DNA of 62,994 nucleotides, filler included, from Globobulimina sp. (lineage: Eukaryota): the NCBI GenBank assembly GCA_003354225.1. It is 43 parts of 43 records of this genome, joined end to end, with 100 filler letters (N's around TTAATTAATTAA, not from the genome) between each part and the next. Parts side by side here need not be neighbours in the genome. Positions count along the whole stretch, not along the records: positions 2,937 to 4,304 come from PIVH01017829.1; 42 more parts are not named here. The stretch is one strand, 5' to 3'. Under the pieces are notes generated by a model. That model ran no database searches, had not been told where the DNA came from, and was given only the letters and a program-made list of their open reading frames with translations. Positions 1 to 62,994 of this stretch are shown here, one piece after another. Position 1 is the first letter of the stretch, and every line of letters starts with the position of its first letter. The translations under genes and the position numbers were made by a program.

Positions 1-2
1 AG

Positions 3-650
3 TGGAGAGTTGTTTGTGACATTGATAATATATCACCGAAAATGTTTGAAAAATCATTAACAAATAAAGTTATTTTTAGTTTAGATCAAACTGATCGCTG
101 TGGGCACGGAATTTGTTATTTTAAGATATTGGAACATTTACCTGTTGATCCATGGGTTTATTTTCGTGCTGCTGTTTGGAGCATTGTTTCGTAAAATAAG
201 TATATTCTGTAATATTTATACATATTTTATATATAATTTATACAGGAAAAATGTGTAAAATTGGCATCAATGAATGGTGTGCACCAAATAATATTATTGA
301 TTGATATCGAACATTTAAAATATTCAACACTTCCACCACTTGCTATATTAAAAGAAATCGCATATTTATGCCAACATTATTATCCAGAACGTTTATACCG
401 AGCATATATATTATTCAGTCCGTGGATATTTCGTATGGTTTGGAAAATGGTATCAGGGCTACTTACTGATAATACTAAAACAAAAATTATTGTTCCGGGA
501 TGGTATGAATCTGCAAAATATGAAACCTTTGAAAAGGATATTCAACAAACACAATTATGTGCGAAGTATGGTGGACAAGCAAATGAAGAAAAATATAGTT
601 ATGAATGGGAAATACAGCAATTTTATAAATCAAATAAAGACAAAATGTAA
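3..650 (+). CDS. CRAL-TRIO/Sec14 domain protein, 5' partial; exons 3-185 and 246-650
   Basis: DRCGHGICY and LCQHYYPERLYRAYILFSPWIFRMVWKMVSGLLTDNTKTKI, KYGG motifs; GT..AG intron 186-245 restores the frame. Confidence 0.9.
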
Positions 651-1009
651 TTATAAATAAGTTTATTTGCTACGTCATGTACAGACTTTATCTTTAATTT
701 CCAAAATGAAAAAAAAATACTTTAGATTTAGAACAGCAAATATGGAAAACACCACAATATATTTAATAAGACAGAAAATTGTATATTGAGCAATATTTCG
801 AAATGATTGGAAAATGGTTCAAAATACATGGAAAATGTTTTTCTAAGTCAAAATGCAGCAGCCTTGTGTCAAGGTCCCCAGAACGTTTGACTATCATATA
901 TTCTTGACATAGAATAGATGTTCTTGACATAGATGTTCTTGACAAGAGCCACTGAAAAATATACCAAAAACAAACAATGCAAAATACAATGACAAAAATA
1001 TAAAATATT

Positions 1010-1368
1010 TTATGGATGCGATGTTTGTTTAACCATTATCTTTCTCGAACTCGCCGCAGTGAGCTTACTGTATGCCACTTCGTTTATTCTTTTCAAATCG
1101 TACCAGATATATGCTAACAATAAAAAGCCAATTCCTAATACAATATATGTTATTATATACAATGTTTGAAACCCCGTGGAATCCCTATATATATATATAC
1201 AGTGTATAAGCACATATGTATGCATATTAAATATACGAATATTAATACCATTTTGCATGTCCGTATGTTCCTAAGTTTAAAAATAATCCAATACATGAGG
1301 CATCCACCATCTTTCTGGCACATGTGCGGAGAGCGAGTGACTGCGACTTTATGCCATTTAGTGAGGCT
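1010..1368 (-). CDS. 3' end of a membrane protein, probably spliced
   Basis: Hydrophobic segment LYIITYIVLGIGFLLLAYIW followed by a short tail and stop. Confidence 0.45.
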
Positions 1369-1468
1369 NNNNNNNNNNNNNNNNNNNNNNNNNNNNNNNN
1401 NNNNNNNNNNNNTTAATTAATTAANNNNNNNNNNNNNNNNNNNNNNNNNNNNNNNNNNNNNNNNNNNN
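1369..1468. other. Artificial contig spacer (44N-TTAATTAATTAA-44N); recurs 42 times, about every 1,467 nt
   Basis: Identical linker with stops in all six frames between N runs; contigs have near-identical length (1,366-1,368 nt). Confidence 0.99.
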
Positions 1469-2450
1469 GGCATGTTATTATCATTTTGCATTTACGAAGC
1501 CTTATTTCCACAGTTCGTTCATTCTGACGATACAATGCATGATTATAACGCCAAAAATACGATAATCGCAGCCGTGATTTCTTTTGTATTGACCATTGAA
1601 AATATAATTATTATATTTTTATCGGCCACGATAATGTTTAGAATTAAGGACATTGTCAAATTAAAAGACAGGAATCAAGAGAGAATGTGGGACAATATAT
1701 CGAAATTCAGACAAGAATTTAAATTGCATAACAAAACTGTTGCTGTGAGTACGCATCATTTGGAATATAAGGTGAGCTGTATACACATTGTTTATTTTAG
1801 CGCTGGCACGGATTTATGGGCTAAGATCACTTAAAAAATGTTTTGCTGATTGATACGCGATAAACACTGCATGCATTTTTTAACTGATTTAGTCATTATC
1901 TATGTCATAAATGTATGATATATAAACATTTTTGATGTGTTGTAAGGCTATGAACGATGCGGAAACTGATGATAGAGAACGAAGAGGTTCATCGGATGAT
2001 TGTAGTGTACCTATTCAACAAAAAGAAGGAGCTCATAGCCACTATGAAATGGATATTTATGCCAAACATGGCAGTAAGGCAGACCGAGCAGTTTCAAATA
2101 TAAAGCAAACAATCGAAGAGTGTGAGGCTGAAATTCTACATTCTACGCTGAAAGGACAAGTGTTTAGGCAAGTTAGTCGATATTATAATGACGATGTTTC
2201 TCAACGTAATCGGGGGGAAATTACAAAATCGAAGCAATCAAAGAAAAAGAATAAGAAAAATAAAAGAATAGAAAAAACGCAAGATGACGAAGAATATAAT
2301 AGCTCTGAAAGTGATTCATTCGTAGAACGTGTTTCTAAGAATAAAGCAAGACCACTTTCTGATGTATTTAAACTACAAACTGAGGACAAACCGTTGATTG
2401 CAAGTAATGACAATATTGTTGAAAGTGGTGTTGTTGATGAAAATGATTAA
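1469..2450 (+). CDS. Membrane protein C-terminus (possibly DUF389-like) with a charged tail; intron after about 1771
   Basis: ISFVLTIENIIIIFLSATIMFRIK helix; GTGAG donor; downstream ORF 1932-2450. Confidence 0.5.
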
Positions 2451-2584
2451 TTAATAGTATACAACATAACTGTTTCTACAGAAACAGTACAATTTTGTGA
2501 CCTTTTTGTTTACGCAAATATATGAACCAATTTATGCTTGTATTGATTTCTTAGTGTTTGAAGACCTTTTTATTATTAACAGGC

Positions 2585-2836
2585 ATGGGCTGTTGTCTTC
2601 ATATTCAAAAACAACAAGTTTCAATGGCAGCTCCTAACTCTAATCCTGAAGAGAAAAGTGCTAAGGAATTGCACACTAAATTTGCTGATATTTATCCGTT
2701 ATCAACAACATCCAAAAACATGTCAGTGTGCAAACTATACAAGGCAGAGTGCCATTGGTTGATAAAGGATTTAGTATTAATTGGAGAATATCCATTATCT
2801 GTTCACTATGTCGACTATTTAATACAAGAAATAGGC
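2585..2836 (+). CDS. 5' end of a hypothetical protein with an MGCC lipidation motif
   Basis: MGCC start; frame open to the contig edge. Confidence 0.4.
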
Positions 2837-2937
2837 NNNNNNNNNNNNNNNNNNNNNNNNNNNNNNNNNNNNNNNNNNNNTTAATTAATTAANNNNNNNN
2901 NNNNNNNNNNNNNNNNNNNNNNNNNNNNNNNNNNNNA

Positions 2938-3159
2938 TATTCACAACTTATTAGAATAGCACGTATATGTAACAATCTAAATGATTTCGAAATCAGAGTT
3001 AAACAACTTGTAGATACATTGTCAAAGAATGGCTATAAAAAAAGCAATATGTCCAATACATTCTTCAAATTTGCGACAACATATAGTCCCTTGTTACTTA
3101 AATTCAAGCTAGATAACAAATTAAAAATAGCTAAATTTGGTAATAAACTCTTGAGCTAA
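2938..3159 (+). mobile_element. C-terminus (thumb/HTH) of a Penelope-like RT ending without a downstream GIY-YIG (Naiad/Chlamys-like layout)
   Basis: Manual translation YSQLIRIARICNNLNDFEIRVKQLVDTLSKNGY...KLLS*; absent from the ORF track. Confidence 0.8.
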
Positions 3160-3328
3160 CAGTTTGCCTAGATATGTGTTTTACTAGTTTACTCACCTTT
3201 GGGTGAGTGGTGCTAATTCATTACTAGCTTTCAAAGCTAGCGGTTTTATTTACTCACCACCAGGTGAGCGGTGCTAATATTGCATTACTTTTGTGTATTT
3301 AATTTTGGTTATGCCTATGGCGTTGCTT

Positions 3329-3527
3329 AGCGCACTTACTTTAAAACGCGCACAACAGTCTTTGCAATTTTTTCTTGGTCTGTAATTTTCCTCAGCAGAA
3401 AACAAAGCATGGTTGCAAATAATAAGCACAGCGCGCTTACTTTAAAACGCGCACAATAGTCTTTGCAATTTTTTCTTGGTCTGTAATTTTCCTCAGCAGA
3501 AAACAAAGCATGGTTGCAAATAATAAG
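3329..3527 (+). repeat. Near-perfect 98-nt direct repeat x2 (3329-3426, 3430-3527)
   Basis: agcgc(a/g)cttactttaaaacgcgcacaa...ggttgcaaataataag duplicated with 2 differences. Confidence 0.95.
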
Positions 3528-4404
3528 AAGTTAAATAATCGAGTCTAGTCACAGACTGGGTAAATTTTATTAGTTATTTGCCGTCAGACCTAAAAATTAG
3601 ATTTTATTAACCTCAGATAATAATTCTGAAAAGTTTTTCGCCGAAACCAAATTCATTATTTTAATTTCTGTCTGATTGTCAAAGTATGGCTCCACCAGTA
3701 GGAAACAAACGGAATAGACGTGAAGATAATGAAGAAGATGATCAACAAAATAGTTCGACGATTCAAGTAAAACATTTTAGTGTTCATATTATACTATAAA
3801 TATGTACAAAAAATTTTTTGCATAATAAATGGTTAGTGGTTTTCCAGCTTTTAAACAAACTTTTAAACTCTCCTCCATAATTGCTATTTTGGTTAACACA
3901 ATTTTCCTTTTTGTAAAATGTTTTGTAAAAAGTTTTTATAAAAAATTTTTTTAAGAGTAGAATAGGGACGTTTTGGTTAAAAAGTATTTTATAACTTTCT
4001 GATCTAATCATGAGCTTCGATGCTATTGGTAGTCTACTGACGAGGTCCAACCAATTGCATACTGAATTTGGTCTAGATTTGGGACCGAAACCTAATTCAG
4101 ATAGGTAGAAACTTTAATCTATTTTCGTAATATCATATAATCTACTAAAAAATTTTTGGTTATAAGTCTAGTTTATTGCACTGATACATTTGTATCTATT
4201 CATTTTCACTTTGTAAATATTATACTACATACCTGTACTTATACAGACTTACACCTGGCACCTGCACTTATATAGCAGTGACAGTGAGTAATTTTGAATT
4301 CATANNNNNNNNNNNNNNNNNNNNNNNNNNNNNNNNNNNNNNNNNNNNTTAATTAATTAANNNNNNNNNNNNNNNNNNNNNNNNNNNNNNNNNNNNNNNN
4401 NNNN

Positions 4405-5772
4405 CGAATACTTGGCGCCATAATATATTTGGTCGAATTTGCATCGGTCAGGATTTGCTTTTCTTAAAATTAAACCATACAAAAGTTCCCAAATTAAATT
4501 ATTTCTTTGCAATATCTCCATAATCATAGCAGTTACACAAGATATGACAACCGCAGTGGTATTATCTTTAACTGCCAGCAAACCAGAAAGGCGCATTGCT
4601 TCCGTATAAACTATCATTACTCCACAGATAAAATATAACCATTCATCCACCCATAAATATTCCACTGCTCTTCCATCCACCACACCGTGTCTTTGCTCAA
4701 CATCTGTTGCTGTTACGTTGCCGCCATCGTCGGTGCATATATATCTGTGGGTAATTTGCTGTGGTTCGCAACATGAGTTTGGGTCATATTCCTTTGCCAC
4801 ACTATATTTTTTCTTGCAAAAACAGCATAAAAGATGATGATAATACTTCATCACTGCAATGCCAATGCTCTGCGCCAATCCAATGTAAATCGGGGAAACT
4901 GCAGCAAAGCCAAAGCCATTGCCTCTAAACAACCACGCTACAGCAACACCGGCAGCGTATATAATAGCAATAACAGCAACATACGCAGCAAAAGGCCATA
5001 ATATATAATATGCCTGTTTTATAACGACCTTTCTATATTTACACAAACATAAATAATAAAACACAACAACCGCAAAAATGAAAATCGGCAATCGCAAATT
5101 ATACAATAAAGGGTCGTAAAATGACACAAAAAAAGACAAAATAAACGCAATAAACATAGTAATGCATAGCAAATAGAAGCGTAATTTTCGAATGTTTATG
5201 GAATATATGCCCAGTTCTGCTGCGTCCCCGTAACTGATTATGGTGGCAGTCAATAAATAGATATCAGCGAATAAAAGACAAAAACCACTTTTCCACATCT
5301 CATATACTGAATATTTCAATGAATTCAAAGACAAATACACAATATCTTTTTTACACTGCGATATTTGCAGCAATCTCCAAACAGCAAACTGGACCAAATA
5401 TGTCATGCCAGCCAAGGTTATGGCAACGCAAACTTGAAGGATTATTCTCCAATCTATAAAACTCCAAACTGACTCTAAGCGTTGGCCGTGATCCATGGTG
5501 GTACCCAATACAGATTTTTGTTGCTGCATTGTCTCAAAAATATCGTTGTGTGGTTGTGGTTGTTGTTTATATTCCGTTTGTGTGACCATTTCAGCGATTT
5601 GTAGCTCAGCTAAGCCAGCTTCACCATTAGTTTTTGAGTTTGTATGTGTTTCAATGTGCACAGTGTTAATGTTTTCAGAAATTGTAATTTGTTTCTCTGC
5701 TGGAATAACAATGTTAGCTTCGTCGTTGTCTTCCTCTTCACTTAATACTTCATCATACAGCTCATTTGAAAC
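4405..5772 (-). CDS. Multi-pass membrane protein, partial at both ends
   Basis: Frame open across the contig; many hydrophobic helices. Confidence 0.75.
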
Positions 5773-5945
5773 NNNNNNNNNNNNNNNNNNNNNNNNNNNN
5801 NNNNNNNNNNNNNNNNTTAATTAATTAANNNNNNNNNNNNNNNNNNNNNNNNNNNNNNNNNNNNNNNNNNNNAAGTAACTAAAGTAAGTAAGTAAGTAAG
5901 TAAAGAGAAAACGTGATGTTTACAAGTACACAAAATATATATAGA

Positions 5946-7240
5946 TCAATGTCCAAACATGTTTTTCATTTTATTTACCAATGTTTTTTTCCCTTTAGAT
6001 TCTTTTTTCAAAATTGAATATTGAAATTTATTTTTATATCGATCAGAATTCATTTGTGTAATATTTAAGGACCATTTCGGTTTATTATTATTTAAAAATG
6101 ATTTAAATTTTTTTAATTCTTTATCATTGCATCGGTTGCGAATATTTTCAAATTTGATTATTTCTAAATTGGTCTCATTTAATTGTTTAATACTTTGTGA
6201 TAATAATGACAAAAATGATTGATTTATTATATTTTTTGAATTGGTCATAATCATTGAAATAATGGTACATTGCGAGCATAATTTAGTGATACAGTCAAAA
6301 GCAACCATTTCAGCCATAAGCAAATCATCATTTGGTAGTGTTGAAATAAAATATTTCTTTAATTTGGGATACGATGTATTTATATTGTAACTATTGATTT
6401 TGATATGTTTCTGTTTTGTAATCAAAAAATGAAATATTTTTGTTGGATATATTGGTATATCCCTTTTATTTTGATTTTGATTTTGATTTTTATTCAGTTT
6501 ATAATTTAATTCATACTCAATTAAATTATCAATAATGATATAATCAATTTTTCGTGGCTTATTGGCCAATGTATTGACTTGTTGTCCATTAATCGCATTA
6601 TTAAATATATTAATCGCATTCAAAAAGATCTCATAATTATGGTTATTAGTGAGATATAAAATGGATTTAAATTTTAACGGTGAAAAGCCGCCAATAAATA
6701 ATCGTTCGCATTCAAAGCTAAATGACGACAAAAAAGAGCAATTAAAATATTTTACAAATAAACCCAACGGCGATGTATTATTCTCGGAGAATTCCAATAC
6801 AAATCCTTTGCAATTCGAATACAATGCAATTAGTGATAACTGCGTCGTGCTCGAACAGGCCATATTTATGCTATGATTGAAGCCATTATTTGGATCAAAC
6901 ATAATTGCGCTGCTCAATTGCGTATAAAACCGACTCTCTTTGGACAACGATATCCATTCACCATAAACCTCCACTGTTTCGCGTAATAATTTACTCCAAT
7001 TTGCAAATTCTCGATGGATTTCTAAATTATTGAGGTATTTTTTAAATGTTTCTCGAAAATTAACATTTAATTCACTGAAATTACAATATAAAACAATGCT
7101 AATTAAATGTTGAATTGTTATGTGATTATAACTGCTTAGGCCATAATACAATTTATTATTAATGCCTTCGCGTAAACAAATCCTTTCTTTTGTTGCATAC
7201 ATTGAATATTGAGTTTCTTGTTTGATATATTTGCGAACAT
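5946..7240 (-). CDS. Hypothetical protein with an ADP-ribosyltransferase-like fold
   Basis: HLISIVLYCNF...HREFANWSKLLRETVEVYG...SSTT...FSFECERLFIGG (STT and ExE-like motifs). Confidence 0.6.
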
Positions 7241-7396
7241 NNNNNNNNNNNNNNNNNNNNNNNNNNNNNNNNNNNNNNNNNNNNTTAATTAATTAANNNN
7301 NNNNNNNNNNNNNNNNNNNNNNNNNNNNNNNNNNNNNNNNAAGTTTCGGTTTCAAACAGATCAAAATTAGTTAAATATATAACGAGAGATATTAAA

Positions 7397-8708
7397 ATGG
7401 AATTATTTGAATCATTGCAAGCTTTTGATTTAATGAAGTTTGGGGAAACATTGACAATATATATTGCATATAAACTGAAGAAAGAGCTTGGCCAATTGAA
7501 AAAAAAAGAAAAAGCTTATTTTCATGTATTGTCACAATTATTTTATGCGTTGCCTGGTCCAATCGCAGTGGAGACATTACAGCGGGAAGATATGAGGTCG
7601 ATATTACAACGGTCAAAGGTGGAAGATTTAAGACAACTTTGTTTAAAGATTGAAGAAGGGAGTAGTTTTAAGCCGAGTGCAGATCTAAGCATTGCCGAAT
7701 TTTTCGATAGGTTGGCAGCACAGGATTTGATTCAAGCAACTGAATGGAAAAAATGCAGCCAGGAATTTGAAGAAAGGGCATATGCACATACTACAGAGAT
7801 TAAATCCGATCATATGATGTATATATTATTAAACACGCCATTGGCAAACCACGAAGGCAAATGTTTGATAAAATTAGCAGCAGAAAGAAAGCGAGACTCG
7901 TTTCTTAATAATGAGAGATTGTCCGATATTGTGAATCATATGCATCGAAGTGGCCATTTAAAACCCCGGGACATAATACAAACGAAAGAATTGCAATATC
8001 CAGATTTGTTTCATATTTTGCTGTGTCATCCGTTTGAATTCTTTTTGAGTGCACAAGGATATCACTGGATCTCTGGCTGCTTATATGCAGAATATTTATT
8101 AGTGTTATATGCCTACGCTTATTGGGATCCATATCCGCATGTAACAGCGCTTGAGAAGGAATTCAATTGTTGGTTTCAAATAATTTTCTGGTGTTGTAAT
8201 CTCGGCTATATTTTATTTGAATGCTTTGAGATCTTAGAAAAAGGGGTCAAGGAATATTTTAATTTAGCGGTTGGAGGACAAGCAAATTTAATGGACGCAA
8301 TGATTTGTTTTTTATGGATATTTTTGTTTGCAGTTAAGCATCTTCATAGTTCATACATATTCAAAACATTCAATGAATTGACAGATGCACGTCGCAGTAC
8401 TATATATTCCCGGAGCAAATGCTGAGACAGTAGAACAAATTTATGCATTTTTCTTCGGTCTACAAATATTGCTCATTACTTGGCGATTTTTTAAGTTTGT
8501 GAACCATAGTCAGTATTTTGGATCACTCATTCGTATTATACAATGTTGAGTGAATATACATTAATTTTCCAAAATAAAAACAATATAAAATACTAATTCA
8601 ACAGTGATGATGGGTGAATTATTAAAGTTTGTCCCCGTGTTTATAATGGTATTAATTGCGACTGCATTAGTTGGATTAGGTGCATATTATTCTTCAGATG
8701 AAGAGCGT
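7397..8708 (+). CDS. TRP-like ion channel; introns 8333-8384 and 8545-8604; 3' partial
   Basis: LLNTP...KCLIKLA pre-S1 region, ILFECFEILEKGVKEYF, NLMD, WRFFKFV..SQYFGSLIRII..MMGELLKF after splicing. Confidence 0.75.
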
Positions 8709-8808
8709 NNNNNNNNNNNNNNNNNNNNNNNNNNNNNNNNNNNNNNNNNNNNTTAATTAATTAANNNNNNNNNNNNNNNNNNNNNNNNNNNNNNNNNNNN
8801 NNNNNNNN

Positions 8809-9097
8809 TTTCTTGTTCTGGCATGGTTTTGTCAGTTTTATCTTCTTTATCTACGTGTATTAATTGTTTGTCTTCTTCGGATTCATCTTTTTTGTTTTCA
8901 TCGACAACATTTTCTGTATTTTCCGTTTCGTCGTTATTGTCAATATTAGTATCATTTATATTAATGTGATTTGTCATATTTTGCTCAATTTTTATTGTTC
9001 GAACTTCTTTTGCCATTTTATTAACATTCGCATCATTTTCAGGTTTGATGTTTGTTGTTTTGTTTGCATTATTCTCAGATTTCATACAATTTCCCAT
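8809..9097 (-). CDS. 5' end of an N-myristoylated acidic low-complexity protein
   Basis: MGNC start; frame open to the contig edge. Confidence 0.55.
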
Positions 9098-9428
9098 TAT
9101 ACGGATTTATATACCTTGATATAATTGTTGTTTTAAACTACTTTAATTAAACAATATGATGTTTCAAAGCACTTTTGACGAATTTATATGTGGTTGAATA
9201 TTCAATTAGTACAAAAGTGTGGAACAAAGAAAGCAATGAATTCAAGTGTAAATTTTAGATAATGTTGAACTTGAAAATATGACATTTTTTTTCAGTGTGG
9301 TAACTTGAAAATATGACCCTTTACAGTTTGCATTATAAGCACGCGATTACAAGGTATGCATTATTCCCATGTACAAATATTTTATTTAAACTGAAATATT
9401 TATTAATGAACATGCATTAAGATCTAGA

Positions 9429-10176
9429 ATGGCTCAACAATCGCTGGGAGATGAAAAAAAACAACACCGTGACATTGCATACACAAAATATAAACCTGAT
9501 GAGATTGTAGTAATATTAAATTTAGAGTCCAAAATGAAATACAATGGATTGTTTGCCAAAGTTATCAAATATTTTCCAAAGAAAAAAAGATATCATGTCT
9601 CATTAAACACAACTCAGCATTGCCAGCATGATATACTTGTTAAACCCTTGAATTTTTCAATCATTTATGCCGCCAAATATTCAGTAAAAGATGCAAAAGG
9701 TGGTACAATTCGAAGGTTTTGCCGCAGTGGCAACTGCTCAAAGATTGATGAATCTGTGCCTTTATCCGAAATGACCGAATGTATGATATGTCGCTCTGTT
9801 TTTTATTGCAGTGAAAGATGTCGGCGCGAGGACCAAAGGATGCATTCGAGTTTGTGTGCACTGTATAAAGAATTTGCAAAATTGGAATATAAACATATAA
9901 AAGAAATGGATGATATGTTTCAATTTGATAACGTCATCACATTTTGTGATGAATACGATACTCATTTTTCTTATGATTTATATTTTTTAGCAAATATGAA
10001 ATTAACAAATAAAGGAATTTGGCAAAGATACGGAATGCATCAACCATGTATTGATTTTGTTGCAACACCATTCGGAGAATTGAAGCAAGCATTTAAAATT
10101 GAACATTATTCCAACATTAAGACAGAAAAATTAATTCTTCCTTGTTTTGCTGAATCACAAATCTTAAAATGTGATA
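9429..10176 (+). CDS. MYND zinc-finger protein, 3' partial
   Basis: C..C...CMICRSVFYCSERCRREDQRMHSSLC. Confidence 0.8.
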
Positions 10177-10349
10177 NNNNNNNNNNNNNNNNNNNNNNNN
10201 NNNNNNNNNNNNNNNNNNNNTTAATTAATTAANNNNNNNNNNNNNNNNNNNNNNNNNNNNNNNNNNNNNNNNNNNNTAGTACTTTCTCAAAAGAATTTCA
10301 TTATTTTCAATTGATTTTTGATGTTGATAGACAATGGGATCGGTGTATA

Positions 10350-11352
10350 TGTAGTATATGTAGTACCAAAAATCCTACATGGAATAGCTGCAATAACATA
10401 CTCCACAAATACCTTCTCTGGAATAGAAGTCCAACAACGTGAATTTATTCGAACAATATCGAAATTGCCAAGGCATACACATAGAGCTGTTATATATGGC
10501 GAAACCAAATTGCTACCAATGCAAATGGAAGCTGATAAAAGAACTATGAACTACCTTCAACATCTAAAAAAGCTAAATAACAACAATATTGCAAAAATTG
10601 TTTTATTGGAACAATCTGAAATTTATACACAAGATCCAAACCAAACTACATGGCTAAAACATGCCATAAATATCTATAATAAATACAATCTCGATCACAA
10701 CGAAAATCTAACTAAATCAGTAATACGAAACAAAGTACGCGAAAAATGGTTATTGGAATATCAAGTGATGTTAGAAGAATCTTCAACATTACGATTATAT
10801 AAAAACAAAACAATTCCAAATATAAACAACAAACTCAATATGAATGAAGGTGGAGAATACTGGCTAAAAGCTAAAGCCGGATCATTATTACTAAATGACA
10901 GAACAAACAATATATGCACAAGATGCAATCTAAATATTATCGAAAATCTTGAACACATGTTATGGACATGCCCGGCAAACAAACTAAATAACGAAACAAT
11001 ATTCAAACTTAAATCTTTATGGGGATCTCTTCCTTTACAAATCAACAATGAAGATAAACCAATCGAAATTCCAACTTCAATATCTAACTACATTACTCTA
11101 GCCACAAAATGGGTATTAGATGACAAAATACATGGAACAATACAAAATATGGTCGGAGACATTATTAAGAAACTATATAACTCACGACCAGAAATTATAG
11201 TATACAATACTATAATTCAAAGAGATGCAACGAACTCACAAAAAACCAACAAAAAAACCAAAAAGAAAACTAAACAACAAACAGGCAATAATCTGCACAA
11301 TAACGATATGCGAAATCAACCTTTCCCTAAAAATAGAGAAGGTATAACCTAA
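10350..11352 (+). mobile_element. Non-LTR (LINE) retrotransposon ORF2 C-terminal region
   Basis: VVPKILHG, AVIYGET, STLRLY, CTRCNLNIIENLEHMLWTCP (CCHC zinc-binding motif). Confidence 0.85.
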
Positions 11353-11744
11353 AAATAAATAGCTATAAATCAAAAAATGTGCCAAATCATTGTATCTGTG
11401 ATATATGATAATGATTATTCCAATTTATTGTAATGTTATTATCAAAGCTATACTTATTTCATAAGTGCTTATCAAAATAAACTTTATCTTCCAAACTTTA
11501 ATACCTGGATACATGCTCTACAAAACCTGAAAATTGCGATTTGGAACTCAAACCGGAAGTTCCATTTTTTAAGTTTACAAAAATTCCACTGCGAGCTTAA
11601 TCGCCAAAGGTTAGGAATTTCTAGTTCGGACCACCATAGGTGGANNNNNNNNNNNNNNNNNNNNNNNNNNNNNNNNNNNNNNNNNNNNTTAATTAATTAA
11701 NNNNNNNNNNNNNNNNNNNNNNNNNNNNNNNNNNNNNNNNNNNN

Positions 11745-13112
11745 GTTTCTATTTTGTGAGGTACAGATACCGCATCCTTTGGAACATCCAAAGCAGCCTT
11801 TTCTCTCTTTTCTAGGTATTTTCTTGATTTGTAGTTGTTTTGGGCCGTTTTGTGCTGTACAGAATGATCTGATATCATTTTTTCTGATAATTAATGTAAA
11901 ATTGATGATTATATTTACGATTTGTATATTCATCAAAGATAACTCCGAGATTAATAAATTTCTGTTTAATATATTTAATTTGTACCAATGTAATGCAATC
12001 GTTCCATAACACCCTTTAAAATAATTCTCTTTTTTGATTTGTGATATTTGCAATGATAATTTGTCAATTTCAGCCAATTCCAAACTTTGATTATTAATAA
12101 TATTTTGATTTGAATTTGCTTGTTGTATTAAATTAATTGCTACTTTTCTTTGATTTTCGCTTAATTGTAACTCTGATTTCTTCGGTATATAGCCAATGGG
12201 TAGCAATTCTAATATGTTTTTATCTCTTTTGTAATGGATCTCGATGTCAGCTCTCGTTAAAAAGCCATATTTGCCACAAATCTCCGGGTCTAATTCCAAC
12301 ATTTTTATCATTTCATCAATTAATTTTTTAATGTCAGGGAGGTTTGGATGGTGTTTGAGGATAATTTGTATGTTCTTTGTATTGAAAAATTGTAGTCTTT
12401 GCTTTTTGTTTTGTTTTTTATTGTTTTCCTGCAAAGAATTGGCTATTTTTCTATTTATAGATTTTTGATGTTCGATATATGGATCGTGTTTAAACGCATA
12501 TTGTTGTCTCATCTTTTTCAGATTGTATTTGTCCTTTGATGGTAATAATAAATCTAATTTCGACATATTTGTGTATTTAAGCCATGTTTTAATGACTACA
12601 TTTTTGGGATATCCCGCTTGCAATAATTCCAATACAATCCTACTCATAGCGGTCTGTAAAAATTCATCGTCAGACACAATTCTTACTTCTTGCAACAATG
12701 TGATCGGCATCGCATAAAATATTCTTTTACTGTGATGGCTGTCCGGGTCGAGCGGATTAGTGCATTTCATCGGTTTTATATAATGTTTGCATCTCAATCC
12801 TTTCTCTGTCACTTTCACCGTACTGTTAAGATAATGTATTTCTTTGCCAATTGTTAATTCCTTCGGTTTTTCCATTTTAAACTGTATATTTTTATTTATT
12901 GAGTTCAATGTCTTCGTTATAAATAGAGCCGAATCCAATTTTCCTCTCCAAATCATAGTCAAGTCATCGCGATAAATTTTCATTCCGTTTCTAATCAAAA
13001 TATGTTCAATGCATTGCTTCGCTTTCCTGATAATAGGAATCATCGCAATATCGGCCCAAGGCGGCGTATGTGCGGGACCCATAGATCCCCCATTTGTTTG
13101 TTTATAGAACTT
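11745..13112 (-). mobile_element. Penelope-like element RT (YRDD) with linker and start of the Cys motif that precedes GIY-YIG
   Basis: FYKQTNGGSMGP, IYRDDL, NIQFKME, YLNS, YIKP, DSHH, AGYP, YKRDKNILELL, GCFGCSKGCGIC. Confidence 0.88.
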
Positions 13113-13212
13113 NNNNNNNNNNNNNNNNNNNNNNNNNNNNNNNNNNNNNNNNNNNNTTAATTAATTAANNNNNNNNNNNNNNNNNNNNNNNNNNNNNNNN
13201 NNNNNNNNNNNN

Positions 13213-14061
13213 GGTTTAAGTGTTGAATCTCCCGAAGAAGTTATGTTTTTGCTTTTATTTTATCTGCTAAATCTTGATATGCGTTATGCCCAGGCTCAAT
13301 TTGTAATTGGCGTGAAGGATAGTTTTGTAGTGGTTGCTCAAATTTTAAAATACTCCTATAACGAACAATCCCTCCGTAAATGGTTTTGCCCTTGCACCCT
13401 TTCTAACAATGTTCAAACAACGAAGACTACTTGCTTTCACTGCTATGCTTTCAAAGCAGCTCATCAACTATTTTCTACAACTGAACAGTGCGATTTCCCT
13501 TTACTTATCATAGCTGACAGTATGGGTAGTTGCTTGTCGAATCGGTTTTCCGTAGCAGTCTTAGGTGGTGCTCGACTTCGGACATTAGTACTTTCCATTA
13601 AATATTTAAAAATGTGTTTACCAAAAACCTGTTTTATACTCATTTCGTTTACTTGTGACATAGTGCCTTACCCCCACCTCTCTGACCTCCTCATCGATCC
13701 TTCATTAAAACATAAAGACATTTTCCTCCCCAACATCCGACTGATTTTAAAAGAATTAAAAGATTTAGTGGACACTCCTAATATTAAAGATTATCTATGT
13801 ATTGTATCCCCTTTCTTTCGGCCATCTTGGGATATGCCTCGATCAAAACAGAGTACACATTGTCGTGTCATGCCCCGAGAACTTTCAACAGCCGTCGAAA
13901 CTTTATATAAACAATTTATGATTTTCTGTGAAGAACATAATCTGTATTATTTCGACGTTTTTCAACAACTTCAAACAAAACACTTTATCAAAGGCGACAT
14001 TCATTTAAATGATAGTGGGAAAGACGTGTTTCAACAATTATTAATTAAAAATTTTTTGTAA
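13213..14061 (+). CDS. SGNH/GDSL hydrolase-like protein, possibly encoded by a retroelement
   Basis: LIIADSMG (block I), GGAR (block II), DIHLNDSGK (block V DxxH-like); intronless. Confidence 0.7.
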   Translation, partial: GLSVESPEEVMFLLLFYLLNLDMRYAQAQFVIGVKDSFVVVAQILKYSYNEQSLRKWFCPCTLSNNVQTTKTTCFHCYAFKAAHQLFSTTEQCDFPLLIIADSMGSCLSNRFSVAVLGGARLRTLVLSIKYLKMCLPKTCFILISFTCDIVPYPHLSDLLIDPSLKHKDIFLPNIRLILKELKDLVDTPNIKDYLCIVSPFFRPSWDMPRSKQSTHCRVMPRELSTAVETLYKQFMIFCEEHNLYYFDVFQQLQTKHFIKGDIHLNDSGKDVFQQLLIKNFL

Positions 14062-14794
14062 CTGATCCATTCTATCATCATTTAAACATCCTACTGGTGC
14101 CCTGTAATTACGCCTATATAACCAATATTTTCCACTATTACTGTATATGCATACCACTCTATTTAACATAGTATGCTATTTTTACGCTATGTATAGTTCT
14201 GAATTAATATTTATTCATATAATATGCATGTTTTAGAATATAAATAACATTTTACCCAGCCTCGGTCAGTCATCTAACCAGTGCTTTTTAACTTCCGACC
14301 ATGGAATTTATTTTTGGCAAACCTTTTCAGTCAGACTTCTGTTTAACGCATGACTATTCGGTAGCCTGTTTTGCTTCTATCTCACAGGCTAGATAACTTG
14401 ATTAAAAATATGGTTATTTAACCACGATCGAGGGGTACGTACCGATTGGGCCCCCGCTATATCTTATAGTGGAGGAGTTGCCGTCAAATATGGGTTGACG
14501 CGCTATATTTTTTTTGGACCTTGTTGAGAGAAGAAGTTAGGCCTGAGTATTATGTGAAATATTTTATGATCTTTTGCCGCNNNNNNNNNNNNNNNNNNNN
14601 NNNNNNNNNNNNNNNNNNNNNNNNTTAATTAATTAANNNNNNNNNNNNNNNNNNNNNNNNNNNNNNNNNNNNNNNNNNNNTTTTCATGTACCTGTGGCTC
14701 CTTTTGATAGTCTGCGACTTTTCGAACTGCATGTACTGATTAGGGTGGTGTTCAAAAAGTTTTTGACATTTGCAGTACATATCGGAAAGCCCTA

Positions 14795-15765
14795 ATGCAC
14801 TTATTTGAAATGACAAATAACAAAATGATACAGATAACATTAGTATTGTTCTATTCATTATTATCCCATACTGTAAACTCATCAAATTCCAATGCGTCAT
14901 CATGTGCTTTTCGCTTTGGTTCAATGGCGTTATTAACGGGCTCTCGTCCTCGACTACAAGTAGCTGCAGGTTTTAATATGGCTTTAGAAGATTATAAGAA
15001 TGGTTATTTATACAACAATACCTATCTGAATCTAAGTCATTTGGCAGCCAACAATTGTACAATAAACACAAATATGCGCGACATGGAAAGTGATATTCGT
15101 GTTGGTATCGTCGCCGCCTTTGAATTTGGCCAATCCTTTGTAAGCAAAAACGAATCAGATATTAACATACCAATAGTAATAGGCCCACCAACCTCCGGCT
15201 ACTCACTCACATTAAATCCCTTATTTTCCGCTTTCAACTTATTACAATTTTCCTCCACTGCAACCTCAACTTTTTTAAGTGAGTACGACAGTTTTTTTCG
15301 AAGTATCCCTTCTGACGACTTGCAAGCAAATGCCTTGATACAGTTATGCACATATTTTGGCTGGAAAGTCATTGGCATAATGTATATGAATACAAATTAC
15401 GGCTCCTCTCTACAAAAAGCATTAACTTCTTACGCCAAAACAAACGGCATCGAATCTACGACATTTAGCTACATTGACGGTGACAGCATAACCATTACCA
15501 ACGCAGTGGAATCGATGAAGAACTCCAAGATTTATATCAATATCTTAATCGCATACGGCTCGGATTTGCAATTTATAACTTCGCAATTGACGGAACAACG
15601 TATGACTGGATATCCATATTACTTTTTAGCCACTGATTCATGGCTGGCGTCCATCGGCGGCGATGCTGAAAATAGCCAACAAAATATAAAAACCTATGGC
15701 GGCATTATTGGAACCTGTCCCTGGTCGCCATCCATAAACGACCCATTCGAAGGAAAATACCCATA
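14795..15765 (+). CDS. Periplasmic-binding (ANF receptor / class C GPCR) ligand-binding domain protein, truncated by a junction
   Basis: Signal peptide, IVIGPPTSG, SSTATSTFLS, FFRSIPSDDLQA, FGWKVIGIMY, YG. Confidence 0.85.
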
Positions 15766-16048
15766 TCCAATCAACCAATCCATCCCAGTAGTCGCGGCTT
15801 ATTAACACTATCGGGAAGTCAACCAGTTTATCAGTTTGTATAAGGGTAATGGCTTCGAATAGTTCATCCAGCGTTCCAAAACCACCAGGCAAAACAATGT
15901 AACCCTGCGAATAGCGCATAAACATGAGTTTACGGGTAAAGAAGTAATCGAAGTTGATCAGCTTGTCTGAATCGATATATTCGTTTGCCGATTGTTCGTG
16001 AGGCAGACTGATGTTTAGACCCACCGATTTGCCGCCGGCAAAATGGGT
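15764..16048 (-). CDS. Bacterial LOG-family (TIGR00730-like Rossmann fold) protein fragment
   Basis: GGKSVGLNISLPHEQ, FDYFFTRKLMF, PGGFGTLDELFEAITLIQT, YWDGLVDWI. Confidence 0.93.
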
Positions 16049-16148
16049 NNNNNNNNNNNNNNNNNNNNNNNNNNNNNNNNNNNNNNNNNNNNTTAATTAA
16101 TTAANNNNNNNNNNNNNNNNNNNNNNNNNNNNNNNNNNNNNNNNNNNN

Positions 16149-17034
16149 AAACCACGCATCATCGGGTGGATAAGTTGGCGCCGCAGATGGTGGATAAGTG
16201 CCACCCGCAGATGGTCTCGGTGTTGGTGCACTTGTTGGAGTTGGTATTGGCGTGGTTGCATTCTTCCGTTCATTACACGATATAAATTTTGCCATCAAAC
16301 CATCATGATTCATCACACATGTATTGGTATTATCATTGCCTGATGGAAATATAATTGTTGTTCCCATAATATTGTCATCAGCACAACTTTCACCTGAATA
16401 AGTGTTACGTATTACACCTGCTGTCTTATCACATTCTAATTTTAAGGAACCAATATTATCGGACGCATTTGTAGATAATTCACATATATTTACCATATTT
16501 GCTCTATCAGACCATTTGTCATAATCGTCACAATCAGCCCATTTATTGTATGCATAGACTCGTATAATTGCATATGGGCAATTTGCTAAACCTTTGACAT
16601 GATATTTTGACGTATTTTGCAGTTGTTTTTACGGATACATACCTTCACATACTGCCCCCTCAGTGTCCACTCGTGCTTCTGATTCTGGATTACCAGAACA
16701 TCCATCTCCGTACCAATAGTGATTGTATACCTCATCGTTTTCACAGACGTATCTTGAACTGATAGGGAATTCAGCTCCCCACACTGTATTCGATACTGCA
16801 CACACATCACTTTGCATTGTGCATTAAATTAAATTAATTAGTTTAATATATCAAATTAATTAGTTGATGTTGTTTGCTTATCAAACTAATTAATATATAT
16901 TTGAATGTGTAACTAAACAGTGCAGAAATGTCGAGAGGTTCTTCGTGGTATATACCTCTGCATTGTGTGTCATTTTGAGATTTAATAGTGATTGATAATA
17001 ATGTAAACATTGTGAACATTAGTAAGAGATTCAT
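16149..17034 (-). CDS. Secreted Cys-rich protein with a Pro/Thr-rich linker, multi-exon
   Basis: Signal peptide MNLLLMFTMF; Cys-rich ORFs 16629-16817 and 16149-16496 joinable by short introns. Confidence 0.6.
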
Positions 17035-17295
17035 GTTGTTTCAGAAAGTCTGTACTCGTATGAACAATTATGTTTTGTCGGCGATGCGAGTGAAAAAAAC
17101 GTTTTTCCAAAAACCCAATATAAAACCATTCAGAATCATGGGCAATACAGTCAACACAGATGCAATTCAATCAAATTATTCAACACACTCATCCTTGGAT
17201 AACACAAAAGGTACTGCCCACCACTAACTACATCATTTTCTAGAAATAAATTAAAAAAAGGAAGCAAATTAGATGATTGTCCTGAAATATTAAAA

Positions 17296-17516
17296 ATGTT
17301 TCAATCATTAATGGGAATGGGATTTAACGAAAATTTCGCGTTGGACGCAGCGAAAAAATTCCCAGATAATATCGAAGAAGCAATGGATTGGGTTACAAAT
17401 CAAGAAGCAATTGCTACGATCATCAAACAGGACAAGAATAACGCTCAAAATGACCCAAAAAACGAACCAGAAACCGATCACAAACAACCGCCACAAAATA
17501 ATAATGATTTAAATAT
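17296..17516 (+). CDS. UBA-domain protein fragment
   Basis: LMGMGF...A...NIEEAMDWV. Confidence 0.65.
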
Positions 17517-17618
17517 NNNNNNNNNNNNNNNNNNNNNNNNNNNNNNNNNNNNNNNNNNNNTTAATTAATTAANNNNNNNNNNNNNNNNNNNNNNNNNNNN
17601 NNNNNNNNNNNNNNNNAT

Positions 17619-18880
17619 ATTGTCATTGGTCATAAATTAAAGGTTTGCATGGCGAGAAGAGAGGGCACAAATTGTGAGGCATTGGAGACTAAGGCGGTGG
17701 CGGTCAGTTTGCAAATTGCTCGCAATTGTATCCGCAAAGCAGAGTGGTATAAGAAATTAGGTTTGTTTTGCACTTTTATAGTGTCAGATGATTTATTTCT
17801 TGCTTTTTCATAGGATATCAAGCGATCCTTCCAAATGTGTTTCGTGTCTCGCTACGATCCATTCGTTGCAATGGAGGCAATGTGCCATATATTTATGGCT
17901 GTGTTGCTAAGCGATATCGCAGTCAATATTCTATCAGAAATGGCGAGAATACGAAAGGGAAAATATATAATTTGAAAGCGAAAGACTGTGCGAATAATTT
18001 GTTGGAGAAAAAAAGACATTCTGCGATGATTGAAATGCGTTTGCGAATCGCAAAAAAAATGGGTTTGAATAAATTTATGACTGAGGATCACTATGATGGC
18101 GGCGATGGAGGTTACGACCATAAGGAGATCAGTAAGAAAATGGATAAATTAAAAGAAAGGGTACAATGTGAAATGATGAACGAATCGTGTTTGAACCGGC
18201 AAATAAGCGAATTTTTTTCCTGTGTTATCCACGAAGTTGGTGCGGATGGGGTATTAAATGCGGATTGTACTGAATTGACAGTCTGGAATCCGTCGCACGA
18301 TATATCTCAATGTATGTTGGAAGGGAATTATGTGAAAATATATAATTTAAACGCACAGAATCGGACTCATTTAACTTCAAAGATTGCGCAATTATCGGCA
18401 TCCTCGAGAACGAAATTTAAAAAAATTGATTATTTTAATAAGGAAAATTACGAGAAATATGTATTGAGAAAATATTATGATTTTGGTCAGAATGTAGGTG
18501 TCGGATTTGAGTTTGATATGATTGGCTGTGTGGTGAAAATAGTAAATAAGCAAGAAATATTTGTCATGGATTTAATTGGTGATCGACATGAATTGGTTTC
18601 CATTAAAATCCACGAAAGTGAGTATGTCGTACACTTTAATGATATCAATAGCATTAAAAGTTGTGCAGTGTATATTATTGAAAATCTTAAGTACAATGGG
18701 TATGACAATAATTTATCATTACATTCAACTCATTCATATCAAAGGACACAATTTCTATCAAATGCATCGCGCAGTAATACGCAATTTAAAAATGCAAAGG
18801 AATTTGTTCAAAGTAATGAGGGACAGACACAAATTCACATAATGACAAATAAGATTGATACAAATATATTCAACTTATAA
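17619..18880 (+). CDS. BRCA2: BRCA2 homologue, C-terminal OB folds; intron 17761-17813
   Basis: IGHKL...CEALE...IARNCIRKAEWYKKLG|Y...SLRSIRCNGGNV; LTVWNPS...LEGNYVKIYNL; EFDMIGCVV. Confidence 0.85.
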
Positions 18881-19120
18881 ATGTGTTTCTTCTTGTTTTA
18901 ATTTGTTTTTTTTTCATTGTTAGCAATTGTTGTTATATTTTTCAGATTGCACAGAAACACGATTAGCACGCAATTTTATGAAAGNNNNNNNNNNNNNNNN
19001 NNNNNNNNNNNNNNNNNNNNNNNNNNNNTTAATTAATTAANNNNNNNNNNNNNNNNNNNNNNNNNNNNNNNNNNNNNNNNNNNNTAATAATGTAACTATA
19101 TAAAGTCTGAAGCTCTGAAT

Positions 19121-19378
19121 CAGAGTTGGAAACGGGCCAGGATTTTCCACCCAAAACCTGACCCGATCATTGATTTGTTGACCTGAACCCGACCCAAAAT
19201 TATTTGGTACTGACCCGAACCGATTATTAAAAATGTGACCCGACTCGAAAATTAGAGGGAAAACTGAATTTTTAAATAACATTTTTATGGTCAACCCGAC
19301 CCGACACCTTTATCAACCCGACCCAACCATTTAAAAACGTGACCCGAAACCCGACTCAGGTCAGGATTTTCAACTCTG
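19121..19378. mobile_element. Non-autonomous hAT-type DNA transposon (258 bp)
   Basis: TIR CAGAGTTG(G/A)AAA; 8-bp TSD CTCTGAAT at 19113-19120 and 19379-19386; many subterminal ACCCGA motifs. Confidence 0.9.
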
Positions 19379-20756
19379 CTCTGAATGACCACCAGACATT
19401 TCATGTAAAGGACTTAGTTCGCTATCAAGGTTTTAGATTGTTTTAGAGCAACTAATAATCAAAATCGTGGGCATCAAAATGTAACTGACCCGTTTTTCGC
19501 GTGCTTGTTCACCCAAATGGGCAGAGCAGGACAAAAATATACTAGTACCTGATTGTAGGATTGATTCTCCTTCAGCAGATTCTGTTTGCATATCATTGAC
19601 ATCATTCTCCACTGTCTCATTCTGTTGCAGATGAAAATTTCTAATAAAGGTTCTGTCGCCACAACTAGCCATCACTGTGGGTTGGTTGGCCAGTTCAAAG
19701 TCACTAAAATTAACAATGAATTCATATCTAGTACAAATAATAGTTTAACAAACTGCACTTAAGCAGACTAGAGTCAAATAACTGGAAATGACTGTATGAT
19801 GAATATTGAATATACTGTACTTCAGTCAATCTGAATCAACAAACAACCTCCATTTTTGGGTCATGTTCCCCACCAGGCACTAAATCATGTGCATCACATG
19901 ACTCTACACAATCAAACTTTGTTGCCATACAAGCAAGATATCGTAAAGAATCGACTTTTCATTAAACAATTAAGCAAATAAAGAACAAACATTTTTATTG
20001 GAAAAATATTTGGCTACACTACAAACCACATAACCCGACAAAAAAATCTGCTTTCACGAGGATCGCGTTGACGCAACTTCATATATTGCTTCTCAAACTG
20101 TGAAGCAACATTGCTTAAGCATGTTGCGTCTACACAAGTTGCTTCAAGCAGAATGATTCCAAAGTGGGCTGATTTTTTTAATTGACAACAAACGAGAATG
20201 AATCATACATAAAAAAAATGAATCAAAAAGGAATCAAAGTGAAAGAAAAATACTAATGTAGTGGAGATTGAAAGTGGAGTGTGGGTGCAAGTAACATAAA
20301 AATGCATAAGAATAAATGCACACATAACAAAAGAGCTAATCATCATCATCACTACTGAGGTAGGTTTGCTCTTCATTGTCTTGAGTCCAATCCGCTGATT
20401 CCGAATCATCATCACTTTCGACAACCTGTAAGAGTCATCACTGTAACATGTCNNNNNNNNNNNNNNNNNNNNNNNNNNNNNNNNNNNNNNNNNNNNTTAA
20501 TTAATTAANNNNNNNNNNNNNNNNNNNNNNNNNNNNNNNNNNNNNNNNNNNNCATTTCATTTGCATAGCCATGCAGTAACAAAGTTTGTCGGGAGAACAG
20601 CGCTTCCATATTGAAAATAATGAACAGCGAAAAAGTGGTCTAAACATCAAAAAGTCACCAAAAACTAATATTAATATATCTTCTAAACTTAAGAATCAAA
20701 CATATGCGCACACACACCACAAACTACATAGCCATAGCCATGAAGCAACAAAACTA

Positions 20757-21221
20757 AGTCAGTGGTTCACAACTCACATTGAAAATAGTGAATGCTTCTC
20801 GCCTGCAATAGTTGTGACGGTTTTAGTGGCGGGAACATCTGTACTTGTTCCCAACGAATTATTTCTGTTTTTCTCATTTGCATCGTGTTGCAATATTTTA
20901 TCTGCCTTCACAGCAAAACTCGATGAAACATTATCATTGGCTTTTGTTGCTGTTTTGTTTGTTCCTTATCGATATCATCCTCATTTTTCATTTCATTTAT
21001 GCTGCCCTACATCGAGTGGCTGATGAGGTGATCGATGTAGTTGAGCCTGATATACTTTTGTAGGCATCACCCATAACAACATTTGATGTTATTATTTGTC
21101 TGTCGACACATTCATATGCTAAACCGCAATAGTCACATTCATATAAGACACCACAATTGGCCAAATTCGGTTGCCCATTAACGAGTGATATAGCAATTAG
21201 ACACAAACCGCATAATAGCAT
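20757..21221 (-). CDS. Small secreted Cys-rich protein, probably spliced
   Basis: Signal peptide MLLCGLCLIAISLVNG; Cys-rich; a further exon-like segment lies downstream. Confidence 0.45.
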
Positions 21222-21500
21222 CTTTTTATTCGCGAGAGCAGTACGTAATGCAAAGTTGATGTAAATTAATGTTTTTGTGGTTTAAATAGGGATGGTCTGA
21301 TATTTAAATCGTTTCTCATGCAACAAAAGACCGTAAATATTCAATGCAATGTTTGCGAAATAATACGAAATTAAAATATCAAATAATACAATATATAAAT
21401 TAATCGTAAATAATATAAAGAATAACAACTCAAACAAAAATAAAGGTATATACGTACAGAACACAAAATGTTACACAATATTATGCTTAATAATCAATGG

Positions 21501-21919
21501 CTATATAAATACAGATGGTACATTTGTTGATATTGTTTTATTATCTAACACTTTAACCATAATTTGTTTTTTTTTCTTACTGATAGCCAACACTTTAAAT
21601 GCAGTATACGATGGTAATAATATTTCTTTTTCATATGGAAAATGCGAATATTTGCTGATATCCGCAGCATTCCAACAATTGTTTGGTATTATAAACTTTA
21701 TCATATACTTTAATTTAAACTTGTTTGCTTTGCTTTTGCTCGTTGAGGTTGCCCCAATGGCTGGGCACCGAAATATAAATCCAATCTTATATCGCCCGAA
21801 TTGCTTATCCGTCATTTTAGATCCACGATAGGTTATCATCTCGGTATTTGTTGGCGACACTAATATTAAATTAATACCTCGGATTATGGGTAAATATAAT
21901 ATTAATTTCTCCCTCTTAT
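21501..21919 (-). CDS. R-S-E type ADP-ribosyltransferase domain, 5' partial
   Basis: TYRG, ATSTS, DISKYSHFPYEKEILLP..FKV. Confidence 0.85.
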
Positions 21920-22097
21920 NNNNNNNNNNNNNNNNNNNNNNNNNNNNNNNNNNNNNNNNNNNNTTAATTAATTAANNNNNNNNNNNNNNNNNNNNNNNNN
22001 NNNNNNNNNNNNNNNNNNNTACCAGTTATACTATACGAACACGAATACGAACACAAATGGTAAATCCATTCGACGATGTGGCAAAAAACGGAAATCA

Positions 22098-22751
22098 ATG
22101 CAGATAATGCATGGTATTCAAGAAGCAAACAAAGAGAATGTGTCAATAAGTCCACCATTAAAGAAAATAAAATTAGGTTCAAATACAAAGAAAAAGCGGA
22201 AAATAATACTCACAAAAGACGATACGGGCAAAGCTGTGCTTTATCTTCAAAATCGATATGGAGAGCTACGACGGGCCAAAAACAAAATGGATGCGAATAA
22301 ATTATGGAATAATAACAGAGAAAGCGTAAAATATGGTAAATTAGTGAATGATTTTGTGGTTCGATGCGAATTGACATTGGATAAATGCACAAAGTACAGC
22401 AACAATAATAAGAATACACAATTTAACAAAGATATTGCTGTGATGCATTTTTTACGGAGCAATGTTGAATGTAATTTTGAAAAAAATAGATTGAAAGCGG
22501 AAAGTAATAAAATTATTGAAAAACATGCACTGAAAGGAATTGCGTTTGATGCGCAAAGCTATAAAGGATATGCGATTTTGGCCTTTTTATATGAACGGAA
22601 GAAGCAATATTTTGATGCTATTGCTGCATATCAACAATGTATACAATTTACAAATGATGTAAAAAAGAGATCATTTTTCCAAAAACGCATTAAACGTCTT
22701 CAAGATATGGAGGCATTGATATCCGGTAAAAGACACTCACAAACACACTAA
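22098..22751 (+). CDS. TPR-containing hypothetical protein
   Basis: YKGYAILAFLYERKKQYFDAIAAYQQCIQ. Confidence 0.6.
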   Translation: MQIMHGIQEANKENVSISPPLKKIKLGSNTKKKRKIILTKDDTGKAVLYLQNRYGELRRAKNKMDANKLWNNNRESVKYGKLVNDFVVRCELTLDKCTKYSNNNKNTQFNKDIAVMHFLRSNVECNFEKNRLKAESNKIIEKHALKGIAFDAQSYKGYAILAFLYERKKQYFDAIAAYQQCIQFTNDVKKRSFFQKRIKRLQDMEALISGKRHSQTH

Positions 22752-22895
22752 TGGCTTGACAAACACTTAAATATATCCTCAATTGTCATTGATTACTTTT
22801 AATAGAAAGGAAACTTTTGAATTATCCATCCTATCCTCTCACAAAATTTTGTTAACAAACAAACAAAAATCAAACTTTACAAATACATTTTAAAC

Positions 22896-23386
22896 ATGGA
22901 ACTTGTTTCTACTTTGAAAAACCCATTATTGAGTTGTAATGACGATGCATCAGATTTTGACAATATCAATAATTTAAGACATATTCATGAACAAATGCTG
23001 AATGATGGTCATAATAATAACCACAAAAAAGAAGAACTATTGGCAATTTTAGGAGGAATTGATGAAATATTACAATTTTATACATCACAATCAAATCTGA
23101 AGGATGAACAAATAGACCAAATTACACAAATAATATCCAATACAAAGCAACAAAACAACCGCAGTCAATGCCTAACTCTGTATTTTGCCACAAATAATAC
23201 ATTTATTCATCATATGTTCGGTTTAGATTTTGGTGATAAATTAATGAACATTGTTTATCACAAAATAATGATTGCTTTATTTGGACTCATTTTATTATCA
23301 GGAATCATTACAATGCTTTACCGGGATAAATATGGCATTGCAACGGCAATAAACTGGATTGCTCTCAGTACAGTACCCATTTATAT
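22896..23386 (+). CDS. Hypothetical membrane protein, 3' partial
   Basis: ORF with C-terminal hydrophobic helices. Confidence 0.55.
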
Positions 23387-23537
23387 NNNNNNNNNNNNNN
23401 NNNNNNNNNNNNNNNNNNNNNNNNNNNNNNTTAATTAATTAANNNNNNNNNNNNNNNNNNNNNNNNNNNNNNNNNNNNNNNNNNNNATTTATTTTTGAAC
23501 TTAAAAAAAAAACCGCTCACAAAGTTTTCTATCACAT

Positions 23538-24350
23538 TCATAATTCATCTTTTTGTTCCTCATTTTTTTCCTTGTCATTTTTATCAGAGATAGTTAATTT
23601 TTCTAGATCTGGTAATTCGAAGCCACTGCCTCTTAAACCACAATAACCATTTGGATTTTTATCAAGATATTGCTGATGATAATCTTCAGCGTAATAAAAT
23701 ATTTGCAACGGTGCTAACTCAGTTGTGACCTGCATATTTTTAGGTAACTGTTTGGCAAAAGCTTCAGCAGCTATTTTTACCATTTTTTCCTGTTCATTTG
23801 TTGTCCAATATATCGCCGAACGATATTGCGTTCCAACATCGTTTCCCTGTCGATATCCTTCCGTTGGATCGTGTTCATTGAAGAATGCACTTAATAATGA
23901 TGCAAATGACACCTTTTCGGGGTCATAGACAACTCGCACCACTTCAGTATGACCAGTCTGTCCGGAACACACTTCCTTATATGTTGGGTTTTGAGTGTAG
24001 CCGCCAGCATAACCAACCTGTGTTGAATATACATTTGCTTGTTTCCAAAGCATTCTTTCTGAGCCCCAGAAACAACCCATTCCAAAAACAATTGATTCTG
24101 TATTGGCGGGGAATGGTGGCTTGGTTGCTGTTTTTAAAAATGTATGTTTGTCGTTGCAACTATCCATTAACGATGGTTTAGCTCTGCCTTTCAACGCGTG
24201 CTCTTTGGAGATCATTTTTGGTCCTGCTCTGTTTTTAAGGATTGATGGATAGTGGTTCGATTTTGAAATATAATGCAATAATTTTAGTGAGGTGTTATTC
24301 ATTCGGATAGTGAATCGTCGTAACTTTGCAGCATTGAGTAGAAATGCCAT
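23538..24350 (-). CDS. msrA: Peptide methionine sulfoxide reductase A with a probable mitochondrial presequence
   Basis: GCFWG, GYAGG, NPTYKEVCSG.TGH.E, QGNDVGTQYRS, AEDYHQQY; first plausible ATG at 24350. Confidence 0.97.
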   Translation of the reverse strand: MAFLLNAAKLRRFTIRMNNTSLKLLHYISKSNHYPSILKNRAGPKMISKEHALKGRAKPSLMDSCNDKHTFLKTATKPPFPANTESIVFGMGCFWGSERMLWKQANVYSTQVGYAGGYTQNPTYKEVCSGQTGHTEVVRVVYDPEKVSFASLLSAFFNEHDPTEGYRQGNDVGTQYRSAIYWTTNEQEKMVKIAAEAFAKQLPKNMQVTTELAPLQIFYYAEDYHQQYLDKNPNGYCGLRGSGFELPDLEKLTISDKNDKEKNEEQKDEL

Positions 24351-24495
24351 GCTTAATAATACAAATAGCACTGAGATCACAGTGCTGAATGAAGGCAACT
24401 GGACGATGATGATTTAAAAACAGTGAACGAGCTATATTTCACTTTGAAAAACATCCGATTAATCCTGTTATCCGATTAACTTTTGCAACAACAAA

Positions 24496-24853
24496 ATGAG
24501 TGAACGTAGTTTTGGTTCAATAACAGTAACAACCGTGGATAAGGTTTTATTAATGCGTATGCATGGTGGCAATAAAAAACAAAGTGTATTTAATCCAGAA
24601 TTCGTTGAACAATTTAACAAAGCACTGGATTATGTTGAATCGTTGAGTTTGACTGTATTTGAATTAAATTAAATATAAATAATATTTTGCATAGTTTCCG
24701 TGGAGAAAGAAGCGTGGTTTTAACAGGAACCAATAAATTTTTCAGTGCTGGTTTAGACCTTAAATTTTTTGCTTCATCAAAAGATAAAATACTTATTTTA
24801 GTTCCGTTATTAACCAAAATATATAAACGATTGTTATTATTTAATATGCCAAC
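24496..24853 (+). CDS. Enoyl-CoA hydratase/delta-isomerase family; intron 24642-24694; 3' partial
   Basis: FNPEFVEQFNKALDYVES|F..SVVLTGTNKFFSAGLDL. Confidence 0.88.
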
Positions 24854-25002
24854 NNNNNNNNNNNNNNNNNNNNNNNNNNNNNNNNNNNNNNNNNNNNTTA
24901 ATTAATTAANNNNNNNNNNNNNNNNNNNNNNNNNNNNNNNNNNNNNNNNNNNNGTACATCGGTCCAAACATATCGTAGACCAGAATTAAAGCCACATTCT
25001 AA

Positions 25003-25320
25003 TCATTGCGGTCTTGTTAATGCGCAACTTTGCATAATTAAATGTTTTAAATAAATACGCCAAATTAAGGGAACATCCAATTGTTTCCATTCGAAGTCTT
25101 GTAATGCTCGCAAACAGCCAACATCGTCTCCTTTCGCAAATGATGATATATTTTTTACTAAAATGTCGCGTTCTGCCGGCAATACTGATTTTTTCTTGGC
25201 TCGCAATACAATATCTAATGCTTTCGCGATTGGTTCTTCATCCGACAATGCAATGGTGGTAAAATCTGGTGATAAAAAATATTTTGATTTCGAGTTGTGA
25301 AATTCTATGGTTGCTGCCAT
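25003..25320 (-). CDS. Hypothetical protein with a SAM-like segment; may read through a TGA
   Basis: 105-aa ORF with ATG; frame stays open after the TGA to the contig edge. Confidence 0.55.
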   Translation of the reverse strand: MAATIEFHNSKSKYFLSPDFTTIALSDEEPIAKALDIVLRAKKKSVLPAERDILVKNISSFAKGDDVGCLRALQDFEWKQLDVPLIWRIYLKHLIMQSCALTRPQ

Positions 25321-25455
25321 TTGAGGCTAGAAAAACTGTACAAGTGATGTTGGATTAAAAATGCAGTTCAGAAGAAGTCAAGTGTCAAAAGGTCTGACAT
25401 ATATTGAAAAACATCAATAGCTCATTAATTGTCATACAAATCAAAGTCATTTTTC

Positions 25456-26320
25456 TTATCTTGTCTGAATTATATCATCAACTTTCAATATCATTCTCAC
25501 AAATTCAGTGGCTAGGTTTATAGCCGATATATTGACTAATAATGGTTGAATAACATCATTTTCCCACATATTTGATACATCACCTTTTTTGATGTCAATT
25601 CCAAAATTTCTATTTGCATTCTCCTCATCGCATGCTTGGGCGTGAACTTTCCTTAATTTGGTTACAATTTTAATTGGATTCAAGCCCGCATTCTCAGCCA
25701 ATGTGTACGGTATTACTTCTAATGCATCAGCAAAAGCGCGGACGCAATACGACTGAGCCCCGCCCAAAGTCGCCGCATATTTGCATAACTGAACCGATAA
25801 TTGCGTCTCAGGCGCACCACCGCCGGCAATTAAAAACCTCTCCTTCACCAAAGAGCGCACCACACACAAAGCGTCGTGCAATGACCTTTCTGCTTCCTCC
25901 AACACCAAGTTATTACTGCCACGGATCAATACACTCACCGTCTTGCCCGGATTGGCCACGCCGGTGATTTCTACTATTCTCCCTCCGGAGGTATAAATCT
26001 CTTCTGCTAACACGGCGGAGCCCAATTTGTCTTCAGTTAAATGGTCGACAGAGGCCACTGGTTTGCAGCCTAAGCTCCGCGCAATGAACGACATCTCGTC
26101 TCTCTCGATGTCTTTGATCACCATTATGCCCTTTTTGGCCAAGTAATGCGAACCTAATATGTTCACTGCGTCGCGCAATATCGATTTCTGGATTAAGATC
26201 ACATTACATTTGCATTTTAAGATTTTTTTGATGATTTTTAAGATATATTTCTTCTCATCGCGGGCTATCCGATCAATTTCTTCCTGATTCCCGACCACTA
26301 ATACATTTTCCATCTATTTT
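25456..26320 (-). CDS. CCT4: T-complex protein 1 subunit delta, C-terminal part
   Basis: IQKSILRDAVN..HYL, IKDIERD, EAERSLHDALCVVR, GGGAPE, LAENAGL. Confidence 0.95.
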
Positions 26321-26506
26321 NNNNNNNNNNNNNNNNNNNNNNNNNNNNNNNNNNNNNNNNNNNNTTAATTAATTAANNNNNNNNNNNNNNNNNNNNNNNN
26401 NNNNNNNNNNNNNNNNNNNNTTTATGTCTTTGACTTCTTTTGCTCTCGTTCCTTGCAGCGTCCAGGCAGGCCGATGCTCGCATCTCGCGCGCTCAAGTCG
26501 AAAGGC

Positions 26507-27247
26507 TCAGGGTGCCGCAGTGGCGCCAGGCTGGCTAGTCTGCCCAAGCAGCCATGTCACGACGTATAACGCAATAAACATTTTAAATTTGATATACTTA
26601 TTAAATAATGCTTGCTCCAATTTAATGCCAATAATTAAGACAAAGTACCATTGGATCCAATCAGCATCGCACGATTCATGCATCTTAACATCATGACTCA
26701 AACAGGTCAGAAAATATGATATCATTATTGCTGATACAATGCACTCATAGATATTGGTCAAAACATTCTGTTTAATTGCATTCATATATTTTGTTAAACG
26801 ATAATATAGTCTCAATTCACGGCGTTGTTCCAATGATAAATTAATTTTCATGCCAAACCTGATAAATTTCAAAACACCCGAACATTGCGCTTGATATTGC
26901 ACCAGTTTTAGGATAATATGACGTTGTTGCTGTGTTAAATCAAAATCTGTTGTCGTGTGATAATATTCAAAACATAAACATTGTATTTCATGTGGTATAT
27001 TCAAATCTGTTTCCATTTGATGCAAATATCCAGATAATATGTACTGATTAAGTTCATACACAGTGTGGATTGATTTTTTGTGATCTTTTGATGTCCATTT
27101 TGGTTGCAACCATTTTAGTTTTTTAACGCCATGCAAAATATGTAATGTTTGGCACACTATTGACGATAATGTACTATTTACTGTTTGTCTCAGCAAGAAA
27201 ACAACCATCGATGTTAATGCAAATACTGAAAATACTGAAAATGGCAT
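26507..27247 (-). CDS. Hypothetical membrane protein; 3' end probably chimeric
   Basis: GYLHQME..NIPHEIQCLCFEYY motif plus TM helices; abrupt GC-rich end. Confidence 0.55.
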   Translation of the reverse strand: MPFSVFSVFALTSMVVFLLRQTVNSTLSSIVCQTLHILHGVKKLKWLQPKWTSKDHKKSIHTVYELNQYILSGYLHQMETDLNIPHEIQCLCFEYYHTTTDFDLTQQQRHIILKLVQYQAQCSGVLKFIRFGMKINLSLEQRRELRLYYRLTKYMNAIKQNVLTNIYECIVSAIMISYFLTCLSHDVKMHESCDADWIQWYFVLIIGIKLEQALFNKYIKFKMFIALYVVTWLLGQTSQPGATAAP

Positions 27248-27887
27248 AATGATAGAACAGTGAGTAGACCACTTCAGTTAAAAAAGTTTTTGAAGAAAAA
27301 AAAATGTCATTCTAAACTCCGCCTGTTGCAAATCCTCGCGTATACAAACTAATTTCTTTCGAATCAAATAATACAAAATAAAGGATTACAAAAAACAATG
27401 TAAAAAACACAATAAAACGCATCAGAAAACGCGTTATAAAACACCTATAAAACACATATCTAAATTCTAAAAACATCATAAAAAACATTCACAGCTAGTA
27501 TCGTATCACAACATCACACTTGAAAATGTCTATCTTTTTTATCAACTTTCATGCCCTTATTCTTATCCAACAATGTCACGGGATTATAATATTTCTCATT
27601 CCAAATATCATCGCCATGGTCGGGACTCATCGCATTCCCCCAATCATCATTGGTCAACACCACACTCGATGTAGTAATATGTTTCTTTTCCTTCTTCTTA
27701 AACCTTTTAATGTCATGTTTTGCCAATTTAACATCATTTTTATTCAACAACTTATTGTGCGATCCCATGTCTTTAATAATATCATATNNNNNNNNNNNNN
27801 NNNNNNNNNNNNNNNNNNNNNNNNNNNNNNNTTAATTAATTAANNNNNNNNNNNNNNNNNNNNNNNNNNNNNNNNNNNNNNNNNNNN

Positions 27888-29254
27888 GTCCAGACCAAAA
27901 ATACGTACCTAATCCGTACGTTGGCACGATACATTTACAGATATGTACTAAATGGGAAATACCATTGCAATGATGATGGATTGTTATATTATAAATACGG
28001 CGATGATAAATATGCGATTGTAATACCAAATGTATTGCGCAAATCAATAATGCATAATGCGCACGATATTGTGCATAATGGCAGCGGCAAAATGTACGGA
28101 TTAATACGAAATAACTATTGGTGGCCAGGGATGAAGGCCGAAATAACCAAATACTGCAAGACCTGCGATTCGTGTCAAGCAGTCAAACATACACAAAAAC
28201 AGAAGCGCGGGAAACTAAACTTATTCTCAGCAACGCGCCCATTCGAACAGATTAGTACCGACATCGTGGGACCATTACCAACCACCGACGACGGGTTTAA
28301 ATACATGGTAACCATAATAGATAAGTTCAGCCGCATGTGTATGATACAAGCGGTGAAGGAAACGGATACATTGACTATTATACGAGCGTTGGAGCAGTGG
28401 TATTGTACGTATGGACCGCCTGACGCCATATTGTCCGACAACGGTCCACAATTTCTATCAAAAATATACCAACACTATCAAAAATCAAATAAAACACATA
28501 CAAAATACATAACTGCGTACCACCCGGAGTGCAATGGACAGATTGAGAGACTGCATAGGTGGATAAAGGAGAGATTGGCGATGTTGGCATATGACTTAGG
28601 ATTGGAATTTGTTGTTGGCGCTGCGTACCAATGTGATAACTGGTCGCATTATCTACCAATAATCCAATATAAATATAATACAACGATGAATAGAATGACT
28701 GGCTATACGCCGTATAATGTGATATTTGGGATGGATACGCATGATATGAAACGGGTAAAATTCGACCCCAAATCACCGGAATCGTATAAAAAATACATGG
28801 CGGCTCGCGTCCATATGATACGCAATAAAGCCAATGAGCAGCAAAAGCAGTATGATAAAGTACGGAAACGTTATTATGATAAACGTTCCCGTGGTATACA
28901 AATAAGAAAGAATGACTTGATACGTTATGATGCATCGCAGAGTTGGAATAAAAGTGAAAAATCATTGATAGCGAACTATGTGGGCCCGTATAAGGTATTA
29001 AATACTTTGAATGATAATAAAACATTACATATACAGGATATCGATGGCCTATATGACCCATTCTGGACCGATATAATGTATTGTAAGCCGTATGTGACTG
29101 ACAATAGTCCAACGGCTGTGTTGTTGATGAATTGTATACGAAACATGGATAACATTGATAATGAATTGATGGATAACACTCTGAATGATATTGAATTGAA
29201 TGAATTGAATAAATCATTACGATATAACCGATTATTTTATGCATATGCATACCA
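27888..29254 (+). mobile_element. Ty3/Gypsy LTR retrotransposon integrase region
   Basis: H..H...YWWPGM...C..C zinc finger, DIVGPLP, IDKFSR, SDNGPQF, YHPECNGQIER, YVGPYKV (GPY/F). Confidence 0.96.
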
Positions 29255-29354
29255 NNNNNNNNNNNNNNNNNNNNNNNNNNNNNNNNNNNNNNNNNNNNTT
29301 AATTAATTAANNNNNNNNNNNNNNNNNNNNNNNNNNNNNNNNNNNNNNNNNNNN

Positions 29355-29700
29355 GATGAAAATTTAAATAGAAAAGAAAGAAATTTTGTGGTGATGCAAC
29401 ACCACCAAACGCAAACGGGCGAGATCCCCAGAACTAATTATTTGAAGGCAAAGAGGGCGAGATCTCCAGAACTATATCCAAGCAGATGGATTAAAATAAA
29501 CAATTTTAAAAAATAATTAGTTCTGGGGATCTCGCCCGTTTGCGTTTGGTGGTGTTGCATCACCACAAAATTTCTTTCTTTTCTATTTAAATTTTCATCC
29601 GTTTGGTGGTGGCCTATCACCACAAAATTCCTTCTTTTTCTATTCAAATTTTCGTCTGTTTGGTGGTGTGATATCACCACAAATCCGCCCTTTTCTATTC
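29355..29700. repeat. Perfect 89-bp inverted repeat (29355-29443 / 29511-29599) overlapping three 57-nt tandem units
   Basis: Direct comparison; each unit has a GGTGGTG..CACCAC hairpin. Confidence 0.9.
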
Positions 29701-29743
29701 TAACTCATACATTCCATAACATTCAACTCCATTCCACGATGTT

Positions 29744-29806
29744 TGGCTGTCGCCACAGGATTTGAACCTGTATCTTCTGGATGAATCCAGTGCTCTGCTT
29801 GAGCTT
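29744..29806 (-). pseudogene. tRNA-like relic or SINE head ending in CCA
   Basis: AGCTCAAGCAGAGC D-arm-like, CTGGA/TCCAG stem, ACAGG-TTCAAAT-CCTGT T-arm, then 7 nt + G + CCA; no 5' acceptor strand. Confidence 0.6.
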
Positions 29807-30128
29807 TTTATTAATCCACGCTCCTAGCATGCAACGCACTAAGTGTTCTTCGAAGTTTTAAAAACTAGGTATTAGAAAAAAGTTAGTTGACTACAGTCAA
29901 TTAGTCTTTTTTAAAACATTTTCTTGCAAAAAGCACATATGGTTATCGCATAATTTAGTGTGGATTATATTTTGGTGAAATTATCACAAAATCTCATAAA
30001 ATGAAAAAAAATAATGGTCTTAATGGAAAATCTGCTGTTGGAAATTAAGATGTGCAAAAGTTGATGGTGGGTCACGATGATTCATGTATGAGGTTTATGG
30101 AAGTTGCCATCTGCTGTCCGTGATCCAT

Positions 30129-30324
30129 ATTTAACTTTTTTGGCTTAGTTTCGTTTCATTTCAACGATTAGCAAAGTTTTGACCTAGTATTCGAAGTTGA
30201 CCTAGTATTCGATGACCTAGTAATCCCTGTATTCAAAGTTGAAAACCACTCTAGCTAACCCAAAAACCTTGTCAATCGTTGAAATGAAATGAAATGAAAC
30301 GAAACTAAGCCAAAAAAGTTAAAT
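30129..30324. mobile_element. Foldback/MITE-like element with about 40-bp inverted arms
   Basis: atttaacttttttggcttagtttcgtttcatttca...; internal GACCTAGTA x3. Confidence 0.7.
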
Positions 30325-30413
30325 GTTGTGCTAAATAAGCTTGCGTTAAAAGCCCGTAACTCGGCTCTAAATTGCACTAACCATATACCTAGGTCCAAAT
30401 TTAGGGATGACTC

Positions 30414-30568
30414 AAGAAAATCTTAATATCATGGTTCTCACCACATAGACGACAGTGCAAGGATAGATTTTTCCTGGATTCTAACATATGAAAGAAGAGA
30501 CAAATCTATGCAATAAGGGTAAAAATTTGTCGTCTACGAGGTGAGAACCATGATATTAAGATTTTCTT
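30414..30568. mobile_element. MITE with about 40-bp TIRs; second copy at 36481-36589
   Basis: aagaaaatcttaatatcatggttctcacc..tagacgaca inverted; the same sequence occurs reverse-complemented in another contig. Confidence 0.8.
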
Positions 30569-30975
30569 CAAGTGAGGAGTTGTTTCAAAAAAGATGCTAG
30601 TTCCTTACTTCCTTACTAAAAAAGAGATGCAAGAATCAGAAAGATCCCATGAGTTTTAATTTAAGTGGTTAGATAACCCGCTCCTTTGTATACATATCGA
30701 TCAATATAAAGTTTGCATTGGNNNNNNNNNNNNNNNNNNNNNNNNNNNNNNNNNNNNNNNNNNNNTTAATTAATTAANNNNNNNNNNNNNNNNNNNNNNN
30801 NNNNNNNNNNNNNNNNNNNNNTATCATTGCACTGTACTATCATCATAATAATCCAAAAATTAATTCCTTTTCCTTTCTATTCCAATCCAATCCATCCAAT
30901 CAAACCAATCCAATCCAACCAATCATATTTAATTAGTATAATTTGTAGTGATGTAACGTGGAAGATAAACAGACA

Positions 30976-31032
30976 AATCACCGTAGGATTCGAACCTACA
31001 TCCATTTGGTTTGTGATCCATTCAAACCAATG
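30976..31032 (-). pseudogene. tRNA-like 3' half (B box / T-arm) relic
   Basis: GTAGG-TTCGAAT-CCTAC preceded by a long hairpin. Confidence 0.5.
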
Positions 31033-31881
31033 GGAAGGAAAATAGGTTATAAATAAAATGTTAAAAACATTTTTTAACGCATGATGAAATATGAAATGTT
31101 AATTATAAGGTATATTATGCCCGGCCTAGTTTATTATGCTTACGGGCATGTTTTTTTAGAAATCTAAACGATTAAAGTAAAGTTTTCGTTTTTAACATTA
31201 CAGTATATGAAAAACCTTAAAATGTTCACTAAGAATCCAATCAATTCACTAGATGGGCGACTCTTTTAACATTACATTTTTAAGGCTCATTTTTTGCGGA
31301 ACAGAATTGTGGAGTTTTTTTACTTGTGAAACAGCAGTGTGGAGCAAAAAAAATAAATCCACAAAGCTTTTTTCCTTTTTTCATGTCAACATTAAATGCC
31401 TGACATTAAAAACATTATTGTCTCAATGTCGAGCTGCTCGAGCATGGTGCCAACATCAGTTCCGCAATTTGGTGCAGTTGAATCACCACGATTCAACACA
31501 GTGTTATACTTACCAACGCAAAGGGAACTGGGTCACCAACGGCAAAAGGACAATGAACAGAAGCGAAACTGTCTCACCAACGATAAAAGAACAGAGACAA
31601 CAACAAACACACACAAAAGGGACAGAAGAAGGCGTAGTCACAGCGTAGTCACAGCAGAAGGCAGAGAATGATGCAAAGCAAAGTGTTTTAGCTAACTCGA
31701 AAAATCATTTTGCTGAGCTGTATATATTATCCGCTTTGCGTTTCCTCACTTTAAAAACTGTTCCATAAACTCACTACATCTCACGTTGACATTTCCGCAA
31801 TGATTGTTCCATAAAACATAGCAAAAGCGCCACACTTCTGTTCCGCAAAAAATGTGCACATTTTTAACCTATTTTCCTTCC
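31033..31881. mobile_element. Nested inverted-repeat elements: outer 17-bp TIR; inner about 33-bp TIR at 31288-31854
   Basis: GGAAGGAAAATAGGTTA / TAACCTATTTTCCTTCC; CATTTTTTGCGGAACAGAA / TTCTGTTCCGCAAAAAATG. Confidence 0.65.
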
Positions 31882-32288
31882 GAACTAACAATTAGGATTT
31901 GTATGACATGATAATATAAGGCTAGAATTCAATTGAATTCAATGGAATTCAAAAATTCTTTCAACACATAATACACGTGACATAATAGCTATGATTATCA
32001 GGTATGTAAGAAACACCTTATTCCATAAATAAATTATGTTCCTGTTGTACATGATATTTAGAAACAAAAGCAAACACTACACGTTTTTTGGAATGATTGG
32101 TCTATAGATGCATCAACTTAGCTCGCAATATTAACTTTGAATAAAATTCCTTTGAGATGTGGGCACATCCAATAAATACGAAACTTTCNNNNNNNNNNNN
32201 NNNNNNNNNNNNNNNNNNNNNNNNNNNNNNNNTTAATTAATTAANNNNNNNNNNNNNNNNNNNNNNNNNNNNNNNNNNNNNNNNNNNN

Positions 32289-33559
32289 GCAACGCAGGAA
32301 AAATTGATCGCGGAAAATAAAAAACATCATCTTGTCCTGGACAGACAATCGAGCATTATTGACAATGATGAAAAAATCCTTGAGCTTGAAAATATTTATG
32401 ATTATCACAGTAAATATGATGAATATAGATCCGAAATTGCAAATAAAATGAATGAATTAAAGTTATTAAATTTCCAGAACTTGCAATTACAATTGGATAC
32501 TATGGATATTTTACAAAATAATAAAAAAAAGCACTATAAAGTGTTTTTGCATAAAATCATTCATTCAATGTCGAGGATTTTCTTTGATTGTGATATTATT
32601 TTAGGGGCGAAAGTGTTTGATAGTATGTTTATTTTATTTTATTTTCTATATAAATGTATAACTTTGACCTTGTATACACAGATAAACAAACCGACTATGA
32701 AACAGCTGAATATATTCCAGATAGTTTGGTACAGATTTTAAAAACGATACCTTTGACGCTATCAATTATTAAATTAACGGACATTTTATTAAAAACATCA
32801 AATAAAAATAATGTAAATGTACATGATTTAAACAGTTACATTCAAAATATAAATAATTTTCGTATATTATTAAATGCGAACGGTATGGATCGGTTTGAAT
32901 TTTATCAAACATTTGCAGTGAAAATGATCCATTCGGGTATTGTTAAAAAAACCAATATGGAGCGTACAATTAAATTAATTTCAAATATATTCTTATCAAT
33001 AATTGCTACAAATAATTATGGAGGTCGTTTATTGTCAGAAATATGTAACAATGATGTTATACAATTTATTGATTGCATTATTTTGGTCATCCAAAACCCA
33101 CCAATATTGAATCAGGTTCATATCAGTGGTTCGTTTAAAAAAAAACACAAAAAAAACTATAAAAATATAATTATGCACCAATTAAACCATAATAATGCAA
33201 CTAATGCCACCGCAGGAAATTCAGAAATACTCGATGACAATATATCATTTGCTTCGTTAATTAAAAATTATTATGATTTATACTCAAATAAATTGCAAAT
33301 TAAAAGTTTAAAAAAATTTGAAAAATATATTCGAAAAAAAAATATTTATCCAGAGTATGAATCAGAGAGTGATACAGATGCAGATCTTAGCGATGTCGAT
33401 TCGAATTCGAGCGACAGTGAGGATTATAACGATAACCATCACACTTTGCGTCAAATGCATGACAATGAGGGGGATGACGAAGAAATTAACTCTTTAATGA
33501 AATTTTTTAATGAGATATATTCAAAACCAGCCAAAGTTTTTGTAAAATGCATTGATTAA
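32289..33559 (+). CDS. Hypothetical protein, spliced (ORFs 32304-32741 and 32654-33559)
   Basis: Two overlapping frames with an AT-rich intron-like segment between them. Confidence 0.6.
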
Positions 33560-33755
33560 TATATATAATTAAAATATTTTTTTATTTTTTATTTTTTGTG
33601 TCGGTTTGTTTAGTTCGAAAACTTAATTATAAACGTTTCGGCTGTAAATATATTTNNNNNNNNNNNNNNNNNNNNNNNNNNNNNNNNNNNNNNNNNNNNT
33701 TAATTAATTAANNNNNNNNNNNNNNNNNNNNNNNNNNNNNNNNNNNNNNNNNNNN

Positions 33756-34530
33756 ATGATTAGAAATACCACAGCAATGGCATTTAAACCATGTGAAATC
33801 CAGACATATTCACCACATTCAATTCTTTGTAATAGAAATCCAATCAACCCGCAAAAACTCATTGCACAACCAACCAAATGTCCAGTCACCATTTTCTGTG
33901 AAAGCAAATCCGCATAAAATGAGCTAAGTGTAACCAAACCAAATGCAGCAACGAGTTGTAGTATTAAATGAATTTTAATGTTAAAATTATTTTGTGTCAA
34001 TTCAAAACAAACAAATGTAACCATTATAGACCATCCATATGAAGCCAAGCGGGTCAACAACATTTTTGCAGCTCCACCACCAATCGCGCAAAATTCAGAA
34101 ATGCTTCCAAGCGGATGTCGTTTATCAATTTGTTGTTGTAATGTTATATCCATTTTTATCCAACCATCAGGTGTACCGCTCACGGTTTTTATGTTATAAA
34201 TTGAAGGGAGGGGGGGGTACAAAATAAATACAAAATCTGCACGAAAAACACTTGAGTGATCACAACAAAAATTACATAACCGATAATATTTGCGATTGAT
34301 GCATCTGTGTATAATGACAATGGAATCATTATTGATGGGATAAGCAATGCAAACAATGTCTGATAGAATGCTGCACGTAATTCGTTGTCATGTTGTTTCT
34401 TCCAATCAACATTGTTTATTATATATACCGGACAGTGCATCCCCAATCCTGCATCCCCAACGAGTTTTCGCCAAAAACCTTTCATACTGATCAGTACTTG
34501 GTACAACTGCCTTCCCTACGCTTTCACCAT
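33756..34530 (-). CDS. Multi-pass membrane protein; frame change at the poly-G run near 34215
   Basis: Two consecutive hydrophobic ORFs. Confidence 0.5.
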
Positions 34531-34739
34531 GGCTTTTTTCGAAAAAGTCGATTGATCATGAGATAACGACTCCATGACGATTTGCATGGAACCGTGGTAG
34601 GGAATTATCAAAATTTGAAATGTTACAAAAATGAATTTTAAATATCGTAAACGATGAATATATCGTACTATGACAACACAAAACTCGATTTTTTCATTAT
34701 TTGCTGCAACCTATGGTCATGAATGCATATCGCATCATA

Positions 34740-35122
34740 GCATTTTTGCATTTTTCAATTTTCAAAAATATTTTCCAAAGTCATTGCATTTTTTTTTCCA
34801 AATATATTTTCAAGAGTCGTTGCATTTTTGCATTTTTTTTTTTCCAAATATATTTTCAAGAGTCGTTGCATTTCTGCATTTCTGCATTTCTGCATTTTTG
34901 CATTTTTTTTTTTCAAATATATTTCCATATGACCTGTGGAGAGATAAAGGCAAAAATAGGTAATATATATATGATCCATTTTTGCATTTTTGCTCAAGAG
35001 TCGTTGCATTTCTGCATTTTTGCATTTTTGCATTTTTTTTTTTTTTTAAGTTTATTTTTAAGAATCGTTGGATTTTTGCATTTTTTCATTTTTTTATTTT
35101 TTTTTTTTTTTTTATATTTTTT
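34740..35122. repeat. Low-complexity satellite: GCATTT(T/C)T units plus AAATATATTTTCAAGAGTCGTT blocks
   Basis: Visible tandem periodicity. Confidence 0.9.
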
Positions 35123-35222
35123 NNNNNNNNNNNNNNNNNNNNNNNNNNNNNNNNNNNNNNNNNNNNTTAATTAATTAANNNNNNNNNNNNNNNNNNNNNN
35201 NNNNNNNNNNNNNNNNNNNNNN

Positions 35223-36310
35223 CAGCCCACCACCACACCGGTGCTCCAACGGAGGGTGTTTCCAACGCAAATCCTACAAAAAAAAACTATTTCTACAATG
35301 AAAAAGAGAGTGCATGCAATGTACCTTTTACTTTAACACAAATGTTACCATCAACACAACCAGAGCCACCTCCATAACTCGTAGGAGTAGGCGTAGTTGC
35401 AACAGGTGCGGGAGTAGCAGCAGGCAGCGATGTCGCATCTGGATTCCAATCAGCAGCAACCACCGCATTGGCGAGTTGGAATTGCGGCGATTGGTTGTTT
35501 TCAGTATAAAATTGCCAACACATAAAGCAAAAAAATTGGTGGCGGTCTGAATGGCCAAAAAATTGGCCATCATAAAAACCAGTGTTGGAACGAGTTAAAG
35601 TTGCGTTTAATGACTGACCGTGCCGCTGCACTCAAAGACAGCGCCGCAAGAAATAGAATGCAAAAAAAATTAACCAAAGTTGAAAAATTATGGAAATCTG
35701 CCCCTACGCCACCAAAAAGACCCAGAAAAAAGAAAAATAAAAAAGATTTATTTTCAATATCGACCGATCGCGAAAAACCAAAGAAAGAACGAAACCAAAG
35801 AAAGAACGAAAGGCGGAGACAAATATTTTGATATTGTTGGCCACATAAATTGCTTTAATTGCAGCTCTTAATTCAGCTGAACTAGGATTGGTTGAACCAG
35901 TTAATGTTCGACGTAATGTACTATCGGTTATATACAAGTTTAAGTTTTCCCAACACCCGGTCGCTGTCCCTGCAGCACCTGATATATTGGAAAATATTGG
36001 TATAATATTGGTAAAATGTGTGATATAATATACCTGCGGCAGTGCTTGAAAACCAAAATGCAAAATTCAGAACATTGTAAGGATGATCACTATAGCCTGG
36101 AACACCACTTTTAAAGAGATATATATATATATTTGTCATGTCGCTGCAGTATATTGTAACACTTAACAGATTGCTTAAAAGATTGGCATTGTATGTGTTG
36201 CCCCAGTTGGGACCAATTTGTCCAACATAAGATACGAAATATGGGTACGACATTGTTGATAATGTTAACATCAATAGCAATGTAAACACGGATACTAACA
36301 TGATTGCCAT
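35223..36310 (-). CDS. Secreted GH18 chitinase-like gene with the catalytic core missing; introns 36108-36167 and 35979-36033
   Basis: Signal peptide; LGVPGY..YNVLNFAFW; IKIFVSAF; then MCWQF and a Pro/Thr linker; no DxxDxDxE. Confidence 0.65.
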
Positions 36311-36319
36311 GGTTCAGTG

Positions 36320-36416
36320 GAGAAGATAAATGGATTAATTTATTTGCCGCTTATCTTTGAGGACTATGGTGGAATTTATTAAAAGAATTGCGAAGCTTCG
36401 AGCAGCTTCGTTCAAT
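36320..36416 (+). mobile_element. Deleted relic of the CRE-like retrotransposon endonuclease region
   Basis: Aligns to 37684-37800 (EKINGLIYLPLIFEDYGG/FIK.IAKLRAA) with a 20-nt deletion. Confidence 0.85.
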
Positions 36417-36480
36417 TTAAATTATACGATGGCTAGCTTACTTCGTGAAAATCTTAAAATCACTGTTATCAGATGACTAG

Positions 36481-36589
36481 CTCACTTCAAGAAAATCTTA
36501 ATATCAGGGTTCTCACCTCATAGACGACAAATTTTTACCTTTATTGCATAGATTTGTCTCTTCTTTCATATGCTAGAATCCTGGAAAAA
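36481..36589. mobile_element. Second copy of the 30414-30568 MITE, truncated by the contig end
   Basis: Reverse complement of about 30468-30576. Confidence 0.85.
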
Positions 36590-36774
36590 NNNNNNNNNNN
36601 NNNNNNNNNNNNNNNNNNNNNNNNNNNNNNNNNTTAATTAATTAANNNNNNNNNNNNNNNNNNNNNNNNNNNNNNNNNNNNNNNNNNNNTCTGGGTGTTC
36701 TATCCGTTTGTTTTTATTGGCTTTCTTTTTCTTTTTGTTTTAATGGGTGACCGCCGAATATCAGTATTGTCGTT

Positions 36775-37885
36775 GCAATGAAATACGACAAAATGTTAAG
36801 GGAATTACTGTCAATGATGGGGGGATTTATTCTATCCGACGATGAATTTATGCAATGTAGTCTTTCTACGAAAAAAACTGGCTTAGGTATGCGCACCGCA
36901 ACAGACAAAATCAGCGCGATCTATTTGCCATCCATTTTCGCAGCAAAGTCAATATGCAAAAAGTTATTAGCATCGGACATTTATGACGATTTTATGAAAG
37001 TTATTGATGAGCGGATTGCGTACAGTTTATCATTGTATAACGCCTCCGTTTCAGCCAGATACTACATCGAAGTATTTGACCCATCAGTACATACTACAAA
37101 ATGGATGGTCAATGCCATTCAGTCGCGTCAATTTAACAACTTGTTGGCGTCAAAAACAGGCAAACACAAAGCCGCGTTGTTATCGCAAGGTAACCGGAAC
37201 GCAAATGCCTGGCTCAATGCCCCTATGATGAATGGTATTGGTGTTACTTACAGTAATCCGGAATTCCGGATTCTATTCAAACGCAAATTGAGACATGAAT
37301 TGATTATAAATAATGATAAATGTATCTGCTGCGATGAATCAATCGATAAGTTTGGTGATCATGGCGTGATTTGCAAGCATGGCCAAGGGATAATTTACAA
37401 ACACGACTTAGTCGTTCATGGTATCTCATCCTTATTAAAAACAGCAAAAATTCAACATTCGATTGAAAAAAGGCACATCTTTGACAACAACAACATGAAA
37501 CCAGCCGACATATATATTAATAACTGGGGCGACAATGGCGAAGCACTTGCTATTGACATTGGAATCACCTCTGTTGTATGTAACAGTCGTTTTGAATCAG
37601 CAGCATTGAATAAATTGAGTGCGGCAAACAGCTTTTATACGCACAAAGTCAACAAATATAACAATTACTTGCATGACAACAGAGAGAAAATAAACGGATT
37701 GATTTATCTCCCGCTTATATTCGAGGACTATGGTGGAATGCATAAAATGACAGTCAAATTTATTAAAAAGATTGCAAAGCTTCGTGCGGCGACAATCAAT
37801 GATAAAATATCTATCTCTACGGGCTATTGCTTTGAATACATCTCAGCAAAGCTACAGAAAGCAAACGCAGTTTCTCTACTGCATC
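36775..37885 (+). mobile_element. CRE-like non-LTR retrotransposon, C-terminal zinc knuckle and restriction-like endonuclease
   Basis: TGLGMR, ANAWLNAP, C..C...DKFGDHGVIC, KHD, KPADI, AIDIGIT, K..KY, PLIFEDYGG, ISAKLQKANA. Confidence 0.9.
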
Positions 37886-38056
37886 AATGGCATCTTGATC
37901 ACCTAGGACTGCAAAGTCGTCTTCATGTGCTAGAATCCTGCAGTCCAGATCATGTGAGTAAAAGATAGCCACATTGCTCTTACCCACCTTGAAACTACCA
38001 TCGTGGACTAAGAGGCGAGTGTAGTCGCCTTGCCAGTTGTGACTGGCATCTTGCAA
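37882..38056 (-). mobile_element. Ty1/Copia reverse transcriptase fragment
   Basis: QDASHNWQGDY...F..GKSN.AIF.....RILAHEDDF..LGD (compare copia VHGDDF/YVDD). Confidence 0.7.
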
Positions 38057-38199
38057 NNNNNNNNNNNNNNNNNNNNNNNNNNNNNNNNNNNNNNNNNNNN
38101 TTAATTAATTAANNNNNNNNNNNNNNNNNNNNNNNNNNNNNNNNNNNNNNNNNNNNTCATTTGTGTATACTGTTGTATACTGTAAATGTGTGCTTTTTT

Positions 38200-38420
38200 T
38201 AACAAAATGACCATCATTCCTGTTTTTTTTTAACAAAATTACCGTCATTTCGTTTATTTTGTATACAAAATGACCGCCATAATGTTGTATAAAATGGGTA
38301 CCGCTGCTATTTATTTATGGAGTGCAGCAGTCATAGGTACCGCTGCTATTTTATATGGTACGCAAGCAGCAATGGGTACCGCTGCTATTTTATATGGTAC
38401 ATGCGCCTTCATTGGTATCG
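38200..38420. repeat. Minisatellite: 39-nt units (GGTACCGCTGCTATTT at 38297, 38336, 38375) preceded by about 31-nt ACAAAATGACC units
   Basis: Exact 39-nt periodicity. Confidence 0.85.
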
Positions 38421-39623
38421 GAACCAAGGGCTATTTATTACTGTACGGCATACGTACCGCCGTGGACAGCTTGTGATGATAGCTCAATGATAGCGTCTTT
38501 TGAAGAATATTTGGGTTCAAATCCCAATCATCACATGGACCAACGAATGATATTATATTAAATTAAATGCGAGTTATATTCAAATGAGCGTTGTTAAATA
38601 ATTTATTATCATTATATTTGCCACCGTGATATTTAATAAAATTTTCTTTGTATTTCTGTTTTTGTCATTGTTCTTTATAGTGTAACTCTGTTCACGCGCT
38701 GCTAACTCAACTGTAAAAACAGTAACGTCATCAAGTAAGTTTACAAATACATGTCTGACTGTTTAGACTGAGTGTTATCCGCAGCCAATCATTCAATTAT
38801 GGTATTATTTCTATTGCAGATATTTATTCCAATCATAATTTATCATTTTAAACAGACTAAAAATCACAAATTATTATTGTTCATTACAACAAGAAATGGC
38901 TGGAAAATATCATCAGAACAAACCAAACGCTTTGAAAGCATATACAATAATGAATCGACGAAAGTAATTAATATTATCCATATTGTATTATACATATTTT
39001 ATTATACACTATACAAAATATTTTTAGATCATAATGGCAATGCTATGAAGAACTTAGCTACCACCACTGGCACATGTTCGTAGGGCCGCACCGCTCGGTG
39101 CGATATATGTAGTGAAATATGCCGGGTTTTATGCGCGGGGGGCGGTGCTCTCGCGTGATAAAGAGAGAGAGCAGGCGAAGTTGTTTATGAAGTTTGTGGA
39201 GTGTAAAAAACATCCCTTTGTGCTCTCATCAAGACTTGCATCGCGCGCTAATCATCTCAATAATATAAAAATGAAAATATCTAATTTTGATAGAATATTA
39301 ATAAGTTGATTGCGAGGGAGGGCTTTGTCACAATGGAAAAGGACCAGGATTTCGCGAATGTGTTTAGGAATAAGTTTGAGTATGGTGAGGCGTGAGGAGC
39401 GCAACGTGTGTAGAGTGTGCAGCAGTATTTTGCCAATATTAAAGTTTGCTTTTGCCAAAGATGCGCATAATATGAAATGCAGCTACATGACATGACATTT
39501 TGCACAAAATGTCATGTCTAAACNNNNNNNNNNNNNNNNNNNNNNNNNNNNNNNNNNNNNNNNNNNNTTAATTAATTAANNNNNNNNNNNNNNNNNNNNN
39601 NNNNNNNNNNNNNNNNNNNNNNN

Positions 39624-40538
39624 TTGTTTTTGTTGCAATCGGCGCGGTTTTGGCGTTTGAACTCCTTCACGAAGAAATCCACCAAAATGTTGTCGAAGTC
39701 CTCGCCGCCTAAATGGGTGTCGCCGGCCGTGGCTTTCACCTCAAACACGCCATCGTCGATGGATAATAATGAAACATCGAAGGTACCGCCGCCCAAATCG
39801 AAGATTAACACATTTTGCTCGTCTTCATGCCCACTTTGCTTTTTATCTAAACCATACGCTATGGCTGCGGCCGTGGGCTCGTTGATGATTCGTAACACAT
39901 TTAAGCCCGAAATTCGACCTATAACAAAATCAAAAATGGCGCAATGGCGCAATATCGCATTAGTAATTTGCTGAGAACTCAAACTGACAGAAAAAGAAAT
40001 TAATTTCAGAAAAAAATTAGGAGTACGTACCCGCATCTTTGGTGGCTTGGCGCTGCGAATCGTTGAAATACGCAGGGACGGTCACGACGGCGTTGTTGAT
40101 GGAAGTGCCGAGATACGCTTCTGCGATTTGACGCATGTAACCTAAGACCATGGAAGAGATCTCCTCGGGGAAAAATCTTTTCTTTTCTGCTTTGTACTCG
40201 ACTTCAATGGCTGGCCGGTCTTGCGACTCTCGGATCACTTTGAATGGCCATAATTTCATATCGGACTGAACCGTGGGTTCATCGTATTTTCTGCCGATTA
40301 ATCGCTTGGCGTCGAAGATGGTGTTCTCAGCATTTCTCGCGGCTTGGTTTTTAGCGGCGGTTCCAACTAAGCGTTCCGTGTCAGAGAAGGAGACGTAAGA
40401 TGGCGTGGTTCGTTCGCCCATGTCATTTGGGATGATTTCTACCGTGTTGTTTTTCCATGTACCTACACACGAATAGGTGGTACCTAGATCGATACCAATG
40501 GATGGTTGTTTCTTTGTCTTTTCCTTTTTTTCACTCAT
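39624..40538 (-). CDS. HSP70: Cytosolic HSP70, N-terminal part, one intron at about 39920-40030
   Basis: [55 protein letters not shown]. Confidence 0.98.
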
Positions 40539-40623
40539 AGTTAGTGTTGCTTTGTTAACTTGTTAAGTGTGGGATTAAAGATAGGTAAAAATGTTAAAGT
40601 TAGTTTGAAATTAGAAAAAACTT

Positions 40624-40990
40624 TTGAAGCAGAGATGGGAATTTAATTTGGAAACGCTGCGGATGGGAACTTGTTTTACTCCCTCGAATACAAATGGGTA
40701 CAGCCATATAAATACAAATATTGAGAATAAGCTCAAAGTGGAGCAGCGGCGCACATGTGTTGCTAAAATGATTTTGCTCGGTACACGGTCTTCAGGGAAA
40801 AGTACCATATTGCTGCAGACAAAGAAAATCCATGATGATAAGTTATATGACATTGCAAATGATAAACACTTACATCCAATCAGATCTTTATGTATCTCGA
40901 CAATTATTTATTTACTGACAATTATAAACGACACCGATTCAATTAAATTGTTACAATCATTATCTACAAATAATTCACGTGATTTAAAGC
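40624..40990 (+). CDS. Divergent G-protein alpha-like protein, 3' partial
   Basis: MGTC..., KMILLGTRSSGKSTILLQTKKIH. Confidence 0.65.
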
Positions 40991-41109
40991 NNNNNNNNNN
41001 NNNNNNNNNNNNNNNNNNNNNNNNNNNNNNNNNNTTAATTAATTAANNNNNNNNNNNNNNNNNNNNNNNNNNNNNNNNNNNNNNNNNNNNTTTGTTTTAT
41101 GTTTACAGC

Positions 41110-42457
41110 TTACGCAATGGATACAAATTGGACAGATATTTCAGATATTCGCATGACATCCGTGTCCATTGTAGCACATAACTTAATAATGGGCATAAAC
41201 GTGCATAATCTTCGAATATTTGATTTTTCAAATCTATATATTTCATTCCAATCCATTTCATTAGAAATTGACAATCTCGATTCTTTATATATCAATTTAA
41301 CCATTTTTGTGATATCCCCATCGATATCATGTTGTTCATTTTCATTCTCCGTATTTTCAAAATATATCACAAAATCTTTATCCTTTTCTTCCACACAAAT
41401 TGTATAACTTACAAACGATAAAAGTAAATCATTGCATCCATTCCCCATATCCATATCTGACCAAACAACTGTTTTAAAGTCATACAATCCCTCATCACCT
41501 CCAATAAAATCACCATCTTCACCCTCAAACATGACCCAATTTCTCCATATCCCATACCATTCATTCCATATATTCAATTCCATCAAATCAAAATCATTCT
41601 CATTCACATTAATATCACCCACAGCATTCCCATTATCCATATCCTCCAATTCCTTCACCACATACATATCACCGACAATATACCTCACCGCAATACTTTT
41701 ATCCTCCAAATTATACACCGCACAAATCTCATATTGCCCCGCCACCACACACTTACTCAACAACGCCCCCTCATTGCCACCATCCGCTTTAACCCCTAAT
41801 AAGCGTCGAAACTCTGCATTGATATGAATCGTAGGCGGTATCTTCATAAAATTCGGCATTCCTTTGGACGACTGCACCAATCCCATCATGTTGCCACTCA
41901 ACGATGGAAATCCCATTTTACCTGAAAACAAAGCATAAAAAAGCACCACCAAACATACAGTACAGTACAAAAAAAACCATACCAAATTGACCGCCATCCT
42001 GCATATAATTCTTTTTCCTCCTTCGCTTACGTCTGCCTCTTCTGCCCCGTCTGCCTCTCCTTCGTTTGCCACTTCTCCTCCTCCTCCTCCTTCGCCGTGG
42101 TGCTCGATACCTCCCTTTCCTCCGTTTATGCCGCTTCCATATAGGCTTCCCTGCTAAGACGCGACTAAACATTTTATACATGTTTCTCTGATGACGCATG
42201 GGATTGCCATATCCCATCATATAGCCAGGGTACGGATTCCCTGAGGAACCGCCCGCACCAAAGCCAAAGCCGCCACCCATACTTGGCATCATACCCATGT
42301 TTGGATTCAGCATACCACCCAATTGCCCCACACCAGGCATCATGCCACCTACACTGCCGCCGAACCCTGGCATCATACCCAATCGTTCCATGTCGCCCAA
42401 ACCGCCCATACCGCCCACACCGAAGGGGAGACCGCCGGGGTTGGAACCGATTAATTG
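41110..42457 (-). CDS. Hypothetical protein with Gly/Met-rich and poly-Arg tracts; intron 41922-41982
   Basis: GTATGG..TTCAG intron joins the two ORFs in frame. Confidence 0.7.
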
Positions 42458-42744
42458 NNNNNNNNNNNNNNNNNNNNNNNNNNNNNNNNNNNNNNNNNNN
42501 NTTAATTAATTAANNNNNNNNNNNNNNNNNNNNNNNNNNNNNNNNNNNNNNNNNNNNAAATTAAAAATTCCGATACATATTGTTCCGCTTCTTCTTTGTT
42601 TGCGAAATCTGATTTTAAGGCTTCGATTGAAAATAAACATGCTGCAAACAAAAATATTACCGAAATCATTGTGACTTTAGAAATCAATATCGGTTTTTGT
42701 ATCGTATGTGAATAATGCTAGTATTGCTTGACTTGACTGACAAA

Positions 42745-43773
42745 TTAAAGTAAGTTGAAAACTTTGTTTTTGGAAACACATGGGTAAAATACTATTGTTG
42801 AGCGGCGAGAAGTGGACACAAAACTGAACACATGTCTTATTTCAACGTTTTTATGTTTGAATTGCTGGATAAACCTTTGAATTGCTTTCACCGTAGATAT
42901 GAACCATAATATTACGAGTAATATCAGCATAAAACTGACAATGTATGAACTCCAAAGTGGTGATACCATCACCACAACAGCAATATTGCCAAGAACCGTG
43001 AAACATAACGCATTCGAACAGGTCCATAACAAATGAGAGAAAATATTTAATTTGTATAAATTTCGTCTATCGTTATGTTTCAAGCTTTCAGCGATCAAAA
43101 TTCTTAACAATTTCGATATTTTTTTAAAAACTGTAAAAAACCAAAAATAAAATATTTGTTGATTTATAATATTTGTTGGATTATTTACTGTAATTAAGTA
43201 ATCCAATATTAATGAGAGTCCGAACAAGTTAACAAGTGGTTTGTTTAAAATATGATAATGTTGAATTGTATCCGTAACATAACCACCGGTTAGCAATAGA
43301 CTCCAATAAGTCGAATATACCGAATGTATCTGGTTATTGCCATAGTACAATTCAAAAGCACCAAAGCAAATTGATATCACACAAATGGTTTTTGTCACTT
43401 CTCGTTGCTGCATCCAATTCCATTTCGGAAAAAATGCACCAACTCCATGCACAGATAACAGGTAATAAACATATGCACCGATTGCATGCCGCAGCAGCCA
43501 AGATATTGTTGTTAGCGACATTATGGGTTCATAGTGTTTCTTTGACTTAGCAGGGCAAAACTTTACTAATTTAACATGTTGCGAGCCATTAATAGTATAG
43601 CCAGCACAACGCAAATAATACATAGTTAAATTGAAAATATAACAACAAAAACAAAACATATTAATTTTATAAATACTTGGCAGAATTAAGAGCGATATTA
43701 GTATAGAAATATAATTAATAATTAGGATATTAAAAATATCAAAAATCTTCCAACCGTACAAAGACAAAACCAT
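42745..43773 (-). CDS. Multi-pass membrane protein
   Basis: 342-aa hydrophobic ORF. Confidence 0.65.
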   Translation of the reverse strand: MVLSLYGWKIFDIFNILIINYISILISLLILPSIYKINMFCFCCYIFNLTMYYLRCAGYTINGSQHVKLVKFCPAKSKKHYEPIMSLTTISWLLRHAIGAYVYYLLSVHGVGAFFPKWNWMQQREVTKTICVISICFGAFELYYGNNQIHSVYSTYWSLLLTGGYVTDTIQHYHILNKPLVNLFGLSLILDYLITVNNPTNIINQQIFYFWFFTVFKKISKLLRILIAESLKHNDRRNLYKLNIFSHLLWTCSNALCFTVLGNIAVVVMVSPLWSSYIVSFMLILLVILWFISTVKAIQRFIQQFKHKNVEIRHVFSFVSTSRRSTIVFYPCVSKNKVFNLL

Positions 43774-44024
43774 TTAGCCACAGATATCAAATATTTCAAT
43801 AAAAAAAATTACAAATCTTCTACTTTGATATTAGTAATAGTTTAAATTTAATTTTTTATGATCATTTCATTTGTTCCTTAATCATCACCTTTTTGTTTTG
43901 TTTTTTTTTATAAAAAATACTCTCNNNNNNNNNNNNNNNNNNNNNNNNNNNNNNNNNNNNNNNNNNNNTTAATTAATTAANNNNNNNNNNNNNNNNNNNN
44001 NNNNNNNNNNNNNNNNNNNNNNNN

Positions 44025-44063
44025 TATTAAAAAACATGGCCATTTTTATTGGCCCACCCTGTA
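44025..44063. mobile_element. Tc1/mariner-like transposon terminus
   Basis: Minus strand reads TA-CAGGGTGGGCCAATAAAAATGG. Confidence 0.5.
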
Positions 44064-44539
44064 TGTAGGTGCTACCATGTATGTACGTAGCATACTGTAG
44101 GTGTAGTTGGTTGGCCATCTTGAAAATGTTTTGCCCCCCCCCCATCACTGGTTGGGGGATTGACAACTTTGGGTGTGGGATGGTCACCGAAAAGTATATG
44201 GGGCTCTATTTTTGGCCGCAAAATTGCCACAAAATTGTCTAAAAACGCCTTATTTAAGCTTAAAATTGCCATAGAAAGCATAATTAGCGCTATATAAGAC
44301 TAAATAATTTGTTAATTTTGTCGAAAAATAGCAGCATTTTGAATAATATCTCCAAAAATTTTTTGGCCGCGCTCGAACCCCACCCCCCTCTGCTGGGTGG
44401 ATGGTGGTGGGAAAGAGCAAGTTGGTGGGGGTGATCCCCCATCCCACCACCAACTACTCTATAATACAGTAGTGTCCCAATGCAAAAGAGATATCACTCT
44501 CACTGATTGGTCAGTGTGACAGAACAGAAAAAATAAACA

Positions 44540-44880
44540 TACTGTTTTCACATGATACATTATGTGATGATCGATACTTCGTACCAAAACATTCTATTCC
44601 CAATTCGTTAATTTTCATGTCAAAATCTTTTCGTCTGTCTTCAAACTCGATTGGTCTTCCTTCGTGATTTCTTTCAATATGGCCTTTCATGTTTTGTTGA
44701 CTGTATTGAACGCAATGATCACAATATTTGCAAAAGTAAACATATTGTTGCAAATGTTCTTTCAGTAAATGTACAGAAGGAAAAGTGGTCAATTGACAAT
44801 CACACTTCAAGCAGAAACCATATGAGTTCCTTTTAGCACGTTTCCTGGCAGTTTTGCAGACTGAGAATTCTCTTCCGTCT
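44540..44880 (-). CDS. C2H2 zinc-finger exon
   Basis: CDCQLTTFPSVHLLKEH...FCKYCDH...MKGHIERNH. Confidence 0.6.
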
Positions 44881-45491
44881 CTCTTTTTGTCATGTGCTGC
44901 TTTCGTTTTCCATAGCTATAAAGACAAGATGATAAACACAACAACAAATTTCATACAGTATGGGGCCTAAATCATATGTGTCGTGGTCGACATCGTTAGG
45001 GGAGCAAGCCTTGCCCGAGTGCCCTCCATGGCTCCATGGGTGCCCGATTGGCCGAAAATTAGAATATATAGTCCTATTTAACTTTAATAATGCATTCTAT
45101 GGGCATAGTATGCTTAAATAAGGGTTTTTTAGACAATTTTGAGCCGTTATGGCATTTTAAATAGAGCCCCGTAGCATTTTTGATGATCATTCCCCCTAGC
45201 GCCATCGATCCCCCGGTGGGGGAGGCCCCTTAAAGGGGGTCTAACATTTAGGCAAGTTGCTTTTAAACGGATTATTTTAATTAGAGAAAAATCGTACGGG
45301 GGTGCATTTTTTTATTTTTTGCTTATTTAAAGAGTTATTGCCATTCAAAGTAGAGCAAATTCCAATGTGCGTCAGTGCGTAAATCCCAATTNNNNNNNNN
45401 NNNNNNNNNNNNNNNNNNNNNNNNNNNNNNNNNNNTTAATTAATTAANNNNNNNNNNNNNNNNNNNNNNNNNNNNNNNNNNNNNNNNNNNN

Positions 45492-46574
45492 GGAGAACGT
45501 TAATAATTGTAATCCCAATAAAAATATAAATAACGGCTTACATAAAATAAACCAGATATTTGGCTGCGAAAAGGCAGATTTATTTCCTTGTAAAGCATGC
45601 CAAATATAGTCTTGTTGATAAAATAAAATATTTTGCACATACAGTACATTGCACCATTTCTGTCCAGAGATCAATAACTCCCATGGTTGCAATGCCGTTA
45701 ATGACATACCATTAATAATGGGCGATACGCTCCATTTAATATCACCATTGTCAGCGTATTTAATCTTACACTCAATGCTATTAATTTTGCTGTATTCCAG
45801 TAATGACGAAGCAAATCTTTCATTGTCATCTTCGATGTACGGCTCCAACGGCAACGGCTCAATGTCACTTTTTTCTTCTTTTTGCTCCTCGGACGGAGCG
45901 ATGAAAATGGTGAGAGAATCAGAAGCATCTTCATCTTGTTGTATATTGCAACTTTTTTCATTCACAATGGCGTGCTTTTTTTGATAAAATATCTGCTTTA
46001 ATTTGCTTAATTGAATGATATTTGTGCTGTTATAATTGGTAGAAACAGCATAAATGCATGCGGTTATTTGTATGAATGAGGTGAATGACAATATTATTCC
46101 ACATATTTGCAAATAAAATGTAAAATGTTGAGGGTGGAAATGTGTTAAGACTGCTTCGTAAAATCCGGATAAAACAAAGCCAACAATAATAAATTGGATG
46201 GTGCCTAATAAAAAAGGTAAAATGTAGATGGAGTTTAATGAATGTTGGACAGAGGTCAGATACTGATAAATGATATCATGGATTGGATGTATTAACTCGA
46301 ATTCTAATATTAAGTTCCAAATATCGTACGGGATATTTAATGATGGAAATATATTATTGGAGAGAAAATATAATCGTTTTTCGCGTAATTCCATGCATAT
46401 AAATTTCCAATAATTTTCAAAATTATTTTGTTTCTCGCTTATTATTAATGGTTGTTTTTTGTCATCAACAGCTTGTATGCTATGTGAACGATCATGGTGT
46501 TTATCATGTGATGCTATTGTTTGTAATATGGATAAGATAGGCAACTTTAACCCAAATAGAGTGCACATTATCAC
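45492..46574 (-). CDS. Hypothetical membrane protein, 3' partial
   Basis: Long ORF with TM helices. Confidence 0.65.
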
Positions 46575-46605
46575 AAGTGAAGGGCTTTTATAAACTTAGA
46601 GTATA

Positions 46606-46858
46606 ATGGCACAGGAACTGTTGGAAACGACTAGTGTAAGAGACGAAGAAGGGTCCGTATCACAGTCAACAATACCGACTCTAAAGCAAGTATTATCAGA
46701 ACATGGTGTTGCTGATGATGTGTATACGAAATTAGTAGAAATGGGAGTTGGTTGGAATGAGTTATTGTTCATAGAAAATGATGATTTAAAGGTATTGTGT
46801 GGCAGAGAACAATTAAACTTATCATTTACCATAAAATTGAAATTTAAAGCAGCGATAA
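46606..46858 (+). CDS. SAM-like domain protein, 3' partial
   Basis: LSEHGV..VYTKL..ELLFIENDDLKVLC..LNL..KLKFKAAI. Confidence 0.6.
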
Positions 46859-46958
46859 NNNNNNNNNNNNNNNNNNNNNNNNNNNNNNNNNNNNNNNNNN
46901 NNTTAATTAATTAANNNNNNNNNNNNNNNNNNNNNNNNNNNNNNNNNNNNNNNNNNNN

Positions 46959-48208
46959 AAAACAATAAATTAAATAAAAAGACATCTTTGCCAGCAAAGC
47001 AGTGCCAGTTATTGTTGTAGCCACTGATCACAAATCGAATCACATCGCAGGCGTGCTCTGCTAACTTATTTCGGCGTAGATATTTGTCGACAAATATTTC
47101 AATGCATTTTGCAATTTGCAAAGTGTCCTTTTCTTTTTCAATGTCGTTGGCTAAGGCAATTAAGTCCTTTTCTTCCTGTTTGGAGATACAGACTTGAAAT
47201 ATTAACGGATTGGTGTCACTGGAAAGGATGTCAACCAATGCATTGTCAGAATCGATTAAGGCCCAATATTTGGTAAAGGATTGCAATGGATATAAGTGTT
47301 GAAATAAACGAATGAAATCTTTGCCAATATTGAGACCGGTGCCATTCCACGAAAATGAGTCGCAGTCAAATAGGCGACACACAAAACGTATTTCGTCGGT
47401 GCGAGATTCCTGCAAATCTATATGGTCATGATTCTCTATTAAACGTAAGAATAAATAGATGATCTGATGGATGAATATGCAGTTTTGATTATTTTTATTT
47501 AATTTCACCATCCATTCTAAAGGAGTGAATATGAATTTCTCCACAGATTGAGACAAATTTAAACTGTATCGGGTGACTCGATTGACATCAATATGTCGAC
47601 AGATGCATATAATCAAATCACACACAAATTTGTTTGTTAAATTCTCGTTTGAGTACCAATTCTCAGACAAGACACCATCTAAAAACCAAAATATCTGATT
47701 TAAGGAATCTGAGGTTATATATAATATATAATCATCCACCAACAATGATAATGTATGTCTTATAATCTCTTTGTTTGCAATTTTGAGATCTTTTAAATAA
47801 TTCCAGGGCTATTATTAGTAATTATTATTTACGGAAATAAATATAATAACAATATATATATATATATATATATCAACATACATAATTGCAGGATGGATTA
47901 TTATTTGTTAGTATGCAGTATAAAAGGCCCAATACAATTTGTCTATTCATGCCGGATTCGATCTGTGTGTTATTATTATTATTGACAATTATAAGTGGAA
48001 TATTAATCAATTATTTACCTGCAGTTGAAATGTGTCAAGTATCTCATTTGGTAGTCGTGCTTGTGATTTTACTCTCTTACAATGATGTAAATATTCTTTG
48101 TATGTACTCTCCAATCTTTCACATTCATTGTATGGGGAAATATGCTGCGATGTTTGATTAATACCTTTCTTTTCTGGTCTCTCAAAAAGTGAAAATTGCT
48201 GTTCCATA
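46959..48208 (-). CDS. INTS3: Integrator complex subunit 3 homologue, multi-exon
   Basis: MEQQFSLFE start; LFLRLIENH, IGKDFIRLFQHL, DVIRFVI. Confidence 0.7.
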
Positions 48209-49076
48209 ATTTGAAAAAATAAAATTCTCAAACTTCAACACGAAAGCATGCTGACAACAGAAAAAACAATTGGAAAACCTATACTTGTTTTACATTATCA
48301 AACATCTGCTGACTAAACGTTAAATNNNNNNNNNNNNNNNNNNNNNNNNNNNNNNNNNNNNNNNNNNNNTTAATTAATTAANNNNNNNNNNNNNNNNNNN
48401 NNNNNNNNNNNNNNNNNNNNNNNNNAGGCAAATTGCACGCGTCAAATGTGTGTGTGTGTGTGTCTGTGTGACGGTGTCTTATATATTATTTCTTGTTATC
48501 ATTTTGTGTTCATTATATTAATTAATCTCATGTATATATACAGTTTTATTACATATTTTTTCGATACATTTATTACATATTTTTTTTTCACTTGCAAACA
48601 CCTATTTGTTTTGAACAATGTGTGCGCTCTAATTAGTTGGTGCGGGTTATTCTTATTTCGTGTGCGGGCGGTGTGCGTTTTCTATTTTATTCGTGTGCGG
48701 GTTATATTTTTATCTTTCTAATTATAGATTTGATTTGATTTCGAAATACATACAACACACAAAAACGAATCATCCCACCCATCGAAAGATGACACAAACC
48801 ATCCAAATCCGTCTTATCTCCCACCCATCGAAAGAACAACTTGTTGTTATAAAACCTGAAAATGTAATAATTACATCGATACATTTAATATATTTCTGAA
48901 GTACTACAACCAATTAACATGTTACAATAAAATTGTTCCACTGCGACGGAAGTTGTGTTTGTTTAACCTCGTTTTAAACCGTTTATGTCAACTGCAATTA
49001 AATTTATTCCTTGCACACTTCGTCATTGCTACTAGAAAAAAAAATTATTAACGCAATAAATAAAACCAACAATATA

Positions 49077-49792
49077 TTACTTTGATTTTCGCAACAATAT
49101 ATTTTTAAACATTTTCGGAGATATTGCAATTACGTTTTCGTTATTCTGGCAATGTAAGTTTGCTCTGATTTTATTTAAAACATCGCCACAAATTATCCAA
49201 GGAATCCAATACGATTTCCGTGTCATTGACGCAAACACCTTTCTATAACTTATTTCATACAACATTGTGGCAATCAAATCAATCGATATATTCTTATCAA
49301 CACAATATTGTTGCAATTGAGTTTTATATTTCTGTTTAAGCGCAAATATTGCGGCATTATATTCATATTGAATTGCTTTTCTTTGATCAAAATTATCATA
49401 TCCATCAATAAGCTCTCTCTGTTTCCTTTCTTCATATTTTTGTTTTAATCGCGCAAAATCCCTCGCAAAATTACCATCAAATTCGTTTATTTCGTCAGCC
49501 AAAAAATTATCCCCCTCTGCTCCCAATAATTCCTTATCCAAAATATCATCTACATTCCTTTTAATATCATCCCAATCACACTCACGTTGAAACTGTTGCA
49601 CTTTTTCAAAAACGTGCATTAAAATACTGTGCTTACTGTCTGTTGCAATTAGTTTCATTTTTGTCGACCTCCGTTTTTTATTTAAGTCCTTATCATATCC
49701 ATATATAACACCTTTGGTTGCGTTTGTAATATGTGCTGGCAAACTGACTTTAATTCCACTTTTTGCTGCATCCAATGCCACAAAATAGCACC
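49077..49792 (-). CDS. C-terminus of a eukaryotic RNA-dependent RNA polymerase (RNAi-type)
   Basis: ALDAAKSG (VDxxKTG-like), SILMHVF, LYEISY, IPWIICGDVLNKIR. Confidence 0.65.
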
Positions 49793-50269
49793 NNNNNNNN
49801 NNNNNNNNNNNNNNNNNNNNNNNNNNNNNNNNNNNNTTAATTAATTAANNNNNNNNNNNNNNNNNNNNNNNNNNNNNNNNNNNNNNNNNNNNTTCAACGT
49901 CTGACCCCAATAAAAATCTGACGCTGAAAACCGGATGCTCTTAAACTGCGCACTAAGTTAATGTATGGTGAATGCATAATGGATTTCATTCTGACATTAT
50001 TGGCATTTAAACATGTACAAGTACTGGAAGTTGGAGAAAATTCAAACCGTTTCTAGATTGATGCATAACGAACTGCATTCTTATTTACAGCTAATCGTGC
50101 AGCTGGTTATGAGAACACATAATCACATATTTATACTTGATGGGTTCATAATTGGTGCATAAAAATAGAAATAATCAACAAAAAGAAACCAAAAAATCTC
50201 TCTCTCCTTCACTGAACAAAACAACAACGAACTACTCCAAACCAACAACAAACAATTACAACCACAAAG

Positions 50270-51132
50270 ATGAGCATGGATATGAACAGAGTTAATCAAT
50301 CAATCAATCAATCAATCAATTCAAAAAATTACATGATTTTATATTTTCTGGAATCACACAGTATTTTGTGTTAGCATTCTATTTGCCGTATTATTTGTAT
50401 AATCATTGTACATTCAACACTTATGTATTAACATATTATCTGATTGCTGTTGCGCTATCATATTTTGCAAATATATCCATTTGCATGAGCTTATGTTTAC
50501 ATCGTTACTTTTCTCATCAAGCATTTAAAATAAACAGATTTGGTACATTTATATTAGCCATGATTGGATCTTTAGCAAATCAAGGCGGTATTTTGTGGTG
50601 GAGCTCAAAACATATTCGGCATCATAAACATTGTGATACCCCACAAGATCCTCATTCTCCCACTCAGAGTGGATATATCTATGCATGGATATTATGGGCA
50701 TGGATTTATGATACTAATGTTGATTGGAATTATGTCCCGAGTGCATATAAAAAACCTGAGATTATATTTATAAATTATTTCCACAGTATACCGAAATTGT
50801 TAATTTGTTATCTTTTATACAAATTGAATCCTATTTATTATTTTGATGCTATTTTATTTTATTATATTTTACCATCATCATTAAGTGCATTATCTTCATT
50901 GACAGCTAATGTAGCTTTTCATCCAAAAAGGAATATTAATGACTGTATAAATGATAACGATTGTGAGTCTATTAATATACCATTGGACCCGATCGCGAAC
51001 ATATTAGGTGAGGCATACCATACTGATCATCATCATTATCCACAAAAAGCACACCGCCCTGGCTATGATTTACCATATTATTTAATATTAAGACCATTAT
51101 CAATTTTAGGAATAATATATGATTTGAAATAA
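50270..51132 (+). CDS. Delta-9-type membrane fatty acid desaturase; intron 50291-50361
   Basis: HRYFSH, WWSSKHIRHHKHCDTPQDPHSP, GEAYHTDHHHYP. Confidence 0.93.
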
Positions 51133-51359
51133 ACAATCTATGTCAGATATCCTGACATCACATTGTAAAATTTTTTTTTGATATGGCGATATTCAAAAAT
51201 ACAATATCGAATCCGTGTAAATTTGTGGATACTAATGACTCGCCAGTCACCCAAGTGAGNNNNNNNNNNNNNNNNNNNNNNNNNNNNNNNNNNNNNNNNN
51301 NNNTTAATTAATTAANNNNNNNNNNNNNNNNNNNNNNNNNNNNNNNNNNNNNNNNNNNN

Positions 51360-52253
51360 CAATAATCCCAAACAAAATGTAGCCAACGCGAACAAAGAAG
51401 TGCTCATCGAATAGGCCGCGATTTGGCTGCTTGTATGAATGTGCGTTGATATCATCATTATGTTCCCGGTGATTATGCAAAAAACGCCAATGAACACAAT
51501 GATGGATGGTGATATTAAGAAAAATTTAAATGCGCAAATATATAAAATTATAATCGATACAAATAGCATCCAAATTGACCCCGACATGTAAAACAATGCC
51601 ACGTTTAACAGAAATTGACCAAATAAAAGGTTTATGGCCAATATTATGTATATTAATTGTCGAAGGCAATAGGTTTTGAACTTGTTACGGCGGCTGAAAT
51701 GTATATTGCTTTCTATATTGTGATTGATTAAAATGGAGGAATAATAAGTGTGCGAAATGCCTGATGTTGCATTGTAACACGGAGCGAATACTAAGAGGAT
51801 CAATAAGAGTTTGGCGAGAAAGAAAAACCATGTTTGAATCCATTGATGTCGAAAATGTGAATGTTGTCCATTGTTGTCGATTTTTGTTATGGTTTGATTT
51901 TGCAATTTACGCGATATTATCATTAAAGTTCCACAGGTTATCAATATAAAGCAATATATGAAGGTACGGAAACATACATTGTACTCAAAGGAATGCACTA
52001 ATTTGTTACTTGTGTTGTATTGCTGATATACGGTGTATTGATTGTTTTTGGTTTGGTTTTGATTGTTGAAAGAATATCGCCATGGTCTGTGTTTTATGAT
52101 TGCTGGCTTTGGATTGGAGGGCGGTTTCTGATAAGAATTACTTTTGAATACACTCGATCCCGACAAGTCATAATATTTTTGGTGTTCATTTGGTGCAAAG
52201 CGACTTGTCGGAGAGGAAGTAGTAGCACTCGATTGAATCGACATTGTACCCAA
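51360..52253 (-). CDS. SLC35F/DMT-like transporter, 3' partial
   Basis: FRHQWIQTWFFF, LNVALFYMSGSIWML; multiple TM helices. Confidence 0.65.
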
Positions 52254-52465
52254 GTTTTTTACTTAAAGAAAAAACTGATTTCATCTCACAAACGTTGACG
52301 AAGTAAGTAGATGCTTTCGTCAGTTTGTGTTTTTTGTCAATAGGTACAACACCGCCATTCCACGAGAACAATCGAATTACGACACAGTCAAAACATACAA
52401 AAAACTGGTTAAGAAATTTAAATCGATCAGAATACTTTGATTAATATTGATGTATATTTCAACAA

Positions 52466-52726
52466 ACAAAGAGCATTTCATAAATAAATAAGCAATTAAC
52501 GGGATGGTGTTGCATATTTTTTGCGTTTGAAACCATACACAAACCACATCGATCTCACTCATTGCTTATTTTTATGAAATCCCATATCCATTGCAATGCT
52601 ATTGATATTATGGTTGTATGTGGATTAATTTAGTCGCATCACATCACACAAAGAGCATTTCATAAATAAATAAGTAACTAACGAGATGGTGTTGCATATT
52701 TTTTGAGTTTGAAACCATACACAAAC
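52466..52726. repeat. 79-nt direct repeat x2 (52466-52544, 52648-52726)
   Basis: Direct comparison, about 4 mismatches. Confidence 0.9.
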
Positions 52727-52964
52727 NNNNNNNNNNNNNNNNNNNNNNNNNNNNNNNNNNNNNNNNNNNNTTAATTAATTAANNNNNNNNNNNNNNNNNN
52801 NNNNNNNNNNNNNNNNNNNNNNNNNNTGATGTATTCATTAAGTGATTTGTTATTATCGGCGATTTGGTGTCATAAAAACTTTGATAATACTACTGTATTG
52901 CATGATTTAGATATATGTGTTTAATTCGACATGTTAAACACTTAATTATATTTATTGATATAAC

Positions 52965-53825
52965 ATGGATATTACACTTCGAACTTTTTCCGATGAGGCT
53001 GACAAAATACATCGCTTAATTATTCAAGGAGGAAATTTGTTAACGGCAAATAACATTCAAAATTATTTATTCAAATTAGAATCGTCCATTAAACAAATAC
53101 AAAGTATTTCACATAAAATTGCTGTAATTCATACATCATGCCAAAAAATATTCAATAAAAGAATATTAATAGACAATAAGAGTAATATGTTTGATATACA
53201 ACCTAATAATAATCAATGGGTTAAATTACATTTGTATGATAACACACACGAAGTCAGTCCTGGAATTAATATCAAAGCTATAACCGTTGAGTCGGAAGAT
53301 GATATCCCAAATATAAATATACATTGGATTAAACAACTTAATCAGTTTGCAATCAAAATAAATGGTGTTGTATTACGTGGGAATATAGGAAATATTCATA
53401 CGAATACATATAGAGATACTTCAACAAATATGGTGAATATACGAAAATGCGATCATGCCGTAAAATGCAAAAATTTATTACTGGAAAAGAAATGCAAATT
53501 CTATCATGATCCTATGGATCTAATTCAAACAGACAAACCTATCCAGTCACAAAATATTATACGTAATTTTATCAATACATCATGGTTATATACGCCCGAA
53601 AATATATCATTCAAGAATGAAAATATGAGACATTTTGGTAGTCGAAAAACTCTAAAAAGCGATATATTGTTATTAAAACAATATTCCAAAATGAAAGATG
53701 TAGTGGATAAATATAAAGATCAAACAATACATGATATTCTGGTTATTTTGGCGTTAAATCAATGTGACATGATAGGAGAACATATTGACTTTATATCACC
53801 AAAATATAAAAAATTGAATTTTTGA
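52965..53825 (+). CDS. Probable NCLDV (asfarvirus/faustovirus-like) hypothetical protein with a CCCH-like motif
   Basis: QFAIKINGVVLRGNIGNI, C....C......CKFYHDP, RNFINTSWLY, RHFGS, QTIHDILV; intronless; family recognised from memory. Confidence 0.65.
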   Translation: MDITLRTFSDEADKIHRLIIQGGNLLTANNIQNYLFKLESSIKQIQSISHKIAVIHTSCQKIFNKRILIDNKSNMFDIQPNNNQWVKLHLYDNTHEVSPGINIKAITVESEDDIPNINIHWIKQLNQFAIKINGVVLRGNIGNIHTNTYRDTSTNMVNIRKCDHAVKCKNLLLEKKCKFYHDPMDLIQTDKPIQSQNIIRNFINTSWLYTPENISFKNENMRHFGSRKTLKSDILLLKQYSKMKDVVDKYKDQTIHDILVILALNQCDMIGEHIDFISPKYKKLNF

Positions 53826-55019
53826 GGACTAAATTGAGTAATTTCTTCGCTTGAAATTACAGTGTTTAACATGTTTTGGTTTTCGTTCATCTGCTGGGTA
53901 ATTATGCGTATACTTTCTCCGATAGTTGGGATTAGTGACTGGTCCGCCTATCATATTGTTATGTCTGGAGGTGGTACTATCGTTGATCCTACTCCTGGTG
54001 TTTTGGCTACTATTGTCATTAACTTTGCTACCACATGTACTATTAATGCAAATGTTTTGGAACTTTGCAAGCACAGACGGGGAACACCCTTGCTGCGTTT
54101 CCAGATATGCAAGGCGCTGTTGTTTCAGCTGCATGTGTTGCAGGCCGGACCCACAGGGGGGCCCCATTCACCTCTTCATCTCGCCGATTGTACNNNNNNN
54201 NNNNNNNNNNNNNNNNNNNNNNNNNNNNNNNNNNNNNTTAATTAATTAANNNNNNNNNNNNNNNNNNNNNNNNNNNNNNNNNNNNNNNNNNNNAATAGAG
54301 GATATGAGTAACCTTGTCTTCCAATTACCAAAATAATAACTACATGGACCGATACTTAACACCTGGTAAAAATAGAATAGAATCATGGGTACCAGGAATC
54401 GTTACCACAATGTAAAATAAGATATAAAATAACCGAGATGTAAAATAATGCATTTGCGAATGATACAGTGGGTGTGTATGACTAGTAACACCCCCTAAGG
54501 TTTTATGTGAGACACAACAAAGAATTAATGTTGCGTTTATATTGACAAAAAATACTAATATATCGTACCAACTGGAATAATAATAGAACCTAGCAGTACT
54601 AAGTATATACCACGCGTACTGAGTCCACACATCGGAGAAGAATACCAAAAGGCAATGCTATGAATAGAGGCTTAGAATTATTATCAGAGACCTAAATACC
54701 AAATAACTAATGGCAAAAACAACATCAGGACAGGAAAGAAGCGATGAAATATGGATAGCATATTAAACGGCCAGGTCATGGGAGAATAGGATTGACGGGA
54801 GGATATGTATCACAATAAAATGTAACTACTCCAAATGTAATACAAGATAGGAATACCATAGTAGATATAAATGTAAATGACCAACAACAAAGCTTTGAGT
54901 AAATACTGAACTGAGTGGACACAACTCCAGAGCAGACCAATAAGTAGATAAATAAAGGAACGCAGCAAACACCGCGAATACCCCAAAAGCCAACAGTAAG
55001 GAATGCATCCAAAGAAAGC

Positions 55020-55660
55020 GAGATGTCTGATGACTAATATTCGCAAATAGAGATATGCTACACAGCAATATCCAGTTGTTTGCGTAGATAAGAAAAAATA
55101 CCACAGGAGGAGAATATCAGTAATAGTCAGGATCCACAGTATAATATAATCGATGAGTGTACTGACTCGCCACTATTGGTACCATTGTATAATATAACCG
55201 AAAGGTATCAGGTAATCAGAACTATAAAAAAGGAATAACAAAGATGCCTGGAGTGAGTACCATCCCTTGGTAAAACAACAATAAAATACTAGTAACGATA
55301 GGATCCACAGTATAATATAACCGAAAAGTAACCATAGAAAAGGCCAGAGAATGACGATAATGCCTGGAGTGAGTACCATTCCGTAGTAGAACAACAATAA
55401 AATACGCAAGAAACAACGATAGAAATACTAATAACATAGGGTAATGCAGCAAATAAATGACCAGGTAGTAAATGCTCCACAAATGGTCCAAAAGTAACGC
55501 CACAAATGTACCAAAGGCCACTAACATCAAATAATGTAGTTAAAAAACAGGAGTGAGATGTCTTGCGACATCCCAACATGGCAATTTATAGATGAACATT
55601 CTAACAGAATAGAATATTCGCAAATGTAGACAAGCTGCAAGGCAATGTCCTAACGTTTGC
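55020..55660. repeat. Mosaic of dispersed direct repeats in an A-rich non-coding contig
   Basis: AGGATCCACAGTATAATATAA at 55129 and 55300; ATGCCTGGAGTGAGTACCAT at 55244 and 55360. Confidence 0.8.
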
Positions 55661-55915
55661 NNNNNNNNNNNNNNNNNNNNNNNNNNNNNNNNNNNNNNNN
55701 NNNNTTAATTAATTAANNNNNNNNNNNNNNNNNNNNNNNNNNNNNNNNNNNNNNNNNNNNAGTCGTTGAGAATAAAAATACGATTGAAAAATTAGATGAA
55801 ATTTATGGATTCAACAAACCTTGTTTTCCTTGCTTTTGTTGGACCAAAGTCAAAGAAATAGACATCAAATATCACGATATTTAGATGACAGTTTGACCCT
55901 TTGCTGTTTTAGTGA

Positions 55916-56455
55916 TCATGTAATATATATTTTATCGTAATAATATGTATGTTTTATAGTAGGCTTGACCACACTGACTCTTTCATCATTTTGCTTGCTT
56001 TTTGTGTTGTTGTATTGGATGTGTATTGTATCAATCAGATAGGTTCTAAAAGGAAAGACTTCAATTCTTCGACAAAAGTTGTACATGATATTTAGAAACA
56101 AAGGCAAACACTACACGTTTTTGGAATTATTGTCTATACTCTATAGATGCATCAAATTAGCTCGCAATACACTGTATTAACTTTGAATAAAATTGTGAAC
56201 ACACCCAATAAATACGAAACTTTCCAACAGGACAGATTTTTCATAAATTGCTTTAAACGTAATTTATTCAATAGTCCATAGTTTGTGCACGTCATGTATT
56301 TGATCATTTGGAACGAAATCCAATATATCACTGATTTCAATTAGTGCATCAACCAAAATGTGGATTGGTTTATGTTCAGAGTCAGGATATAAATCGAGTT
56401 CAATTAAATAGCATGAACTTCTTGGTTTATGTCCTAAGTCGACGATTGTTAACAT
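55916..56455 (-). pseudogene. Decayed multicopy coding element; 56078-56224 is homologous to 32044-32188
   Basis: Nucleotide similarity with indels; stops and frameshifts in both copies. Confidence 0.6.
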
Positions 56456-56722
56456 TGTACTAGTTCTAGTTTGGAGAAAACGACGACATGCTATTAATTA
56501 CCGTTTTTTTGTGGTCGGATTAATCAAGCTGTTTTTACAAGAATACTTTAGTATTCTTGAAAAATGCGAGAAACTTCGAGTTTTACTGAACAAGTTTTCT
56601 CGTTTCCGCATTTCGTGTAAATATTTACAAAAACATTTTGTTTGCCTAAAGATAAACAGTTAGTTTTTAATATTAAAACCAAAAAAAAAAAAAGACAAAA
56701 TTTTAGAAATAACGTCAATATA

Positions 56723-57127
56723 TTAATTTACGATTTCAGTCAAAATATTTATTGATCGTTGTTGTGACAAATAATAATACATAACTACGCTACAAAAAAC
56801 CCCTGTAATATGCATGATGGAATGCGTAATTTGTCCGATTCGTCGATCTGTTGTAAACATCCCGACCGAATACATTGAAGCAGAAAATAGTGCAAGCATT
56901 AAATAGATCCATTTTTCTGTTTCAAAGTCAGTCAATTCGGTGTATGCTGCTATACAATGATATAAAAATAATGGCGCACTGACCATGATATCACAAGTTC
57001 GTCTCCAATCTTTTCGTGCATCTCTCCAATAATTAATGGATGTAATGACACACAATATATCCCAAATAACGAAGTCCATACAATTCCCATGCAAATACGC
57101 TGCGATGGCAGCAAATATATCCAATGA
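56723..57127 (-). CDS. Small multi-pass membrane protein, 5' partial
   Basis: TSINYWRD...WRRTCD, HSIMH. Confidence 0.7.
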   Translation of the reverse strand, partial: SLDIFAAIAAYLHGNCMDFVIWDILCVITSINYWRDARKDWRRTCDIMVSAPLFLYHCIAAYTELTDFETEKWIYLMLALFSASMYSVGMFTTDRRIGQITHSIMHITGVFCSVVMYYYLSQQRSINILTEIVN

Positions 57128-57227
57128 NNNNNNNNNNNNNNNNNNNNNNNNNNNNNNNNNNNNNNNNNNNNTTAATTAATTAANNNNNNNNNNNNNNNNN
57201 NNNNNNNNNNNNNNNNNNNNNNNNNNN

Positions 57228-58594
57228 CTATTCTGGCAATCTCCGACATCGCCACTTTGTTATACGAAGAATCCAATGGTTGGCTGTGCGATTTCATCAA
57301 CGAGCAAGGACTCACTTTGTTGGTTGCAATCATTCCGTACCAGATAAATAACGTAAAATATCAAATCGAATTACTGCATTGTTTCAAAGCCATTTGCGAC
57401 AAAACCAACACAAACACCAATGACAAAATTGGATTGAAATATATCGTGGAGGACGCCACCGCCATACAAGGCATCATTGACTTATTTGACTCACAGCATC
57501 CACAGGTTTTATATTATGCTTTTTTTTGAACATTACAATGACGAAATATATGCAATCTTTTAGGTGTCAATATTGATAATAAAATTACTGTCTGTGATCT
57601 GTTGGCATTCTCCCGAAGGTTTTGAGAAAGTGATAGATGGATTGCAGAGTTATTGCGAGATCAGCTCGAACCAATCGGTTTGGATCCCCATCATAACGGA
57701 CTTGAAAGCAATGATCGCAGAAATAAGTACCACTGAAATGATAAACGGGACACACGATCAGTTTGCCTTTGAATACGTGTTATTCTCAATGGGTTTGACC
57801 AATGCCATATTAAACTCATTCTGCAACTTAGAAGATCGCGTATCGTACAGAAAGGATTTGGAACAGCTCGGATTTGATAAGATTGTCTCCTATTTATCCG
57901 ATTTAATCATCTCAATGGAAGAGATCTTATATGGTCCATTGGACGATGACAATGACGACGCCTTTATTGACGACCCATGGATTGAGAAAATGGATCAACA
58001 TTTGGACTTATATACGGCCGTAAAGTTAAAGGATATGCGAGATTCTTCATTGGATGGCATTGATGTATCAAATCCCAAACATTTGTTCGATTTCCTGCAG
58101 CAACATTGCAGTCCGGATGGCTTTTTGAATGAATTTACGCATATTTTGCAGTGTTTGACTACAATTCCAAAGAATGCGCCTTATGTTTGGAGCACTATTG
58201 AAAAAATTGTGTCTTATTCCACTGCGCCAGCAAGGAAACAAAAGCTGAGCAGTATCATTCATCAGCAGCAGGATGAGGAGAAAGTGTATGATAATGACAG
58301 ATTGCAGCAAGACTTAATTATGTTAGAAAAGGATCCGGAACATGCTTTTCCATGTTTCGATCAATTGAAAATTATGCTGTCTCGGTATGACGCGGATTTG
58401 CGACATTTGGACACTGAATCGACGCACTATAAGGAGCAAATTGCGTTGTTCAAAGAGCAAATTACAAACTTGAAATCGCAGCTGTCTTCGCAGCAAATGA
58501 ATTTTGAAAAGTTAAGGGAAGAATATGAAACTATAAAGTATAAATATAGAGATTCGCAGACCATTAAAACACAAAAAGATTATTTTAAGTGGTT
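57228..58594 (+). CDS. Formin-type GBD/FH3 domain followed by coiled coil; intron 57506-57563
   Basis: WLCDFINEQGL, ELLHCFKAI, KLLSVIC, MGLTNAILNS..LEDRVSYR, IDVSNP..LF. Confidence 0.8.
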
Positions 58595-58694
58595 NNNNNN
58601 NNNNNNNNNNNNNNNNNNNNNNNNNNNNNNNNNNNNNNTTAATTAATTAANNNNNNNNNNNNNNNNNNNNNNNNNNNNNNNNNNNNNNNNNNNN

Positions 58695-60061
58695 ATTATA
58701 ATTCATTTTATGAAACATCCAATTTAAAAATTTTGTCTTTCCGCATTGTTTATTTTCCGATAATGTCAAATAATGATGAAATCCCAACACATCCACAATA
58801 ATATGTTTCTTACTTTTATTATCGATATCATTCAAATAAATAACAATATCACATTCAATCACTTTATTCTCCATCACAACATTCCTTTTTATTTCATAGA
58901 TATTCTCAATCCATATTTCATTTTGTTTGTATTCCAAATATAAAGAATTGATAATTATTTTCTCTATTTTTGATCCGCCATAATCACTCAGAAAATTATC
59001 TTCTAATTGTTTCACAATCTCATTATCCAACAACTCAATATTTATACCATCACAACTCAATAATTTCAGTCCTAAATTGCATCGTAATATTGATCCAATA
59101 AAGCGATTATATTTTGTATGTTTTATTATATTTTTATTTGTTAATTCCAACCATAAATATTTATAAAATTTGTTCATTAAATTAATATTAATGTTTTCAT
59201 TTTGTTTTGACACTAAATTGTTAACAAAAATGATAATAATTGCATATCCTCCACGTATTAAACAATCCATATCATTTTCATCATTGTCTCTCATTAATCC
59301 TTTGACACATTTTTCAAATATTTTATTGTCATTAAATTCAATATCATTCACAGCGTGGCACCATAAACAACCAGCAAATAATTCATTTTTCAGATTCGTT
59401 TTGCTTTCAACAATAACGTTTTCGTCAATCAATTGTACCAATTTAGTATCATTAAAATATCCATTCGATAAACTATTCAGTAACATTTCAATCAACTTAC
59501 TGTTAAAAACAGTATTTTTGTCTGAAATTATCTCATATAATTCATGCATTATACTGTTTATTGTCTGAGTAAATAATGATTTATTTCCTATTTGGGTCAA
59601 GAATGAATTATATTTCTTTGTAAATTGATCATAATCCAAAATAAAATGCATTCCATTTAAAATTATGACCAAATCCTTTGCAGAATATAAGTGAGTATGA
59701 GACAGTAAATGATTTAACAGATTTGTTAGAAAAGTGTGGTTATGAATTAATCCTTGAATTAAATGATTTATTTGATTACCTTTTAATGTATCAAAATTAA
59801 TATTATTTTCAATGTATTTCAGTATTTTATCAGTGATATTTAATGTGTTTATCGGTGAATATTTATCCTTATTTTTAATAATTGATAAACCAAAACATAA
59901 GTAAGATAATGATAAATTATTCATTGATTTATAAACTTCGTTTTTATCCATTACATTTAATAGATTTTTCCACATTAAATCACAATTCTTTTCACTTGTT
60001 ATTTGCGCCAAAATGTAAACTATTTTCCCATAACAATTAAAATCAACACTTAATAATATAC
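58695..60061 (-). CDS. Helical-repeat protein with a C-terminal RAP domain
   Basis: ECDIVI...IIVDVLGFHHY...GKTKFLNWMFHKMNY. Confidence 0.65.
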
Positions 60062-60162
60062 NNNNNNNNNNNNNNNNNNNNNNNNNNNNNNNNNNNNNNN
60101 NNNNNTTAATTAATTAANNNNNNNNNNNNNNNNNNNNNNNNNNNNNNNNNNNNNNNNNNNNA

Positions 60163-60293
60163 GTGCATCGCAGAGAATTATTAAAAAATGCCTTCAAACA
60201 TAAAAAGTGCTATTTTGAAACTACGAAAATGATCTCAAACATCAGCGACACGGCGGGAATAATGAGGTCTTTGGATGAGGCATTACAACATCA
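60163..60293 (+). CDS. LIG4: DNA ligase IV adenylation-domain fragment
   Basis: RRELLKNAF...IMRSLDEAL precedes motif IV in ATP-dependent ligases. Confidence 0.65.
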
Positions 60294-60433
60294 CCACCGT
60301 TTCTTCGCCGGCCTTCACCAAAATATCCGCCGACGATCAATAAATCCAAAGAAGACACCATATTCTCCACATAATCCGGCTTCAATTTGATCCATTCATC
60401 GCCGCGTTTGTTGCATTCATAGATTGAGTTCAC
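60294..60433 (-). CDS. LIG4: DNA ligase IV motif V / OB-fold start, inverted relative to the upstream fragment
   Basis: SIYECNKRGDEWIKLKPDYVENMVSSLDLLIVGGYFGEGRR. Confidence 0.85.
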
Positions 60434-60603
60434 ACTTTCTTTGCGATGTCGAACAAATCCATTTATATTTCTGCAGATTTACCTACTGAATTTTATACTT
60501 TTTGCAAAGTGAGCTTCGGAAATAACATAAAATACAAAATAATATGAAAAATAATATCAAAATAATATGAAAAATTGTCAAAATAAATTAATTTCGCAAA
60601 CAT

Positions 60604-61245
60604 TTATGCCGACAAAATATCTAAAACAAACATGACATCCACACGCATCATATCATCGTCTCCACCCATTTGTTGTGTCATTGCAACACCGTTACCATCC
60701 TCATTATTGCCATCGTCCATTGGTTGTGGCATTCCTCCATCGCCAACTTCAGACTCAATATCCTTACCATCCTCATTATCGACATTATCCATTTGCATTC
60801 CATCGCTTACTCCTTCCTCATCGGCTAAAAAATCTTCAATTCGCGCAGCTGCAAACCATAGTAAACCGGCCATTATTCGCATGGTTGTTTCGGACGGGAC
60901 ATGTGAACTTAATATCACCTCAGAGAAACAATGAACTGCGTCATTTCTATGTTGATAGCAGGCAAAAGTGCTATTTCGGCGTGGATAACGATTACTGATA
61001 AGAAATGACAATGTCTTTCGTTGAATTATAGGCAACGACGTGTCCCTGTAAGTATATCTACTTGAAAAAGGACCGCCAGGTATATAGGTACGATGATTTA
61101 TTAATAATCGCCAAACATCATTTTGGACCACCTCGGGATGTGTGTTGGTGTTGATGGTGCATTTTACATTCAGCAATTCACCGATGTATGTTGGTGTTGT
61201 TGACAATTCTGTAATTTTTGAATCGATAAATTCCTGGCGGTCCAT
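60604..61245 (-). CDS. Hypothetical protein with an acidic C-terminus
   Basis: 213-aa ORF with ATG and stop. Confidence 0.5.
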   Translation of the reverse strand: MDRQEFIDSKITELSTTPTYIGELLNVKCTINTNTHPEVVQNDVWRLLINHRTYIPGGPFSSRYTYRDTSLPIIQRKTLSFLISNRYPRRNSTFACYQHRNDAVHCFSEVILSSHVPSETTMRIMAGLLWFAAARIEDFLADEEGVSDGMQMDNVDNEDGKDIESEVGDGGMPQPMDDGNNEDGNGVAMTQQMGGDDDMMRVDVMFVLDILSA

Positions 61246-61629
61246 CGTCGCGGGCTCAATGCAGTTCTTTTAATGCGTTAAGACGTAATTCAGTTTAGAC
61301 TAGTGACTAAAGTAAAAAAACTGCTGATATTCTTTGCTTGTTTGCATATCTTTTTTTCCCATATCATTGATATCAAGCAATAATTAAGAATACCTTTTAT
61401 ACTCAACAACTTCATCAATTATAATGTCATTATCATACACTTTGAGTATAATTTCATCCTTTTCATCCACTGTATCATTATTTGCTGTATACTCCACTGT
61501 CTGTTTTAAAATAGCATCAATACTCATANNNNNNNNNNNNNNNNNNNNNNNNNNNNNNNNNNNNNNNNNNNNTTAATTAATTAANNNNNNNNNNNNNNNN
61601 NNNNNNNNNNNNNNNNNNNNNNNNNNNNG

Positions 61630-62994
61630 GACTATAACAATATTGATACAAATACATTTCATAAAAAAACAAATAAACATCAAATAATTGATTATTTGTA
61701 TCCAATCACGGCATTAACTGTCACCAATTCAAACTATAAAAAACCAAAACAGTCAATCGATACTAAAGAATTAAATACATTAATTATATCAGGTGATTGT
61801 AAGGGATATGTAATGTGTTGGAACCCAATCACAAATAATCGAATACGGAAACGGATGCAGGATACAATGGTTATGGCATTAGAAACATGTCCGGATAAAT
61901 CAGACGCCGTTGCTATTGGTTATAGATCTGGAACAGTATTATTATTACAAATAAATGAATTTGAAATTAATGAATTATGCAGATTTAGTGGCCATGATTC
62001 CGATATTCAATCAATAAGTTGGTGCCACAAACAATTATTAGAATTAAAAGCAAATGTTTCTGATGACATAGAAACATCCGAAAATAATCAAAGTATTGTT
62101 GATTATTTGCCAAATGTATTTGCAACAACAGCAAGAGATAAATATGTGCGATTTTGGAATTGTTTAAGTGGAGAATGTTTATTAGAGATTCAAATCGAAG
62201 CGAAAAGAGACGCAAAACAAAATGCAAAACAAAGAAATTGGTATAGTTTATTGTGGTCAATGCCGTTTAAAATATTTATTACTGATTCAAATGGTAAAAT
62301 ATGGTCCATTAATTTGAAGGAACTTAATATTGATAACATGACAACGATTTGTTTAAATAAAAAAAATGATAAACGATTATCAAAGGATGTACTAAGAAGA
62401 TTTGAAGAGGGTCACTCCCGCTGTATCTTTAGTATAATTGGCATAAAAAATAGAAGTCATTGCATATTGAGCGTATCATTGGATAGAAATATTATTTGTT
62501 GGGATATAAATACATTAAAAGCATTGTGGATAATGCGTTGTTTAGGTGGCTATGGGTACGATTTGGATATTGCTCCATGGAATACATCATTACTTGCTGT
62601 CGGTGTTGGTGATAAAATGATACGTATTTGGACTGTGCCTGATGTACCTGACCAACAACAAGAAAATAAAAACAATGATGATGCAGATGCGGATAGATAT
62701 GTATTAAATCCATTATATAATCTAAATATAAATACATTGCAAAAAGATAGAAAAAGTAAATATCGACATAACAAGAGGCAGGAACTAATTAAAACGGATC
62801 CATATCGGGTTAAAACAATTTGGAGAGGCTTAAAAGATAAAATAACAGCAATTAAATGGCATCCAAGAGACAAAGGATGGTTGGGATATGGAACAGATAA
62901 AGGATGTGTTGGCTGTTTGGATATTAATTCTGACTCAAAACATAAACATGTTCACTTATTAACCTATCAGCAAAGTAATATAGTACAGGTTGGC
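61630..62994 (+). CDS. GEMIN5: Gemin5-like WD40 protein, partial at both ends; missed by the ORF track
   Basis: Manual translation: GHDSDIQSISW, SVSLDRNIICWD, LGGYGYDLDIAP, LAVGVGDKMIRIW, WRGLKDKITAIKWHP, LGYGTDKG. Confidence 0.85.

Follow-up and report, generated by a model that had tools for sequence, protein, structure and literature searches.

A hairpin array following a Penelope-like reverse transcriptase ORF in Globobulimina sp.: a candidate set of cis-acting RNA sites

The ORF end and the features that follow it

The window, meaning the whole stretch of 62,994 nt of Globobulimina sp. DNA that was analyzed (positions 1-62994), consists of 43 unrelated pieces of 1367-1368 nt each, and pieces adjoining in the window are not neighbors in the genome. 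The pieces are separated by 100-nt linkers made of 44 N, TTAATTAATTAA, and 44 N. The array described here lies on the piece at 2937-4304 (1368 nt), where the visible context comprises 222 nt of ORF upstream and ~1 kb downstream (Table 1).

Table 1. Coordinates of the features on the piece carrying the hairpin array
Feature	Position	Strand	Description
RT ORF end	2938-3159	+	last 73 codons and TAA; 5' part cut by the start of the piece at 2937
Extra TTACTAG word	3181-3187	+	just 5' of unit 1
Hairpin 1	3189-3211	+	TTA-CTCACC-TTTG-GGTGAG-TGGT; stem 3192-3197/3202-3207, loop TTTG
GCTAAT word	3212-3217	+	after hairpin 1
Hairpin 2	3221-3244	+	TTA-CTAGCT-TTCAA-AGCTAG-CGGT
Hairpin 3	3250-3272	+	TTA-CTCACC-ACCA-GGTGAG-CGGT; stem 3253-3258/3263-3268, loop ACCA
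GCTAAT word	3273-3278	+	after hairpin 3
Fourth unit, degenerate	3285-3309	+	TTACT...GGT frame kept, stem absent
101-nt tandem repeat, two copies	3329-3527	+	downstream of the array; 98% identity

Translation placed the TAA stop of the ORF at 3157-3159, and no in-frame TGA occurs in the visible 73 codons. The 73-residue ORF end (P0001) had no Pfam match at E<=10, but phmmer searches against 1.84 billion representatives returned 158 matches at E<=1e-3, the best at 8.1e-22 with 69% identity. When 15 of these matches were scanned with Pfam, RVT_1 and/or GIY-YIG was found in eight. The curated cut-off was passed for RVT_1 by P0065 only and for GIY-YIG by P0065, P0084, and P0143, while P0020, P0060, P0075, and P0082 gave weak RVT_1 matches. 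Not fitting a Penelope-like element (PLE) among the 15 were P0004, with MBG repeats, and P0033 and P0064, with UCH only; four others had no family. Judged by homology, the ORF end is the C-terminus of a PLE reverse transcriptase (RT), of which the window shows just the part that follows the thumb.

Domain order in the longer relatives was compared with the point at which the ORF stops. In P0084 and P0143, GIY-YIG is N-terminal and RVT_1 C-terminal, and the protein stops 6 and 2 residues past the match, respectively. In P0065 the order is RVT_1, match, and C-terminal GIY-YIG, with 202 residues beyond the stop point of our ORF end. Three further proteins (P0075, P0077, and P0106) begin within the conserved stretch that trails GIY-YIG in P0084 and P0143, and in all five of the long RT-terminal relatives fetched, the RT is preceded by GIY-YIG or by the WIR..L..A.P.GLNDKI motif that trails this domain. 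Among the matches listed that reach query residue 65, 17 of 25 end no more than 9 residues later, and the ORF stop falls 2-7 residues from the ends of P0002, P0003, P0011, P0012, P0084, P0106, and P0143. Because the long relatives stop at the same point, the ORF ends where N-terminal-EN PLEs end. An ORF that terminates with the RT and has no C-terminal GIY-YIG fits either the N-terminal-EN (Naiad/Chlamys) or the endonuclease-less (Athena/Coprina) type, the N-terminal-EN layout being seen in relatives of 35-38% identity and the upstream part of this ORF lying outside the window. Signs of a pseudo-LTR (pLTR), as partly tandem PLE copies would produce, were also looked for, and within the 1368-nt piece there was neither a second RT end nor a repeat of 3160-3330.

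Two observations on the relatives stand apart from this assignment. In P0033 and P0064, a ubiquitin C-terminal hydrolase (UCH) domain follows a region resembling the RT C-terminus with no RVT_1 match, and these proteins may be domesticated or fused PLE fragments. The N-terminal GIY-YIG of the PLE protein P0075 is truncated, and the public entry of this protein assigns it to a bacterial metagenome-assembled genome, probably through misbinning of a eukaryotic contig.

The original prediction had placed three TTACT-stem-loop-AGYGGT units directly behind the stop codon of a Penelope-like RT, and this held to the nucleotide: the units start at 3189, 3221, and 3250, unit 1 beginning 30 nt after the TAA, and the GCTAAT word said to be common to units 1 and 3 follows both. 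As RNA, hairpin 1 extends to nine pairs (3189-3197 with 3202-3210) through an A-U and two U-G pairs. Hairpin 2 has a stem of 3224-3230/3234-3240 (CTAGCTT/AAGCTAG) around the loop TCA and is followed by GGTTTTATTT, while the 5' arm and loop of hairpin 3 are A/C-rich (ACTCACCACCA). Together with the degenerate fourth unit, the spacings between units are 32, 29, and 35 nt. Neither this fourth unit nor the TTACTAG word at 3181 had been part of the original prediction.

The pattern TTACT-N4-(loop 4-5)-N4-AGYGGT occurs three times in the 62,994 nt of the window where 0.06 occurrences are expected, and none of 100 shuffles reached three or more; the units are not independent draws in this statistic, since 1 and 3 are copies of 83% identity. 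Likewise, TTACT occurs seven times in 3175-3445 against an expectation of 0.27, although these words are not independent either and two duplications are involved. Perfect hairpins of at least 6 bp with at least three G/C per arm gave 34 rows, overlapping registers included, in ~58.7 kb, and 4 of the 34 belong to the three hairpins of the array. The array is thus a real, non-random structure in the 3' UTR of an RT-terminal PLE.

Downstream, each copy of the 101-nt repeat opens with a small G/C hairpin that holds TTACT in its loop (e.g., 3431-3452). Each copy also contains, on the minus strand only, CTGAGGA-N14-GAAA, which fits the relaxed "HHR core" pattern given by Craig et al. (PMC8557442). 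Contigs of run X1, possibly the run from which the window itself derives, hold this locus and, at equal depth, a second version of 3125-3800 that is 12-16% diverged and may be an allele, a paralogue, or the copy of a related strain. It is colinear into the downstream flank, skips 120 nt, and has one 101-nt unit where the locus has two. This version keeps the 5' arm of hairpin 2 intact and has a changed loop in that hairpin, most of the other differences not being itemized. Given that colinearity into the downstream flank, the insertion may be an old one that selection no longer maintains. The same run holds a third RT-end variant, which diverges at 3138 and has a predicted end like that of P0002. 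Further along the piece, two short ORF segments (3687-3767 and 4010-4105) start with ATG and end at GT donor-like sites (MAPPVGNKRNRREDNEEDDQQ... and MSFDAIGSLLTRSNQ...); in the diverged version, the segment 3687-3767 is no better conserved than its flanks. The two segments may be host exons or may belong to the element.

Folding and comparison of the units

Folded singly as RNA, hairpins 1, 2, and 3 reached -12.9, -7.1, and -9.1 kcal/mol with z of -4.2, -3.4, and -2.0, respectively, and the fourth unit reached -1.1 kcal/mol with z of 0.08. Over the 126-nt region, z was -3.2 for the plus and -5.0 for the minus strand. There is little difference between the strands in how well they fold, and on the minus strand hairpins 2 and 3 are each closed by an additional G-U pair. 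At equilibrium, the RNA of the region prefers a nested fold, with the sequences of hairpins 1 and 3 paired to each other and hairpin 2 capping the structure (-37.5 versus -28.4 kcal/mol), leaving the local stems 1 and 3 a probability of 0.07. With DNA parameters, the three local hairpins are optimal on both strands.

Units 1 and 3 are direct repeats at a distance of 61 nt, and the repeated stretch includes the linker as far as CATTACT. The two units differ at 5 of 30 positions, namely four loop bases (TTTG versus ACCA) and one flank base, and at none of the 12 stem bases. Were the changes independent, at least four of them would fall in the loop with a chance of 1.8e-4; a swap of the whole 4-nt loop may, however, have been one mutational event and not four. 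Hairpin 2 shares with hairpins 1 and 3 the flanks and the first two and the fifth stem pairs, and differs from them by three pairs changed on both sides (C-G to A-U, A-U to G-C, and C-G to U-A). Units 2 and 4 are almost unalignable between their conserved flanks.

The original prediction had read these units as a selected, covarying motif, and that reading is weakly supported. Pairing is kept in hairpin 2 through its three double-sided changes, but the stems of hairpins 1 and 3 are identical, so that there is no covariation between these two. In the control, 21 of 500 column shuffles equaled the observed score, whereas slid controls fell to 29-52% paired; the comparison takes in three units within one locus, of which hairpin 2 versus 1 and 3 is a single contrast. 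For this one locus, the pattern of changes is suggestive of selection on the array.

Known RNA families and other copies

No relevant Rfam match (hammerhead, other ribozyme, or SECIS) was obtained at E<=10 for 2937-3700 on both strands, and at gathering thresholds over the whole window no match fell in the array piece. No tRNA-like gene was found for the array region. The suspicion that the array was neither a hammerhead nor a SECIS element was borne out on both counts: no Rfam hammerhead at E<=10 and no core string on the sense strand for the former, no Rfam SECIS at E<=10 and no ATGA in 3160-3330 for the latter. By these Rfam searches, the array belongs to no known RNA family. A scan for bacterial-type promoters and terminators is uninformative for a eukaryote.

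Other copies of the array were sought at several scales. None was found in the other 42 pieces, where all-against-all blastn gave only the 101-nt self-repeat, and an HMM of the relatives matched only the RT ORF end among the 938 ORFs of the window. A viral contig collection yielded 138 pattern stretches and a genome contig collection 158, with no relative and no occurrence of the motif in either. A word-indexed protein search at near length gave no match. The alignment of relatives A3 led to five distant metagenome PLE loci of 35-48% identity. The motif was present in none of the four with a stop, which at that identity are too distant to count as family members, nor did any of the four have a G/C-containing hairpin of at least 6 bp in the 400 nt after the stop.

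Our literature search found no description of PLEs in foraminifera, nor of hairpin arrays in PLE UTRs. In the portions of Craig et al. 2021 (PMC8557442) drawn on here, no foraminifer or other rhizarian appears among the PLEs. By eye, the 3' UTRs of the Naiad_Bfor and Naiad_Mley consensus sequences contain scattered hairpins and no array of like units.

Elsewhere in the window, 29355-29720 and 29755-29805 hold an inverted repeat followed by 57-nt tandem units, each with a GTGGTG-N6-CACCAC hairpin, and next to these lies, on the minus strand, a 33.7-bit partial match to a tRNA. The inverted repeat and the units may be a SINE- or MITE-like element.

Possible roles of the array

We consider that the array may be a cis-acting set of 3'-UTR stem-loops for RT binding or internal initiation, a tentative reading to which we give a probability of roughly one in three (0.35). 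The stem-loops, which recur every ~30 nt and are framed by constant TTACT and GGT, would be cis-acting sites on the sense RNA, at which the element's own RT would either bind or begin cDNA synthesis internally. Alternative starts one unit apart could then produce the 30-40-nt "tail" heterogeneity typical of PLE ends. That the array works at the RNA level, that it does so on the sense strand, and that it serves RT recognition or initiation are points we infer by analogy.

The analogy is with the one PLE that has been studied in vitro, PAc, a member of the Poseidon clade from Anolis carolinensis (Frangieh et al. 2024, PMC11167929). The cDNA of PAc begins inside an AC-rich stem-loop at two adjacent sites whose interval is the 30-40-bp "tail"; the required RNA lies within the initial 172 nt of coding sequence, at the pLTR-ORF junction, and hammerhead cleavage is dispensable for insertion in vitro (PMC11167929). 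Both systems are PLEs with a small stem-loop in the template RNA, and PAc sites ~30-40 nt apart compare with array spacings of 29-35 nt. RT binding or start-site choice is proposed on the strength of this likeness, with which both the spacing and, in hairpin 3, the A/C-rich arm and loop agree. The likening concerns structure and spacing, and the two differ in place and type: PAc is a C-terminal-EN element whose site is within the ORF, 111-118 nt in, at the pLTR-ORF junction, whereas the array hairpins lie 30-110 nt behind the stop of an RT-terminal ORF.

Other retroelements offer partial parallels. The hammerhead motifs of canonical and EN-less PLEs, which lie in the pLTR or at the 3' end (Cervera and de la Pena 2014, as cited in PMC8557442), are likewise structured terminal non-coding RNA, but the array consists of simple hairpins with no three-way junction and no core on the sense strand. 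The 3'-UTR stem-loops that the RT of stringent-type LINEs recognizes belong to another class of retroelement, and in the part of PMC4176376 drawn on are single terminal stem-loops by a repeat tail, unlike the three stem-loops with constant flanks seen here. In the same portions of PMC8557442, the SECIS of selenoprotein-encoding Naiad elements is the sole 3' RNA signal described for N-terminal-EN PLEs. It too is a structured RNA close behind the stop (about 1-21 nt) of such a PLE; the array, however, has no ATGA/GA quartet, no Rfam SECIS match, and no in-frame TGA in the 73 codons.

Among protists, the Physarum Pp1 and Pp2 consensus sequences (PMC8557442 supplement, compared by eye) are PLEs with an RT-terminal ORF and a G/C hairpin at the ORF end, which between Pp1 and Pp2 is apparently one compensated pair apart. 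Their pLTRs, again by eye, contain further small hairpins, one with a TTACT loop, and then a GT donor-like string. They differ from the array in having other sequences and, by eye, no like units with shared flanks.

In favor of RT sites, the motif statistics and the folding support real hairpins, the changes between units 1 and 3 sit in the loop apart from one flank base, and hairpin 2 keeps its pairing between constant flanks. Counted on the same side are the excess of TTACT words, the likeness of the ORF end to PLE RTs, and the reported lack of canonical hammerheads in N-terminal-EN PLEs (PMC8557442). Against RT sites stand the single locus, the preference of the RNA for the nested fold, the equal folding of both strands, the lack of a stem in the fourth unit, the location of the required PAc RNA within the ORF, the possible age of the insertion, and the lack of the motif in the four distant metagenome PLE relatives with a stop in the locus. 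A wider version of the proposal, in which hammerhead-less protist PLEs would generally use stem-loop arrays with TTACT and GGT flanks behind the RT stop as a multi-site landing and start pad for the RT, with the unit spacing setting the 30-40-nt "tail", is speculative and in our view improbable.

An unlikely but serious alternative is that the array has no RNA function and is a neutral by-product, a ~61-nt unit with two short palindromes having been duplicated in the UTR of a decaying element. Its perfect stems would then persist through recent duplication, or through correction of quasi-palindromes by template switching in replication. The 83% identity of units 1 and 3 as direct repeats 61 nt apart, with the linker to CATTACT duplicated as well, is what such a history would leave, and the 101-nt tandem duplication just downstream argues that the region is prone to duplication. 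Also in its favor are the fourth unit, in which no stem is left, the 12-16% diverged twin of the locus, the failure to find another copy or conservation in the collections searched, and the 3'-end tandem repeats annotated for several Chlamys families in the metadata sheet of PMC8557442. Uniform decay after one duplication, however, does not predict that changes would be confined to the loop, as those between units 1 and 3 are but for one flank base, and the interiors of units 2 and 4 are almost unalignable while their flanks are conserved. Nor does hairpin 2, which has the flanks of hairpins 1 and 3, share their stem sequence.

Other explanations fare less well. The donor-like strings GGTGAGT and CAGGTGAGC sit in hairpin 3' arms, and GGTGAGT (3203-3209) and CAG/GTGAGC (3261-3269) could be 5' splice donors of a 5'-UTR intron that in PLEs begins within the pLTR, whose sequence is that of the 3' UTR; the complementary arms would mask or regulate the donors. 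Both strings fit the standard eukaryotic donor consensus, and GCTAAT and TTACT resemble branch-point words. Yet any hairpin with a GGTGAG arm resembles a donor by construction, hairpin 2 has none, and no downstream PLE body or acceptor was recognized, the HMM having matched only the ORF end among the 938 window ORFs. Transcription start and intron donor do lie in the pLTR of Penelope and Chlamys-3_cRei in the portions of PMC8557442 drawn on, and the ends of Physarum Pp1 and Pp2 carry AAG/GTAA and AAG/GTGAGT after hairpins (supplement, by eye), but we hold a splicing role to be a poor prospect. We also doubt strongly that the array is a module for RNA processing, 3'-end formation, or stability, serving as a hammerhead substitute, a terminator, or a protective structure. 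Such a module would suit the position, where canonical PLEs carry structured RNA (3' UTR or pLTR), the T-run after hairpin 2, and an N-terminal-EN clade (Naiad/Chlamys) that has no canonical hammerheads in the portions of PMC8557442 used here. Set against it are the missing catalytic-core strings on the sense strand (CTGAGGA-N14-GAAA being confined to the minus strand of the 101-nt repeat), the lack of any Rfam ribozyme at E<=10, and the dispensability of hammerhead cleavage for PAc insertion in vitro (PMC11167929), by which a substitute may not be required. Very little speaks for an unrelated MITE- or SINE-like small insertion behind the ORF, an alternative that the original prediction had kept in view. 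Taken together, the three palindromes make up an imperfect inverted repeat of 17 nt, but this arises because two copies of the same palindrome are present, no target-site duplication or terminal repeats flank 3181-3312, and no further copy turned up in the other 42 pieces, the viral contigs, or the genome contigs. It is just as hard to credit the array as the telomere-annealing 3' end of an EN-less PLE, given that it has no tandem C-rich repeats.

PLE RTs are the closest relatives of telomerase, and their RNA recognition and choice of start site are known for one animal element only, while for the large, hammerhead-less clade of N-terminal-EN PLEs no terminal RNA signal besides SECIS has been described. 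If the array is only a scar of duplication, the finding is an ordinary one. If the proposal of RT sites is true, a compact, repeated hairpin by the stop codon would provide a defined RNA for work on RT binding, internal initiation, and the origin of the PLE tail, and if the start-pad version is true as well, it would represent a new class of retroelement cis-signal, a functional counterpart of the PAc stem-loop.
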